Assembly (NCBI GenBank): GCA_951804945.1
Contig: OX638152.1
Location: 40,238,001-40,302,000 of the forward strand
Length of the DNA: 64,000 nucleotides
Reading direction: 5' to 3'
DNA from: Podarcis cretensis
Taxonomy: Eukaryota
The notes under the pieces were generated by a model. That model did no database searches. It was given only the letters and a program-made list of their open reading frames with translations, and was not told the origin of the DNA. A program made the position numbers and the translations under genes. Shown piece after piece: positions 1 through 64,000 of this stretch (within the stretch, counting starts at the first letter, position 1; each line of letters starts with the position of its first letter).

Positions 1-769
1 TCTCCCATACACAATTTTGACTGAGGAAAATTTTGCATAAACTGTTTCTTAACAGCAAAGAGACATCTGTCAAAAAGGACTTTCATCGGCTGGTCTTTCA
101 GCCTTCCCAGAATGCCTGTTGAGCCCTTGAGGGGGTGTAGTGGGCTTGGAGATAGATATATATATATAATATTCCTGATTCCCCCACCCCTTACAGTTTA
201 CAGAACCGCATGCAGTGTGTGGCAGGCATCCCACAGCTCAGAGGGCCCTATTTAAAATGCATTGTAGGTAGTAACTAAAATAAAATGACTTCCTTCTTCA
301 GCAAAAATGTCATAACTCTCTTTCATGGCTGAGTGGCTGTGAAACCATTCTCAAGGGGAGGGGCTGGTGTCAAATTATAAAACTGAGCTTGGTATAGCTT
401 TCATTATTTATGTGCATGTGCACTGAATTTTTCTAGTTTTTGCTCAGAGTTACAGCCTTCCCCTTAACATGCAACAAAGAGATACCTCCCACTCCCCCAC
501 AATTATACACTTATTTTATCCAAAAAATATTCAATTTGGATTATGTATTATTAATATTTAATAGTCCTTAAATATTTCATATTACAGTCTGAACACCTGT
601 GTGATTCACGGCCAGTGGTTCAGCATTCATTTAATAACTCTGGGATGGAACTCAAGACCACAAGTGTTTAAAAACTGTCCATTATAGCTGTTTCATCCAT
701 AATTTCTTGGCCTCTGACTCCAGTAGGAGGTCCTTGTGTGTGTGTGTTTGTGTATGAATTGCGTTTTGT

Positions 770-897
770 ATGAGAATTGTTATTGTTTTATGCAAATTTT
801 TAACAGTATTCATGTTTTTAAACGTAAGTCACTTGGAGACCTTGAGAAAATCCAAGTAATAAATCTAAATCTTAACAGAAAATAAAGGAATAAATAA
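770..897 (+). mobile_element. Degraded LINE (L2-like) 3' tail
   Basis: T-rich run followed by GTAAGTCACTTGGAGAC...TAATAAAT, resembling squamate L2 3' ends. Confidence 0.4.
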
Positions 898-1263
898 CAC
901 GAAGAACTGGACAGCTTGAAATATTGCAATTGGGGTAAGGATAAACATGGGATGTGCTACGTCCAATGCTGCAAACAGGGAGAGCTGCTACGGTGAGGGC
1001 CTCCAAATAGGGATAATGTTAAAGTCTAGAGTGACCCTAGATAAGACTAGCAAATCATGCTTCATATGAGATGGCCTCCTAATGAAGGGATGGGGAACCT
1101 TAGGCCCAGGTGCTGAATGTGTCCCTCCATGCCTTTCTTTCTGGCTCCTATAACTGTCTCTAGGCCGCTCCTTGACAGGACACTCTCCTGAGTCACCCTG
1201 CTTCACACCTTGCAAATTTTTGACCAGCTGTCCTGTGTCCTTGAATTATGATAATGTCTCTTA

Positions 1264-1839
1264 TGTCATGAAATGGCAGACTGTGGGGAGGAAGAAGAGG
1301 ATCCCGGTGAGGGATGGAGCTGGGACTGGGACACACTGGGGCAAGCTGGGGATGGGGGAGGAGAGGTTTGCATAGGAAGTACTCACAGGGTGACGGAGGA
1401 TGGCAAGGGGATGGAGGCCAATACACAGGAAGCAGAGCAGCAGGACCCATTCTGAGAGCCAGGGGAGCTGCTGTCTCCATAAACATAGCGGGCTCTGAGG
1501 TGTGGGGTGCTCCAGGAGGCAGAGGCAGGCAAGGGCCCACGGCGCAGTTCACTAGCTTTAGGAGGAAGTGTGTGAGTCCTCAGCTGGAGTAGGCTTGGAA
1601 CAGGTGAGGGTCACCTGCCTCATCAAACCCAGATGCTACAATCATCATGTTAAGTATAACTGGGCAGCAGAGTTGAAGTGCTGGGTCTGCTCAACTGCCT
1701 ATGTTGATAGACTTTAGCTCGAATGCACCAGGATCTCTGAGGCACTGTGCTTTGGTCTGGACTTTGGACACGTGGATTGACTCTGGACTGGGGACTTGAT
1801 ATCCTGACTTGCTGCCAACTAAGCCAGGGGTTCAGGACA
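1264..1839 (+). mobile_element. Solo LTR (Gypsy-like), 576 bp
   Basis: Starts TGTCATGA and ends TCAGGACA (7/8 inverted match, TG...CA); degenerate 5-bp flanks TCTTA/CCTTG; purine-rich 5' part and GGACT repeats in the 3' part. Confidence 0.6.
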
Positions 1840-1939
1840 CCTTGCTTGGGTATGTGTGGAAACTAGTCTATGATACAAAGGTTCTGTCCACTGTTCTGTC
1901 CATTTTTGCCTCTAGTCCCATCCATATTCTGGCCTCATA

Positions 1940-2191
1940 CAGTGGTACCTCTGGTTATGAACTTAATTCATTCCAGAGGTCCGTTCTTAACCTGAAACCG
2001 TTCTCAACCTGAGGTACCACTTTAGCTAGTGGGGCCTCCCGCTACCGCTGCACCGCTGGCGCAAGATTTCTGTTCTCATCCTTAGGTAAAGTTCTTAACC
2101 CGAGGTACTACTTCTGGGTTAGCAGAGTCTGTAACTCGAAGTGTTTGTAACCTGAGGTGTTAACCTTCAGTGGTAACCTGAAGTATCACTG
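1940..2191. mobile_element. Tc1/mariner-superfamily (Tigger/pogo-like) MITE
   Basis: TA|CAGTGGTACCT...AAGTATCACTG|TA; TA target duplication; same family as 8420-8661. Confidence 0.9.
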
Positions 2192-3256
2192 TATTTAAGG
2201 CCCCCAGAAATGAGGCCCTTGGGATGAAAAAGATCCCAACCCCTGACCTAATGGGAGTTCACATATTTAAAGTGTTGAGTGTCCACCCACACATTGTGAA
2301 GCCCTTATTTGCATCTCCTAGCTAGGCTTCCATTGGAGATAATATGCCTGACAGATAAGTGGAAATTATTTATGGTGACTGATGATGGCAGTACCATGCA
2401 TCCATGCAATCAAGTAATAGCTTGACATGATTTTATCCTAATTCTCTATCCCTAACAGAGACAGTTAGGGTCAGAAAATAAATCTCAAAAATCAATTGGG
2501 ACATTTTCACAAATCAAGAGAGATGAAAGCCAACAGAAGGGTAATTTGGATAACTTCAATGTGTGTTACATCAATGTGTGTTTGTTCAATGTACAGACAA
2601 GCCAATGAGAGGACAGCAAAAAAAATTATGGTGATTCTAGTTATGTGTAAATCTTCAAAGCAAAGACAGCACAGATGACCAAACTATAGATGACAGGGCT
2701 GCCACATACATTTTTTCCATGGATCTCTTCCATTTGCAATTAAAGTGGGGAATGCGAGAGGTCTATTTTGTTCTGGAAAATGTGCAATGGTGAGGCATCT
2801 AATCATAAGCCTGCATTTTTATCAAGCTTATATTTTTTGATCAAGGTTGTATCTTAAAAATGAGTTCAAATTCACAAATGATTCATGCCAGGCAGAAACT
2901 AGGCTGGCTAAGATATTGGCAGATGTTCATCCTCTTCCGCCAGAGAGGCCCTCTGGTTTATTGCGGTCATAAAAGGCTGAGCAGAGGTCACTGACCTTGC
3001 ATATTGCAGAGTACAATTAAGCTACAATTAAGTTGGTAAATAGTAAGAATTATTGTGCCTCCCATTAGAGACTTGAGCCACATTTTCCTAAGGGCAAGAG
3101 CTAATGGAAATAGGGAAAGAAAGTGTTTTTAAGTTTTTTCTTACTTTGAAAACGTCTTTGCTTATAAAAAAATATATATATTATGTATTAAAAATATATT
3201 GGCTTAAATGTAATTATGCAAAGGAATTAGAAGCTAAGAAATGTTAAATCCTTATG

Positions 3257-3414
3257 CTAGATTCTTATTTCATATAGTTGGAAGAGATCACAGGGGCCAT
3301 CAGCCACTAGCCTAGCCCCCCCTTTGCCAACCAGGAAAACACCATCAGAGCACTCTAGACAGATGGTTGTCAGGTTTTTGTTTAAAGGAACCTCCAATGA
3401 AGGAGATCCTTCAT
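3257..3414 (-). mobile_element. CR1 LINE 3' fragment
   Basis: AGTTGGAAGAGATC...GACAGATGGTTGTC...CCTCCAATGAAGGAG is the reverse of a CR1 3' end; similar to 5203-5438. Confidence 0.6.
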
Positions 3415-3535
3415 TGATGATGCGTACAAAAGATCTTTGATACCTGTTTAAAATAGAATTAGCCACCATCTGTTTTAGCCATCTGCTCTATTTTAGAATT
3501 AAGGGGGCAAAGGTGATTTGGTAATTAAGGTGCCT

Positions 3536-3881
3536 TGTAGAGGTTAATGGCTACTTGTTTGCCAATTATAAATATGGCTTTTATTTCCCATAAAAGGGCA
3601 AAAGGAAATGGGTGTATCTTTTGTGATTGGTTCTAGCAAACAGCCAATAGGAATTTCAACCAGGCTGATTGGACAGAGGCAGCCACAGGAGGAGCAAGGG
3701 GGCTGGATTAAGGAAATATAAGTGCTGGCCAGAATGGCAGGAGGCCAGGCCAGAGCTTGGTAACCATATACCACTGTGCCTCATATTTATTTGTCTGACA
3801 AATAAATTATTATTTTAATTTCTCTATTGCTGCGTTGAATATTTCATTCCAGCTAAGCGTTAACCACAAGCAGGGTGCTAC
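3536..3881 (+). mobile_element. Probable solo LTR (5' boundary uncertain)
   Basis: TGTAG...CTACA ends; several CCAAT/ATTGG boxes, TATAA at about 3717 and AATAAA at about 3801 in LTR order; no TSD seen. Confidence 0.5.
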
Positions 3882-4284
3882 AATGGGGGATGGGGGAATT
3901 AAAACATGCCCCTTTCCACTAACGTATCTCACTGTGTTCCATTATGCTGCACATTTTCTCTGAGTTCAGGTGTGGGAGTTGACTTGAAATTGTTTCAGGC
4001 ACTCTACCCCAACCTGGTGCACAATGGTTGTGAGGGCCAGGGATGATGAGCATTGTAGTCCCAAACACCTGAAGTGGAACACAGACAGGAAAGGTGATAG
4101 AAGAACCAGTTTCACTCACGTTCATGAAAAGAGGAGCCGCTCACCCTCCTCCATCCCTGCTTTACATGTGAACAGTGAAGACAGGGGTGACTGTCCTGTC
4201 ACATCCCATTGGGCCCGAAGCATGCTGCTATATCAAAATGGGAGATATTTGCCTAGCAATAGAGAATTGGTCAGCCATTACCCT

Positions 4285-4392
4285 GTTTAGGGAAGTTTTT
4301 AATGACTGCTGTTTTAATGTATTTTTAATATTTTGTTGGAAGCCACCCAGAATGGTTGGGGAAACCCAGCTAGACAGGCAGGGTATAAATAA

Positions 4393-4440
<48 letters not shown>
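4285..4440 (+). mobile_element. L2 LINE 3' tail with (ATT)n
   Basis: GGAAGCCACCCAGAATGGTTGGGGAAACCCAGCTAGA...GGGTATAAATAAA followed by about 15 ATT units; homologous to 29335-29445. Confidence 0.75.
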
Positions 4441-5202
4441 TCTAATATCATTGTCATCATCATGGAAAACTGTTTCTGCTATTTCTGGTTAAGTGCAAGT
4501 CTCTTTTTCTTTCTCTCCACTTACCCACTATTGCTTAGAAGACAATTGAATGAAGCTAATGACTAGTAGCAGACGCTTTCTGGTTAGTGCCAGTGACATA
4601 AACTGGACATCATTTACATTTTCCGAAGTTAACTCTGGTTGGATCAGACTGCAGAGTGTTTGATAGAGACACTGTATGAAAAACAACTCCTCCCTTGCCT
4701 ATAGCAGCATTTTAATAATTCTACTCTGATCACATGCTTGTCAGTTAAAACTAGGATAGCTGTGACAGTATATTTTTATTAAGACTACAGTATGTGTTTG
4801 TGTGCTTTGCTTTTAATTGGGGGAAATGATTATTTTTGCATGAGGTAGTTCAAATCCAGCATCAAGGGAATGGTTATGGCATTTCATCTCGTACTCTGTT
4901 TGGCAATACACAGCAGCTGCTGGTATTCTCCAAATTAATTTTCCTCACCTTCAGTAGCAGATGCCACCGTGGTGGCTGTAAAATACTGTGAGCTCTGGAG
5001 GTTTCAAAGATTAAAAACAAGCCAAAGTCAAAGCTGAAAATAAATAAATAAATGAGCACGAAAAGAAGCTATTTCCTGTATTAAGAGGATAGATTGCCTC
5101 TACTATGATTACATTGGTTCTTCACCTCTGCCCCCCCCCCCAATACATTTAAGTATAAGAATTGCACGGTATGGTTGTTTTGTGATAGCAGTTCCTGTGT
5201 TG

Positions 5203-5438
5203 GAATCAGAGAACTGGAGAGTTGGAAGGGCCATCAAGTCCAATCCCCTGAAATGCCAAAGCATCCCTAACAGATGGCCATCTGATTTCTGCTTTGAGAC
5301 CTTCAATGAAGGAGCGTTCACCACCTTCCAAAGTAGGTCACTGTCTACTTTCCACTGTCAAACAGCTATTATTGTCATGAAGTTCCTCCTAATGTTTAGT
5401 TGGAATCTTCGTTCTTGTAATTTGAATCCATTGGTTTG
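5203..5438 (-). mobile_element. CR1 LINE 3' fragment
   Basis: Minus-strand translation GFKLQERRFQLNIRRNFMTIIAV and VNAPSLKVSKQKSDGHL resembles the CR1 ORF2 C-terminus; GAATCAGAGAA tail. Confidence 0.8.
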
Positions 5439-5450
5439 GGTAAAGGTAGA

Positions 5451-5835
5451 AAGATGCGGGTGGCGCTGTGGTCTAATCCTCTTGGGCTTGCCGATCAGAA
5501 GGTCGGTGGTTCGAATCCCCGCAGCGGAGTGAGCTCCCATTGCTCGGTCCCAGCTCCTGCCAACCTAGCAGTTTGAAAGCACGCCAAAAAGTCCAAGTAG
5601 ATTAATAGGTACCGCTCCGGTGGGGAGGTAAATGGCATTTCCGTGCACTGCTCTGATGACAGTGTTCCGTTGTGCCAGAAGCGGCTTAGTCATGCTGGCC
5701 ATGTGACTCAGAAAAACTGTCTGAGGAGCAGACAAACGCCAGTTCCCTTGGCCTCTAAAGTGAGATGAGCGCTGCAACCCCAGAGTCGGTCATGACTGGA
5801 CTTAACTGTCAGGGGTCCCTTTACCTTTACCTTTA
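5451..5835 (+). mobile_element. Sauria SINE (Squam1), full length, older subfamily
   Basis: tRNA-like head GGTGGCGCTGTGG, B box GGTTCGAATCC, (ACCTTT)n tail. Confidence 0.92.
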
Positions 5836-5991
5836 AAAAGATAAAGGACCCCTGGATGGTTACGTCCAGTCAAAGGCAACTATGGGGTGCAGAGCTCATC
5901 TCGCTTTCAGGCCAAGGGAGCCAGCGTTTGTCCACAGACAGCTTTCCGGGTCATGTGGCTGGCCAGCATGACTAAACTGCTTCTGGCACAA
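5836..5991 (-). mobile_element. Sauria SINE 3' fragment, tail-to-tail with the previous copy
   Basis: Reverse complement aligns with 5670-5825; a leftover tail piece GGTAAAGGTA lies at 5439-5448. Confidence 0.85.
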
Positions 5992-8419
5992 TACTTAAAT
6001 TCCAGTCCTCATGTAGAATAACTGCTGATTAAACACTCCTCTAGCTGTTTTTAATCAAATTTGTTTTCAATGCAGCTTTTTAAACCTTTTCTTATATGAG
6101 GTCCCTTTCATCTTCCCTTTGTAAGTTTTATATTTGGATTCATGTAAGTCTGTAAAGAATGTATGAGTTTGCAGAATGTACCACACTTGTCTACATGCTT
6201 ACTTCTAGAAGCAGCTTATACGAATGGAAGTGTTCCACAGAGGGATTTTTTCTCACACACACTTTATTAAAATCCCATTATATTGTACATTTCCCTGCAC
6301 ACTTAGAAAGCAAGTAATTGACAAGGATTCCCTTTCCCCATTTGGCCTTTATGAACTGGCAGGTGAATGTCAGCATCAGTGATGACCTTTAAGAACATTC
6401 TACAATATCATTGTTTCTGACCAGAACAAGTCATAATAAGTTTAACTTCATCCATAAAATAGCAATGAAGCTGTGATGATTCATTTGGGCAAAAGGTGAG
6501 GGGGGAACGGTGAAGTCCATTGTTGTTCCTACTGTATTTCCAGAAATCACTGGTAGTTGGGCTACATACTTGCAACATGATCAGATGAATCGCAATCCTT
6601 CATAAAAGGTGCTTGTATATATTATAGCAGTACAGTAGGTTGTAGTACATGCCTCAAAGATCCATTGTTGAGGAATGCTCCCTTCCACTCATGGCATATG
6701 TAATATCTACAGCCTTTAATGGCAAGGAGGAGAATGATGTTATAAAGCTACATTAGTAGCACAGAAAAAGAGGAATAAATAAATTTAGCAGGCAACGGAT
6801 AATTAGGAAATGGGAAAAGAGGAGGAGAAAACAGACAGAGACTTGAGGGACAGATCTTAATTAAGGGAAGGAAGGTATCAGGGTCAAGTCTGCAGCTTGT
6901 TAGAGCCATTACAGAAGAAGATGGAAAGAATCTGGCAGCAATCCCAGTTAACGTTCAGAAACAGGAGGTTTCTGATTATCAGGAATGCTTGATAATTGCA
7001 GGGCTCTCTCTATGCGAGGCAGTATTTGGTAGCAACTGTTTAAATACCCTAGTAAAAGTATTTATTTATTTTTAGCCTTTGTATGCTGCCCAGTCAACCA
7101 TGTCCTCTTGGGGTTTCACAATTTAAAATCCATAAAATAAATATAATAACAATTCAAAGAATCGGCATAAAACAAGTGTAAATCAGTATAAAACCCATGA
7201 CTAACAGTGCCAGAATATGATTAACAAAAGTGTACCTGTGAGTGATTTTGGTTCTGTGTGTGTGAGCATTTGTGTGCAAGAGAGAAAGATTTTAAACAGA
7301 GAAATGACTTGTGATAGTCACCACTGATACAAGCACTTCAAACTTTGTCCCAGGCAGTTGCTACAGACTATAATACTATAGAAATGCTCTAGTTACCTAT
7401 CTGGAATAGATAGCGTGTGAAGCCAGCTTCAGGCTTGTCTTTTGTTTATGTTCCTGTTTCTTCAAAAATCAAAAGAAACTACAAGATACTTGTCAGCTTT
7501 CTCATTTCAGCTCATGTAACTGTGTCCTGGAATCCATATTATAACATATTTTATCTTGCCACCACACACTACTGAGAAACGTCAATACAAATGATAGAGT
7601 AGAAGACTACCTAACAGCTTCTCTCTATGTGTTGACCCCCATTGCTCCGAAGTCATACTGAAAACATTATCGCCTTTCTATGCCAGGAGGTTTTTCCTAG
7701 TCTCTGTTGCTTTCTCTGAAGATGTATTGTACTGTATAGCCCATATTTCCATTATCAAGGTTGGCAGGTTTGGAGCAGTGTTTCTAAAGGGTTTGTTAAG
7801 AAATTACCCAGAGACTGTTGTGTCTGGTGAAAAAAACAAACCTAGCTGACTGTAGGTTTTGTTACAAAATAAGATAGCATAAAAATAAGCACAAAGCTCA
7901 GTAATGTGGAAAGCAATGTCTTAATAGATGGAGCAACATGGAGTCAGTGGTTAATTGGATTTATTGTTAAAAATTAAAATAAATCCCTGCCCTTTCAAAA
8001 GCCGCATTTATGAAACAGCCTGTGCAGAAGAGATGATGAACACATGGAAACTAGGAGTTGGGCCCTACATTGCCATTTTGCTTCCTTGCCCTCCAAATAT
8101 GTAGAATGCATTCAGACGTGGCATTTATTGCATTAGTTTTATTGGTTATAATGCTAGAGCATCTGTCACAATTTCTAACATTCCTTTGATAATGCAGTGT
8201 TTATTTTTTCTCTTGTTGTTTTGGATGGGTGTAACATTTAAGTTAACTAAATGACTCTTAACGGTTCCCAATTTTTCCTAATTAATTCTTGGTAGGGTTT
8301 TTGGTATCTGACTCTGCTTCCATGTCCTAGCAAAGTAAATTCTTGCACAAGCTGCTGCATATTTGTGTTTAATATACCTTATTATTTAAATTGCATCGTG
8401 TATAATTTTAAAAGGCATA

Positions 8420-8661
8420 CAGTGGTACCTCGGGTTAAGTACTTAATTCGTTCCGGAGGTCTCTTCTTAACCTAAAACTGTTCTTAATCTGAAGCACCAC
8501 TTTAGCTAATGGGGCCTCCTGCTGCCGCCGTGCCTCTGGAGCATGATTTCTGTTCTTATCCTGAAGCAAAGTTTTTTCCCTGAAGCACTATTTCTGGGTT
8601 AGCAGGGTCTGTAACCTGAAGCATATGTAACCTGAAGCATATGTAACCAGAGGTACCACTG
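8420..8661. mobile_element. Tigger/pogo-like MITE
   Basis: TA|CAGTGGTACCTC...GAGGTACCACTG|TA, perfect 12-bp TIR and TA TSD. Confidence 0.92.
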
Positions 8662-8888
8662 TACTTGTTTCCACCTAAAATATTTTCTTAATGATTATTC
8701 TAACCATTTGCCAAAATATTTTCGCTTTCCTACACCTACATCACATATGAAAAAGATATCCCTTTTCCTCACGACAGATACAGCATTTTCCATCCTCCAC
8801 CCAGAGATGCCATTTTAATGCAGTTTTCCTTAAAAATGGTTGCAACTGAAAAGTCAGATCATTCCCTAAAGACTCTCCTCCCTGAAAT

Positions 8889-9642
8889 AGAGGGGAGTGG
8901 TTGTGGGCGGGAGCCTGAACACCGCCCCTAGCAGGGGGCGTAGCCCCCTGCCTCCAGCTCACCTGGCTGGCGCTCACGCCCCCCCGGTGGCCGTCCAACC
9001 AGGTGCCGTGGGGGGGGGGGGGCGCGTGTCCAGCAGCCTTGATGCTGCAGCGTCAGCCTCTCCCTGGCCTCATTTCTCTTCGTCGTCCTGTGCGAGTCAC
9101 CCACCCTCCACTCCCATTGAGTTAGGGCTTAGGTTATTGGCCTTGCTATGGACCTTAGGTTGGTCGCCCCGGTTGCACGGGGGGCCTGGTAGGAGTTTTT
9201 CCATTTGGCATTAGACTTTTGGGTTTTTTCGCCTACCTCGTAGCAATCGTCACAACTTTTGTGGTATTGGTGGGTAGGTTAGGCATTGGAATAATGTGCT
9301 GTGGTGTGTCGAAGTGCTAGGTGTGGCCATCGCCTATGCCTTCAATGTTTAGTGGTATTCCGTTAAAGGAATCTGGCGGTCGTGTATTCTGTCCAATGCC
9401 TGCTTGGCGGGAGGCCATGGCACGACCCTCGGTGACAGCAGGGGTGAGCCTATAGTTGGATTAGCATCAACAGGTGATGAACCCCTGGTGAATAAACCCA
9501 CTTGTTTCGCAATCCAATGCCTAAGCCAATACCTTTTCATTGCTGTAATCAATAAAGTTGTGGCCTTTTCTAGCCCATTAACTTTATATCACGTGTCCCT
9601 GTGTCTTCTTTTCACGTCGCGGTGGTCGGGTCCTCGAACCAC
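8889..9642 (+). mobile_element. Young GC-rich retroelement terminal repeat (LTR-like; Gypsy vs Ngaro/DIRS unresolved)
   Basis: Sharp GC/CpG-rich block in AT-rich DNA; AATAAAGTTGTGGCC poly(A) signal at 9551 with GU-rich downstream element; AAAT on both sides; diverged homolog at 32680-33260. Confidence 0.7.
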
Positions 9643-9695
9643 AAATTTCCAGATTTCCATTCTCATTTCTTTTGCATGTCTATGTTCCACTTCAA

Positions 9696-9723
9696 CACAC
9701 ACACACACACACACACACACACA
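9696..9723. repeat. (CA)n microsatellite
   Basis: Direct reading. Confidence 0.95.
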
Positions 9724-11283
9724 TTTACAATGAGAAATATTCAACCATGTAGTTATGTTAGCGCAACAATTTTAGCTGTATCTCTCCCTACCCCCATCTA
9801 CTTCATTGTGGCAATGAAGATAGTACAAAAATGAAGTAGTCGCCATGGCAGCAGAATCAGCCATTTTTAAAAAAAGGATGCAGAAGTTCTGGAATGGGGT
9901 AGATTAACATTATATCTCTCTTTCTCTCAGCAAGTGTGTAGATGTAAACCTAAAGCAATGTGACTTTGGAAGGGTTGGACTCAAGGAAATAAATTTTACT
10001 TGGCATTTCTGTGAATAAAGCAAATCCATCTCTCAAAATCTTTGCAGATGCTATCTCACCATGCACTCTGCTTCCCAAAACAAGATTTGAATTTCACAAA
10101 TGAAATTAGAGTGGCAAGGCCTTGCCCTGAATAGAAACTAATCCTTCAGAGTCTTTACCCTGAAGCTGCTCATGTAATCTACAAACTTGTTAATGTGCAA
10201 GTTTTGCTAATTCACTCACAATAACCTGTAATATTAATGCAGGCAAGTGTCAATATTAACATTCAGTATTAGATGCATAAAATGCTTCCTGTTTGCCTTT
10301 TAAATAATAAAAAATGTGCACTGTAAGATTCAGGTATATCACTCTGAAATTTGTATTTTATTCGAGCAATCCAGATCTCATTACATTAGGCAAACACTGT
10401 ACTAGCGGAAAGTGGATCATGTAAATACCTCTAATATTATTCATGAATTTTCCCTTCTGCAGTGGGTTGAAAATATGCTACAGATATTCTCTTATAAATG
10501 ACCTTGTTTAAGTTTTAGTATTGTATTCCTATATATTTTCATTACTATTTAAGAGGCTTTGATTTACTTCGCTAGGTGTGATTTAATATTTCCCTGTTCT
10601 TACTGTTCATCTGCATTTTCACTATATTTTAGTTCCTTTTCTTCCCCATATCCTCTCCAGACCTTGCTGGTCTGTTGTCGCTGATTTCTATCACTGGTTT
10701 GAACTGCCACCTATACTTAATACATTTAGCCTTAGACAAAGTTTTAATGTAGCTTTTAAAAATCAGTCCATAAGTTATGACTACTTTTTGCTGTGTCATC
10801 CACTGGTAGAAATGAGCCCATTAAATACTTGTTATAAGCTGTCTTGCAGTGTAATGCCGCTAGTATATTGGCTGCAGGGAAAATAAGACTTGCTGTTAAA
10901 ACACTTCAGAGCATAGAAAGAGAGGTGTACATGCCATGTATAGTAATGTCATTGCAATCACCTTAGGGCACTGAACTTGTCTTGGTTTTTTAAAAAATCC
11001 TATTAGCAGAAAATGGTGCTTTTGATGAGCTTTTAGAATTCATAATAGATATATGTCTCATGAAAACATGCATGACAAGAGAGATATTTTATTTAATCCA
11101 CATATATGAACAGACTCTCTCTCTAGTCTGCTCACACATGTGGACAACATCCTCATGTATACATACATGTACAGACATCATTGCTTACTATGATAGGAAT
11201 GAGTCTATCCTCATATGCTTTCCCCTCTCCACTCCTCCTCCAGATGCTTTTGTTCCTAATTATCCAAGTTTAATGCAGGTTTA

Positions 11284-11712
11284 ATGAGAGCTGGACCATA
11301 AAGAAGGCTGATCGCCGAAGAATTGATACTTTTGAATTATGGTGCTGGAGGAGACTCTTGAGAGTCCCATGGACCGCAAGAAGATCAAACCTATCCATTC
11401 TGAAGGAAATCAGCCATTCTGAAGGAAATCAGCTCACTGGAAGGACAGATCCTGAAGCTGAGGCTCCAATAATTTGGCCACCTTATGAGAAGAGAAGACT
11501 CCCTGGAAAAGACCCTGATGTTGAGAAAGATGGAGGGCACAAGGAGAAGGGGATGACAGAGGACGAGATGGTTGGACAGTGTTCTTGAAGCTACAAACAT
11601 GAGTCTGACCAAGCTGCGGGAGGCAGTGGAAGACAGGGTGCGTGGCGTGCTCTGGTCCATGGGGTCACGAAGAGTCGGACACGACTAAACGACTAAACAA
11701 CAACAACAACAA
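11284..11712 (+). mobile_element. Bov-B (RTE clade) LINE, 5'-truncated 3' end
   Basis: Encodes ESWTIKKADRRRIDTFELWCWRRLLRVPWTARRSN; ends GTCGGACACGACTAAACGACTAAA(CAA)n; TSD-like AATGCAGG(T/A)TT; internal 19-bp tandem duplication CATTCTGAAGGAAATCAGC. Confidence 0.95.
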
Positions 11713-11714
11713 TG

Positions 11715-11851
11715 CAGGATTGGAGAACCTATGATGCTCCAGATGTTGGTAAACTGCAATTGCCAGATCTCTGGCCATTGGTTATCCAGGCTAGGGCTGA
11801 TTGGATTTGGAATCCAAGAACATCTGGACAGCCAGGCATCCCTTACCCTTA
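11715..11851. mobile_element. Short hAT MITE (about 130-bp family), left end hit by Bov-B
   Basis: Internal CCAGATGTT...AACATCTGG inverted pair; 8-bp TSD GTTTAATG (11268) / GTTTCATG (11852). Confidence 0.65.
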
Positions 11852-12264
11852 GTTTCATGTTACAAACAAATCCTAAACTGTGGTTAATTCTAACTAAGTT
11901 TGTGGGGGTGCGGGGAGGGGGGAACACAACTGCATACAGCATGTTGTAGTGTGTTTCAATCTGGTTTTTTGTTTATCACTGAATTTACTGATTTTTGAGT
12001 GCTTTATAAATAGTTGCTTTTAACTGATATTTTGTTTTATTCTTTTTGTAAACCACTTTGAAGTTGTATTACAACCAAGGGCAGTATACAGCTGGCAAAA
12101 CATATAAATCTGTAGGTTTCGAGCCTGCTTGATTTAAACAAACCATACTTAGAGCCTAATAGTTTGCTGGGTTTAGGCAATTATAGCAAGCTAAGGTTGA
12201 TATATAAAAAATAAAAATAAAAACTTCTGAACTCCTCCATGTAGCTGTACCAGAAGTCTGGGAG

Positions 12265-12427
12265 GGGGAGGGCTATAATACCCCAGTAGAGCAGCTACTT
12301 TGCATGCAGAAAATCCCAGTTTGAATCTCAGGCATCTCCAAGCATAGCTGGGAATGTCTTCTCCTGGAAACCCTGGAGAATTTCTGCCAATGCTGAGCTT
12401 GAAGAGCCAACATTCTGAATCGGTATT
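12265..12427 (+). mobile_element. tRNA-Ala-derived SINE (Squam2-like)
   Basis: CAGTAGAGCAGCTACTTTGCATGCAGAAAATCCCAG head followed by GAAACCCTGGAGA; homologous to the copies at 26275 and 48131. Confidence 0.7.
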
Positions 12428-13811
12428 GACCCAGGAGAGGCCAGGTTTGTGCCCATCACATTAATCTCTGTTCATGCTAATTTTGGTTCTTGAGGTGCTA
12501 TGAAAGCTTGAAGCCTATTTGACGACAAATTATGTGATTCAGGAAAAGTAAGTGTATCACCTTGCTCTAACATGCCACTTTCAGCTCTCTAAAATGGAAC
12601 TATAGTCCGCCTCTAATCTAATGCAGTATGAGAAGTGTTGCCCCTTTCCATTATTCTGTAGCAAAATTAGTAGACCTTAAAAATTCTGTCATAAAACCAT
12701 ATTGCACTAACAACATAAGGCTTTCCGTGAATGAATCTTCATAACATCATTAACTTTGCCTCTGGTCTTTAGCTCCCACTATTAAAAAAACCCTTTTACA
12801 TATTCTTTACCATTCCCTCCCTTCCTACTTCCTTTCCTGCTTAAGTTAAGCAATTTTAGCAACTGGGGTCTTTTGCTTCTGCCAGTGCACTTGTAAGAAC
12901 TCTCAGTAATATTCTCCAAGCAGGTGATGGCTCTGTGGCATCCAGGGTCTTCTGCTTTATGACTCTAGCCATTACATTTTGGAATGCCATCTCTGAAAGG
13001 CTACTTGAAAACCCTTCACTCAGATTTTCATTACTACATAATAGCCATCCTTCTGGAGACGTGCCTTCTTGCATAAAAAATAAAATGAAGCAAGCTTATT
13101 CTGACAATAGCCCTAGCACATGCTATGCCTGAGAGTGGAGATGGTACAACACAAAAGCAACCTCATCTTGTTTTCTAATCACTTTACAAAGCAAAGTCAA
13201 GACATTTTAATTTATTTTTTTGCTTTTGCTTTTAGATAAAAGGCATTCAACTGAGTTTCACTCCATTGAACCCAGTCTGCAGAACTGACAACATACCTTG
13301 AAAAGATTCCTTCAGTAGATAATTAGATCAGTATAATACAAGTATAGCATGAATTAACCTTTGCACTCACATGTGAACGCAGTCATATATTCTTGGTGTG
13401 AATTGTTTTCACTGATTAGCAGGGCTGTCTATTAGGAATTGTAACGTATTGATTGGAGCAAAATGGCAGCAATTAGAGATTTTTGAAAGGTCCAGAGGCT
13501 CACAGATTAGCCACATCATGCTAGTAGTTATGGGTTTTCAATAAAGAAGATAGAAGATGTGTTGAATTTTGAAGCAGAAGAGTTCTTAATCATTTCATTA
13601 TGAAAAGTTATGGCGTAGCTTATTTTCTATGGTAACCTGACTTCACATTAGGCGAGACCAGATTTTCAGATTATTGTCTTTATTCTTTACCGTGATCATT
13701 TATAATAATAGCTTGATTCATGCAACCATTTTTAATGTATTGAAATCAGCACAAGTTCACATTTTGGTGTGCTGGGCACATTTGTGATTAAGCATGTTTC
13801 CAGATCATGAC

Positions 13812-13920
13812 TTTATTTATTTATTTATTTATTTATTTAGTAAGTAAGTAAGTAAGTAAGTAAGTAACGTAAGTAAATCACCCTTCATCCAAAGATCACA
13901 GGGTGGTTCACAACATAAGA
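13812..13920 (-). repeat. Compound (TTTA)n(AGTA)n microsatellite forming the tail of an L2-like 3' end
   Basis: Direct reading; followed by CACCCTTCATCCAAAGATCACAGGGTGGTTCACA. Confidence 0.65.
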
Positions 13921-14836
13921 AAATACTAATATGGATTGATTATATTTCAGTCTGCTTAGGTGAGCTGAAAGAGAAGTTGTCTTGAAAAGTTTAAAACTGG
14001 AAGAAGTCAGATTGGGCTATTAAATGAAAAGGAGGCAGGGGTTCTAAGCCTTTCCTTTATAACTTTTATATGATTTTGTCATGAATGATAGATGTGTGAG
14101 TAATTGATATAATAGTTTGAATATAAAATGTTTAAGTAAAATATACTCTGAATGTTCATGTTATATTGAATACAGGGACAAGCTGCCTCTAGTTTTGTAC
14201 AAGTGTATACTTGTTCATTTGTATTACTCTGCTATTCCTTACACAGGCACAAACTGTGCATTCATTGAAAATTACATGTGCATCACTTTACAAGTGTACA
14301 GCTCAACTGTTTTCCATACACAGATTGCATTCTTGCTGAATGTAATGTGTGAAAGTTCAATGCTAAAATGGTAGAATTTGTCTGACACAGTTTGGTGTTG
14401 TCTTTTTAGGGTACATAATTGTATCCTTTTAAAATTGGTTTTGACTTTGTTCGCCCAGGTTGTCTCGATAAAGAGAAATGGTTGAAAATGCCAGGAAGCT
14501 GTATATTGCAATTTCTAAAGGGTGGGATTTTCTGTTGTTTTTGTCCTTGCTAATCAGCCTTCACCTTGCCTGCCCTTCTATGTCCTTTTTGTGCACAGAT
14601 TGCTGAGATGTTCTGCTGTTGCCCTACTCCATTTTCATGTGGGGGTCCTAACTTCTTCCCTTCTTCCCTTTTCTATATTCTTCCATGTGGCCCCACAGCA
14701 AACCATGACTAATGGCTCCCCTTAGCTTGTAAGGGTCAAGTTGCTGATGAATAACTGTTAATGAAAGGCTCCCCCCTCCACAACTCTCTGAGAACAGAAT
14801 TAGGCTGGGGAGCACAATTCAAGACAAATATTTTTA

Positions 14837-14837
14837 G

Positions 14838-14869
<32 letters not shown>

Positions 14870-14870
14870 G
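14837..14870. repeat. (TTG)n microsatellite
   Basis: Direct reading. Confidence 0.95.
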
Positions 14871-15971
14871 AGAAGAGCAATTACAAATAGATTCCCTAAA
14901 TCTGTGAGGCAGGAGTACATAGGAGGCCAAATATATGACACCTTCCCTTTCCAGGCAATCAGGACTTATTTGCTATGTTCTGTCTCCACCATCAGATGCA
15001 ATATGTCTGAGCAACAGTTGCTTTGAATTACAGGTGGGGAGAGTGCTGTTGTACACAGATTTTGCTTACAGACCTCTTATAGGAACCTGGTTGACCACTG
15101 CAAGAACAGGATGATGGGCAAGACACACTATTCTCCTGAGTGCTTCTCTTATGGCCAGTGCTTCTCTTATGGCCAGTGATAGCTAATGGTTTGTAATCAC
15201 TGATGCTGTTTATCAACCGACACTGTATATTGGGTTAAATAGTTCTTTGTTTAATTTAACACTGGACCTTTCTAAACCCATTGGCTGGCCAGTGTGGTTG
15301 AGATCTGTGCAATGCTGCTTGTGGATGTGCTGAATTTCAACAGACCACTTTAGCTATGCAACTTGGTGAGCTTTCTGACCTCGAAAAAAAGAAGACAAGG
15401 CCTTTGCAGTTGTAATAAAGAAGTTACATTAGATAAAGTTATTTTCAATGGCTCTTTCCAAAAGATTGAGAGTCAATTATGCCAGCAGGTTCATCTTCAG
15501 GACAGCAGCACAGATGGGTATATTGTACTTGTCAAGAAGATTTAAAGATGCAATGTCAGAGGTTGATCCCAAGGCCTTCTTTTCTCCCAGCAGGATATGA
15601 ATAATTTCCATTGAATTCCATGGAGTTAGTTGTATTCTGTGGTCAGGCAATTCTGGCTCTCATGCTTCCTCGTATAGTTACAGTAACAAAATCAGAATCG
15701 TTCTTGTTAAATATATATCTGGCTACACCAGCAACGTAGAAATTAAACAGGAAGGAAATGTGGTATTCGAAGTGAATTATTCTCACATGGATGGTTGAGA
15801 CCCACCATGGGGAGACAGGAACTTTGCTAGAGAGTTGCCAGCAGATGACTGGACAGCTGGTTGAAAAACACTGTCTCAGGGAGGACAACAACAGTGTCCC
15901 AAGCAAAGGAAATCTTCAGTATAGCTGAATACTTCAGTAGTTACCCACCATCAAGAAAGCTTGAAATCCTA

Positions 15972-16180
15972 CATAAAAGGAGGCTTCTGGATTATACCAA
16001 TGGCCTGTCTAGTCCAGCATCTTGTTCTCACAGTGGCCAAACAGATGCCTGTGGGAACTCACTGAGCAGGACCTGAGTACAAGAGCCCACCTGTGGCTTC
16101 CAGCAACTAGTACTCAAAAGCATGATTGTGTCCATGTTGTGAGGCAGTAAATCACCATCATGGTTATTAGCCATTGGTAG
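15972..16180 (-). mobile_element. CR1 LINE 3' UTR fragment
   Basis: TCTAGTCCAGCATCTTGTTCTCACAGTGGCCAAACAGATGCC...CAGCAACTAGTACTCA; homologous to 54570-54780; shorter copies at about 33365-33425 and 61598-61705. Confidence 0.7.
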
Positions 16181-16204
16181 CTCCTCTGAAGCATCATGTA
16201 AAGA

Positions 16205-16378
16205 AATTAACACAGCCCAGTCCTGTTGTTACTTCAAATAGAATAGCTTTGGTGGGTGGTATCAGGATTGGTACCACAGTATGAGGGAGGGGGCTTGTAA
16301 CTCTTCCCCACTTGCACTGTGGTTACAGCAAAAATCACTCCTCCACACAGCTGTTATTTTCTCCAGGTTGGAAACTAC
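16205..16378 (-). repeat. Unclassified dispersed repeat (also at about 49763-49850 and 53343-53490)
   Basis: Shared TTTCCTTCnnGTACCAAATAGCAGTTCTGT core in the two + copies; this copy matches their reverse complement. Confidence 0.5.
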
Positions 16379-16639
16379 TTGAATGCTGAATTGTTACCTT
16401 TAAAGAAGCAGCAAAATATAAATGCACAGCAGGAGCACTGGGTTAAAATAAGCCAATAAGCAGGGAAGTTACCAGAAGTTCACATAGTTTCTAATACGCT
16501 TGTTTGCCTAACATGCTGTTTCAGCTATTATGTGGTCCACCCACACACTTTCATTTATTCATTTATATTCTAAAAGCCATTTTGGTTTTGATATGAAAAA
16601 AATAAATTACAAAGGATGGTTTTGTTTTCGTTCCTTACA

Positions 16640-17135
16640 TGGGAGCTTCAGTACAATACAAAAACCACAATATCAACAGGCTAATTACAAAGCTGACATA
16701 AACATTGTTTATTTTTTAAAAGCAATGTCCTAACAGTGGCCATAACAAAGAGCCTAACAAACCAGCATTGTAAAACTAATTTGAATGCAGCAAACCTTAA
16801 AAATCCTTCAGCCAGTTAAAATTCTTTAGGACCACAGTATATTTACTCAAAGGCCTTCTAAATCAAATGAGCCTGCAGTATCTGCTTCAATGCATCCCCT
16901 GCATTGCCCTTCAGAGGGAATTCCTTAATTGTGGGACCACTGCCACTTTGTGTAACACTGACAGATCCTACTGAGGAGAGCCTCTGAGCCTGATCTTCAT
17001 AAGCATAGGCAGGCTGGTACAGGTGAAGATGATTTCTCAGATAACCTGGTTCCAAACTGCTTAGGGCTTTATAGGTTAAACAGCAGCACCTTAAACTGGG
17101 CTAAGAAATATACTGACAACCAGTGCAATCCATAT
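16640..17135 (-). mobile_element. L2 LINE 3' part (ORF2 C-terminus remnant)
   Basis: Minus-strand translation LHWLSVYFLAQFKVLL/LTYKALSSLEPGYLRNHL (one frameshift) matches the L2 ORF2 end motif LHWLP...FK...TYKAL...P.YL. Confidence 0.8.
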
Positions 17136-18701
17136 CATATTGGTGTTAACAGGCTTGATCATCCTGTTTCAACCAACAGAGTGGAGAACACTGTCCCACT
17201 AGGACTTCTGAGTCTTCAGAGTAAAGGAGGACAATGCTGCCTCCTCGGGTTGGATAGGCACTGACCCAACAGGTTGCTCTTCCACAGAACCTCTGATTCA
17301 GTACATCCATGTTGGATTGTCTCTGAGGACAATTCATTTTTCCACTCCAAATCCCTAGCCACATCCCCTGCAGTTTGACCCCAGGGGCATGGCACAGGAG
17401 GAACAACAGGGTTGCACACACATTCATCCATTCCCTGGTGCAAATCTATCTGCCATCCAGTGGAATAGATAAAAATAATCAGCATAATCCAAGATCAGCC
17501 ATTCTTCTAAAAAAAAAAAAAAAGAAGAAGAAGAAGGTAGTTTATGCTGAATAAATTGTAGATAATCTTAGTCTTTCTTCAGAATTTGAAACAGGCAGCT
17601 GCACCTAGGTTTTGATAATATTCATATATATTTAAATGCAGGGAATGAATGAATAAAAGGGTAGGTGATTGTTCAACTAATTATCCTATAGCCTTATCAT
17701 TTCTTAACTCATACTGTAAAGGAGCATGATAAAAATAAATCTGTATATGGGTTCTACCTGCCAGCACACCAGAGTTCTTATTTCTTATTTTTTCCTTGCA
17801 GCTGACAAGGTTTTATAGCTATATCCTTTCCACTTTGACATATTTTTGAAAGCACACCCTCTGCAAAACTTCAGTAAGTTTCTGTTCTTTTATTTTCCAA
17901 GTTTTCAATTAGACAGGAATTCAAAATCCAGAAATGGTTAGATTCCCACTTATTGCTAACCCCAAGCTCAGCTTCAGCTAGCTGGAAATAGCTGGTGATT
18001 TTGTAGTCAAGCAATTTGTCTCATTTTCCCCCTTATTAAAAATGGTATGTCATATAAGTGAAAAGGAGAAAACTAAGCTCTGTCACTCTGAAGTTCAGAT
18101 GTTTGATTCCAGCATTTAACTTGTCAATAGACTATTTTAAGATGTTAGGGAGAGAATTGTTTAACTTCTCCATCTCAATATCTCTTTTGAATCTTGTACT
18201 TTTATGGATGGAAACACTTGGAACACATAAGCAGTTAAGACTCCACACTTTCAAGCAAAGGTAAAGAGTCCCCGGTGTTTAGCTCTTCCGATTGTCAACA
18301 ATTAATAGCTTTGGGTAATGCTGTTTGCTATCTCCTTTCATTTGAGCCAACTCCAATTCAGTCCCAATACTGATTATCAAAATAACTGGCTTTCTTTAAA
18401 TTAGTACTGACTGCCATGATTAAGGGTAGCCAATGTCTTTGACAAAAAGCAATATATCCTATTCAGAAAAGAATGCAGGCAATGTTATGAGTCAGTAATG
18501 TGGTCCTCCCAGGCACAGAATATTCAAAATCTGGATTCAAATCCCATCTCATGACTACCTGAATTCTGTAAATGGGACTTTTAGGTAAACTGCATCCACT
18601 GCAGGACCGACTCAATGCTAGAACAGTGTAAACCACAGACTTGTCAAGAGCTTTATAACTCTAATTGGAGTGTCCCTTGTTTATGTATGCATCTTCATGA
18701 T

Positions 18702-18861
18702 CAGAGACTGTTTTAGGGTAGCATGACTGGTGCGGTTGCCCTGGGTACTGCCCATGGGGTGCCAAAACAATGCTGTAGAATGGAGCGTTGTGGGGGAGGT
18801 TGCCAGATTTTAGCATCACATGGGACACCACTAAAATTTGAGAGTCCAAAGCCTGCCACTG
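18702..18861. mobile_element. Old hAT-like MITE
   Basis: CAG...GCCACTG ends, TCATGA on both flanks, GC-rich interior. Confidence 0.4.
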
Positions 18862-21800
18862 TCATGAGGGGCTTCTAGTTGTCCTTGCTTAGAGAGTTTG
18901 CCTCTACTTTTAATTGTACTGCGTGAGACTATAACCACTGTGTACCTGTGATAGAGCACTAGATTGAGCCACAGAGGCCTGCTTTCAGACTTGCTGTTCA
19001 TAAATAGTTCTATCCTGTGAGCACTGTATAGCAGGAGAAAAAATATGGCTTTTGTAGGAGTTAATCATTTGGAATTCAATTCCCTGCAAACAGTTAGGGC
19101 TCTTTGAACACGGTCAGCCTGCACTTGAAAAGTTGGCTGTGTGGTTGCATGCCATTGCAAATACTCTGGGAAATTAATTTTCTCTCGCCCCTGCTGAGAG
19201 TCTCTCTGCAGAAGCAGGAACTGAAGCCACACATACACTAATGAATGAACACCATAAAGGCGTGTGAGGTTGGACAGCGTATCACAGTCATGTAGTCTTC
19301 TGAACTCTGGTGGGCTCCCTGGGAGTTTTGTGGCAAAAAACCCTACACCCTGTTGTTTCAGTCGGGAAAGGAAATGCTATATTTCTTCCTGCACCTGCTC
19401 TTGAATTTTTTAGCTTGATCAAAATACCTTTTGGATTCACTGAAGTCTCCTCATCTGTCCCCTTGGAACAAAGTCGAACTCGGCTCCACTAAATTAATCT
19501 TGCCTAGTTCTGCAATAAATCAGTATTTAGGGAATTCTCTGCTATATTAGATAATGTAATAATACTGGTGCGATCTTGTCCCAGATTTATGCTTTCTACT
19601 GAAGAGGAGGGTTATGTCACCCAGATCCAGAGTAGTGCCCACAGACTCCTTTTTCAAATGGCTAAACCCTACCAGTCAGTTGTTCCACAGAATGGTGGAA
19701 ACTGCAGCCCATTTCATCTTTCTGGTGGTTAATAGCCAAGATTATGTCTTTACACACATGGCCCTGGCCATACATCAGAGAAGAAAACCACACACACAGA
19801 ACTTTATTGCATCTGCATCTAACAAGGGAGAAAATCAGTGAATGCAGCATTGTTAACTGGGCTGAAGTACCTGTTTACATTCAAACCAGGATTATTCTCA
19901 TTGTTTGGCTAAGAATCATAACTTGACACACTGCAAATGGTAAGAGAACTCAGGGGTTCCAGTGCATACCTTGGGGGTTTGGGTCCCATGGAACAAAAGT
20001 CACAAGCCTGCTGGCATTTTGGGGTGATGTAAGGCTGATCATAAAACAAAAGGTTCACAACATTGATTTTCCCACAGATCCTGCTCCCCCATTAGGTTTC
20101 CAGGTGGCTCTCAAGTACCTATTACTGGATTCATCAGAGACAGTGAGTCAGACCTCTTTGTCTCCAGTCCTCAAATTAACTGTTCTATTTCGGATACATG
20201 CCTTGATGACATCACCTCCAGGCAAGGAAAGGGGAGTGAAGCCATGCCCCCTTCAGCTCACCTTCCACACTCATCACTAGCTACAGTATTTTGTTTCTAT
20301 ATGTCAACACTATAGTCCAAGCTTGCAGCTACTTAAATGACGTGCAAACTAGACTGACCATTTCAGCAGCCTCCTTTTTCTTTAGGCCCAAATCTTACAG
20401 CTATGAAATGGTAGCAATCAGTTACAAGGATGTTCCATTTAGTTATCCAGGCCTTAAACAAACCATTTGACCTGGGAAATACCTCTGTATTAATATACAA
20501 ATACAATAATAGTAGAAAGAAACCCTATCTACTCAGCAAAAATGGCCAATAGTGTTTTTTGTTTTGTTTTGTTTTAGTGACAATATATTTTGTTATAACC
20601 CTGGCTTTAGGGGCAAACACCATTCCTTGTTGCCCAGTCCTCTTTAAATCTTTGTCCTCCCATAAACCTTTCCCCCCTCTATCCCCCCCCTCCCTGTTTT
20701 GTTTTCTTAACTTCAGAACAAGTACACTAAGATAACCATCACAAGCCAGGAAATAAAACTCCTGTTTAACATTCAGGGGCTGACAGAACATACTTCAAAG
20801 ATCTGGCAAGACTACAGAGGGTTAAAGTGATTGTGCTTTAAGACAATGGAATTTACATGCTTCAGAGGTTTTCTTTCTCCTTATCTTGTCGGTGAGGAAT
20901 TAATAAGTTAGAGGCATTCAGCTCAGAATGGTGGCTTGATTGCATGCCTTTTATTAAGTAGCTGAGGCGTGAGGAGACTGTGGAGCTTGATAGATTTTCA
21001 TACATGGTTCATTTTGAACCTGACTCCAGCTCTTCAATGTCCTTAAACCCCAAGTTATTAGCTGTGTGCTATAGGCAATCAACGCTTGTGTGTACATATA
21101 TGTTTTATTTCAACTAATAACCAGCCTTTTCTGAAAAGGTCTTTTCAAGGACCAGCCCTACCATTAGACAGAATGAGGTGGCCTCTTCAGGCCCCAATTG
21201 CTATGCCCCCAATGTCCGCATGTTCAAAGTACATGCAAAATAAATTCTATTTACATACCAATGTGGTCTTGTGTTGATCCTCCACATGGGATTGAGCCAT
21301 AGTCCCTCATCACATGGAGGGCCACCATACACTTACATTGGTACATGCGTCAAACATTTCTGACACATTCTGATTCCCTCAAACCTTCTTTCAACACATG
21401 GGGTGGGGTGGGGGCGTTGTGTGAAAAATTCTAATAAAACCCAGACTTGAATACAGACTCTGCCACTGCAGCTGCTCTGGGGAGTCTGGCATCATCAGCA
21501 AAAATATTGTGGTATGCTTTGCTGTTTGCTCATCCATGTTTGCATGCAAGATGGATATTTCTCATACGCACGACACAGGGAGAACACACTTCCATAAAGA
21601 TGGCATTCACTGTTATAGGCTGCATTACTAATGTCTGAATGGGTCATTCATCTTTGGTCAAGGCCTTTCTGTGTTTATTTACAGCCAAATGATCAGCCCA
21701 AGCCCTGCTGTTTCAATTTTCCACAGCTCTGAGAGCATGGCTATTTTTTTTAGGTTTCATATATTAATGACTCATAGGTTGGTAATGTCACTCTGGCTCT

Positions 21801-22171
21801 TTAATGGCATAAAGAATTTGAGCATAGTGTTATGCACATTTACACGGTTAGGGAAAACTTTGCAGGAGTATGCCTTGCTTAGCATCTAGATATCTATCAT
21901 ATTTATTTTCCTCTGCTCTCCTACAGGGTGAATGCGTGTAGCTGTGCATTCTTGTTTAACAAGATACATGGGGAACATTGTTTGAATCCATGAAAAAACA
22001 AACAAAAGCTTGATTGTGTTCAAAGAAGCACATTTATAGGGAGAACACAGGTGGAAAATGCACTGCTGAGTAGTAGGAAAATCAATCTATATAGAACACA
22101 ATACACTAACTCCCCCTCCCCATATTCATATTAGGACTATGGGGGAGAGTAATAACTTTCTAGAAATCTGT

Positions 22172-22210
22172 TGAATGAATGAATGAATGAATGAATGAAT
22201 GAATGAATGA
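22172..22210. repeat. (GAAT)n microsatellite
   Basis: Direct reading. Confidence 0.95.
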
Positions 22211-22921
22211 AGTGAGGCGAAGAGAGGGGTCTTGTCATCTGTGCAGCCCAGGACCTCCATACACACTGCCCAGGCTTGTGCCCCAGAGAAGTCACTTTGA
22301 TGCTGCTAACATAGCTGTTTGACTTCACCCCTGGAAGCACACTCCATTTTCTTGAAACAGATGGATACCAACACTCACACCATTTAGAGATGAGATTCAC
22401 ATTATTTATATCTCACCATGCATTTCCTCTTGATTTCTAGCAGACACATTTTAGATACCTGAGATAGTTTTAGAGTTATCCGTTCAGGTTTCTTAGCCCA
22501 GACAAAAATTCTTTACATTGGCAGAAGCATCCAAGATGTCCCCACCACACTTTCTCTCGCCCAGCAAGATCCCTGTGTGCTTGTATGTCGTCTTCTTTTT
22601 TTTAAAAAGGTGCAGACAGACTTTCCCCACCGCAGCACACAAAACCATTCTCCATGACATTTACATGGATACTTCATTTCCATTGATACAGCTGCTGGGC
22701 TGAGCCTAGCACAATTTGGCAATTAACAATTAAATCAAATAAGAAAGGGGGCAGAATTGGGGCAGATGTCCAGGAAAAAAGACTTCTGAAATTTCACCCT
22801 CTATTTCACCCAGTGTTTGAACTCAGCCCGATGTTGGCTTTACGTGCTATCCTAGGAATGTAACCGCCATGTAAGCTGAGTGTCACCTATATTGTATACA
22901 GTGCACATGCATTCAGTAAGG

Positions 22922-23052
22922 CAGGGATGGGGAAATCTGTGACTTTCCAGATGTTGCAAACTCCAACTCCCATCAGCCACAGCCAACATGGCCAATGGTC
23001 AGGAATGATTAGCACTGTAGTCTAACAGAGGGCCACAGGTTCCCTGTCTCTG
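22922..23052. mobile_element. Short hAT MITE
   Basis: CAGGGATGGGGAA...TTCCCTGTCTCTG with perfect 8-bp TSD CAGTAAGG; related copies at about 34905-35005, 48669-48796 and 51330-51466. Confidence 0.85.
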
Positions 23053-24692
23053 CAGTAAGGTCTTTATACACATCTATACATTCTTTTCCCTTTCAAAGTC
23101 TGCCCTGTAGTATTTATAGACAATATATTTCTAGCAACAGTTTACATCAACACAGTATTCAGTACCCTATTATAAGAAATTTCTACAAGATAAAACTAGA
23201 ATCCTAATGTATAATGGCAATATATATTGCATTAATTGCAAATACACTGCTATAACTCTTTTGTTAATTGGAATTAGTTCACTTTTATCAATAAATAAGT
23301 CAATAAACTTTATGTGGCTGATGTAACAAGATGCTAGTACATAGATTCATTTAGGATAGGGGGAAACCCACAGGTATTTTGTTTATTTGGCAACTGCAGT
23401 TACAAAAGCGGCCTGTAAAAGAGTCTAAGATGTCATTCAAGAATTTGTTCAGTATTCAAGCCCTCTGTAAGTGTGAGGTTTCTCCCCCCCCAACCCCCCT
23501 TCAACTAAATAGTGAAAAGCTAAAAAACCATTGACTGGGTTTGCTCTCAGGGCACATAATTCCATTACATTTTCTTGCTTTTTGTCACTCAGAAGATTCT
23601 CTTTTGTGTTGGGCTTAATAGCAGACACACAAATTGTTCCAATCTTGCCTTTTTTCCCCAGCTCCACTTTTCACTTCAGCTATGACAGAGAGCTCAGAGT
23701 AGCAATACTTGATGGAAGGGGAAGACATGACTTGGAGATCATAACCCTGCCACGATGAGATTGGCCATTTATGCAAATTCAGTTAGAGCCATTTTTCATA
23801 CTTCTCTTCCTGTAGCATATCTAAACCAAGCGTAGAGTGCCTCTTCAGAATGAGACACAATATTATTTGCCCCGGTGCATGCTTCCGGAATCAGTCCATC
23901 AAGGTATGACCTAATTCACACTATGCTGAGCTTTTTATGCAAATGCATGGGACAATGCGAAACAATATATTAGATTCTGAACCCACCCTTCCTCCAAAGA
24001 AGCCCAGAGCAGGAAACAATAAAGCAATAAAATGATAGCTTTAAAAAAAAGAAAATAATTGATTATGGGATTAAGGAACTTGCGGATGTAAACAAGACTA
24101 ATAGTGGTCATGGCAGATGCCAATAAAGCAGGGTTCCTGGCTTTTCAGCATTTCACCTGCCTATTTGATAGCATGTGTTTTGCCTCTGTTTCAAGTTACT
24201 TGGTTGGGTAAACAAAATAGTTTGAGCAAGGAGTGGGGCTGCAACTCCACTGGCACAAATTTGCACATATGCAATGCAAACAGCTGTAGTGAAGGGCCCT
24301 TCACTCATATAGTAGTTCTACATGTGATGGCTTGCAGCTCCTGGGAAAGTCTTCATGTATACAACTGAATGAATAAAGGACACTTGCGCTGCACCAGGTC
24401 AGGGTCAGGCCTGCTCTGCACAGCCCTGATGCTTGTTCTTGTGCTGCTCAACATGGGAGCAAAGAACACCCAAGCAGGGCCAGTGTTACCTCCCTAACCC
24501 TTTTCAATTTTATTTTTATACCGTGTTATAAAAACATTTCACCTCACACCCTTCTTAGATTCCCCACAGAAGCAATGCCCCCACAAAGGCCCAAATGACA
24601 CTGCCTTTCCATTAAAGATTCTTCTTTTGCTGGAATTTGCATCTGAATTCACCTTTGTGTTCTGTTGTTTCTTCTGCTATGTGGCTGGTATC

Positions 24693-24979
24693 CAGGAGTG
24701 TAAAAGGGGTGGGGGCGGTCCATCCAGGGTTTCATCCCTGAGGGGTGTGTGTGACAAAATCCTGGGCAGATTGCCATGCCACCCCCCTGGGCACTAATCA
24801 CCACACCGATTGCCCCCCCCTGGACACTGTGCTGATTGCCTCCAATGGGAGCCGATTGCTGTGCCGATTGCCCCAATGGACACCAATCGCTGCGCCAATT
24901 GCCCCCTGGGCGGCGATCACCCCCCCCATGGCGGCTCACCCCACCCTTCCGGGGGCCCAAGTGGCTAGCTCCGCCGCTG
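24693..24979. mobile_element. hAT MITE with internal GC-rich minisatellite
   Basis: Perfect 8-bp TSD CTGGTATC; ends CAGGAGTGTA / TCCGCCGCTG; repeated GCCGATTGCCCC units. Confidence 0.85.
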
Positions 24980-26274
24980 CTGGTATCATAATAATATTTA
25001 ACATTTTGAGGTCTTATCTGCACAGCACTTTGAAGTGTCAGATCACTTCAAATACATAATCTAGTTGCAATCAGCCCAGAAAGGTCCATCTCCCATATTG
25101 ATGATGGGGAAAAGGAGACACAGAGAGAGTGCCTTGCTTAAGGCCAGCTGGTTGAGTTCATGGTATAGGCAAGATTCAGTCCAGGGATTACTGTACCGTA
25201 TACTCTTAGCCTCTATGCTGTATCAGCTGTCCACACAAGTGTTGTCTTAATCAAGTAGATTCTTGCAATAATCACACACTTCTTTTTCTAAGCCTCTGAT
25301 TAGGCAAGGCGATTCATCTCTCTTCTGGCAAATGCAAAGTAACCCCCCGCCCAGTTCTTATTTCACAGGGAAATAGTATATTTAGGGAGGATGTGCAAAT
25401 GCAAAGTGCAATTAAACATTTTCAAATATGGAGAAACCTCTTCAGCTGGCCTTTCCTTTAAACAATTGACAACACAAACAAGTGGAGTGCTTCATTTACC
25501 AGACGCCAGCTGTCTATTGTGAATGGAATTGATGAGGCTGTGATGGCGCATGGTTGCATTGAAGAAATCTGCAAAGGAGAAGCAGCAGGAGGGAGCTCAT
25601 CCTGCAGGTGTCTCTGTTGGGGGAATCTCTTTCCTCTTGATGTTTTACTGATGTAATGTACAGCTGGTCAAAGAATGCCTTCAGGCTGTTTAAAAGTTCC
25701 TATAGGAAGTAGAATGCCTTGATGAAGTTGGTCCCAAAGTATTGCTAGGGAAAACATCGCTAATTTCATCTTGTACTCCAGCTGATCATTCCAAGCACCA
25801 TATTGTGCATCACTATTTATTTCCCACCCACACCCCTCAAATTATTTGAAGTGTTTCACAGGCCAAAGACACTACAGGGTTTTCCATCTGTAAGCATTCT
25901 GTACTTTTTTGGTGCAAATCAATACTGGAAGCCAAGCAAGAAATAGCTGGGGAAGCTTTTAGATGGACCTCTGCAGGAAGAGAGAATTATTCCGCTAAGA
26001 ACTTTTGTCTCGGTGGAAGACTCTTTGTGATTATTTACACCCTTGTTACATGGCATTACTAATTTTAAAAACATTGGAAAACATTATTTGAGAACCTGAA
26101 AACAATTGAAAGCAAAATGGATCTGTTTGCTGAATACTTGTTCAAGCTGCATTTTTCCTCCACTTAAAAAATTCCTTCACATTTGGATTCTAACCTTCCT
26201 TTGTTGAACTTAAAGTTACACACCAGGATTTGAACCATGCCACTTTATCCTCAGAACAGTCTTGTAAAGTAGGT

Positions 26275-26433
26275 AGGGACATAGGAAGCTCCAGACCATT
26301 GGTCCATCTGTCTACGCTGTCCAGGGTTTCAGGCAGAGGGAATTCCCTGCTGTACCTGAAGATGCTGGCAGCTGAACCTGGGACCTTCTGAATGCAAAAC
26401 AGGAGCTCTACCACTTAGCTACAGCCCTTCCCC
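26275..26433 (-). mobile_element. tRNA-Ala-derived SINE (Squam2-like)
   Basis: Reverse strand GGGGAAGGGCTGTAGCTAAGTGGTAGAGC...AGAAGGTCCCAGGTTCAG (A/B boxes); tail GCTTCCTATGT. Confidence 0.8.
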
Positions 26434-27342
26434 ATATTGCTCCATGGGGACCATCCATAAAGTATGGCATACAACAATGGGTGACAGGGGTAAAAAAGGA
26501 AAAAGAAATGAGGCATTGAGTATTTAGCAAAGCAAAATGTGACAAAGGAGAGAGGTATAAAAAGAGGAGGTTAAAATCAAAAGTGTGACATACATTTTGG
26601 ATTGTGTCATAGCAACTTGCCACTATTTCATTTCACATGGCAATCTTAAGGAATCGAGTCTTTTAAAGAATCCTCTTTAGATGGCTCTGACATTCATATC
26701 TGAAAAGATACGTTTATATTCCTGACTTCTAACACCCATGTTTTATTTTATTTTTTGCTCAGTAAAGGAAAACTTTTGTTAGAGCACAGACTGTAGAAGA
26801 AACATGAAAGCTTCAAAAGTTATAAGTAACTGAGAGAACAGACATTTTCCAGCAACTTCAGCTAGAACTGTCACAAGTGTTTCAAGTTTAAAAGTAAGAA
26901 TTAATAAGAGTACATGCTTTCCCAAGTACTGTCTCTCTCCCAGGTGGTATCCTTTCTCTTTCACTAACACCCAACACACGGCAGGATACATATTTTTCCT
27001 ATTTCTAATACTTTTTCCATTTCCATTTCCTTGTTTCTGAAAGGCCATTTGAAAGAAAATGTTCTGGGTAGATGGGGGAAGCTGAAAAGAGAGTGTAACA
27101 TTCTGGGGATGTTTAGAAGCAGAAGTAAAACCTATTATGTTCTGGGGGAATATGGAAAAGGCAGAAATGCAAATCTGTCCCCATTTTCAGCTAGAGCTCT
27201 CCAAAGCCCTGAGGCAGGAAAACTTTTAAGAATAACTTGCTGGAGCCAACTCCTGTTTAGCAAAGCTCTTAAGCAGACGGTTAACTTCATCAGTGTCAAC
27301 TGTTATGCTTAGGCAGCTATCCTGAGTGATCTTACTAGGACA

Positions 27343-27486
27343 CAGTGCTATTTTTCTAGAAAAAGAGGTGCCGGAACTCACCATGAAAAACCTTCCTCAT
27401 TCTCATAGAATGGCCATGGTGACCACCTGAGAGGTGCCGGAACTGATTTCCAGCGGGTTTCGGCTGGGAAAAAAAAAAAAGCCCTG
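27343..27486. mobile_element. hAT MITE, 144 bp
   Basis: CAGTGCTATTTTT...AAAAAAGCCCTG; perfect 8-bp TSD CTAGGACA; internal direct repeat GAGGTGCCGGAACT. Confidence 0.9.
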
Positions 27487-27648
27487 CTAGGACATGAGCT
27501 TGGGGTAACACCTCTCTCCACTGCTTTCTTTCTCCCCAAAAGGTTTAGTTTCTCCCTTGTTCTTTTTAGCCGCTCTTCCACTTTAAGCACATATACACAA
27601 AAGACAGAAACGCTGTCTTCAATGCAGCTGGATCAGATGTTTAAATAT

Positions 27649-28295
27649 TGTTACATGCCACCCCAATCTCCACAAGTGGTGATTCTTTCAGAGGTTCCAG
27701 GCAGGGTTCCCCAGGGTCGTGTTTCCATTGGGAAGGTCAAGGAACAAGGAGGCTAATGTCTTTAAGAAATATGGTTTATTGCACACATATTTATATCTGG
27801 AGGGGGCTTCAATGGAGGGGGTACAGAACATTATACCCCAAGCCTATCTCTCATTGGCCCGCTCATAGCTTCAGCAAGGTTAGGCCCAAAGCAGTGGTCA
27901 GTCATGGCTCCTGACTTAGTGCAGCCTCCTCCAGCCAGTGCTAAGATGGTTCTGGCCTGCCCAGCAGTTCAGAGGTCTGCACTTTGTTCTCCTTCTTTCC
28001 CCCCAGCACACCTCTCTTCCAAAACCCCAAGCTTCCTCTCCATCACTGTGGCAACCCCTGTTTTGCACAGGCCCGAGAACTTTATTGGATGTGTAAATGC
28101 CTGGCCATTTTTTCATAATGGCTTGTGTTCAACCAGCCTATCCAGGCTGGTTTGCAGAAGCCAGCCCAAGGATTCATTGTCTGGCACAGATCTGTAGGAT
28201 GCATTTTCCTCTCCTCTCCTAAATATTAGCTAAATTCTAACATCCACTAATTTATTGGGTTGGGGTTGGGGATCTCCCTCAACAAACTTATAACA
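27649..28295 (-). mobile_element. Solo LTR, 647 bp
   Basis: TGTTA...TAACA ends with perfect 4-bp TSD ATAT; AATAAA on the minus strand (TTTATT at about 27776) and CCAAT boxes. Confidence 0.8.
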
Positions 28296-29334
28296 ATATG
28301 ATTGATGCCTATAAATGAAGAAAATCACATTTTTACTTGTATGTGATTTTTGCATAGCCAGGGAATAAGATGCATTCTATTTGAATCACATTTTTGACAT
28401 CCACTATTTTTAAAAATTGAACTGCACACATTTGGAAACAATGTTTTACACCTAACTTTATATGGAAGTGACTTTTTGATCCTTAACAGGTCCTCCTTAT
28501 TCCATTTCTATGGATACCTGTAGCACGAGCATATCCTTCACCACCTTCCTGCTGTCTTATTTCTGCCCAAAATGTCAAGGCCCTGGAAAAGTCTTGTCAG
28601 TTTCATATCCTACCGCTTTAAAATGGCCTGTAAGAGCGCACCAGCACCAGTGCACTTAGGCTCCTATTGTGCATGCACTTCCCTGGGAATAAGCCCCTTG
28701 AACTCAATGAGTTTCATTTCCAAGAAGATGTGCATAGTAATATTTTATGCCTTTCTGATGAGTGTGCAAGGTTCTTGCTGAGAGCTGTGAAATTAATATG
28801 CTGGTCTGACCTAACAAGGTAATTCTTATGTACTTGCTCTGTGGTTAAACAAAAGTGTGGCTTGAGAAAGAAATCTCTTCTTCATCTTCTTGCTCCCCTT
28901 TTCTTTCAATAGGAGAGTTTCTCCTTTAAAACCCTAAAATACCAGAAGCCTGTTCCAAAGGAACTCAGAGCAGGGCTTTCAGTGTAGTAGCCCCTTTCTG
29001 TAGAAGAGTACCCCCTTTGGGCTAAACCAGGCACTAACTGTTCATAGTTTCTGTAAACAATTGAAGACGTTTCTGTATTGCTAAGCTTTTCCACTTAGGT
29101 GAAAATATCTTGGCCTCATTCTGTATTGTATTGTTGTTTTGCTTTAGTTGTATTGTTTATTTTAAATGGTTTTTATGTAAATTGCTTTGAGACTAGTCTG
29201 GAACTCATTGTAAGTAAGAAGATGGGGAGGCTGAGGACAGAGTATTTTATAGGGGACTGTCCCATTGCCCCCAAATGGAATAATCTCCACTACTTAGTGG
29301 GACTTCAGACTGAAGATGGGATTATCCAAAAGAG

Positions 29335-29445
29335 AAGCCTTTTTAATGTGTAATGTTTCATGGTTTATAAATGTTGGAAGCTGCCCAGAGTGACTGGGGA
29401 AACCCAGTCAGATGGTGATGGTACAAATAATAAGATGATGAGGAT
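29335..29445 (+). mobile_element. L2 LINE 3' tail
   Basis: GGAAGCTGCCCAGAGTGACTGGGGAAACCCAGTCAGATGG...AAATAATAA, homologous to 4285-4440. Confidence 0.75.
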
Positions 29446-29557
29446 GATGTTCATACATGCTAGACCATATGAGAATGAGGATGCCTATTTTCTAGAACAG
29501 AGAAACTCTAAACAACTTTCAACAAAACAGGGATAATAATGAAAGCATCAACATATT

Positions 29558-29741
29558 CAGAGGTGGAGCTAGGTTCTCCAGCACCTGGAGCAGTGCATAT
29601 GCTGTGCACCCAGGGGCGAGGTGAGCTGCCCATGGGGGCACCACAGAGAGCATCCCAGGGGGGCACTGTGGCAATGTCACCCCCCTCAGGGATGACACCC
29701 ACGACAGACCGCACCACCCACACCCCCTTCCTCCTCCAGTG
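29558..29741. mobile_element. hAT MITE, same family as 24693-24979 in opposite orientation
   Basis: TSD AACATATT/ATCATATT; shares TGTCACCCCCTCAGGGATGA and CAGnGGnGGAGCTAG with the reverse complement of 24693-24979. Confidence 0.75.
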
Positions 29742-31055
29742 ATCATATTCATCTTCAGTGATGTACTTTATGTTTTACCTCCAGCAAGCGTAGTTGTGAT
29801 GGTTGTTTTTCAAAAACCATATCCCTTTATTGGAAAAAGAACAGCACCTGCCATATTCATAGATTTATGCTGTTTTAAAACATTAAGAATGAGAGCACAC
29901 ACCTGGTCTCTTGTGAATAAGATCTACTGCTCACATTTCACTCCCTCTGTTTTTACCCAACTCAGTATTTTATCTCCTCAAATGCAGATTATGTGCGGCG
30001 GGGGGATGTTTATTAGGAAAACTTTCCATATCGCTGGTGGGTGGTATCCAAACTAGGTCACTTGTCCATGTACAATGATTTTATGTGACCTATGGCTTCC
30101 TTTGTGCTGCTTTTAAAAGGTCACCTAATGATGACTCATATTCTTTCAGGCATGAAACTGTAGCAGAAAATGAGTGGGAGGGCTGATCATTCCATTTGCT
30201 ATGTGTGAAATCACATGTAAGAAAAAGGAAGGGAGGAGGAGAAAGGGACCAATAATTTAAATCAACTCTAAATTATCACTGTGTAGCTAACAATATTGCC
30301 AGCTGCCCACCTGGCCTTTGTAGTTGTGCCTTTAGCAGCCATTTGATATACAGGGATTGGCAGCTGAAACTTTTTATGGTACATGAAGTGCCGATGATCA
30401 AGGCTCAGGTTTTTTTAAAAAATATATTTTTATGAAAAGATTTTCTTGAGTGACAGTAGAACATACAGAATCTCTGTTTTCAAGTCAAAGAATCATTCAA
30501 ACAAGTCAGTCATATTCAGAGTAAGACATTACTCTTATAGGCAATATGGGGTTGAGGGAAAAGAGAAGTGGGAAGAGAGAGAAGAGCAAAAGGGGAGACA
30601 GTAAAGTTTCATTCTTTTACATCGCATATGAGCAAAGTTTCTTGTCAGCATCACGTAAGCAGGCATTTTATTTTTGCTGGTGCTACGAGATACCATAGGG
30701 CCCAGAGTGTGGTAGGTTGAGGTGTTTTGTTTATGTATGGGTGGGTGGGGGTCTTGCTGGGTCAAGTTGACCTCTCTCTCTATGCCACTTTCTCCAGTTT
30801 ATAAACATGCCCATAAGCCCAAAAAGGTTGGTAACCCCTGTGCTCAATTTTTGTTATTTTTAAATGGGTCAAGGAAATCACCAAATGTACCAATTTTCAC
30901 TCCCTTGGTCACAAACCTGACATATTCAGCAAAATTCTGACTTGTTTTGATGGGTTGCTTAGTTTGATTGACTTAGTTACAATTGTAAAAGTTCCTAAAA
31001 TATTGGTAAAGGAACTCAAGAGTGGTTTGTGAGAGCCATGTGGTATGTCCTGGAG

Positions 31056-31548
31056 CAGGGGTCTGCAACCTTTAAGACAAAAAGAGCCACTTGGACCCGT
31101 TTCCGAAGAAAAAAAACTGGGAGCCGCAAAACTCGTCATTATAAAAATAACTTTTTTGTCACTTTTTATTATTTCTTTCTTTGACCCCTCAGAATTACTC
31201 CTCCTCATAGAAATAAACGTTAAATTAACAAGTTACCTTTTTGTGTGTGTGTGTGTGTGTTCTTCACTCCCCTTCAAAACAGTGACCAGCGTACATGCCC
31301 CCTATCAATGCAGTGACCAGCGTACATGCTCCTTACAATGTGGCGGGCGGGAAGGTGACGTCGGGACGGTGCGTGACTAACGCACGCACCGCCCCCATGC
31401 GACGTCACAGCCAGTACAGCACCCGCCACAGTGGGGAGTGTCGGGGCGCACAATGCGCCTCCTCCCCTCGTTAGTATCCGCCCCGGAGCCGCGGCTAAGG
31501 TGTAAAAGAGCCACATGCGGCTCCGGAGCCGCGGGTTGCAGACCCCTG
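31056..31548. mobile_element. Young hAT (Charlie-type) non-autonomous transposon, 493 bp
   Basis: Perfect 15-bp TIR CAGGGGTCTGCAACC/GGTTGCAGACCCCTG; perfect 8-bp TSD TCCTGGAG; CpG-rich. Confidence 0.95.
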
Positions 31549-32679
31549 TCCTGGAGCAACCAGCATAGCCTCTTTACACACTGAGCTTCTCAGGTAGCCT
31601 GATTACCTATTTCCTCCCAAGGTAAGGGAAGTGTGCATAGCTAAGCCTAGCAGGACATCTTACTCTATGGTAGTAATCCCTCCATGCATTAACTAAACTT
31701 AAGTATATTGGTTATATGAGGCTGGTTATCCCACAATATCTGAGGGTATACTATCTACTATCTGCCTTGTGGTCCATCATCAGTTCCAACATGTTGATGC
31801 TTAACTCCAGTTCATACTGAACAACTCTCCATCCCCCAGCAGCCAAGTCAGCCACTGATTTAACTAATTGGTTTGCTTGTTGGTAAGCCCAGCAGGAAAG
31901 CCAAAGCCTGACAGAGCTTTATGACTGAATAATCCTTGGCTCCCATAGGGCATGATGGAGGCAGATTGTGAAAGCACAATAGGGAAGTCTTTGCTCCAGC
32001 ATGGTGCACATTGCAAACCATTCCCAAAATAATCAGAAAGCTTGCATCTCCTGGGTTATTACTCTCACACTTACAATCAATACATTCACTTTGAAAAAGT
32101 AGAGACTTCCTGCAGAAAATCTAATTTGATGGCAGAAATAACTGCAGTGTCTGATTATCCAACTTGAAATAATCTATATTTGAAGGACCAGTGATGTTAA
32201 TGTGTATCCACAAAAGCTAATTAGGCACAGGACTTTTCTGTATGATCAATCAAAGCATGCCCCATCCCAGCCACACAAATCCCCTTTTTTGGTGAAGTGT
32301 AATATTCCATCTACATTGCATACATGAGAAGGACGCAGCCTTGCTGCAAGTGATAGCTTTGTTGCTGTTTGTCTTCTCTGATCCAGGGGAGCAATTTAGG
32401 GAGTGCAGGGAAAACAGAACCACCCCACCCCCATGTTTTAGGGTTTCATACAATACTTCCTCAAGACCTTCCTTATGCTTACTTGTTCTATACACTACCT
32501 GTCCTGACTATATAGTGGAAGGAGAAGGGAGTGAGATCACATGTGCTTGACATCTACACACTTATGATAAGGTCTGAAAGAATTCCAGTGTAGACACACA
32601 GAAGCCTTTCTTCATGCAGCTAGAATCCCTGAAAAAGCAGAGTTGTGGTCCCAGTCACAGTGCCACCCTCCCAGTGCAG

Positions 32680-33260
32680 TGGCTATAGCTAAGGTGAAAT
32701 GAACAAACTCAAGCTGGCAACAATCTGGGCTAAAAATGGCCACAACTTCATTGATTCCAGGGATAGGTGGATTTTGACTTAGGCATTGGTTATATATCTG
32801 ATGTAGCCTCCTGCCAGAGGGCTGAAATTTTTTGACAGGGTTGTTCCAAGGAGTATGGCCTCTGCAAGACACCAAGCTACTGAGGTGGCCATGCTAGGCC
32901 ACTGCTGGAAGCTCTACGGCCCATCTGCTCCACATTTGGCTTCTGGACAGAGACTTCCACCAAGACCCCTATAACAGGGTATCTTGAATACGCTGCTTAT
33001 TCAGATCTGGGTGATGCACCACTTCACCCAAAAGTTTGATGACTAGGATTCCACCCAATACCTTTAGTGCCAAAAGTTGTGATTGGCCCGTTTGAATTCA
33101 GGATTCGGGTGGGCAGTCCTGCCCTGTAGCACAGCTGGTTGGAGAGATTATCAGCAGCCAGGTAAGACTGTGTGGCCCAGCTGCCAGGAACTGTGGCCAA
33201 TCCATGAGGGGCTACAACAGCTGCCCACCCAAGAGAGGGGATAAGTGGCCATTATTGACT
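32680..33260 (-). mobile_element. Older homolog of the 8889-9642 terminal-repeat element
   Basis: Shares, in the same order on the minus strand, GTAGCCCC, ACCTGGCTG, TCCAACCAG, CACAACTTTT, CCAATGCCTAAG and AAGTTGTGGCC...TAGCCCA. Confidence 0.7.
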
Positions 33261-33434
33261 GCATGGAAAGAGCTTCATGTGCACAATACACTTTGGGGCT
33301 CTTTCAGATCTTACCATAAATGAATGAGGGTCAGGCGCATGTCTGATAAGGTCTACAGTGTAAGGACATTATAGGAGATCTGCTAGATCAGCCCAAAGGC
33401 CCAGCAAGTCCAGCATCCTGTTCTTAGAGACCTG

Positions 33435-33685
33435 GTTCTCATGTAATGCTAAGCCAAAACAGGGCTTAGTGTGGTGTGAGAGTGCAAGCTCCTGAAGAAG
33501 AAATCTTGGCCACTCAGCTCCTCCTACAGCCCTGCTGCTCTTCTGCTGCTGTGAGCTAAGCCATGACTTGGCTTAGCTTGTCACCTGAACCTGGGCTCAT
33601 GGTTTGTCTCGCTTCAGACAAAACACAAGCTATAACCAAGCAGTAACTCTGGGAGAGGCAAATCACAAATCTGGGTTCAGATACC
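33435..33685. mobile_element. Possible palindromic MITE remnant (Harbinger-like)
   Basis: Several short inverted repeats: GCTAAGCC...GGCTTAG twice, CTGAACCTGG...CTGGGTTCAG. Confidence 0.35.
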
Positions 33686-36600
33686 CCAAGAGAATGCAGA
33701 CCTTATCCATTCTTGTTGTAAGCATAGGGTCACATTGGAAGCTGCGCTAAATGCATAGATAGCAGCTATCGCAGGCTGAACAAAGTGTGTGTGTAATTTA
33801 CATACAAACTGTAATATGCAAGGAGTTCACAGCCATGATTCCAATAAAAAAAACCTTGCAATTAGCCTTAATAACTCTTCATCCTATGGGAGCCAATACG
33901 AGCCCTCCCACCCCGTAAAGCCAATTGCAATTTGTGGGGAGGTTATTTTCTTTAGCTTCCCAGTAGGGGAGAGGGGGAGTAACCCGCCCTTCCTAAGCAA
34001 TGCAGTCCTGATGAAAATCATCGCCCTACACCTACAATTAAACTATTAAGTCAGCTTTGTTTCAGGCTTTGTATCTAATCTGTGCTGCTTTCTATTCAGC
34101 CTCCTTTGTCAATAGGTTAACACAGTACACTTGATCAAGAGGCTGTTGAGTGCACTTATTCTCCATCAAAACCAATGGGTTAGAAGAGCTTAACAGTGCA
34201 TTTATGTCATCCTACATAACTGTCTTTGTGTGGTATGCATCTTGTTACAGCACAATGATCTGGGCTGGAAAAAGGTACTATGAAAGATTCTATAAGCACT
34301 GGGAAGGAAAAAGACTCTAGTGTGCTCCTTTGCATTGTACTTCCTAAATTCTTGATGCTTTAAGCTAGATAATAGCATATGAGTAATTATGTTAGGAATA
34401 ACGATGCTGCCAGGCACATGGATAATTTAGTAGATGGCAGAAGAATAAATGCTTGATCTCTCTTCGTAGTTGAAATCCTTTCGAAATATTATTTGAAGAG
34501 TTATCTTTGGAGAGCAGCCTATGACTTTATTCTGTTTTATTTATAATACGGTAGTTATGTGTTTCTTATTGCCATGGTATGTAACTGCCATGAACAAATT
34601 ATTAACTGTTGCTTTTCCAGCATCATCAGTGGCGGTCCTTTCCGTAGACCAAAATGGAGCAATCATGATTGCAAACTCATTGCCCAGTTATGACACACAA
34701 GAAATACGGTAATCAGGCAGTTAGGGATATGTATAACTGGACTTCTTATTTTCTGTTTTTGTTCCAACAAGGGTTGTTTTTAATGTTAGGCCATACTTGG
34801 ATGGTTTTAATTTTGTGGATCTAGTTCACAAGTTCTATGATTCCAGTTACAATATGCAGGTGATATAAGGATACTCGAAAACTTCCTAATATTTGACAAA
34901 TTTTATAACTTCACCCATCATCCCTGACCATCAGCCATAACAATTGGGTGTGATGGAAGTTGGGAGTCTAACAGCTTCTGTAGGACCACAGGTTGAAGAT
35001 CCTAATCTATTAGATAGACAAGGGGAGAAGCATACATTTAAATTCTAGCTTGGTCTTCGATGACTTGCACAGTCACTATTGGACTATGGAGTCACTACTG
35101 GACTTTAGAGTCACCATTTCTTACTCTCAATTTCTGCCTGTAAAATTAAGGCATTGGGTTTTACCTACACAAGACTGATTTGATGGTGAGGTAGCCAGAA
35201 CTTTTATAGTCATATATGATTATATGTCCCACTGATTTCAATAGCATTCATTTCATTTACAGTGCAGTCATATACATGTCTACAATGAGTTCATGGAACT
35301 TACTTCCAGGTGTGTGCATAGAACCACAGTCTTAGAATTGTACTCAAACATCCTGATGCTAGCTATGTTTGCTTGCAGGTAAACTCCACTGGGTTCATTG
35401 GGCCTTTCTTTGAATGCATAGGGTCAAGCTTCAGTTTTACAAAGAGCTTTGTAAAAGATCAAGAATAGTAAATCCTTTACACTGGCCAGTTGGCCAGAAT
35501 TCCTAAGATATGAAAGCAAGTGCCACCATCTTTTGTGAATGCCTTGAGCTTTGATATGAATTAATCTAATTAATCTTTCTAAAAATATTCACAAGCTATG
35601 TTTTTATTTTGAAAGGGAAAGAAGATAAATAACCTTGATATTGGAGGGAATCTTTCAAAGAGGGAACCATTTCAAAAATAGCACGACTGACTAGGAGGCA
35701 GAACTATAAGCAAGTTTAGGCTCTGAGGTATCAAAGTGACTTCTTTAAATACCTATCTAGAGAAAGGAGAGAGAGTTTAATTTTGTTGATAAAATTAGAT
35801 CAATTAATCAGCCAGACCTAGCAAAGGAAAAGCAGCTGTTATGACAAGAAACCTATATGTATTAGCAAGAGTGTTGTCCTTACATTTTTGTGAGAAATGA
35901 ACGGTAAGCTAAGAGGAAAATATTTTAAACCTCATTGTGGGACTTTGGTGGGCAACTGAAATGTGTGTCATCTATCATTATTAAGATGAAACTATTAACC
36001 TACTGACAGCTTAATAACCATTTTTATGTTATAATAACACAGGGCTCCATCGAGACCAGAGTTCCACAATTCTGGAGGCAGTGTCCATCATTTGTTGAGG
36101 AAATTGAACCTTTGTGTTGAACAAAATAGCTACAAAACCAAACATCCCAAGCCACTCGCATTAGGCCTACTATATTAGGTCCTGGCTTAGCTTTCTTGCA
36201 AGTGAGCCAATTTAGTGCGCTCTGCTCTGCTCTGCTCTTGGGACCACACATTACTTGCACAGAAGTACTGAGCGGAAAATAGGATTGATGAATCACACAT
36301 TCAAAAAACCTAAGTATTTCTGCAGTGTATGGGAGTTCAAAGGGTTGGTTTTCTTTTAAAATCAGCAACATGTATTATGGTGGCAGAGGAATTGCCCAGT
36401 GATATCTAGGAGCCAGAATAGCTGATCCAGAAACATATTAGAGAATAACTGCTAGTGAGTACCATACTATGCATTATGCAGAATGAGGGTTTGGCTGAGT
36501 TAGTAGGCAGCTTAGGGCTATACTGGACTACAACTGCAATGATGTAATTCTTTTTAGTGCTCTCCTACATTTAGAGGGTGGAGGTGGAGGAGGAATGGTC

Positions 36601-38388
36601 TAGCAAGACCCTCTGTGGATGCAGCCATTTTTACTTCCATATATGTACATGGTATGAAAAATAAGATGGCTGCATCTATGGGTTTGAAGTAGGCATACAT
36701 GGCTCATCTACCCAGGTGTCAGTGATACATGGTTAGCTCCTCCTTCCATGATCAAATCGTAGATAATAAAGATCTGATTCTGGGCTGAACAGGCATATGA
36801 TAACAGCACCACTAGTATCTATATTTTTGTCTCTGCAGTGTGTGTGGCATACGAAATTTGATATGCCAAAGATGTCTGGCTAAAACTCTAATCTTCTTAA
36901 CCACAGTCCAAGACAGATGGCCCCTACAAAAGCTGCATCCAAAACATCGAGGAGTGTTGTGTAAATTAAAAGAGGCGCAAAGAGTTCCTCTTATTGTTCA
37001 TCAAAAGTTGGCATATATTTACACCAAGAGAAACTTACCTTAAAAGATGACCCCTTATTTTGTTTTCTTTTTGAGCCCAATACAGCAATAATTGCTTCGG
37101 GTAAAGGCCCTATACCAAAACACACACAGGTAAGATGCTGTGAAAACATTTTCAGAATTATTAAAATTAATGTACTGTAGTTGTATTTTTTGCTTTTAAA
37201 TGAAAATCCGGTGAAACAGAGCAGTAGGAGAACACTGACTAATAGGCAGCTGATTAATGTCCCTACTGTTTCATATTAAGGGCAATGGAGGGATAAATTA
37301 TCATTTCCTGAAGCAGAATGGACCATGACAATAATGCAGACAATAACATACTAAAAGGTAATGTAAAATATAAGCTATGGAATAAAATGAAAGATATATG
37401 GAACCCCTTACTGAATACATGAATCTTAATGAAAGGCAATGTTATCCACTATCTTGTTCTGCTGCCTAAAATTGTTTGTCCCTTAAATCTGGAGCAGTGG
37501 GAGACAATGGACACTCATGAGCAATTTGGCTACACATTGTTTAAAGCCCTCTTGACATTTACTTTAATGCACACCTATATATAAGGAGTGAGAGGAAACT
37601 GAAACGGATTTATTGCATAGCCTGAGAGTGGAGAATATAAGGGTGCCTGGGAACTCTCATGCATGTCAAAAGATTAGAGTTCAATTCCCATAGTGATGTC
37701 TGATCTCCGTGTTTTGGTGGTTCCCCACATTCTTCCAGGTTGGGACTGGCTCCACTGGCATTTGCCCCCCTGAGGCCCTCCTGAATGGACTCAGAATGGC
37801 CCAATAAAGGTGGCATTCAACTAAGTTTTCCTCAGAGTAAGCCCATTAAAATTAATGGATCCTTGACTTAGTCATATTCATTGATTTCAGTGGCCCTGCA
37901 GAGGTTGCCTCTAAGTAGGCAACAGGCATCAAACAAAATGCAAACTAGAGAATACAGTAGGGAGACGTCTTTCTTAGCCCAAGGACCTCATTCCCTTTTG
38001 TGCCACCTTCTGAGGGCAGCATGCCAGTTGTGAGTGGGACCAGAGAAATGTAGGCCTAGCATGTGTATTTTACAGCAGACTGCTTTCTATACGCCAGAGA
38101 AGCATTTGGCATTATCAGAATCCAAGGACACGTTCTCGTCCAGCAAAACCACTTGCAGTGCAAAGCAGAGCCAGTGATGGCTGTGGCCTGGGGAGAGTTC
38201 AGAGAGCTGGATAGCACAACAATGTGCTCCCTCCCCTGGCAAAATTGCCTCCCATCCATGGAACACAGAAATGAAGACTAGGTAACTGCTAGAGACATGC
38301 ACACAGACCCAAGGAGTTGATTTGACTCAAAATACACTCATGGTTGTTCCAGCGCATCTCACACCTTAGGGAAGGTCTCAGCCTGAAA

Positions 38389-38594
38389 TATAGCAGCCAA
38401 CTCCTAGAGGCTAAGATCTTTTCACTCCTCCCAATAAAGATGCTGTGAAACTGGGGAAACTGGGGGACTGGGCCCCCCAAAGTTGAGGGGTATTGCTATT
38501 CAAATGGTGCATGTATGTAACATCATGTGATTGATTATGTGGGGTGGGGCTTACCTACCCTCCCCCCAATATTTTATTCAGGTTGGCACCCCTG
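38389..38594. mobile_element. hAT MITE
   Basis: TATAGCAGCCAA...TTGGCACCCCTG; TSD GCCTGAAA/GCCTGCAA; inverted homolog at 61766-61953. Confidence 0.8.
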
Positions 38595-41500
38595 GCCTGC
38601 AATTGGAAATGTTTCCTATCCCTCCTTTAGCTATGAAGAAACACAACAGTATAGTGCCACTGAAAATCAGGACAATAGACTGTGTTTGTAAAAATACCAT
38701 CCTATATGTTTAATGCCAGGACATTTTGTGCAGTTAATTTTGTGGTTTGTCTATAAAGGGGCTAATGGGTTTTCACCCAGTTTTGTTTCAGCCTTTAGAT
38801 GCATCTCAACGGCAATTCTAAATGCACTCTGTTAGATCCAAGGGTCTCAAATTGACGTAATGGTTGGTTAACAAAAGATTACCGCAGCAGGAGAATTTTT
38901 TCCTTGGTTTTCATGTGTAATCCTAACTGGCATTGTGCCACTAATTCTTTACTTTCTCATCTAGATCACATATTGGGGCCAGGGAAAGAAGCACAGTTCC
39001 GATCACCCTTGTACTCTGAAAAGGAGGTGATAACAAAATTGGCACAAAGCCTTTCCTTGCCTCAAGCACAGACCTGCTGGGCTCAGGATTTCTGAGCAGT
39101 TATGGCGATTTTCAAATTTTACAGCATGCAGATGCCTGTAGTGCCTAGGGAAACAGATACAACTGTCTCCTCTTACTCTCAGTTTATGCGTTTGTAGGAC
39201 TTTCAAGGTTGGGGGTGGCGGGTTAGGGTTAGGGTCACAAAAGAAACGTGTGATGTTTTGATCTGCACTTTGTCAGCAACGCACGGCACTCAGGCTGCAA
39301 CCAGAAAGGGTGTGCATGCAGAAGGCAGGCATCCACCACAGCTACTACTTCTTTCTGATTCATTCCTATAGATCTTAACATAGGAGCTTCATTGAAGATG
39401 AACACACAAACACACACAAAACCCCACAACCCCCCACCATGAGCAAACTTCAAAGCTGTTTACAAAAAGAATAAAATAATGATACCATTAGCAAAAACAG
39501 TTAAAAACAATTATTTCAAACATTTTTAAAATCATCATCATCATCATCAACTTTAAGCTAAAAGGCATGGATGAAAACACATGTCAACATCTACGTACCT
39601 GGGTAGGCTTGCCTATACAGAAATGCTTTTAGCAGGTCATTAGTGGACCTAGGGCATGCTGGACATACAACACTAGTAAATTATATTTTTAAAAGCATTT
39701 CTTGCTTCCAAGGAGGGTTGCAAGAAGAGCTGGTGAGGGGTGTGGCCTGGGAGGAGGTGTGGTCTACGGAGAGTCCTGAGGGTTAGATGGAGAGAAACGT
39801 ATTTGACCTCTGAGGCTCCTCATAATGAAAAGATTTATTTATAGCATATGTGCAATTATCCTGGTGACTTGATGTACTTTAGTTTTCTGTTAAAGGCAAT
39901 GCTTTCTGCTAAAGGCTATGGCAATATATATATATCTTGTACACACCCTGCTTTGAGGCACTTGGGTGAAAAAATGTGACTCATAAATTATATATCCTTG
40001 TGAGAGGTCTGGATGAGGCCTAGTGCTAAGCAGGAACTGAGTTCTGTTGGGCATCCTTGGCCCCTGGAACCAAGAGAATGGGTATGTTCACCCAAGCAGG
40101 CACGGCATCTAGCTGCTTTCTCCTGCCCAGCCTCTTCCTGCACAACAGTCCAAAGTCTATTTGCAGTTTTCAGCACCTCCTAGCCAGTGATGTTTAGGAC
40201 TTGCCCGTTCTGCCAGCTTTAATCGCTTACCTTGCCTTCGTTGCGAGACAGCAGCAGATAATGCTGCTCAGCCAGGCTGGGAGGGCATGAAATTGTGTTA
40301 AGCAACGCTCAAGGAAATGACTGGATTTGCTCCTTCGGTGTAAGTGTCTAAATGTTTTTGAAATTGTAATTTTCCTGTGCCGTTATGTGTAAAGGTGACC
40401 GCTCCATGTTAGACCCTCAGCAGTTCTGTGCTCGACAGCTAATCAGGTTGATTCATTTGGTGATGTGGGCAGCGAGCTCCCTCTCTCTCCTTTTCCCTCT
40501 CAGCAGTTATAAACAGGACTGAGTTCTTCTCTGACTCATGGGGATATAATACTACCTAGTTCTTTTTAAAGGAACATATTAGAAATATAGAGCTGGCTGA
40601 GAAATACTGCAGAGACATTCAGGGTTCTATTTTTGTAGCAGGCAATATCATTATCGAGAGAAGCTAACATGATGCCTGTTATTAAGTCTGTCGGTAGCTT
40701 TAAAGTTGAGTAGGAGCTATTATTGCCAGTCAAGCAGGTGCTCCTCCTGGAGCAAAAGCTTTGGTGATTTCTGGCCCACGCTTTCGGATATATATTCCCA
40801 CAATCAGGCCATGTTTACTAATTGCAGAAGCATTAGCACCAACAAGCCGAAGGCTGATAGAACGTTACCCAGCTCAACCACATGATGGCATTCATCACTC
40901 AAAGAAACATAGGTCTTAGTGGGAGGATGCTGGTGAATGGCAACGAACTTTTCTCTCTTGGTATTGAGGGTTTATTTTCCCTAGCTGCTGTTTTGATGTG
41001 AAATTTAGTTAAATCACAGGGATGGAAGAAAGATGCAGTGGCTGCTTCTGTCACGAGTGGGAATTGAGATTGCCCAAAACCAGGGAAAGGGGGAAATGAA
41101 GAGCTGAGACTGAATTTAGGTATGAAAACCCACACATTTAAGAGTATCAGGAATTGCAATGCTGCCACTGAGAAATCTCTGTCCCATTTGCCCCATACTA
41201 TTAGTAAACCATTGATGGAAAGACCTTAGAGTTGCTTGCAGCCTATGAATAGTTAGGGATTTTTCAGGAAGAAGTTGGCCTTGGTCTTGAGATAATCATA
41301 TGCAACAAGGGGTGGCAAGCAACTAGCGGAACTTGGGGTAATCATTGTGCGAACTGGGTCTAAAGAGCAGAGGGAGTCAGGGGGTGCAAATTTACATCTG
41401 CAGTGCAAGACACAGTCTGTTTCATACACTGGCTAGACAGCATCTAGGTATGCAGCTGGGAAGTATTCATAACACATCTGTGTATGAGCCTAATTTCCCA

Positions 41501-42321
41501 TCTGTTGAGTGCTGCATGCATGGCTTGTGATCTAGTAGGCATCTAGTTATAGTTGCTGATGCAACAGAAGACTCTACATAACAACCTGCTTACATACAGC
41601 TTTATCTTGCTGGATTTCAATATCTGTTTGTTCTTCTCTGGTGACTTCTAGAGTAAATTCACCTTGGTTCACCTTGATTCCTGCTATGTGTGTCTCTGGT
41701 CAATGATTGCAGACTACCCCTTGAATGTGAAAATATGTAGTCTTCATTTAATAATATTGCATTGTATTTTTAGGTTATTTGTTGAACAGACAAATGAACA
41801 AATACAAAGGTAAAAGGAAGAAATGGAATAGGTGGATAGATAAGAAAACTGGGAGGAAAAGGGAGGAAAAAGAAAAGGAAGAGGGAAGGAAGGAAGGAGT
41901 GAGGGACCAAGAAACAAGAAGAACATGCTTGTGATTCCTTGGTAGCTCTGTGTAAACTCTTTTATAGTGCATGCCTATGCGTTCCTACTCTGAAATAAGT
42001 CCAAATGAGGTGAATGGAGCTTACTTTCAGGCATAGGATTTGCAGTCTTTCTATTTACAGTAAATGCATTTAACCTTAAGAGTCATGCAGTTTATAGGAC
42101 TGCAGTGTTTATGCTTCTGTATATTTCATAATAGCCCAAAGAACCAGAAAAGCTTGAAGAATTCAGTATTTGGGTTCCTATATGAAATTTTCTGATCCAC
42201 ACGTGTCAGACTAATGTGTGGACTTGAACTTACTTAGCCACCAGATTTTGCATTTCTCAAAATATTGTAATGCAGTTGTTGACAATGAATATGTAGCCTA
42301 TTTGAAACTGCATTTAAATTA

Positions 42322-42576
42322 CCATATATTTTGCTCTATGACTCACTTTTTTCCTCCTAAAAAGTAAGGGGAAATGTGTGTGTGTCTTATGGAGTGAATG
42401 CTGGCTGCACAGCTATCCCAGAAGCCAGAACAGCAAGAGGGATTGCTGCTTTCACTGCGCAGCGATCCCTCTTGCTTTCTGGCTTCTGAGATTCAGAATA
42501 TTTTTTTTCTTGTTTCCTCCTCCAAAAACTAGGTGTGTCTTGTGGTCTGGTGCATCTTATAGAGCGAAAAATACGG
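42322..42576. mobile_element. Tc1/mariner-superfamily (Tc2-like) MITE with internal hairpin
   Basis: TA|CCATATATTTTGCTCTAT...ATAGAGCGAAAAATACGG|TA. Confidence 0.85.
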
Positions 42577-44475
42577 TAAATTAATTTTTAAGAAGAGTTT
42601 TTAAAATAAAAACATAGCTAACTCTGGAATGATATTATGGGTATGACATATGAACATGATATGGACTGAGAAGATGTCCATTGTGAGCAATGCGCATTTC
42701 CAAGACGGTGATTTGATTTAATATTTATACAGTATTCTGCTTTTCAACAACAAATATTGAGCTAAAAGTGGCTCACAATAATCACAATATCATTAAAAAA
42801 ACAAGAAAACATTGCAGTCACTATACTATCAAACACAATAGCATATAAATTGTCAGTATATGGAAACATCACCGCTGCAGTCAGCCAGTTTGTTGACATC
42901 ACATGATGCGCTTATCTGTGGGAAAGAAGAATTTCCCAGGACGTTCAGAGGCTGGATAAGTCTCGGTGAAGAGTGTAATTTAAAACCTTCTGTGAGCGCA
43001 TGTACAGGAAGTTTGTCAGACTTGCTGGAAGAACTGAACTGAAAGGACGTGTTTTTCTCTAGTGCTGTAATGTCAGAAATAAACATTATGTAAATAGATT
43101 TCTGACTTATTTTCTTTCCCCTGCGGAAGCAGGAGGAGGGAGGGGTTGTGCATTTTGCCCATGCTTGGGAAAATGTCGCCTATCAAAATCTCCCTGGTCT
43201 GTCCGAGATATCAGCCAGAGGAGGTTACCGGTAAGCAAGCTCCGAGGACAGTGAGGCGGGCCAGCCTCTATGGAGGGGGCTTGCAAACCGACATAAATAA
43301 AGCAAATAACAACAAATCCATCAAAACAATTAATACAATTCTAGAAAGTCAGAGTGATTCAAAATATCAGAAAGAGCTGCTGAGCACCAGTCTGGTGTCA
43401 TCCTCTCTCTGGGACTTCTCATTTTGCTGAGGGCAGCAGACAGCACACTTCCAGGCAGTAAGATCTGTCATGGTTTTTAATCTTGACTTCTTTTTCACCT
43501 TCTATGGGTCCACAGGTGGGAACTCTTAGTATAGGTCTTGCTGCAAACAATGTAGATGTGGGTGGCAGGCAGTTTGCAGGGCCAGGAGCAAGAGCCCCAA
43601 TTGGGCTTGGCTTCCAGAAGTTCCAGCGGTGAGGAGACTCACTGGGGTGGTGTACTGGCTATCAACTTTTTTTATAAAAAACCACCTGCTCATGGCCAGG
43701 AACCAAAGTTCCGCATGAAGTATTATGTATGCACACTGAGACTTGTAATCTCTTTCTTTGAGGAGAAGCCCTTTGCACACTGAGAGTACCCACATAAAGG
43801 TTAGGGAGCCTAGAGACTTTCCAGAGAAGTACTTTCTGAAGTCATGGAAATGGGCTTTTTTTGGGTGGAGGGGAGTCTCATCTGGCTCTGCTGCTTTTGC
43901 TGGCAGTAGCTTAGATCCAAATACCTTGCTGTATGAATGGAAATCATTCCATTCATTCCACTCGTTCACTGAGGGGGCCTGCCATTTTCTCCCAATCTTA
44001 GTGCATGGCAAAGTACTGCTCCAGAAGTCTTAATCTGTATCTGTGGAGGGAGTGTGCAGGTGTGCACATCACCTCTTCCATCACTGACCTTTTTTGCATT
44101 AAGCTGGGAAGTCTGGATGAGGATTGGAAGGGTATTCAGTCAAATGCACTAACAATCTCCCTCACAATCCAGAAGCCCGATCACACAGAGTATGGGAGGA
44201 CTGTAAATGTTTTCAGCCAAAGGTCCAGACAATTCACTCAGTCTTTCCCACTGAGTACATGAAGGTCAAGGGTGGAGGGAGCAGCATCAACACAGCCATC
44301 CATGGATTGAAGAGTGAAAATGCTTGAAGAAGGCTACGGTGTTTCGTAGAGGTGGGCATTTAAAAACAACAGCACCATTTCAAATATCATATTTCTTAAA
44401 TTTTTTAAATCTAACAGAGCTCTGGGCTCTTTGGGGAGGGTAGGCAAAATATTATTATTATTATTGGTAGTAGTA

Positions 44476-44845
44476 AAAAGGTAAAGGTACCCCTGCCCGT
44501 ACGGGCCAGTCTTGACAGACTCTGGGGTTGTGCGCCCATCTCACTTAAGAGGCCAGGGGCCAGCGCTGTCCGGAGACACTTCCGGGTCACGTGGCCAGCG
44601 TGACATCGCTGCTCTGGCCAGAGCCAGAGCCAGAGCCAGAGCCGCACACGGAAACGCCGTTTACCTTCCCGCTGGTAAGCGGTCCCTATTTATCTACTTG
44701 CACCCGGAGGTGCTTTCGAACTGCTAGGTTGGCAGGCGCTGGGACCGAGCAGCGGGAGCGCACCCCGCCGCAGGGATTCGAACCGCCGACCTTTCGATCG
44801 GCAAGCCCTAGGCGCTGAGGCTTTAACCCACAGCGCCACCTGCGT
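44476..44845 (-). mobile_element. Sauria SINE (Squam1), young subfamily
   Basis: Near-identical reverse complement of 63115-63477; intact CpGs; B box; (ACCTTT)n tail; about 40-bp TSD. Confidence 0.96.
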
Positions 44846-45601
44846 GAGGGTAGGCAAAATATTATTATTATTATTATTGGTAGTAGTAGTAAGTAGTATT
44901 AACCTGGGTCCTAGCCTCAAAAGCATGCTTGTCATTTGTGTTTGAGATGTAGCAAAATGATTTCTGATGGGCTTGGGAGATCCCATGCATTCAAGAGCCA
45001 TTTAATAAGTGGCTTTCGGATTCTAGGTGTGAATTGGCAAAAAGAGAAAAAGGGAGACAAAGAAGAAAAGATAAAACACCACCTACTACTTTATGGTTCC
45101 CACTTTTAATGCAAAGCATTCTGATCACTGGAGTGAATATGAAAAAAATCAAAGTCATCAAACTGCATCTGACATTGTTAGTAAACATTGAGCAGTTACA
45201 TTTCCTGTGACACTTACACTTCTCTCTCCATCTCTCTCTCTCTCCACACTCAAGGCTTTTTGTTTCCTCTTCCCACTGCATCTGACAAGCTGATTCCAGA
45301 GGCCAATGACAACATCCATGTCTCTTTCAAGCTGAGTGCATTTGTTATGCATTTGAGAGGGTTACCTTCCTGCCCTTGGGTATCTAGTCACGCAATGTGA
45401 AAAAATGCAGGAGTTCATGGGCTGCTGAGTGCTCAGACATGGCACTTTCCTAAGTGAAGGCAACTAGCGAGCAAGTGCAGCAATTAGAGATTTATGAAAA
45501 CAGTTTCCCCCCACTGGGATATCTTGATGATTGCACTGATCACAAAGCAAGATTTGTTTGCAGGGAGTTTAGAGGATGTAGCAGCAAGCAGCTGTTATAC
45601 C

Positions 45602-45745
45602 CAGTGCTTTTCTCCTAGAAAAAAACCGGTGCTGGTACTCATCATGAAGTTGTTACAGTAACTGCCACACTTTTAATGTGCTTTTCTTCGAGAAAAAAAG
45701 GTGTTAGTACTGCGTACCCTTGGGTACCCCCAGAAAAAAGCATTG
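45602..45745. mobile_element. hAT MITE, 144 bp
   Basis: CAGTGCTTTT...AAAAGCATTG; perfect 8-bp TSD GTTATACC; related to 27343-27486. Confidence 0.88.
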
Positions 45746-47787
45746 GTTATACCAACTTTTCAGTTCATTTCCCAGTCATGTTCCTTCCAGAGAAAAAATC
45801 AGATTTTGGAGGATTTGTTGCATGAGAGTGCCAAATCTGCTTTAATTGCACAACTTGCTGGTATGTGATTAAATCCCACTTGCAAAATAGTGACAGTCTA
45901 GTGCTCTTGGAATTCATGCACCTCAGAGTTTTATAAACAAGCAGACTGTCAATAGGTTAAAAATTCTAGTCATTTTAATAGCCATTCCATTATGCATCTT
46001 TTCACTTTTGTAGAATGTGGAATCAGAAAAAACAGATACCTGGCGTGCCTAAATATGCTCATGTGAAAATGAAGCCAGTATTACAAGATGCAGTAAGAAG
46101 TTACATATAGTTACTAAAGATTAAGATGATTTTGAAACTGTTTAAAAAGAGAGAGGGAGGGGAAGAGGGAAGAGAGGAGGAGAGATTCAAAGCACTGAAT
46201 GTGACCTAGGTGAACATTAATCAGAGATAATCCCGAATTATTCTGTAAGTGACTGTAATACTTGACAGGGGTCTTGGATTGCCTGACCTAGAATTTGAAG
46301 CATTTCCCTTATCCATAAAAGCATCACAGCATGGGCAGTGGTGAGGCAAGCTGCTAGACCTTTGGATTCACAGGGTGTACAAGAGGACTTTATATCCAGA
46401 TCTTATATCCAAACATTTAGTGCTTTGGGGCAAGCATTGTAGTGTGGGTGACACTCTTTTTCTTCTCTTTTACTGTCTGTCTCCAAGCACATGGTTCCCT
46501 GTGCTGCTTAGCAAGATGCCACATGTGCTGTGTGCCTGGCAGCAATCAAATGCACCGAATCAGCACATTACACATCTAAATAAACCCACCTGCAGAGATA
46601 TCCTCTGTGATCCTAGCTGAGGTGCCAGATCAGCCCTTATTACGGCATTTCATTGCAGCTATTCATATGCACAGACAGGGTGGTTTAAAATCCCCTCTGG
46701 AAACAACAAGACTTGCACCCTGCTGTCCCAACAGCCATGGCAAAAACAAAACAAAGGTTGTCTAAGGTTGGTCTGCACAGAAGAGACCAATAGAAAGGAT
46801 TATGCTTTTGGCTGTCGGGAAGCCATAGACATTTGAAGAGAGCTCACTGCTGCTGCTTAGCAATTATTACAAATTATTGTAGCTAGAACAGGGGGAGGGG
46901 GAGAGGGGAGCTTTATCTTCACAAATAACATTGCTGCTCTGAAATGAGGAGTTGCCAGTGACTTGGGTTGCAGTGATAATTTTTAGTTGGCCTCCCTCCA
47001 TCCATCACAGGGAATAACACCTGGCAAACTGCTTGGTTCCAGCCAACTCTTGTTAACCTTTCAGCCTTCACAATAACTATCAGCAGGGACAAACTTGGTG
47101 CCACAAATAAACTGGCATTCAGAACTCTCCACCAGCTAATAATGGTGCATGACTTTTCAACACGAAAGGAAACAAAAATGTTCTGTTTAATTAGACAAAA
47201 GAAGTCCTCAAATATCACACTGCTGTCGAACAGAATTGCACACAATGATAAACAGGCTTTGTGGTTAGCTTTGGCATCAATGCATATTTTCTCTCTCCAC
47301 TTCCCTTAAGCATTTTAAAAATTCTGTTTCGAAAATAAAGCAAGGACAGTCCTTGAGGATGCTTGTGGAAAGAAACAGCTACATTTCAGCCTTTTCTAAA
47401 CTTCCCATCATTGCATTTGTTCATTGGGTTGCCAGAAGAATGAGCAATTTACTTTCACCCTTTGGTTGGCTATGCAATTTCCTCCTGAAGGACCTGTTGA
47501 CTGTGATTTATTCACTTTCCTGAGCAACAGCTTAATATACTTCGGAAGGAAGAGACAGCACTTTTAGTACTAGTGGTTTGCCTTGTAAGGGCCCATTAGA
47601 GGGATCATTCTGGTGCTACCAGTTCTCTCTCTGCACTATCTTCAAGTTCCTGGAAGGAAGCAGCCCTGGATGTTTCACTAGGCATCACTCAATTCCAAAA
47701 TAACAGTTCAGAAAGAGAAGTCTGAGTGCAGTGTCTTGGTTTCAGCGTGCTGAAGGCCAGGACCTTATTATTTTTTGTCGAAGAAGC

Positions 47788-47835
47788 TAGGGTTGCCATA
47801 CGTCCAGGAAATCCCGGACATGTCCTCTTTTGTGG
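47788..47835. mobile_element. hAT (Blackjack-type) terminal fragment
   Basis: TAGGGTTGCCATACGTCCAGGAAATCCCGGACA end motif. Confidence 0.5.
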
Positions 47836-48130
47836 GGGCTACATGCCCATCCAGGGATATATTTACATCATATGATGGGTAGGGGTGAAAACTACAAATG
47901 TGCCAATATGTGTCTTCTGTTGGTGCAGTTCTTGGTTTTTAAACTACATGCACTTTAATCATCTGCCTCATCGTGATGCGTAAGTCCTGCTGGGCCATCC
48001 CATAGTAAGTAGGCCCAGCCACACATAGTGGGAACAAAAAGGGAAACCCACCGAATATCCTACTTCTGCCCCTTAAAATCTGCTGCCATAAGCAACCGCT
48101 TGAACCAAACCCTAGAAATGGGGGTTTTAC

Positions 48131-48325
48131 AACATAGGAGCATAGAAAGCTGCCTTACACCAAGTTGACTATTGGTCCATCTAACTCAGTATAGTCTATG
48201 ACTGGCAGCAGCTCTCCAGCATTTTGGCCAAGGAACATTCCCAGCCCTACCAAGAGATGCTGGGGATTGCACCTGGGACTTTCTGCATGTGAAGCAGATG
48301 CTCCACCACTGAGCTATGGCAATTC
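48131..48325 (-). mobile_element. tRNA-Ala-derived SINE (Squam2-like), full length
   Basis: Reverse strand CCATAGCTCAGTGGTGGAGCATCTGCTTCACATGCAGAAAGTCCCAGGTGCAATCCC head; tail GGCAGCTTTCTATGCTCCTATG. Confidence 0.85.
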
Positions 48326-49091
48326 CTGAAACAAGAATGTGCTTGCTCTTTAAATGGTATATACAGTGTATCTGGTACAAAGTGCCTTTCGCCACCAGAA
48401 GCTAGCATACCAGCTTGGTCCCTTACTGGACAGAGCAAATATGGCCTTAGCTATCATACTTTGGCTTTCTAAGCTGACATGTTATGGCCATTGCAAATAT
48501 GCTTCAATTTATTTAACTGGCTGGTGTTTTGGCTTCATTGATGTATTTAATATGCCTTGTTTTTGTGCGTTTGATCTCTCCATTCGGTGGAAAGGCAGGA
48601 TATAAATTTAGCAAATCTAGAAGCAATAATTGAATACTGTACAGATACAGGAAATCTGACTCCTTAAAGAGAGACTGGGTACTCTGTGGCCTCCCAAATG
48701 TTGTTGAACTCCTATCAATTCCAGTCAGCATGGGTGAGAATGGTGGGAGTTGTAGCCCAATAACTTCGAAGGCCAAAGATCCCCCCCTCATCCCTGCCTT
48801 TAACCAGTGTGGAATCGAGTGGAATTGAACATCCTGCTCATCCAATTGTTCCATCGGCACAAGCATTCCAGCTTGTGACAGAATGATATCCCTTCTTGCA
48901 TGTTGTCTCTCAACCTCACCAGATCCATTTGGGTTTTTTTTTGGGGGGGGGTCATTGGGGTACATGGAGTGAGGAGAAGGGGGAAGCCCCATTGCATAAG
49001 TAGAAATCATTGCCCAGGGTTCCCACTGATGGAGGAAACCGACCCTTAGTTTTTAAGCTGGTTTTGTTGTATTTATGTATAATGCTTGTTG

Positions 49092-49180
49092 TAGGGTTGC
49101 CATGATATTTCAAAAAGTAAAAACCAGGACATCCCAAAAGTTATTGAGACCCTGGAAAATCCGGACATATGTCCTCCCTG
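49092..49180. mobile_element. hAT (Blackjack-type) short MITE
   Basis: TAGGGTTGCCA...CCGGACATATGTCCTCCCTG; no clear TSD. Confidence 0.5.
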
Positions 49181-49884
49181 TGACTCTTCTGCTGAAGAGC
49201 AGAATATAAACCCACAAAGCAAACAAATAAGAAAAGTATCAAATCAATCAAAGGAAGGTTTTTGTAGTATTGGCAGATTAATTGCCAAGCTCTTCCCCTT
49301 GAAGTTGGCGTACTGACTGCCATCATCGCCATTGGGCCCCTGGACAACCAAGTGCTGTTCCTCAGCTGTATATTCTAGCTTTAAGGACCTATTGAAATAA
49401 ATTAAGAAATGGCTCTTAAATGGCTCTTAAATATGGTGCTGATCGCTGCCTTAAAAATACCTTAGATAGCTATTATTCAAACAAGCATCAATCAGTCCTA
49501 CACTCTTACGTTGCTGCTCATTTTGCAGTGACAAATTGGATCGTGAAGCAATGAAAATCTACATGCTGCTATATCAAACCTGACTCTTCAATAACACAGA
49601 TGTCAAACTGGCTTCTGCAATGTATTCAGCTGGGAAGCAGGCACAGCTAGAAAATGTGGCATTAGCTTAATGCCAGTCATATGGCTTGAGGGCCTGTCCT
49701 GCTTTATCCATACGTAGTCTTCTGACAGGAAGCACCAATGCTAGCTCTGTGTTAGTGCTACCTGTAGTTTCCTTCCAGTACCAAATAGCAGTTCTGTAAA
49801 AAAGAGATTTTTTTTAAAAAAAGATTTTTATTGGGAATTCAATGCAGGAGGTGGACATACTTTTCTGAGAAGCTGCCAGAGGGA

Positions 49885-50827
49885 GGTTGTTGTTGTTGTT
49901 CAGTCATTTAGTCATGTCCGACTCTTCATGACCCCATGGACCAGAGCACACCAGGCACTCCTGTTTTCCACTACCTCCCACAGTTTGTTCAAACTCAGGT
50001 TGGAAGCTTCGAGAACACTGTCCAACCATCTCATCCTCTGTCATCCCCTTCTCCATCTTTCCTAACATCAGGGTCTTTTCCAGGTAGTCTTCTCTTCTCA
50101 TGAGGTGGCCAAAGTATTGGAGCCTCAGCTTCAGGATCTGTCCTTCCAGTGAGCACTCAGGGCTGATTTCCTTAAGAATGGATAGTTTTGATCTTCTTGC
50201 AGTCCATGGGACTCTCAAGAGTCTCCTCCAGCACCATAATTCAAAAGCATCAATTCTTTGGCGATCAGCCTTCTTTATAGTCCAGCTCTCACTTCCATAC
50301 ATCACTACTGGGAAAACTATAGCTTTAACAAAACGGACCTTCGTCAGCAAGGTGATGTCTCTGCTTTTTAAGATACTGTCTAGGTTTGTCATTGCTTTTC
50401 TCCCAAGAAGCAGGTGTCTTTTAATTTTGTGACTGCTGTCACCATCTGCAGTGATCATGGAGCCCAAGAAAGTAAAATCTCTCACTGCCTCCATTTCTTC
50501 CTCTTCTATTTGCCAGGAGGTGATGGGACCAGTGGCTATGATCTTAGTTTTTTTGTTGTTGAGCTTCAGACCATATTTTGCGCTCTCCTCTTTCACCCTC
50601 ATTAAAAGGTTCTTTAATTCCTCTTCACTTTCTGCCATCTAGGTTGTGTCATCTGCATATCTGAGGTTGTTGATATTTCTTCCGCCAATCTTAATTCTGG
50701 TTTGGGATTCATCCAGTCCAGCCTTTTGCATGATGAATTCTGTATATAAGTTAAATAAGCAGGGAGACAATATACAGCCTTGTCGTACTCCTTTCCCAAT
50801 TTTGAACCAATCAGTTATTCCATATCC
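49885..50827 (-). mobile_element. Bov-B (RTE clade) LINE, 5'-truncated, with disrupted reverse transcriptase ORF
   Basis: GVRQGCILSPCLFNLY...NLRYADDTT then an in-frame stop (50639-50641) then MAESEEELK...FELWCWRRLLRVPWTARRS...YFGHLMRR; (CAA)n tail. Confidence 0.97.
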
Positions 50828-52810
50828 AAGGCACATAACAAGGGTGCCTGCAGACACATTGGTAGAGGCAGTGTCTAGCAGCTCATTTTATAGGGCAGTA
50901 GGGATTTCAAGTCCCACAAATAGGAAGAGAGGAATATGGCCCCATTTGCAGGCCTAGCAAATCATCATCTTGTCAGAGGGGGAAAAAGGCACTCCCTAGA
51001 CTCAAGCACACACAGCAGATACCACAGAAGGAACAGAGAGAAGGGCATTGGCAGATAATCTTGGACGACAGGTAGTTTGATATGGAAGTAGATGCTGCTT
51101 TAGGTATTGTACTTACTTACTTACTTAATTAATTTGATTTATATCATGCACATTCCCCCAAAGGAGTCCAGGATGGCAAACATGTCATTACTGAAACAAC
51201 ACATGTTTTTTAAAAGGTAATACTTATTCCATGAGAGATCCAATTATCGTTGCATTATGGATAACTCTTTTGTAAAATATTTGAAATATATGTTCCACAA
51301 CATGAATGTGGCCTGGAGTTGTGGTATGGTGTTATGCAAGGGGAACCTGTTGTCTGCCAGATGTTGTTGGATTCTAGCTCCTGACTGCCCGAGCCAGCAT
51401 GGCTAAGGGTCAAGAATAATGGGACTTGGAGCCTAACAAGGTCTGGGACAAAGATTCCTCATTGCTGGTGGAAGGTAATGCAGTGTTACATGGAATAATA
51501 TTAAACAAGAAAAGAGCAGCAGAGTACAGCTGCATTTATATGTGTCTCATGGAATTTTTGTTATTGTTGTCATTGCCCAGCAGCTGTGGTTTCACATCAC
51601 AGTACACTTTAGGATGAAAATATCCTGAAGGTAGACAGCCAAAAAAGAGTTCGGGATAAGCCACTCATTATCATAAATGCAATTGTAACCTTAAGAGAAA
51701 AATCTTTGAAAAATGCCATAAAACTACAGTGGGGACATGAACACAGCAGGATCTGTAACTCAGGTGCTGTTTTCTTTTCTTTGTTCTGAATTTGCAAGGA
51801 AAACACTGCTTTATTTCAACTTTGTTCTTTCCCTGAATAATTTATTGGGTGAGCTGATAAGAAGAACTCACTGGATATGAAAACAGTAATAATAGATGTT
51901 TCACCTGAAGCTTTGAGTTGAGGTGTAGGGGCATTTGAATGTACAAGAGGTGGTTCTGAGATCACGGCTGCTGGACTCTCTCCCATAATTTCTCAACAGA
52001 GCTTATGTACCTATAAAGCACAAAACTGGATACTCTACAAATTACACACATTCAGTCAATAAATAACTAGGGGTGGGTGGACCCATGAACATCTGGTCCA
52101 TACCAGTTCTAAGAGGTTTAGTCCTGTCTAGCTTCCTAGTTGCTTTTTAATTGAAAATCATTAAAAATCCACCAAAAAAACACACTTAAAAATACTTACA
52201 AGGCGATTCAAGGATTATGTGCTGCCTCCACCCCCCCTGACCTTATAAAACAGGGCATGTAAACATCGAGGGCAGCAATGGTTTGTACCATACAATTCGC
52301 ACTAAGAGTGATGAAATGCCATGATATCCTGGCACATCCAGGCAACCTGCTGTATGTGCATTCAAACCATGCATCAGCAAGGCATCCCCCACATGAGCTT
52401 CTCAGGCAGTGGACAGCTGGACACATTGCCCTAGAAATTTAAAGGAAAAATGAGGGGAGAGCAAGGATGGAGGCAATTCACGACACTGACCACCTCATTC
52501 ATAAATATGCCAGACTGCAATTTCTGAAGTGGATCATTGATCTGATCTGGGCCATGTTGTACCTAGACTGGATCAGGTGCATCTGCTTTGAAATCTGGGT
52601 AGGGTGGAGCCCCCCGCCCCGCTCCCATCCCTACATACAACTGAACAAGTCTTGAGAATCAATTCACTAACCTGCCATGCTGAATATGTGGCTTGAGTAG
52701 ATTGGTGGTGTTTGAAGCACAGTGGAATAATCCACTTCAGCCTGTATCAAATGTCCTACTCTGCCCATGATTACAATGCCAAGACACCAATGCTCCCCTG
52801 TACATTAATA

Positions 52811-53062
52811 CAGTGGTACCTTGGTTTAAGAACAGTTTAGTTTATGAACAACTTGTATTAAGAACGCTGCAAACCCCGAAGTAGGTAATTTGGTTTGTGA
52901 ACTTTTCCATGGAATAAGAACATGTTTCACTTCCTGTTGAGTGTGTTCCATTTGTAAATTGAGTCCCCTGCTGCTATGGGAAAGCACGCCTTGGTTTAAG
53001 AATGCTTTGGTTTAAGAATGGACTTCCGGAACAGATTAAGTTCGTAAACCAAGGTATCACTG
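52811..53062. mobile_element. Tigger/pogo-like MITE
   Basis: TA|CAGTGGTACCTTGGTTTA...TAAACCAAGGTATCACTG|TA. Confidence 0.9.
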
Positions 53063-55003
53063 TATATCCTAAGGGCACTTTGAGGAAAGTGGAGGAGGAA
53101 CAGGGAAGAGATGGGCCTTTATAGGGACACACTGTGCCAAAAAACTACATGCCAACTACATATAATGTTATATACATGGTTTAATGTTCTGTGAGTCTTG
53201 TTTTTATTTGTGGATCAGTCAGGACTGGGAATACAACACACATGGAGGAGAGTTTTGGGGTTGTTGTGATTGTTAGTGTTCTACCACTTCCTCTGATACT
53301 GGACTCTCCACATGGAAGAGATGTCACTACTGGTGGCAATGGGAATTTCCTTCTTGTACCAAATAGCAGTTCTGTGTGAAGGAGGATTCCCTTTGGGACA
53401 CCAGCATAGGAGGAAAAGGTTAAACCCCTCCCCATGCACCACAGTGCTGATCCTGACTAGGTTCATCAGCAGCTGCTATTTAAAGTATTAAAAAAATTAC
53501 TACATATTAAATCACTTGTTTAACATCACATGTAGTTTGACCCTCAGAATGAGAAGCTGAAGACAGCATTTTCTCTAGAATGAGACAGAGCCCAGTTTTC
53601 TGCAAGACTCCAAGGTATCATCATGACTAACACAGAGCATCCATGCATGTCTTTTGGGGATAGTAACTCTAACCCCCCAAATTAAAGTGCTTCTCTGAAA
53701 GCTTGAGATAAAATTAATCGTGTAGTTTAAACACATCAGTTTTTCATATAAAAGGGACATTGTGGATGTGCGTAAGGGAGAACATCAGTAGATAAATAGC
53801 GTTGTCTTTTGTTTTGAAGGTAGAACAGTTCACATCATATCAGAAAGCTTTATAATGAATATAAATTAGAAGCAAACTCTGTTTGCATGAGGCACATTTG
53901 TCTTCAAATAATCTGGTTATTTCTGGTTAGCTAATCAAATGGTATGATATTTTGAATATCTGCACGGTTCTAAATTAGAGGATTCTAAATGAGTTCTGTC
54001 AGATTTTGCAAGATTAATAATTTTCAGAATTAACCATGTGTCTGTGACATTATGCAGCTTTTAATTATCATCTCATTCCATGTGTGATGAACTGAAATAT
54101 ATGATTCTACAGAAGATTGTACTATGAGATGATTATGTGAAGGAATTAGATTCTATTTTCTCACTCAGGCTTAAAGTGACCACTTCTAAAATGAAAGGAA
54201 GTGCTTAAGAGAATGCTATCAGTGGTTTTTGTTTTTTAAAGAGATGTTCTTATGTCTTGGAGAAGTCCAGGACTTCTGTTGAGGCCCATGGCTTATAGCA
54301 GTTAAGCAGCATGAAAAACAGTATTGCTTGAGTGGATACTTCAACACGTGGGAGCCAGGATGAAAGGGATAACAGATGTTAGGAAGATAAGTGGTCAAGA
54401 AACTAAGCTAAGGCCAGTTCCAAGAGAGGGCTCTGAGCAGGCAAGAATGACAGTGTCACTGAAACAAAGAAGCAGGGGAAGTTTTAGGAAACTTATTGAG
54501 AAAGGCAGAAAGAAGCAGGAAGGGGGTAAGAGGCTGCATCTGAGTTGAAGACAGGATGTGCTTTGTGACATCAGAAGAGCCCTGCTTGATCAGACCAGAC
54601 GTCTACCCATTGCAGAATGCTATTTCCTACAGGGGTCAACCTGTGTCATTGTGAATCCATAAGCAGAACATGAATGCAATAGTACTCTCCTGTCCATGGT
54701 CCCCAGCAACTGGTATTCAGAAACAGAGTGCTTCTCACACTGGAGATAATCTGTCCATCATGATAGTAGTCACTGATACTCTTACCCTGTATGAATTTGT
54801 CTAATCCTCTTTTAAAGCAGTCAAAATTGGTTGCCATCACTACATCTTGTAGTAGCAAATTCCATAGTTTGTTTGTGTTCTCTGTGAAGCAGTACTTCCT
54901 TTTGTCTGTCCCGAATCTCCAAATATTCAGCTTCATCAGTTTACTCTCTATTATTAGAAAGGAATAAAAGCATCTCACTCCGCCCATTTCTTCCATACAG
55001 TGC

Positions 55004-55008
<5 letters not shown>

Positions 55009-55048
<40 letters not shown>

Positions 55049-55075
55049 TCTTTAATACGGTCAATGACCAGAAAG
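55009..55075 (-). mobile_element. Extremely 5'-truncated non-LTR retroelement (28 nt plus (ATT)n tail)
   Basis: Flanked by perfect 15-bp direct repeat CATACAGTGCATAAT (54994-55008, 55076-55090). Confidence 0.8.
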
Positions 55076-55233
55076 CATACAGTGCATAATAGTAGGCACC
55101 TTTATCACGTCCTCCCAGTTACATTTTCTTTAAATTCAAAAGTCTGAGAGCTTTGTAGTATTTACTTTTAGGGAAGATATTACATTCTCCTAATCATTGT
55201 GGTTGCCCTTTTCTGCACTTATTTCAGCTGTAG

Positions 55234-55235
<2 letters not shown>

Positions 55236-55282
<47 letters not shown>
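55236..55282. repeat. (CT)n microsatellite
   Basis: Direct reading. Confidence 0.95.
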
Positions 55283-55285
<3 letters not shown>

Positions 55286-55936
55286 AACTGCAACTGTGCC
55301 TAATATTCTAAGTGCAGCTATGCCATAGATTTGTATAATGGCACAATGACACTGGCAGTTTTATTTTTGACCCTTGTCCTAATAATTCCAAGGATTTTCC
55401 ATTTTCACTGTTTCACACACTGGGTTACTCTATTCATTAGGCTACTCCAACCCCAATATCTTTTATGATTAGTTACTGCCAGTTCAGACCACATCAGTCC
55501 CAATGTAATCCTGATTGATCCATCAATATTCCTTTTTTGGCACCATGCTGTGATTTAATTCTACAAAATCTCTAGTTAAACTCAAAGGCAGGCAGAGTGA
55601 AACCATGGAAAAATAACCCAATATAAAATAAAAAATCTATTTATCCAAGTCAATGTTGTTCAGCCAGTAAAGCATGGCCCATGGTCTTCTCTTTTAACCC
55701 CAAAATGCCTACTTATGTAGGAGTAAGAAAACAGTGGCACTTCTGAGCAGACATTTATAAAATTGTACAGCTAAGAACTAAATCAGACAAAGAGAAACCC
55801 CATTACAGATTATTTAATATTTAGCTGCTCCTTGATATTAAAAAATAATTAAAAATCTGTGCACAAACAAAACTAGATTTTCATGGAAAGCAATTGCCTA
55901 GAACTTTATCTCTGATATATTAGTTTTATAAGGGGG

Positions 55937-55939
<3 letters not shown>

Positions 55940-55972
<33 letters not shown>
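55940..55972. repeat. (GT)n microsatellite
   Basis: Direct reading. Confidence 0.95.
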
Positions 55973-55974
<2 letters not shown>

Positions 55975-56465
55975 CCAAATATTCAATTACTCACTTCCAG
56001 CAACAAATGTATTACATGGGGTTTCTGTTTATGTGTTTGAGCTGAATGACTCCAACCTTAAAAATTACAAGAAAATGAATAAGATAGAAAATGCCTGGCT
56101 TGCTTGTTAATAGAATAAAGCAACAATTTTCACTCCAAATATTATTTTGTTATCAAATTTCAGGAACAGGGTGATATGAATAAACAGGAAGTAAGCTGTT
56201 CTAGTAAGTAGCCTTAGACTGACAGTAAGAACAAGCAGTTAGTTAACCAGACTGAGTCCAGTATGAAATGCAGTCCCTAAAGGATCAAGAGAGTGGATGG
56301 TATAGGAAATGCATGTGTCAGCATAATGTGAAATCAAGATCCTGGATTGTAAAACACAGCTCTTTCAGGACCCTGGACAGCTCACTTGGAGATGGCTATT
56401 TGTTCCAGTGACATCTGCTAGGAAAATTTCTAGGGTTCCTTCCTTGGAGTAGACAGCAGAAAGTC

Positions 56466-56850
56466 TGTAAGGAAAGAGGAGTCAGGTACACAAGGTAGGC
56501 TCAACAGAGATTTATTAATCATCAGACAGAACTGAATGGTCATCCACAGGGCTATTGCCACAAGCATGTTCTGGCCCTGATACTTGCCTTTAGGCTCTTC
56601 TTATATACTCTTCTTCTATCAGGTAAATGCATGCCCATATCATTTATGCATTATTATTGGCTAAAGCAATGTGTGAACAACTTATGGACCTTCCAATTGG
56701 GCCTTCCAATTGGGCACACCATATTTGGAGTTGTTTTCCTCTTAGAAACTCCCAGTATCAGCCTTAATCATTCCTTTTCAGCAGATTTTGGCTTGCATAT
56801 TCTGTTACCTTTCCAATTCTCCTTGTTTGTGCTAACTCCTTATCGTTACA
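56466..56850 (-). mobile_element. Possible solo LTR (boundaries uncertain)
   Basis: TGTAAGGA...TCGTTACA inverted ends; minus-strand CCAAT, TATATAA and AATAAA in LTR order; no TSD. Confidence 0.45.
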
Positions 56851-57002
56851 TTTCAATATGTTTTCCTCCTCTTATCTGGCCAGCTATCAATCTACTGTTA
56901 AAGAACATAGTTTCTGAGGGCAAGGTTCTTGCTGCTTACGGACACTGCTTTGGACAAGCAGTTCTGACTCTTAGCATTAGGCTGCAATTTTGATTTTAAC
57001 TA

Positions 57003-57691
57003 CAGTGGTACCTTTGTTCTCAAACTTAATCCATTCCAGAAGTCTGTTCCAAAACCAAAGCGTTCCAAAACCAAGGCGTGCTTTCTCATAGAAAGTAATG
57101 CAAAACGGATTAATCCGTTCCAGACTTTTAAAAACAACCCCTAAAACAGCAATTTAACATGAATTTTACTATCTAATGAGACCACCGAACCATAAAATGA
57201 AAGCCATAATCAATGTACTGTACTATAAAATAAATAAAACAGTATTGTAGATGACAAAAATTAAAAAAAAAATATTACCTGCACCATTGATAGTCGTTGT
57301 TTGGATGGGGGGGGGGCTTTTATCCATTTCCGCAGTCACACAGTCAATTAATCAATCAATCAATCAATAGCTGAACTGGGATCCACAGTCACAAAAACAA
57401 ATCAACTGAAAAAGCCTCAAAACAAAAAATGCAAAATAAATAGCAAAAACAAAAGCACCAAATATAGGCTCCAAATATCACCTCAGAACACTGCAATCGG
57501 AAACAGAAGGCTTGAATTACAATGGGGGGGGGCACAAATTAGCAATGCAACAGGAAACACAGGGGGACTCAAAATGGAGCATGTTCAGTTTCTGAAAAAA
57601 GTTCAGAAACTGGAACACCTACTTCCGGTTTTGCAGTGTTCAGGTTCCAAGTTGTTCGTGAACTAATTGTTCGAAAACTGAGGTACCACTG
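57003..57691. mobile_element. Tigger/pogo-like non-autonomous element, 689 bp
   Basis: TA|CAGTGGTACCT...AGGTACCACTG|TA. Confidence 0.9.
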
Positions 57692-57724
57692 TACTTCTCT
57701 ATATGTATCCATAACAATATACAC

Positions 57725-57755
<31 letters not shown>

Positions 57756-60700
57756 AATACACATATTTCTAACATATCTTACCTCCCACTGAGTGAACAA
57801 CAAAGTTGCTTGATGCTGGTGTGGGTAATGGTTAATGGCTGCCATCTGTTAGAAAAATTTCCTTTGGGATTGCCCTCTGGGTGAAACAAAGCTTTTGTGC
57901 TATGCTCAAAGATAATTTTTTATGTTAAAGAATGGTGGTGTACAAGAAATCTAGTTTAAGTACTCTGGTGATAAAGGCTAGAGAGAAGCTGATAACCTGT
58001 ACCAAGGGTGCCATGAAGGCAAACATAATAATGCTATCAGCTATCTGTATAGCCTTTTGTTTACAGAGCTGGCAAGGACCCAGAAAATGAGTCATGGAAC
58101 CTACTGGGGATACACAGATAATGTTGATTGTAACACTGGGATTTATTAATATGCATGATACACACACAGGTGTTTTTGTTTTTTTACACATGCAGCCACC
58201 TTTCCTGCAAATAATTATAATCATGCACTCTCTCTTCCTCCTCCTCCACCCACCTTCACTTTCTGAGTTTTCTTCCTAGACCATAGGTTGTTCTTCCATC
58301 TCCATTCCACAAACACAGATAAAAATAGGAAGGATGGAGCCCTGAGCATGGTGACAAGTGTCTCCTTGTTTAATCTAACCACTCATTTCAGCCAGTCTAC
58401 ATTCATTTCTATTTACCCCTTAGCAAATGGAAGTACAAAGATTACAGCGAGATTTTTTAAACAACAAGTCCAAGGCAAATCTCTTGTTTTCCCAGTGTTT
58501 CAGAACAACACACATTTTCAGGTTTATCCATTTTTGAATGATTCTTCACAGGTTCTGATGTAGGTATGGCTAGTTCAGATTTGCCTTGTTTTGGTTTTCA
58601 ATGCAGAAAACAAACTCATTAGCCACAACCGTGTCAGAGGAAGCACATTTTCATTATTTTTAATTACATGTGAAAGGCTGGCTTACATATGCAGAATGCC
58701 AAGTTTCTTATTGACTAATGGCAGTAAAATGGCTAGTGGCAGGAAGATGGCTATATCCCCAAAGAATCAATTACAAATACATAGAAATAAAAAATCCATC
58801 TTATTATTATGTAGATGTTAAGGTAAATTTGCCATGTGTCATTCTTATTCTCAGATTATTTCAGAGCAGTTGCTTCCATTGCAAGATAACTACAGTGCTG
58901 GGTTTTTGCTTTTTAATGCACAAGTTAATTTGTGAGCAATCTGTGAAGCTGTGTAGGAGGTTTGATGCACATGTCTTTCTTGAAAGGAATGGAGAGCAGC
59001 AACACTTGGTGGTTGTTTCTGGCACATCTTTCAGAAGAAACATGTGCATTGTTAAATGAAAATAAGGGAACAAATCTCTGTTCCAATTGGACATACTGAG
59101 AAACTGAAATGAGATGTGTGCCCCTGCAGCTAAGCAGAAAGTTGTGTAGCTGTTCTCACATGATGGTGCACAGCACACTCCTTTTCTAGCACATATCATC
59201 AATAGCTGTGTCCCAAAAAGAAATGTGCAAAACAGTCCTTAATGTACTGTAGTGTGCCTCTGGCAGGTGTTTCCTTAAATGTTTGGACCCTTAAGAAATC
59301 AGCATTGCTAAAGGATCCTTTAATTATTCCACTTTTCTCTCCCTCTTATACCGTTGTGATGTTATGAAATAGGAAAGATGAAATCCTTGACAAGTTCTCA
59401 CCCATCAAGGTTAATTTCTAAGTTGTGTGTATATGTTTACAACCTCTTAAGGGAGCCTCTAGCTGCTTTGCATGCTCCTTACTTATCTCTGGAGCTGAAG
59501 AAACACTGCTTAAAAGGATTAATTTGGCAGGCACTCCAGAGACTTTGCAAGGTAAACAACTGTTTCTTTTTTGTCAATATGGCAATTAAGAATGGTAAGA
59601 TTATAGAAAAGAGAGTAAATGCAGCTTTGGCTCCTACAGTAGACTGATGGCTTAGTGATACTCTTTATGTTTGATTCAATACTTTAATGGATCTCAGGAA
59701 CTGCATCCAGGTCAGATAACAAACAACAAGGGTCCAAACCTTTCCTAATATCAAAGAGGGAAGTTCATTATTATTGCAGGAAACTTAATGCTTCTTTGAG
59801 GAAAGTCTTCCTATCCATGACAAAACTTGGAAATGGTGCTTCATTCAGGAACATCTCTGAGATGAGGTTCAGGTTGCACAAGCCTTCCTACATCCTATCA
59901 TGGAACAAAGGAAGCTCCCTTATACCAGATCAGACTATTTACCTATCTAGTCCGGTGGTTCCCAAAGTGTGGGGCACCATCCCCTGGGATTACCTAGGAG
60001 AGATTACCTAGGAGGGCAGTAAGAGGCAAGGAGACAGTAGAGGGTACTGGAGGTGATGAATCACGGTAAGTCTCCTGCTATGTGGCTTTAAACCAGATAT
60101 TGGGAAACTTCATCAGGCCCATCCATCATATATTGGTAGAATACTTTGTGACAGAATGCATGTGTTTCACGCAGGTCTCTGGTTAAGTCCTCAGCAACCC
60201 CACAGATACTATACTGTATACACAGCATGTGTTCTATCATTCAGGTACATTAATGGTGGAAACAGACCTGGGTAATAGCCAGTTGGGAAATCAGGCATTC
60301 ACTTCATAGTATACAATATCTTCAGTGGGGAAGCATCACTAACACAAGAGCCACTTACTCAGGTGTGTAAACCAAATCGAGAATAAGTGGAAGAAAGGAG
60401 AAGCTGTTGCAAACAAAGACATCATAACAGAGTATAATAGTTTTTATTTTTTCCTCAATAAAGTACAGTAGAAAGAGCATTTTCTTTATGCATGACACAA
60501 ATATGAAAGTTTTGAAGAACAGCAAGTCATTTGCTTGGCCAACCCATTCATGATGCTTTTCAATTAGACCCCCCACCAAATTAAGTAGGGAGCTGCAGAG
60601 AAAGCAGAAAGACTCATGGAACCTGCGCAAAACCCCCATCCTCAATCTCTCATAATTTTCATGTACTTCAGCTTATGTAGCAATGGCTGCACAGTGTCCT

Positions 60701-61765
60701 GAAATCACAATCCTATAGCAGAGACACAGAAATGTGATGATGTTCTAAGTTCACTTACATTGGAGTGTTCAAAATACTTCATTCTATGCTTTTTGTTTGA
60801 TCAAAGCTCAACGACCATTTCTTCCATCCCCTGGTGCATGTGCATGTGTGTTTCCTGTGGGGAAACCATGTGGATGTGTGTGAAGATGAAACTCATTACA
60901 ACTGAAGCTCTTCAAGACACAGCTAGGAATCACACCATGAAACTGTAGTTCCCAAAATGTGATGCATCATTCGTGTGACTGTCATTTTCCAATAGCTTGA
61001 ACTACATGACAATAAATCAATGCAATGTCCCTCAGGCTAGTTTGTATTTACTTTGTAATGAGTGTCTTCAGAGGATGTAACCTCAAAAGTAAATTCCTAG
61101 AAGGGAAAGAGGGGTATTCCAGTAAAGTTAATATCCTTAACAGAATGGTAACCTTTACATGCACATAATGCATTAAGATATATTTAAATATCAACATAGC
61201 ATTTTTAAAAAATCCAAGCAATGTTCTTTTAACTCATGTTGAAGTATAAGAAAGACCCTGATAGTGTTGGAGATTCTATTCCACCTTTTGTTACAGACAT
61301 GGGATTGTTGTGTGTCACATGCCTGTTTACATTCCAGCACAGATTGTTGGGTCCCATGAGCAGAACTTCCTCTCTGTGTATTGCTTTTTGTTTGGAGTCT
61401 CTTATGTATCCACAGCCTCAAGCCTCTTCTGTTGTGCAGTTTACTATGCTACGTATAGTGTGCTCAAGTCAGCAGGCTTGAGTCGATGATTTACGTGGGA
61501 GCCAGAAGTCGATGAATCCTGCAGCATGAAGGCTGAGAGGGAGACGATCTAGCTGGGGCCGAGCCAGCTGGCCTTTCGATCCCTGGATGCCGACAGATAG
61601 ATCAGACCAAAGGCATATCTAGCTCAGTATGCTCCACACATGGGACCATCCATGCCTCTGGGAAACCCATAAGTGGAACGTGAGGGCAATAGTTCTCTCC
61701 TGTTACCAGAGTTAAGCAAGTTAATGCTTTAGCCCATGATAAACAAGCAATCTCATTCCATCTGT

Positions 61766-61953
61766 CAGGGGTGCCAATTTTAATAAAATATTGGGGGGGG
61801 CAAGTAACCACACACCCCACATAATCAATCACATAGCACCGTGCACACACAACATTTGAATGGCACTGTTCATCAACTTTGGGCCCCCTGGCCCCCTCAA
61901 ATATTTTAATGGAGGGGCAAATCCCCTTCAGCCCCTAGGAGTTGGATCCTATG
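61766..61953. mobile_element. hAT MITE
   Basis: CAGGGGTGCCAA...TTGGATCCTATG; TSD CCATCTGT/CCCTCTGT. Confidence 0.8.
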
Positions 61954-62297
61954 CCCTCTGTTTTAAATGCCCCAACAGCACTCCAGAAAAAGGATGATAT
62001 CCAACCCTACACAAATGAACTTCCACTCATGGGATAGCATTTCTCCCCATTTTCGTCTCTCTGCATTCCTCGGAGACCCTCCAAATCTACTCTGTAGGGT
62101 CCACTGATGTGTGTGCATGCATGTTCTGCTAGATTCTAGCAACTAGAGGATGGTCACCATTGGAGAACCCCCAAAATGTTTTAGTCTTTTTCCTTGATTT
62201 AATATGCAGTCTGCCCTATCCTTGATGACTCACGATAGACAAATGCATTTAGAAGAAAGAGAGAAAAGCTAGCACTAGAAAAAAGAATCAGTAGCTG

Positions 62298-62541
62298 CGA
62301 GCTGGTGTAGCATAGTGGTTAACAGTGTGAGCTGGAAAACAAAGCCCTGATTCAAAGCTTACATCAGCCACTAGCTCGTTAGTTGACCTTAAACAAGACA
62401 CTATTAGGTAGTGTCAACTCTACTTTGGCAACATGTCACTGAAAATGCTGCTTCCAAGGCTGTTGTGAGAATTAACAAAATGATGTGTGTGAAGCACTTT
62501 GAGCATCTTCAGTGTGTGCTCTGTAAACCCTAAATATTATT
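62298..62541 (+). mobile_element. Old CORE/MIR-like tRNA SINE
   Basis: GTAGCATAGTGGTTAA A box; GGCTGTTGTGAGAATTAA...GTGAAGCACTTTG...TATTATT 3' end. Confidence 0.6.
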
Positions 62542-63114
62542 AAGAATGTCAAGAGAAATACATTGTCTCAGAGCCAGTAGGACTCTAGGTAGAAGCAAAA
62601 TTTCCCAAAGCGCAGGATGCTATTTGCTGTGGTTATGGGCAAAACAGCAAACACAAGGTATTACTGGAATTCTGTAGCAGCAAAGAGGGATTATTTCAGA
62701 TGTAGTGGAAGTGTTCCATAGTAAGTAAATTTCTGGAGAATGCTTATAAATCCAGTGACGGTAATATCTATATTTAATAATACAATGCTATGCCGATGGA
62801 CTCAGAAGTAACATAAACTGTGTTCATTGGAGTATATTCCTAGGTAAGTGTTCAAACAATTATAGCCCTAATTGTATATCTAGATCCAATCTACTAATTT
62901 GCACCAGAAAGTGACAGTTAAGAAGAAATCTGCTGCACTGTTTCAAACATGACTAAAGGAAGACTAAAATGTTTGAAATAAAATGTTTTTTAAAAAGAGC
63001 ATAAAAAGGAGATTTTTCAAGGAAAATAGGAGGAAACTGTAGTTATTGCTAAATTAATTTCACATAAGCATGACAGACAAGGAAAACTAATAGTCACTTG
63101 TTATGTTTTATTAC

Positions 63115-63477
63115 GGGACGCAGGTGGCGCTGTGGGTTAAAGCCTCAGCGCCTAGGACTTGCCGATCGAAAGGTCGGCGGTTCGAATCCCTGCGGCGGGG
63201 TGCGCTCCCGCTGCTCGGTCCCAGCGCCTGCCAACCTAGCAGTTCGAAAGCACCTCCGGGTGCAAGTAGATAAATAGGGACCGCTTACCAGCGGGAAGGT
63301 AAATGGCGTTTCCGTGTGCGGCTCTGGCTCGCCAGATGCAGCTTTGTCACGCTGGCCACGTGACCCGGAAGTGTCTCTGGACAGCGCTGGCCCCTGGCCT
63401 CTTGAGTGAGATGGGCGCACAACCCCAGAGTCTGTCAAGACTGGCCCGTACGGGCAGGGGTACCTTTACCTTTACCT
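63115..63477 (+). mobile_element. Sauria SINE (Squam1), young full-length copy
   Basis: GGGACGCAGGTGGCGCTGTGG head, GGTTCGAATCC B box, (ACCTTT)n tail, 14-bp TSD TTATGTTTTATTAC. Confidence 0.97.
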
Positions 63478-64000
63478 TTATGTTTTATTACAAAGAGAAA
63501 TAATTCTGTTATTGGGCAGAATATTTCTTAGTCCGCTACAACTTATTATGCTTCTCCTTTCTAAAAGGAGTGAAATAAGTTGAATAATAAACCATTATCC
63601 AGTGCCAAAGGATGACCCACCAGACCTTCCCATTTGGCCCACAAGGCCATTTCAGGGAAACCACATCCATCATGATGTCAGGTGTGTGGCAGCTAAGGGC
63701 AGGGATTCAATGGAACAATTGGGAAATTGAAATGGGCTCCCAGTTGTGCCTTTGATGGAGGAAGGTGCACTGCAAACCACTCATCAGCTGATGGGCAGTA
63801 GGAGTGTGCCTTCTCCTCCAATCAAAGTGCTGCCCTTTGAAGCTGCTCCAGCCTGTTCCATTCAACCACTGAAATTTTACTCCTTAAGAAAACTTGTTGT
63901 CTGGTCTGTAGGTGCAGCTTCCAGACTTTATTTCAAATAAATAGATACAACATTGACATGCCCAAAGTTTGTGCCCTCCTGCTTTGGTGAGAATTCAAAG

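Follow-up and report, generated by a model that had tools for sequence, protein, structure and literature searches.

The stretch 8868-9644 of the window, i.e., of the whole 64,000 nucleotides of Podarcis cretensis DNA analysed here, is a solo A-spacer-B unit of a Ngaro tyrosine-recombinase retrotransposon. Judged from sequence and predicted folds, the 3' end of the Ngaro transcript probably forms a conserved RNA domain, in which an outer stem, P1, would hold the poly(A) tail by an ENE-like U-rich loop and protect the RNA from deadenylation (we would put the probability of this docking role at about 0.55). The window copy itself is a non-coding solo unit; it carries the module passively. The features are compiled in Table 1.

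Table 1. Features of the solo Ngaro unit and of a second Ngaro copy (positions within the window)
Feature	Position	Strand	Remarks
Solo A-spacer-B Ngaro unit	8868-9644	+	777 bp, AA at each end, no target-site duplication
Split direct repeat A (= A1 and A2 of full elements)	8868-9099	+	
Spacer	9100-9276	+	single-copy in full elements, only before B2
C-rich tract, A/spacer boundary	9100-9115	+	one run interrupted in window copy
Upstream multibranch domain	9143-9246	+	closed by 9143-9150 / 9239-9246; two covarying hairpins plus ENE-like arm
ENE-like hairpin	9188-9237	+	lower stem 9188-9193 / 9232-9237; U5 9196-9200 facing U6 9224-9229
P1 5' arm, outer stem	9249-9259	+	spacer-specific
P2 5' arm, middle stem (partner 9526-9533)	9263-9270	+	covaries between clades; register slips in window copy
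Split direct repeat B (B1 = B2 in full elements)	9277-9644	+	
P3 5' arm, 12-bp stem	9279-9290	+	coincides with 5' boundary of repeat B
Enclosed hairpins 9316-9339, 9357-9372, 9378-9427, 9439-9487	9316-9487	+	
3' arms of P3 (9513-9524) and P2 (9526-9533)	9513-9533	+	
AATAAA (9551-9556) overlapping P1 3' arm (9554-9564)	9551-9564	+	invariant in 14/14 aligned representatives
Predicted cleavage region, conserved CA 9576-9577	9576-9610	+	CA 19-22 nt past hexamer; RNA depth in a related species level by ~9610
Decayed copy of older Ngaro clade	32690-33082	-	outer stem as in window unit; spacer upstream deleted

The first-pass annotation had left it to further work whether the autonomous parent uses an integrase or a tyrosine recombinase. 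Full copies with frames for reverse transcriptase (RT) and tyrosine recombinase (YR) identify it as a tyrosine-recombinase element. An extra upstream copy of 9277-9644 was present at 2 of 30 loci, with the end of an ORF just before it and a tyrosine-recombinase frame further upstream. The layout was read from 60 loci fetched around recombinase matches. Several of them show the order A1-ORFs-B1-A2-spacer-B2, e.g., L071, which belongs to the subfamily of the window, L114 and L119-L121; many stop at B1. One complete relative, L119, contains gag-like, RVT_1, Phage_integrase and weak GDSL-hydrolase frames, the profile matches being E 1.7e-13 for RVT_1 and E 4.1e-6 for Phage_integrase, at cut-off. 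Below the cut-off remain a YR fragment of the window's own subfamily (E 0.0019) and a Lipase_GDSL_2 match after the YR (E 0.0017); a methyltransferase was not matched in the six ORFs scanned. The putative hydrolase frame, ORF4, has an in-frame tandem expansion of 93 bp with variable copy number, as in L031 (4804-5643) and in other copies of the window subfamily.

The repeat ends at 8868 and 9644 are sharp, and the flanks lack a duplication. The insertion junction holds one AA, and an AA precedes 20 of the 21 solos in which the 5' end could be located (it was not located in 6 of 27). Other types of elements were considered and rejected. For an LTR retrotransposon or the LTR of an endogenous retrovirus, TG...CA ends, a target-site duplication and a DDE integrase are missing. 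A DIRS1-like element does not fit, as the repeats are direct, not inverted, and the termini have no match in the stems, which lie inside the unit. A Helitron2/Helentron reading of the termini was dropped because RT, YR and split direct repeats were found. A metagenome scan for relatives in other hosts yielded 0 matches.

Solo units dominate. A genome search yielded 2615 candidates, the best 40 of which are 98-100% identical over the query. Exact-pattern counts in the genome amount to 584 spacers, 60 B1-A2 junctions and 256 B1 starts, which leaves about 520 solos versus 60 full 3' ends; likewise, when 30 spacer loci were picked in genome order, 27 proved to be solos. The mirror image is also seen: A-ORFs-B forms that lack A2-spacer-B2 number about 200 by exact patterns, more than the 60 junction-bearing elements. 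The second Ngaro copy of the window, at 32690-33082 on the minus strand, is decayed, with some 370 bp deleted upstream of P1, and belongs to a clade with 655 candidates. Members of this older clade, which are 73-80% identical to that copy, keep P1 and the P3 core and lengthen P3 by pairs of their own.

Two further kinds of repeat occur in the window. A short element with TACAGTGGTACC-type inverted ends is found at 1936-2155, 8416-8663, 52974-53064 and 57001-57091; it is likely a non-autonomous DNA transposon. Another short interspersed repeat is seen at 5481-5835, 44477-44845 and 63118-63480; two of its copies are 97-99% alike, inverted and 18 kb apart.

The starting point was the observation of nested inverted pairs around the poly(A) signal. 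They are real: CACAACTTT at 9251 faces AAAGTTGTG at 9554, GGTATTGG at 9263 faces CCAATACC at 9526, and TTAGGCATTGGA at 9279 faces TCCAATGCCTAA at 9513; the four inner hairpins and the AATAAA at 9551 were likewise found. (A second AATAAA, at 9491, is not conserved.) The segment 9251-9562 folds with -112 kcal/mol, z being -3.14, and none of 100 shuffles was as good. Of 5000 dinucleotide shuffles, 12 contained a perfect inverted repeat of at least 12 bp and 8 contained four of at least 8 bp; of 205 window tiles, 1 and 6 did so, respectively. In the window copy, the ensemble probabilities of P1 and of the 12-bp stem P3 are mostly 0.5-1.0. Some details had to be corrected. The outer pair does overlap AATAAA, but it covers only the last three A, and the stem really comprises 11 bp including a U-G pair (9249-9259 / 9554-9564). 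The letters of the middle pair, P2, are in place, but its ensemble probability in the window copy is just 0.01, because a slipped register wins. For the first three enclosed hairpins, other families show counterparts that have changed in a compensatory manner; hairpin 9439-9487, the fourth, is family-specific. The minus strand also scores low (z -4.2), and z alone therefore cannot settle the strand.

Diverged families were gathered by recombinase and hydrolase searches, and representatives were kept below 96% identity. The fold recurs in 14 family representatives with a mean column identity of 64%, and all nine minimum-energy folds inspected show the same nesting. Across the nine families tested z ranges from -2.8 to -7.4, while equal-length ORF4 controls yield -3.6 to +0.1. 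The alignment used for covariation has 14 rows, L154 and L163 having been left out for length; 90% of its cells pair, compared to 27-48% in slid controls. Eight of 45 pairs have changed on both sides, a figure reached by 3 of 500 shuffles in a control that ignores relatedness. Inner helices covary, but P1 (10/10 pairs) and the P3 core (11/11) are invariant and hence without covariation; they may be sites recognised by their sequence. The twelfth P3 pair takes three forms, U-A, A-U and C-G. P2 is kept with a different sequence in each clade and is misaligned in the 14-row alignment (69% paired). The enclosed hairpins keep their shape and vary in number and length. In one of seven extended folds (L169) the probability of P1 drops to about 0.05; P2 and P3 without P1 would already bring the ends close. 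Consistent with plus-strand RNA, P1 has a U-G pair that never varies, the spacer helix has undergone a G-U-preserving change, and UUCG and GCAA loops occur. G-U outnumbers A-C at helix ends by 50 to 24, an excess that is modest after allowing for base composition. Overall, we consider it highly probable that a plus-strand RNA structure is under selection.

Could the complementarity be accidental, or a feature of the DNA without any role in RNA, such as a DIRS-type complementary region or Helitron2-type termini? The low minus-strand z may be taken in favour of this idea, as may the whole-unit fold, in which the 5' part of the solo pairs imperfectly with its 3' end. Yet the stems sit inside the unit and lack complementarity to its ends, the parent is equipped with RT, YR and direct repeats, and compensatory and G-U-preserving changes are accompanied by sense transcription. 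We therefore regard this possibility as close to negligible; in particular, the stems are not the DIRS-type complementary region that had been named as the finding to fear.

The invariance of P1 and P3 deserves a second thought. Invariant sequence on both arms of both stems would suit sequence-specific recognition, and enclosed hairpins that maintain shape at variable number and length would fit as well. The domain might then serve the Gag or RT of the element as a signal for protein binding, packaging or dimerisation, and the proximity of the ENE-like loop would be incidental. This leaves the fixed spacing of loop to P1 and of signal to CA unexplained, and we consider it very unlikely.

The spacing in question is striking in its regularity. 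The U-rich loop is present in all 16 representatives, with 3-5 U on its 5' side (just 3 U in 2 of the 16); in the window copy, the lower stem has a probability of 0.94-0.98. The older clade swaps a U-A pair of this lower stem to A-U: A is found in 13 of 13 copies with the 5' arm and the U partner in 11 of 12 copies with both arms, as counted by eye. The distance from the ENE-like loop to P1 is 12-14 nt and that from the hexamer to CA 19-22 nt, each in 15 of 15 representatives. The domain enclosed between P1 and the hexamer varies from 292 to 382 nt. It had been proposed that the stem places the tail beside the U-rich loop. What stands is that, within a conserved domain on the transcribed strand, P1 fixes the distance between the 3' end and the ENE-like loop at 12-14 nt; the docking of the tail is what we infer, and the fixed geometry of loop to P1 and hexamer to CA is its main support. 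A double-domain ENE was considered and rejected, since the second (upper) U-rich loop is not conserved and is missing in the L115 and L154 types. An Rfam search returned no ENE family, its four weak and unrelated matches all being below the gathering score.

A few observations around the loop are worth recording. Four C3 runs with linkers of 1-2 nt open the spacer in 10 of 16 representatives (L115, L116, L119, L145, L146, L154, L158, L163, L169, L179). This tract lies at the A boundary as mapped; on the minus strand it reads as a G-quadruplex-type or polypurine tract directly before TG. The first four bases of the P1 arm (9249-9252) could pair with 9139-9142 and lengthen the closing helix of the upstream domain; this pairing is kept in 14/14, with an A-U to G-U change, and is possibly a switch that operates before the 3' end is made. 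In the L119 clade a genomic A-rich tract, 20-40 nt past AATAAA, follows a conserved GCC. In several families, 8 nt of this tract are the complement of the 3' U strand in the ENE-like loop, which recalls the A-rich tract of MALAT1.

RNA-seq reads were available from a related species, not from the window's own. In both bulk runs the reads come from the sense strand, in the single-cell runs from both strands. Reads that join B1 to A2 number 13 and 2 in the two bulk runs. In X24, a sense depth of about 80 drops to 22-27 in the first 55 nt past the hexamer and then stays level across the junction; in X23 it falls from about 30 to 16, a drop largely explained by diverged families. Among the rows listed, no poly(A) junction or loose end was seen (72 and 25 more rows are not included).

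The preferred reading, tail protection by the ENE-like loop, can be put as a sequence of steps. The transcript would read through the identical signal in B1 and be cleaved about 20-55 nt past AAUAAA in B2. P3 and P2 would close the domain of 290-380 nt, and P1 would pair the strand beside the signal with a stretch that lies 12-14 nt away from the ENE-like loop. The poly(A) tail may finally form U-A-U triples at the U-rich loop and thereby shield the RNA from deadenylation. The U-rich loop and the P1 5' arm are found only before B2; for the arm this is so because it is spacer-specific.

The first-pass annotation had also considered that the outer stem might occlude the poly(A) signal, as the HIV-1 polyA hairpin does. 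Such masking by P1 is not supported: B2, which the element has to use, is the only place where the stem forms, and opening AAUAAA is no costlier at B1 at equilibrium. A local hairpin of the HIV type masking AAUAAA in both repeats was rejected too, the pairing being long-range, covering half the signal and involving different helices at B1 and B2. Nor does the spacer arm pair backwards with the B1 signal to complete its masking; the probability is 0 in five of six families and 0.25 in one.

A broader version is that folds decide the choice of the poly(A) site: AAUAAA would be masked in part in either repeat, at B1 to a greater extent or at an earlier time, and spacer elements would rescue B2. 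At B1, the AAU half of the signal is indeed covered by a 12-13-bp helix that the end of ORF4 forms; L071, L115, L169 and L171 differ in it by compensatory changes, which are apparently also present in the old clade. Opening a hexamer that is just emerging takes 2.9-3.5 kcal/mol at B1 versus 0-0.2 at B2 in four of seven families. The RNA reads through B1, and HIV provides a precedent, as far as the source describes it (PMC2645353). The L119/L146/L154 clade, however, lacks a stable helix at the B1 signal (0.1-1.5 kcal/mol); six nt later, the cost at B2 is about equal to or above that at B1 in six of seven families; at equilibrium B2 is costlier than B1 in 16 of 17 copies; and P1 forms only where the signal has to be used. 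Site choice by such folds is, in our opinion, improbable as the explanation of the domain. HIV-like control may apply to B1 in some clades, though this is not the role of the outer stem. At B1 only, a conserved hairpin just past the ORF4 stop makes a three-way junction between P2 and P3 (e.g., L098 6499-6517).

Repeat B has a boundary that is hard to overlook. B1 and B2 were compared in 41 full copies; 6 of 47 had been skipped for missing anchors, and 10 more had no recognisable B2 end. From 9299 to 9623, the two repeats agree at subfamily-diagnostic non-CpG sites, with at most two discordant copies at any site, and private alleles are common to B1 and B2 as far 5' as 9293. Recurrent differences upstream of the signal are confined to CpG sites, plus one site in 2 copies. 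The agreement suggests that in each cycle both repeats derive from one template. Identity ends at 9276/9277, where the P3 5' arm begins (it starts 2 nt inside the boundary), and at about the same point in other clades.

These data invite a different role for P3, that of a reverse-transcription signal. The 3' region would fold back, be cut after 9524 and prime the minus strand at the spacer/B boundary, or P3 would be the site of the final strand transfer; B2 would never be copied, and both daughter B repeats would stem from B1. The agreement of B1 and B2 and the end of identity at the P3 arm are what one would then expect. The primer of DIRS-1 is given as unknown in the part of the literature at hand (PMC7192593), and self-priming is described for Tf1-type elements (PMC4600332). 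Yet published Ngaro models, as far as the source sets them out, already expect near-identical repeats at insertion (PMC6681497), and the boundary could be a mere end of homology: it drifts by 2-6 nt between clades, and in 1 of 41 copies B1-type bases extend 3-4 nt beyond it on the 5' side. In Tf1, priming is by the 5' end of the RNA, not by an internal 3' arm. The RNA-seq of the related species lacks a depth step at 9524, the predicted fold-back cut, and switch points could not be mapped with so few recombinant copies. The agreement of the repeats would follow from fold-back priming or strand transfer at P3, but also from homogenisation up to the end of homology. We consider priming by P3 a tentative and rather unlikely proposal. 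The combination, in which Ngaro would prime its own reverse transcription via the fold-back P3, with the P3 5' arm defining repeat B, inside an RNA module that shields the poly(A) tail by an ENE triplex, is an unlikely one, too. A tRNA-Gly primer site was also considered: the P3 core matches the 7-bp acceptor stem of the host's tRNA-Gly(GCC) genes, but three of four bases facing the tRNA 3' end mismatch, and the match is likely due to chance. ARAGORN detected no tRNA in the solo unit.

Ngaro elements are widespread, yet the ending of their RNA, the escape from an identical internal poly(A) signal and the priming are poorly described. The conserved architecture of about 450 nt offers exact nucleotides for all three: RNA ending, avoidance of B1 and priming. 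If the preferred reading is correct, ENE-type tail protection extends to a vertebrate tyrosine-recombinase retrotransposon, and a case is added in which a long-range stem delivers the tail. If P3 acts as a fold-back primer, it would be the missing primer of split-direct-repeat tyrosine-recombinase retrotransposons. Several hundred solos also spread a poly(A) signal together with a candidate stabilising element across the host genome.

How does the element compare with known ones? With Ngaro-like YR elements of vertebrates, e.g., Xenopus DIRS-53_XT, as described in the part of the source available, it shares the order A1-ORFs-B1-A2-B2, gag-like, RT and YR ORFs and a putative SGNH-type ORF (10.1101/2021.08.05.455354). 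In contrast to described vertebrate Ngaro elements, it has a B repeat of 370-460 bp plus a structured spacer of 180 bp. By title and the start of abstracts, we found no description of RNA structure, ENE or poly(A) geometry for Ngaro repeats; an earlier mention in key older papers or supplements is possible. Isolated AB repeats are known from the Cafeteria Ngaro (PMC8547959) and as SIRE of Trypanosoma VIPER (PMC6681497), to the extent that these sources cover them. The isolated A-spacer-B units seen here likewise come from split-direct-repeat elements; here, however, there are about nine solos to each junction-bearing copy, and A-ORFs-B forms occur commonly as well.

The short RNA-RNA duplex beside a repeat boundary resembles that of Tf1-type self-priming, as outlined in the source (PMC4600332). 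Unlike the Tf1 primer, the candidate here lies within the RNA, as a 3' arm that precedes the poly(A) signal by 27-38 nt, and its cleavage is putative. With the HIV-1 polyA hairpin, according to the portion of the source available (PMC2645353), the element shares two repeats with identical signals, of which the first is read through, and a signal that is partly base-paired. It differs in that the pairing is long-range, covers half the hexamer, is not the same in the two repeats and is not kept at B1 in all clades.

ENEs stabilise transposon RNA in other systems, as far as the sources report (PMC12501189, PMC7583470). The available part of a review's ENE listing comprises plants, fungi, a slime mould and stickleback retroviruses; Ngaro is absent from it (PMC7583470, PMC13541005, PMC12501189). 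Like the ENEs of KSHV PAN and Arabidopsis Evade and the dENE of rice TWIFB1, in the form these sources present them, the Ngaro motif is a U-rich internal loop between short helices, upstream of a retroelement poly(A) signal (PMC7583470, PMC13541005, PMC12501189). Unlike known ENEs, the loop lies 330-420 nt upstream and is reached via a long-range stem; it has 3-5 U on the 5' side and no conserved double domain, and the triplex it would form is putative.
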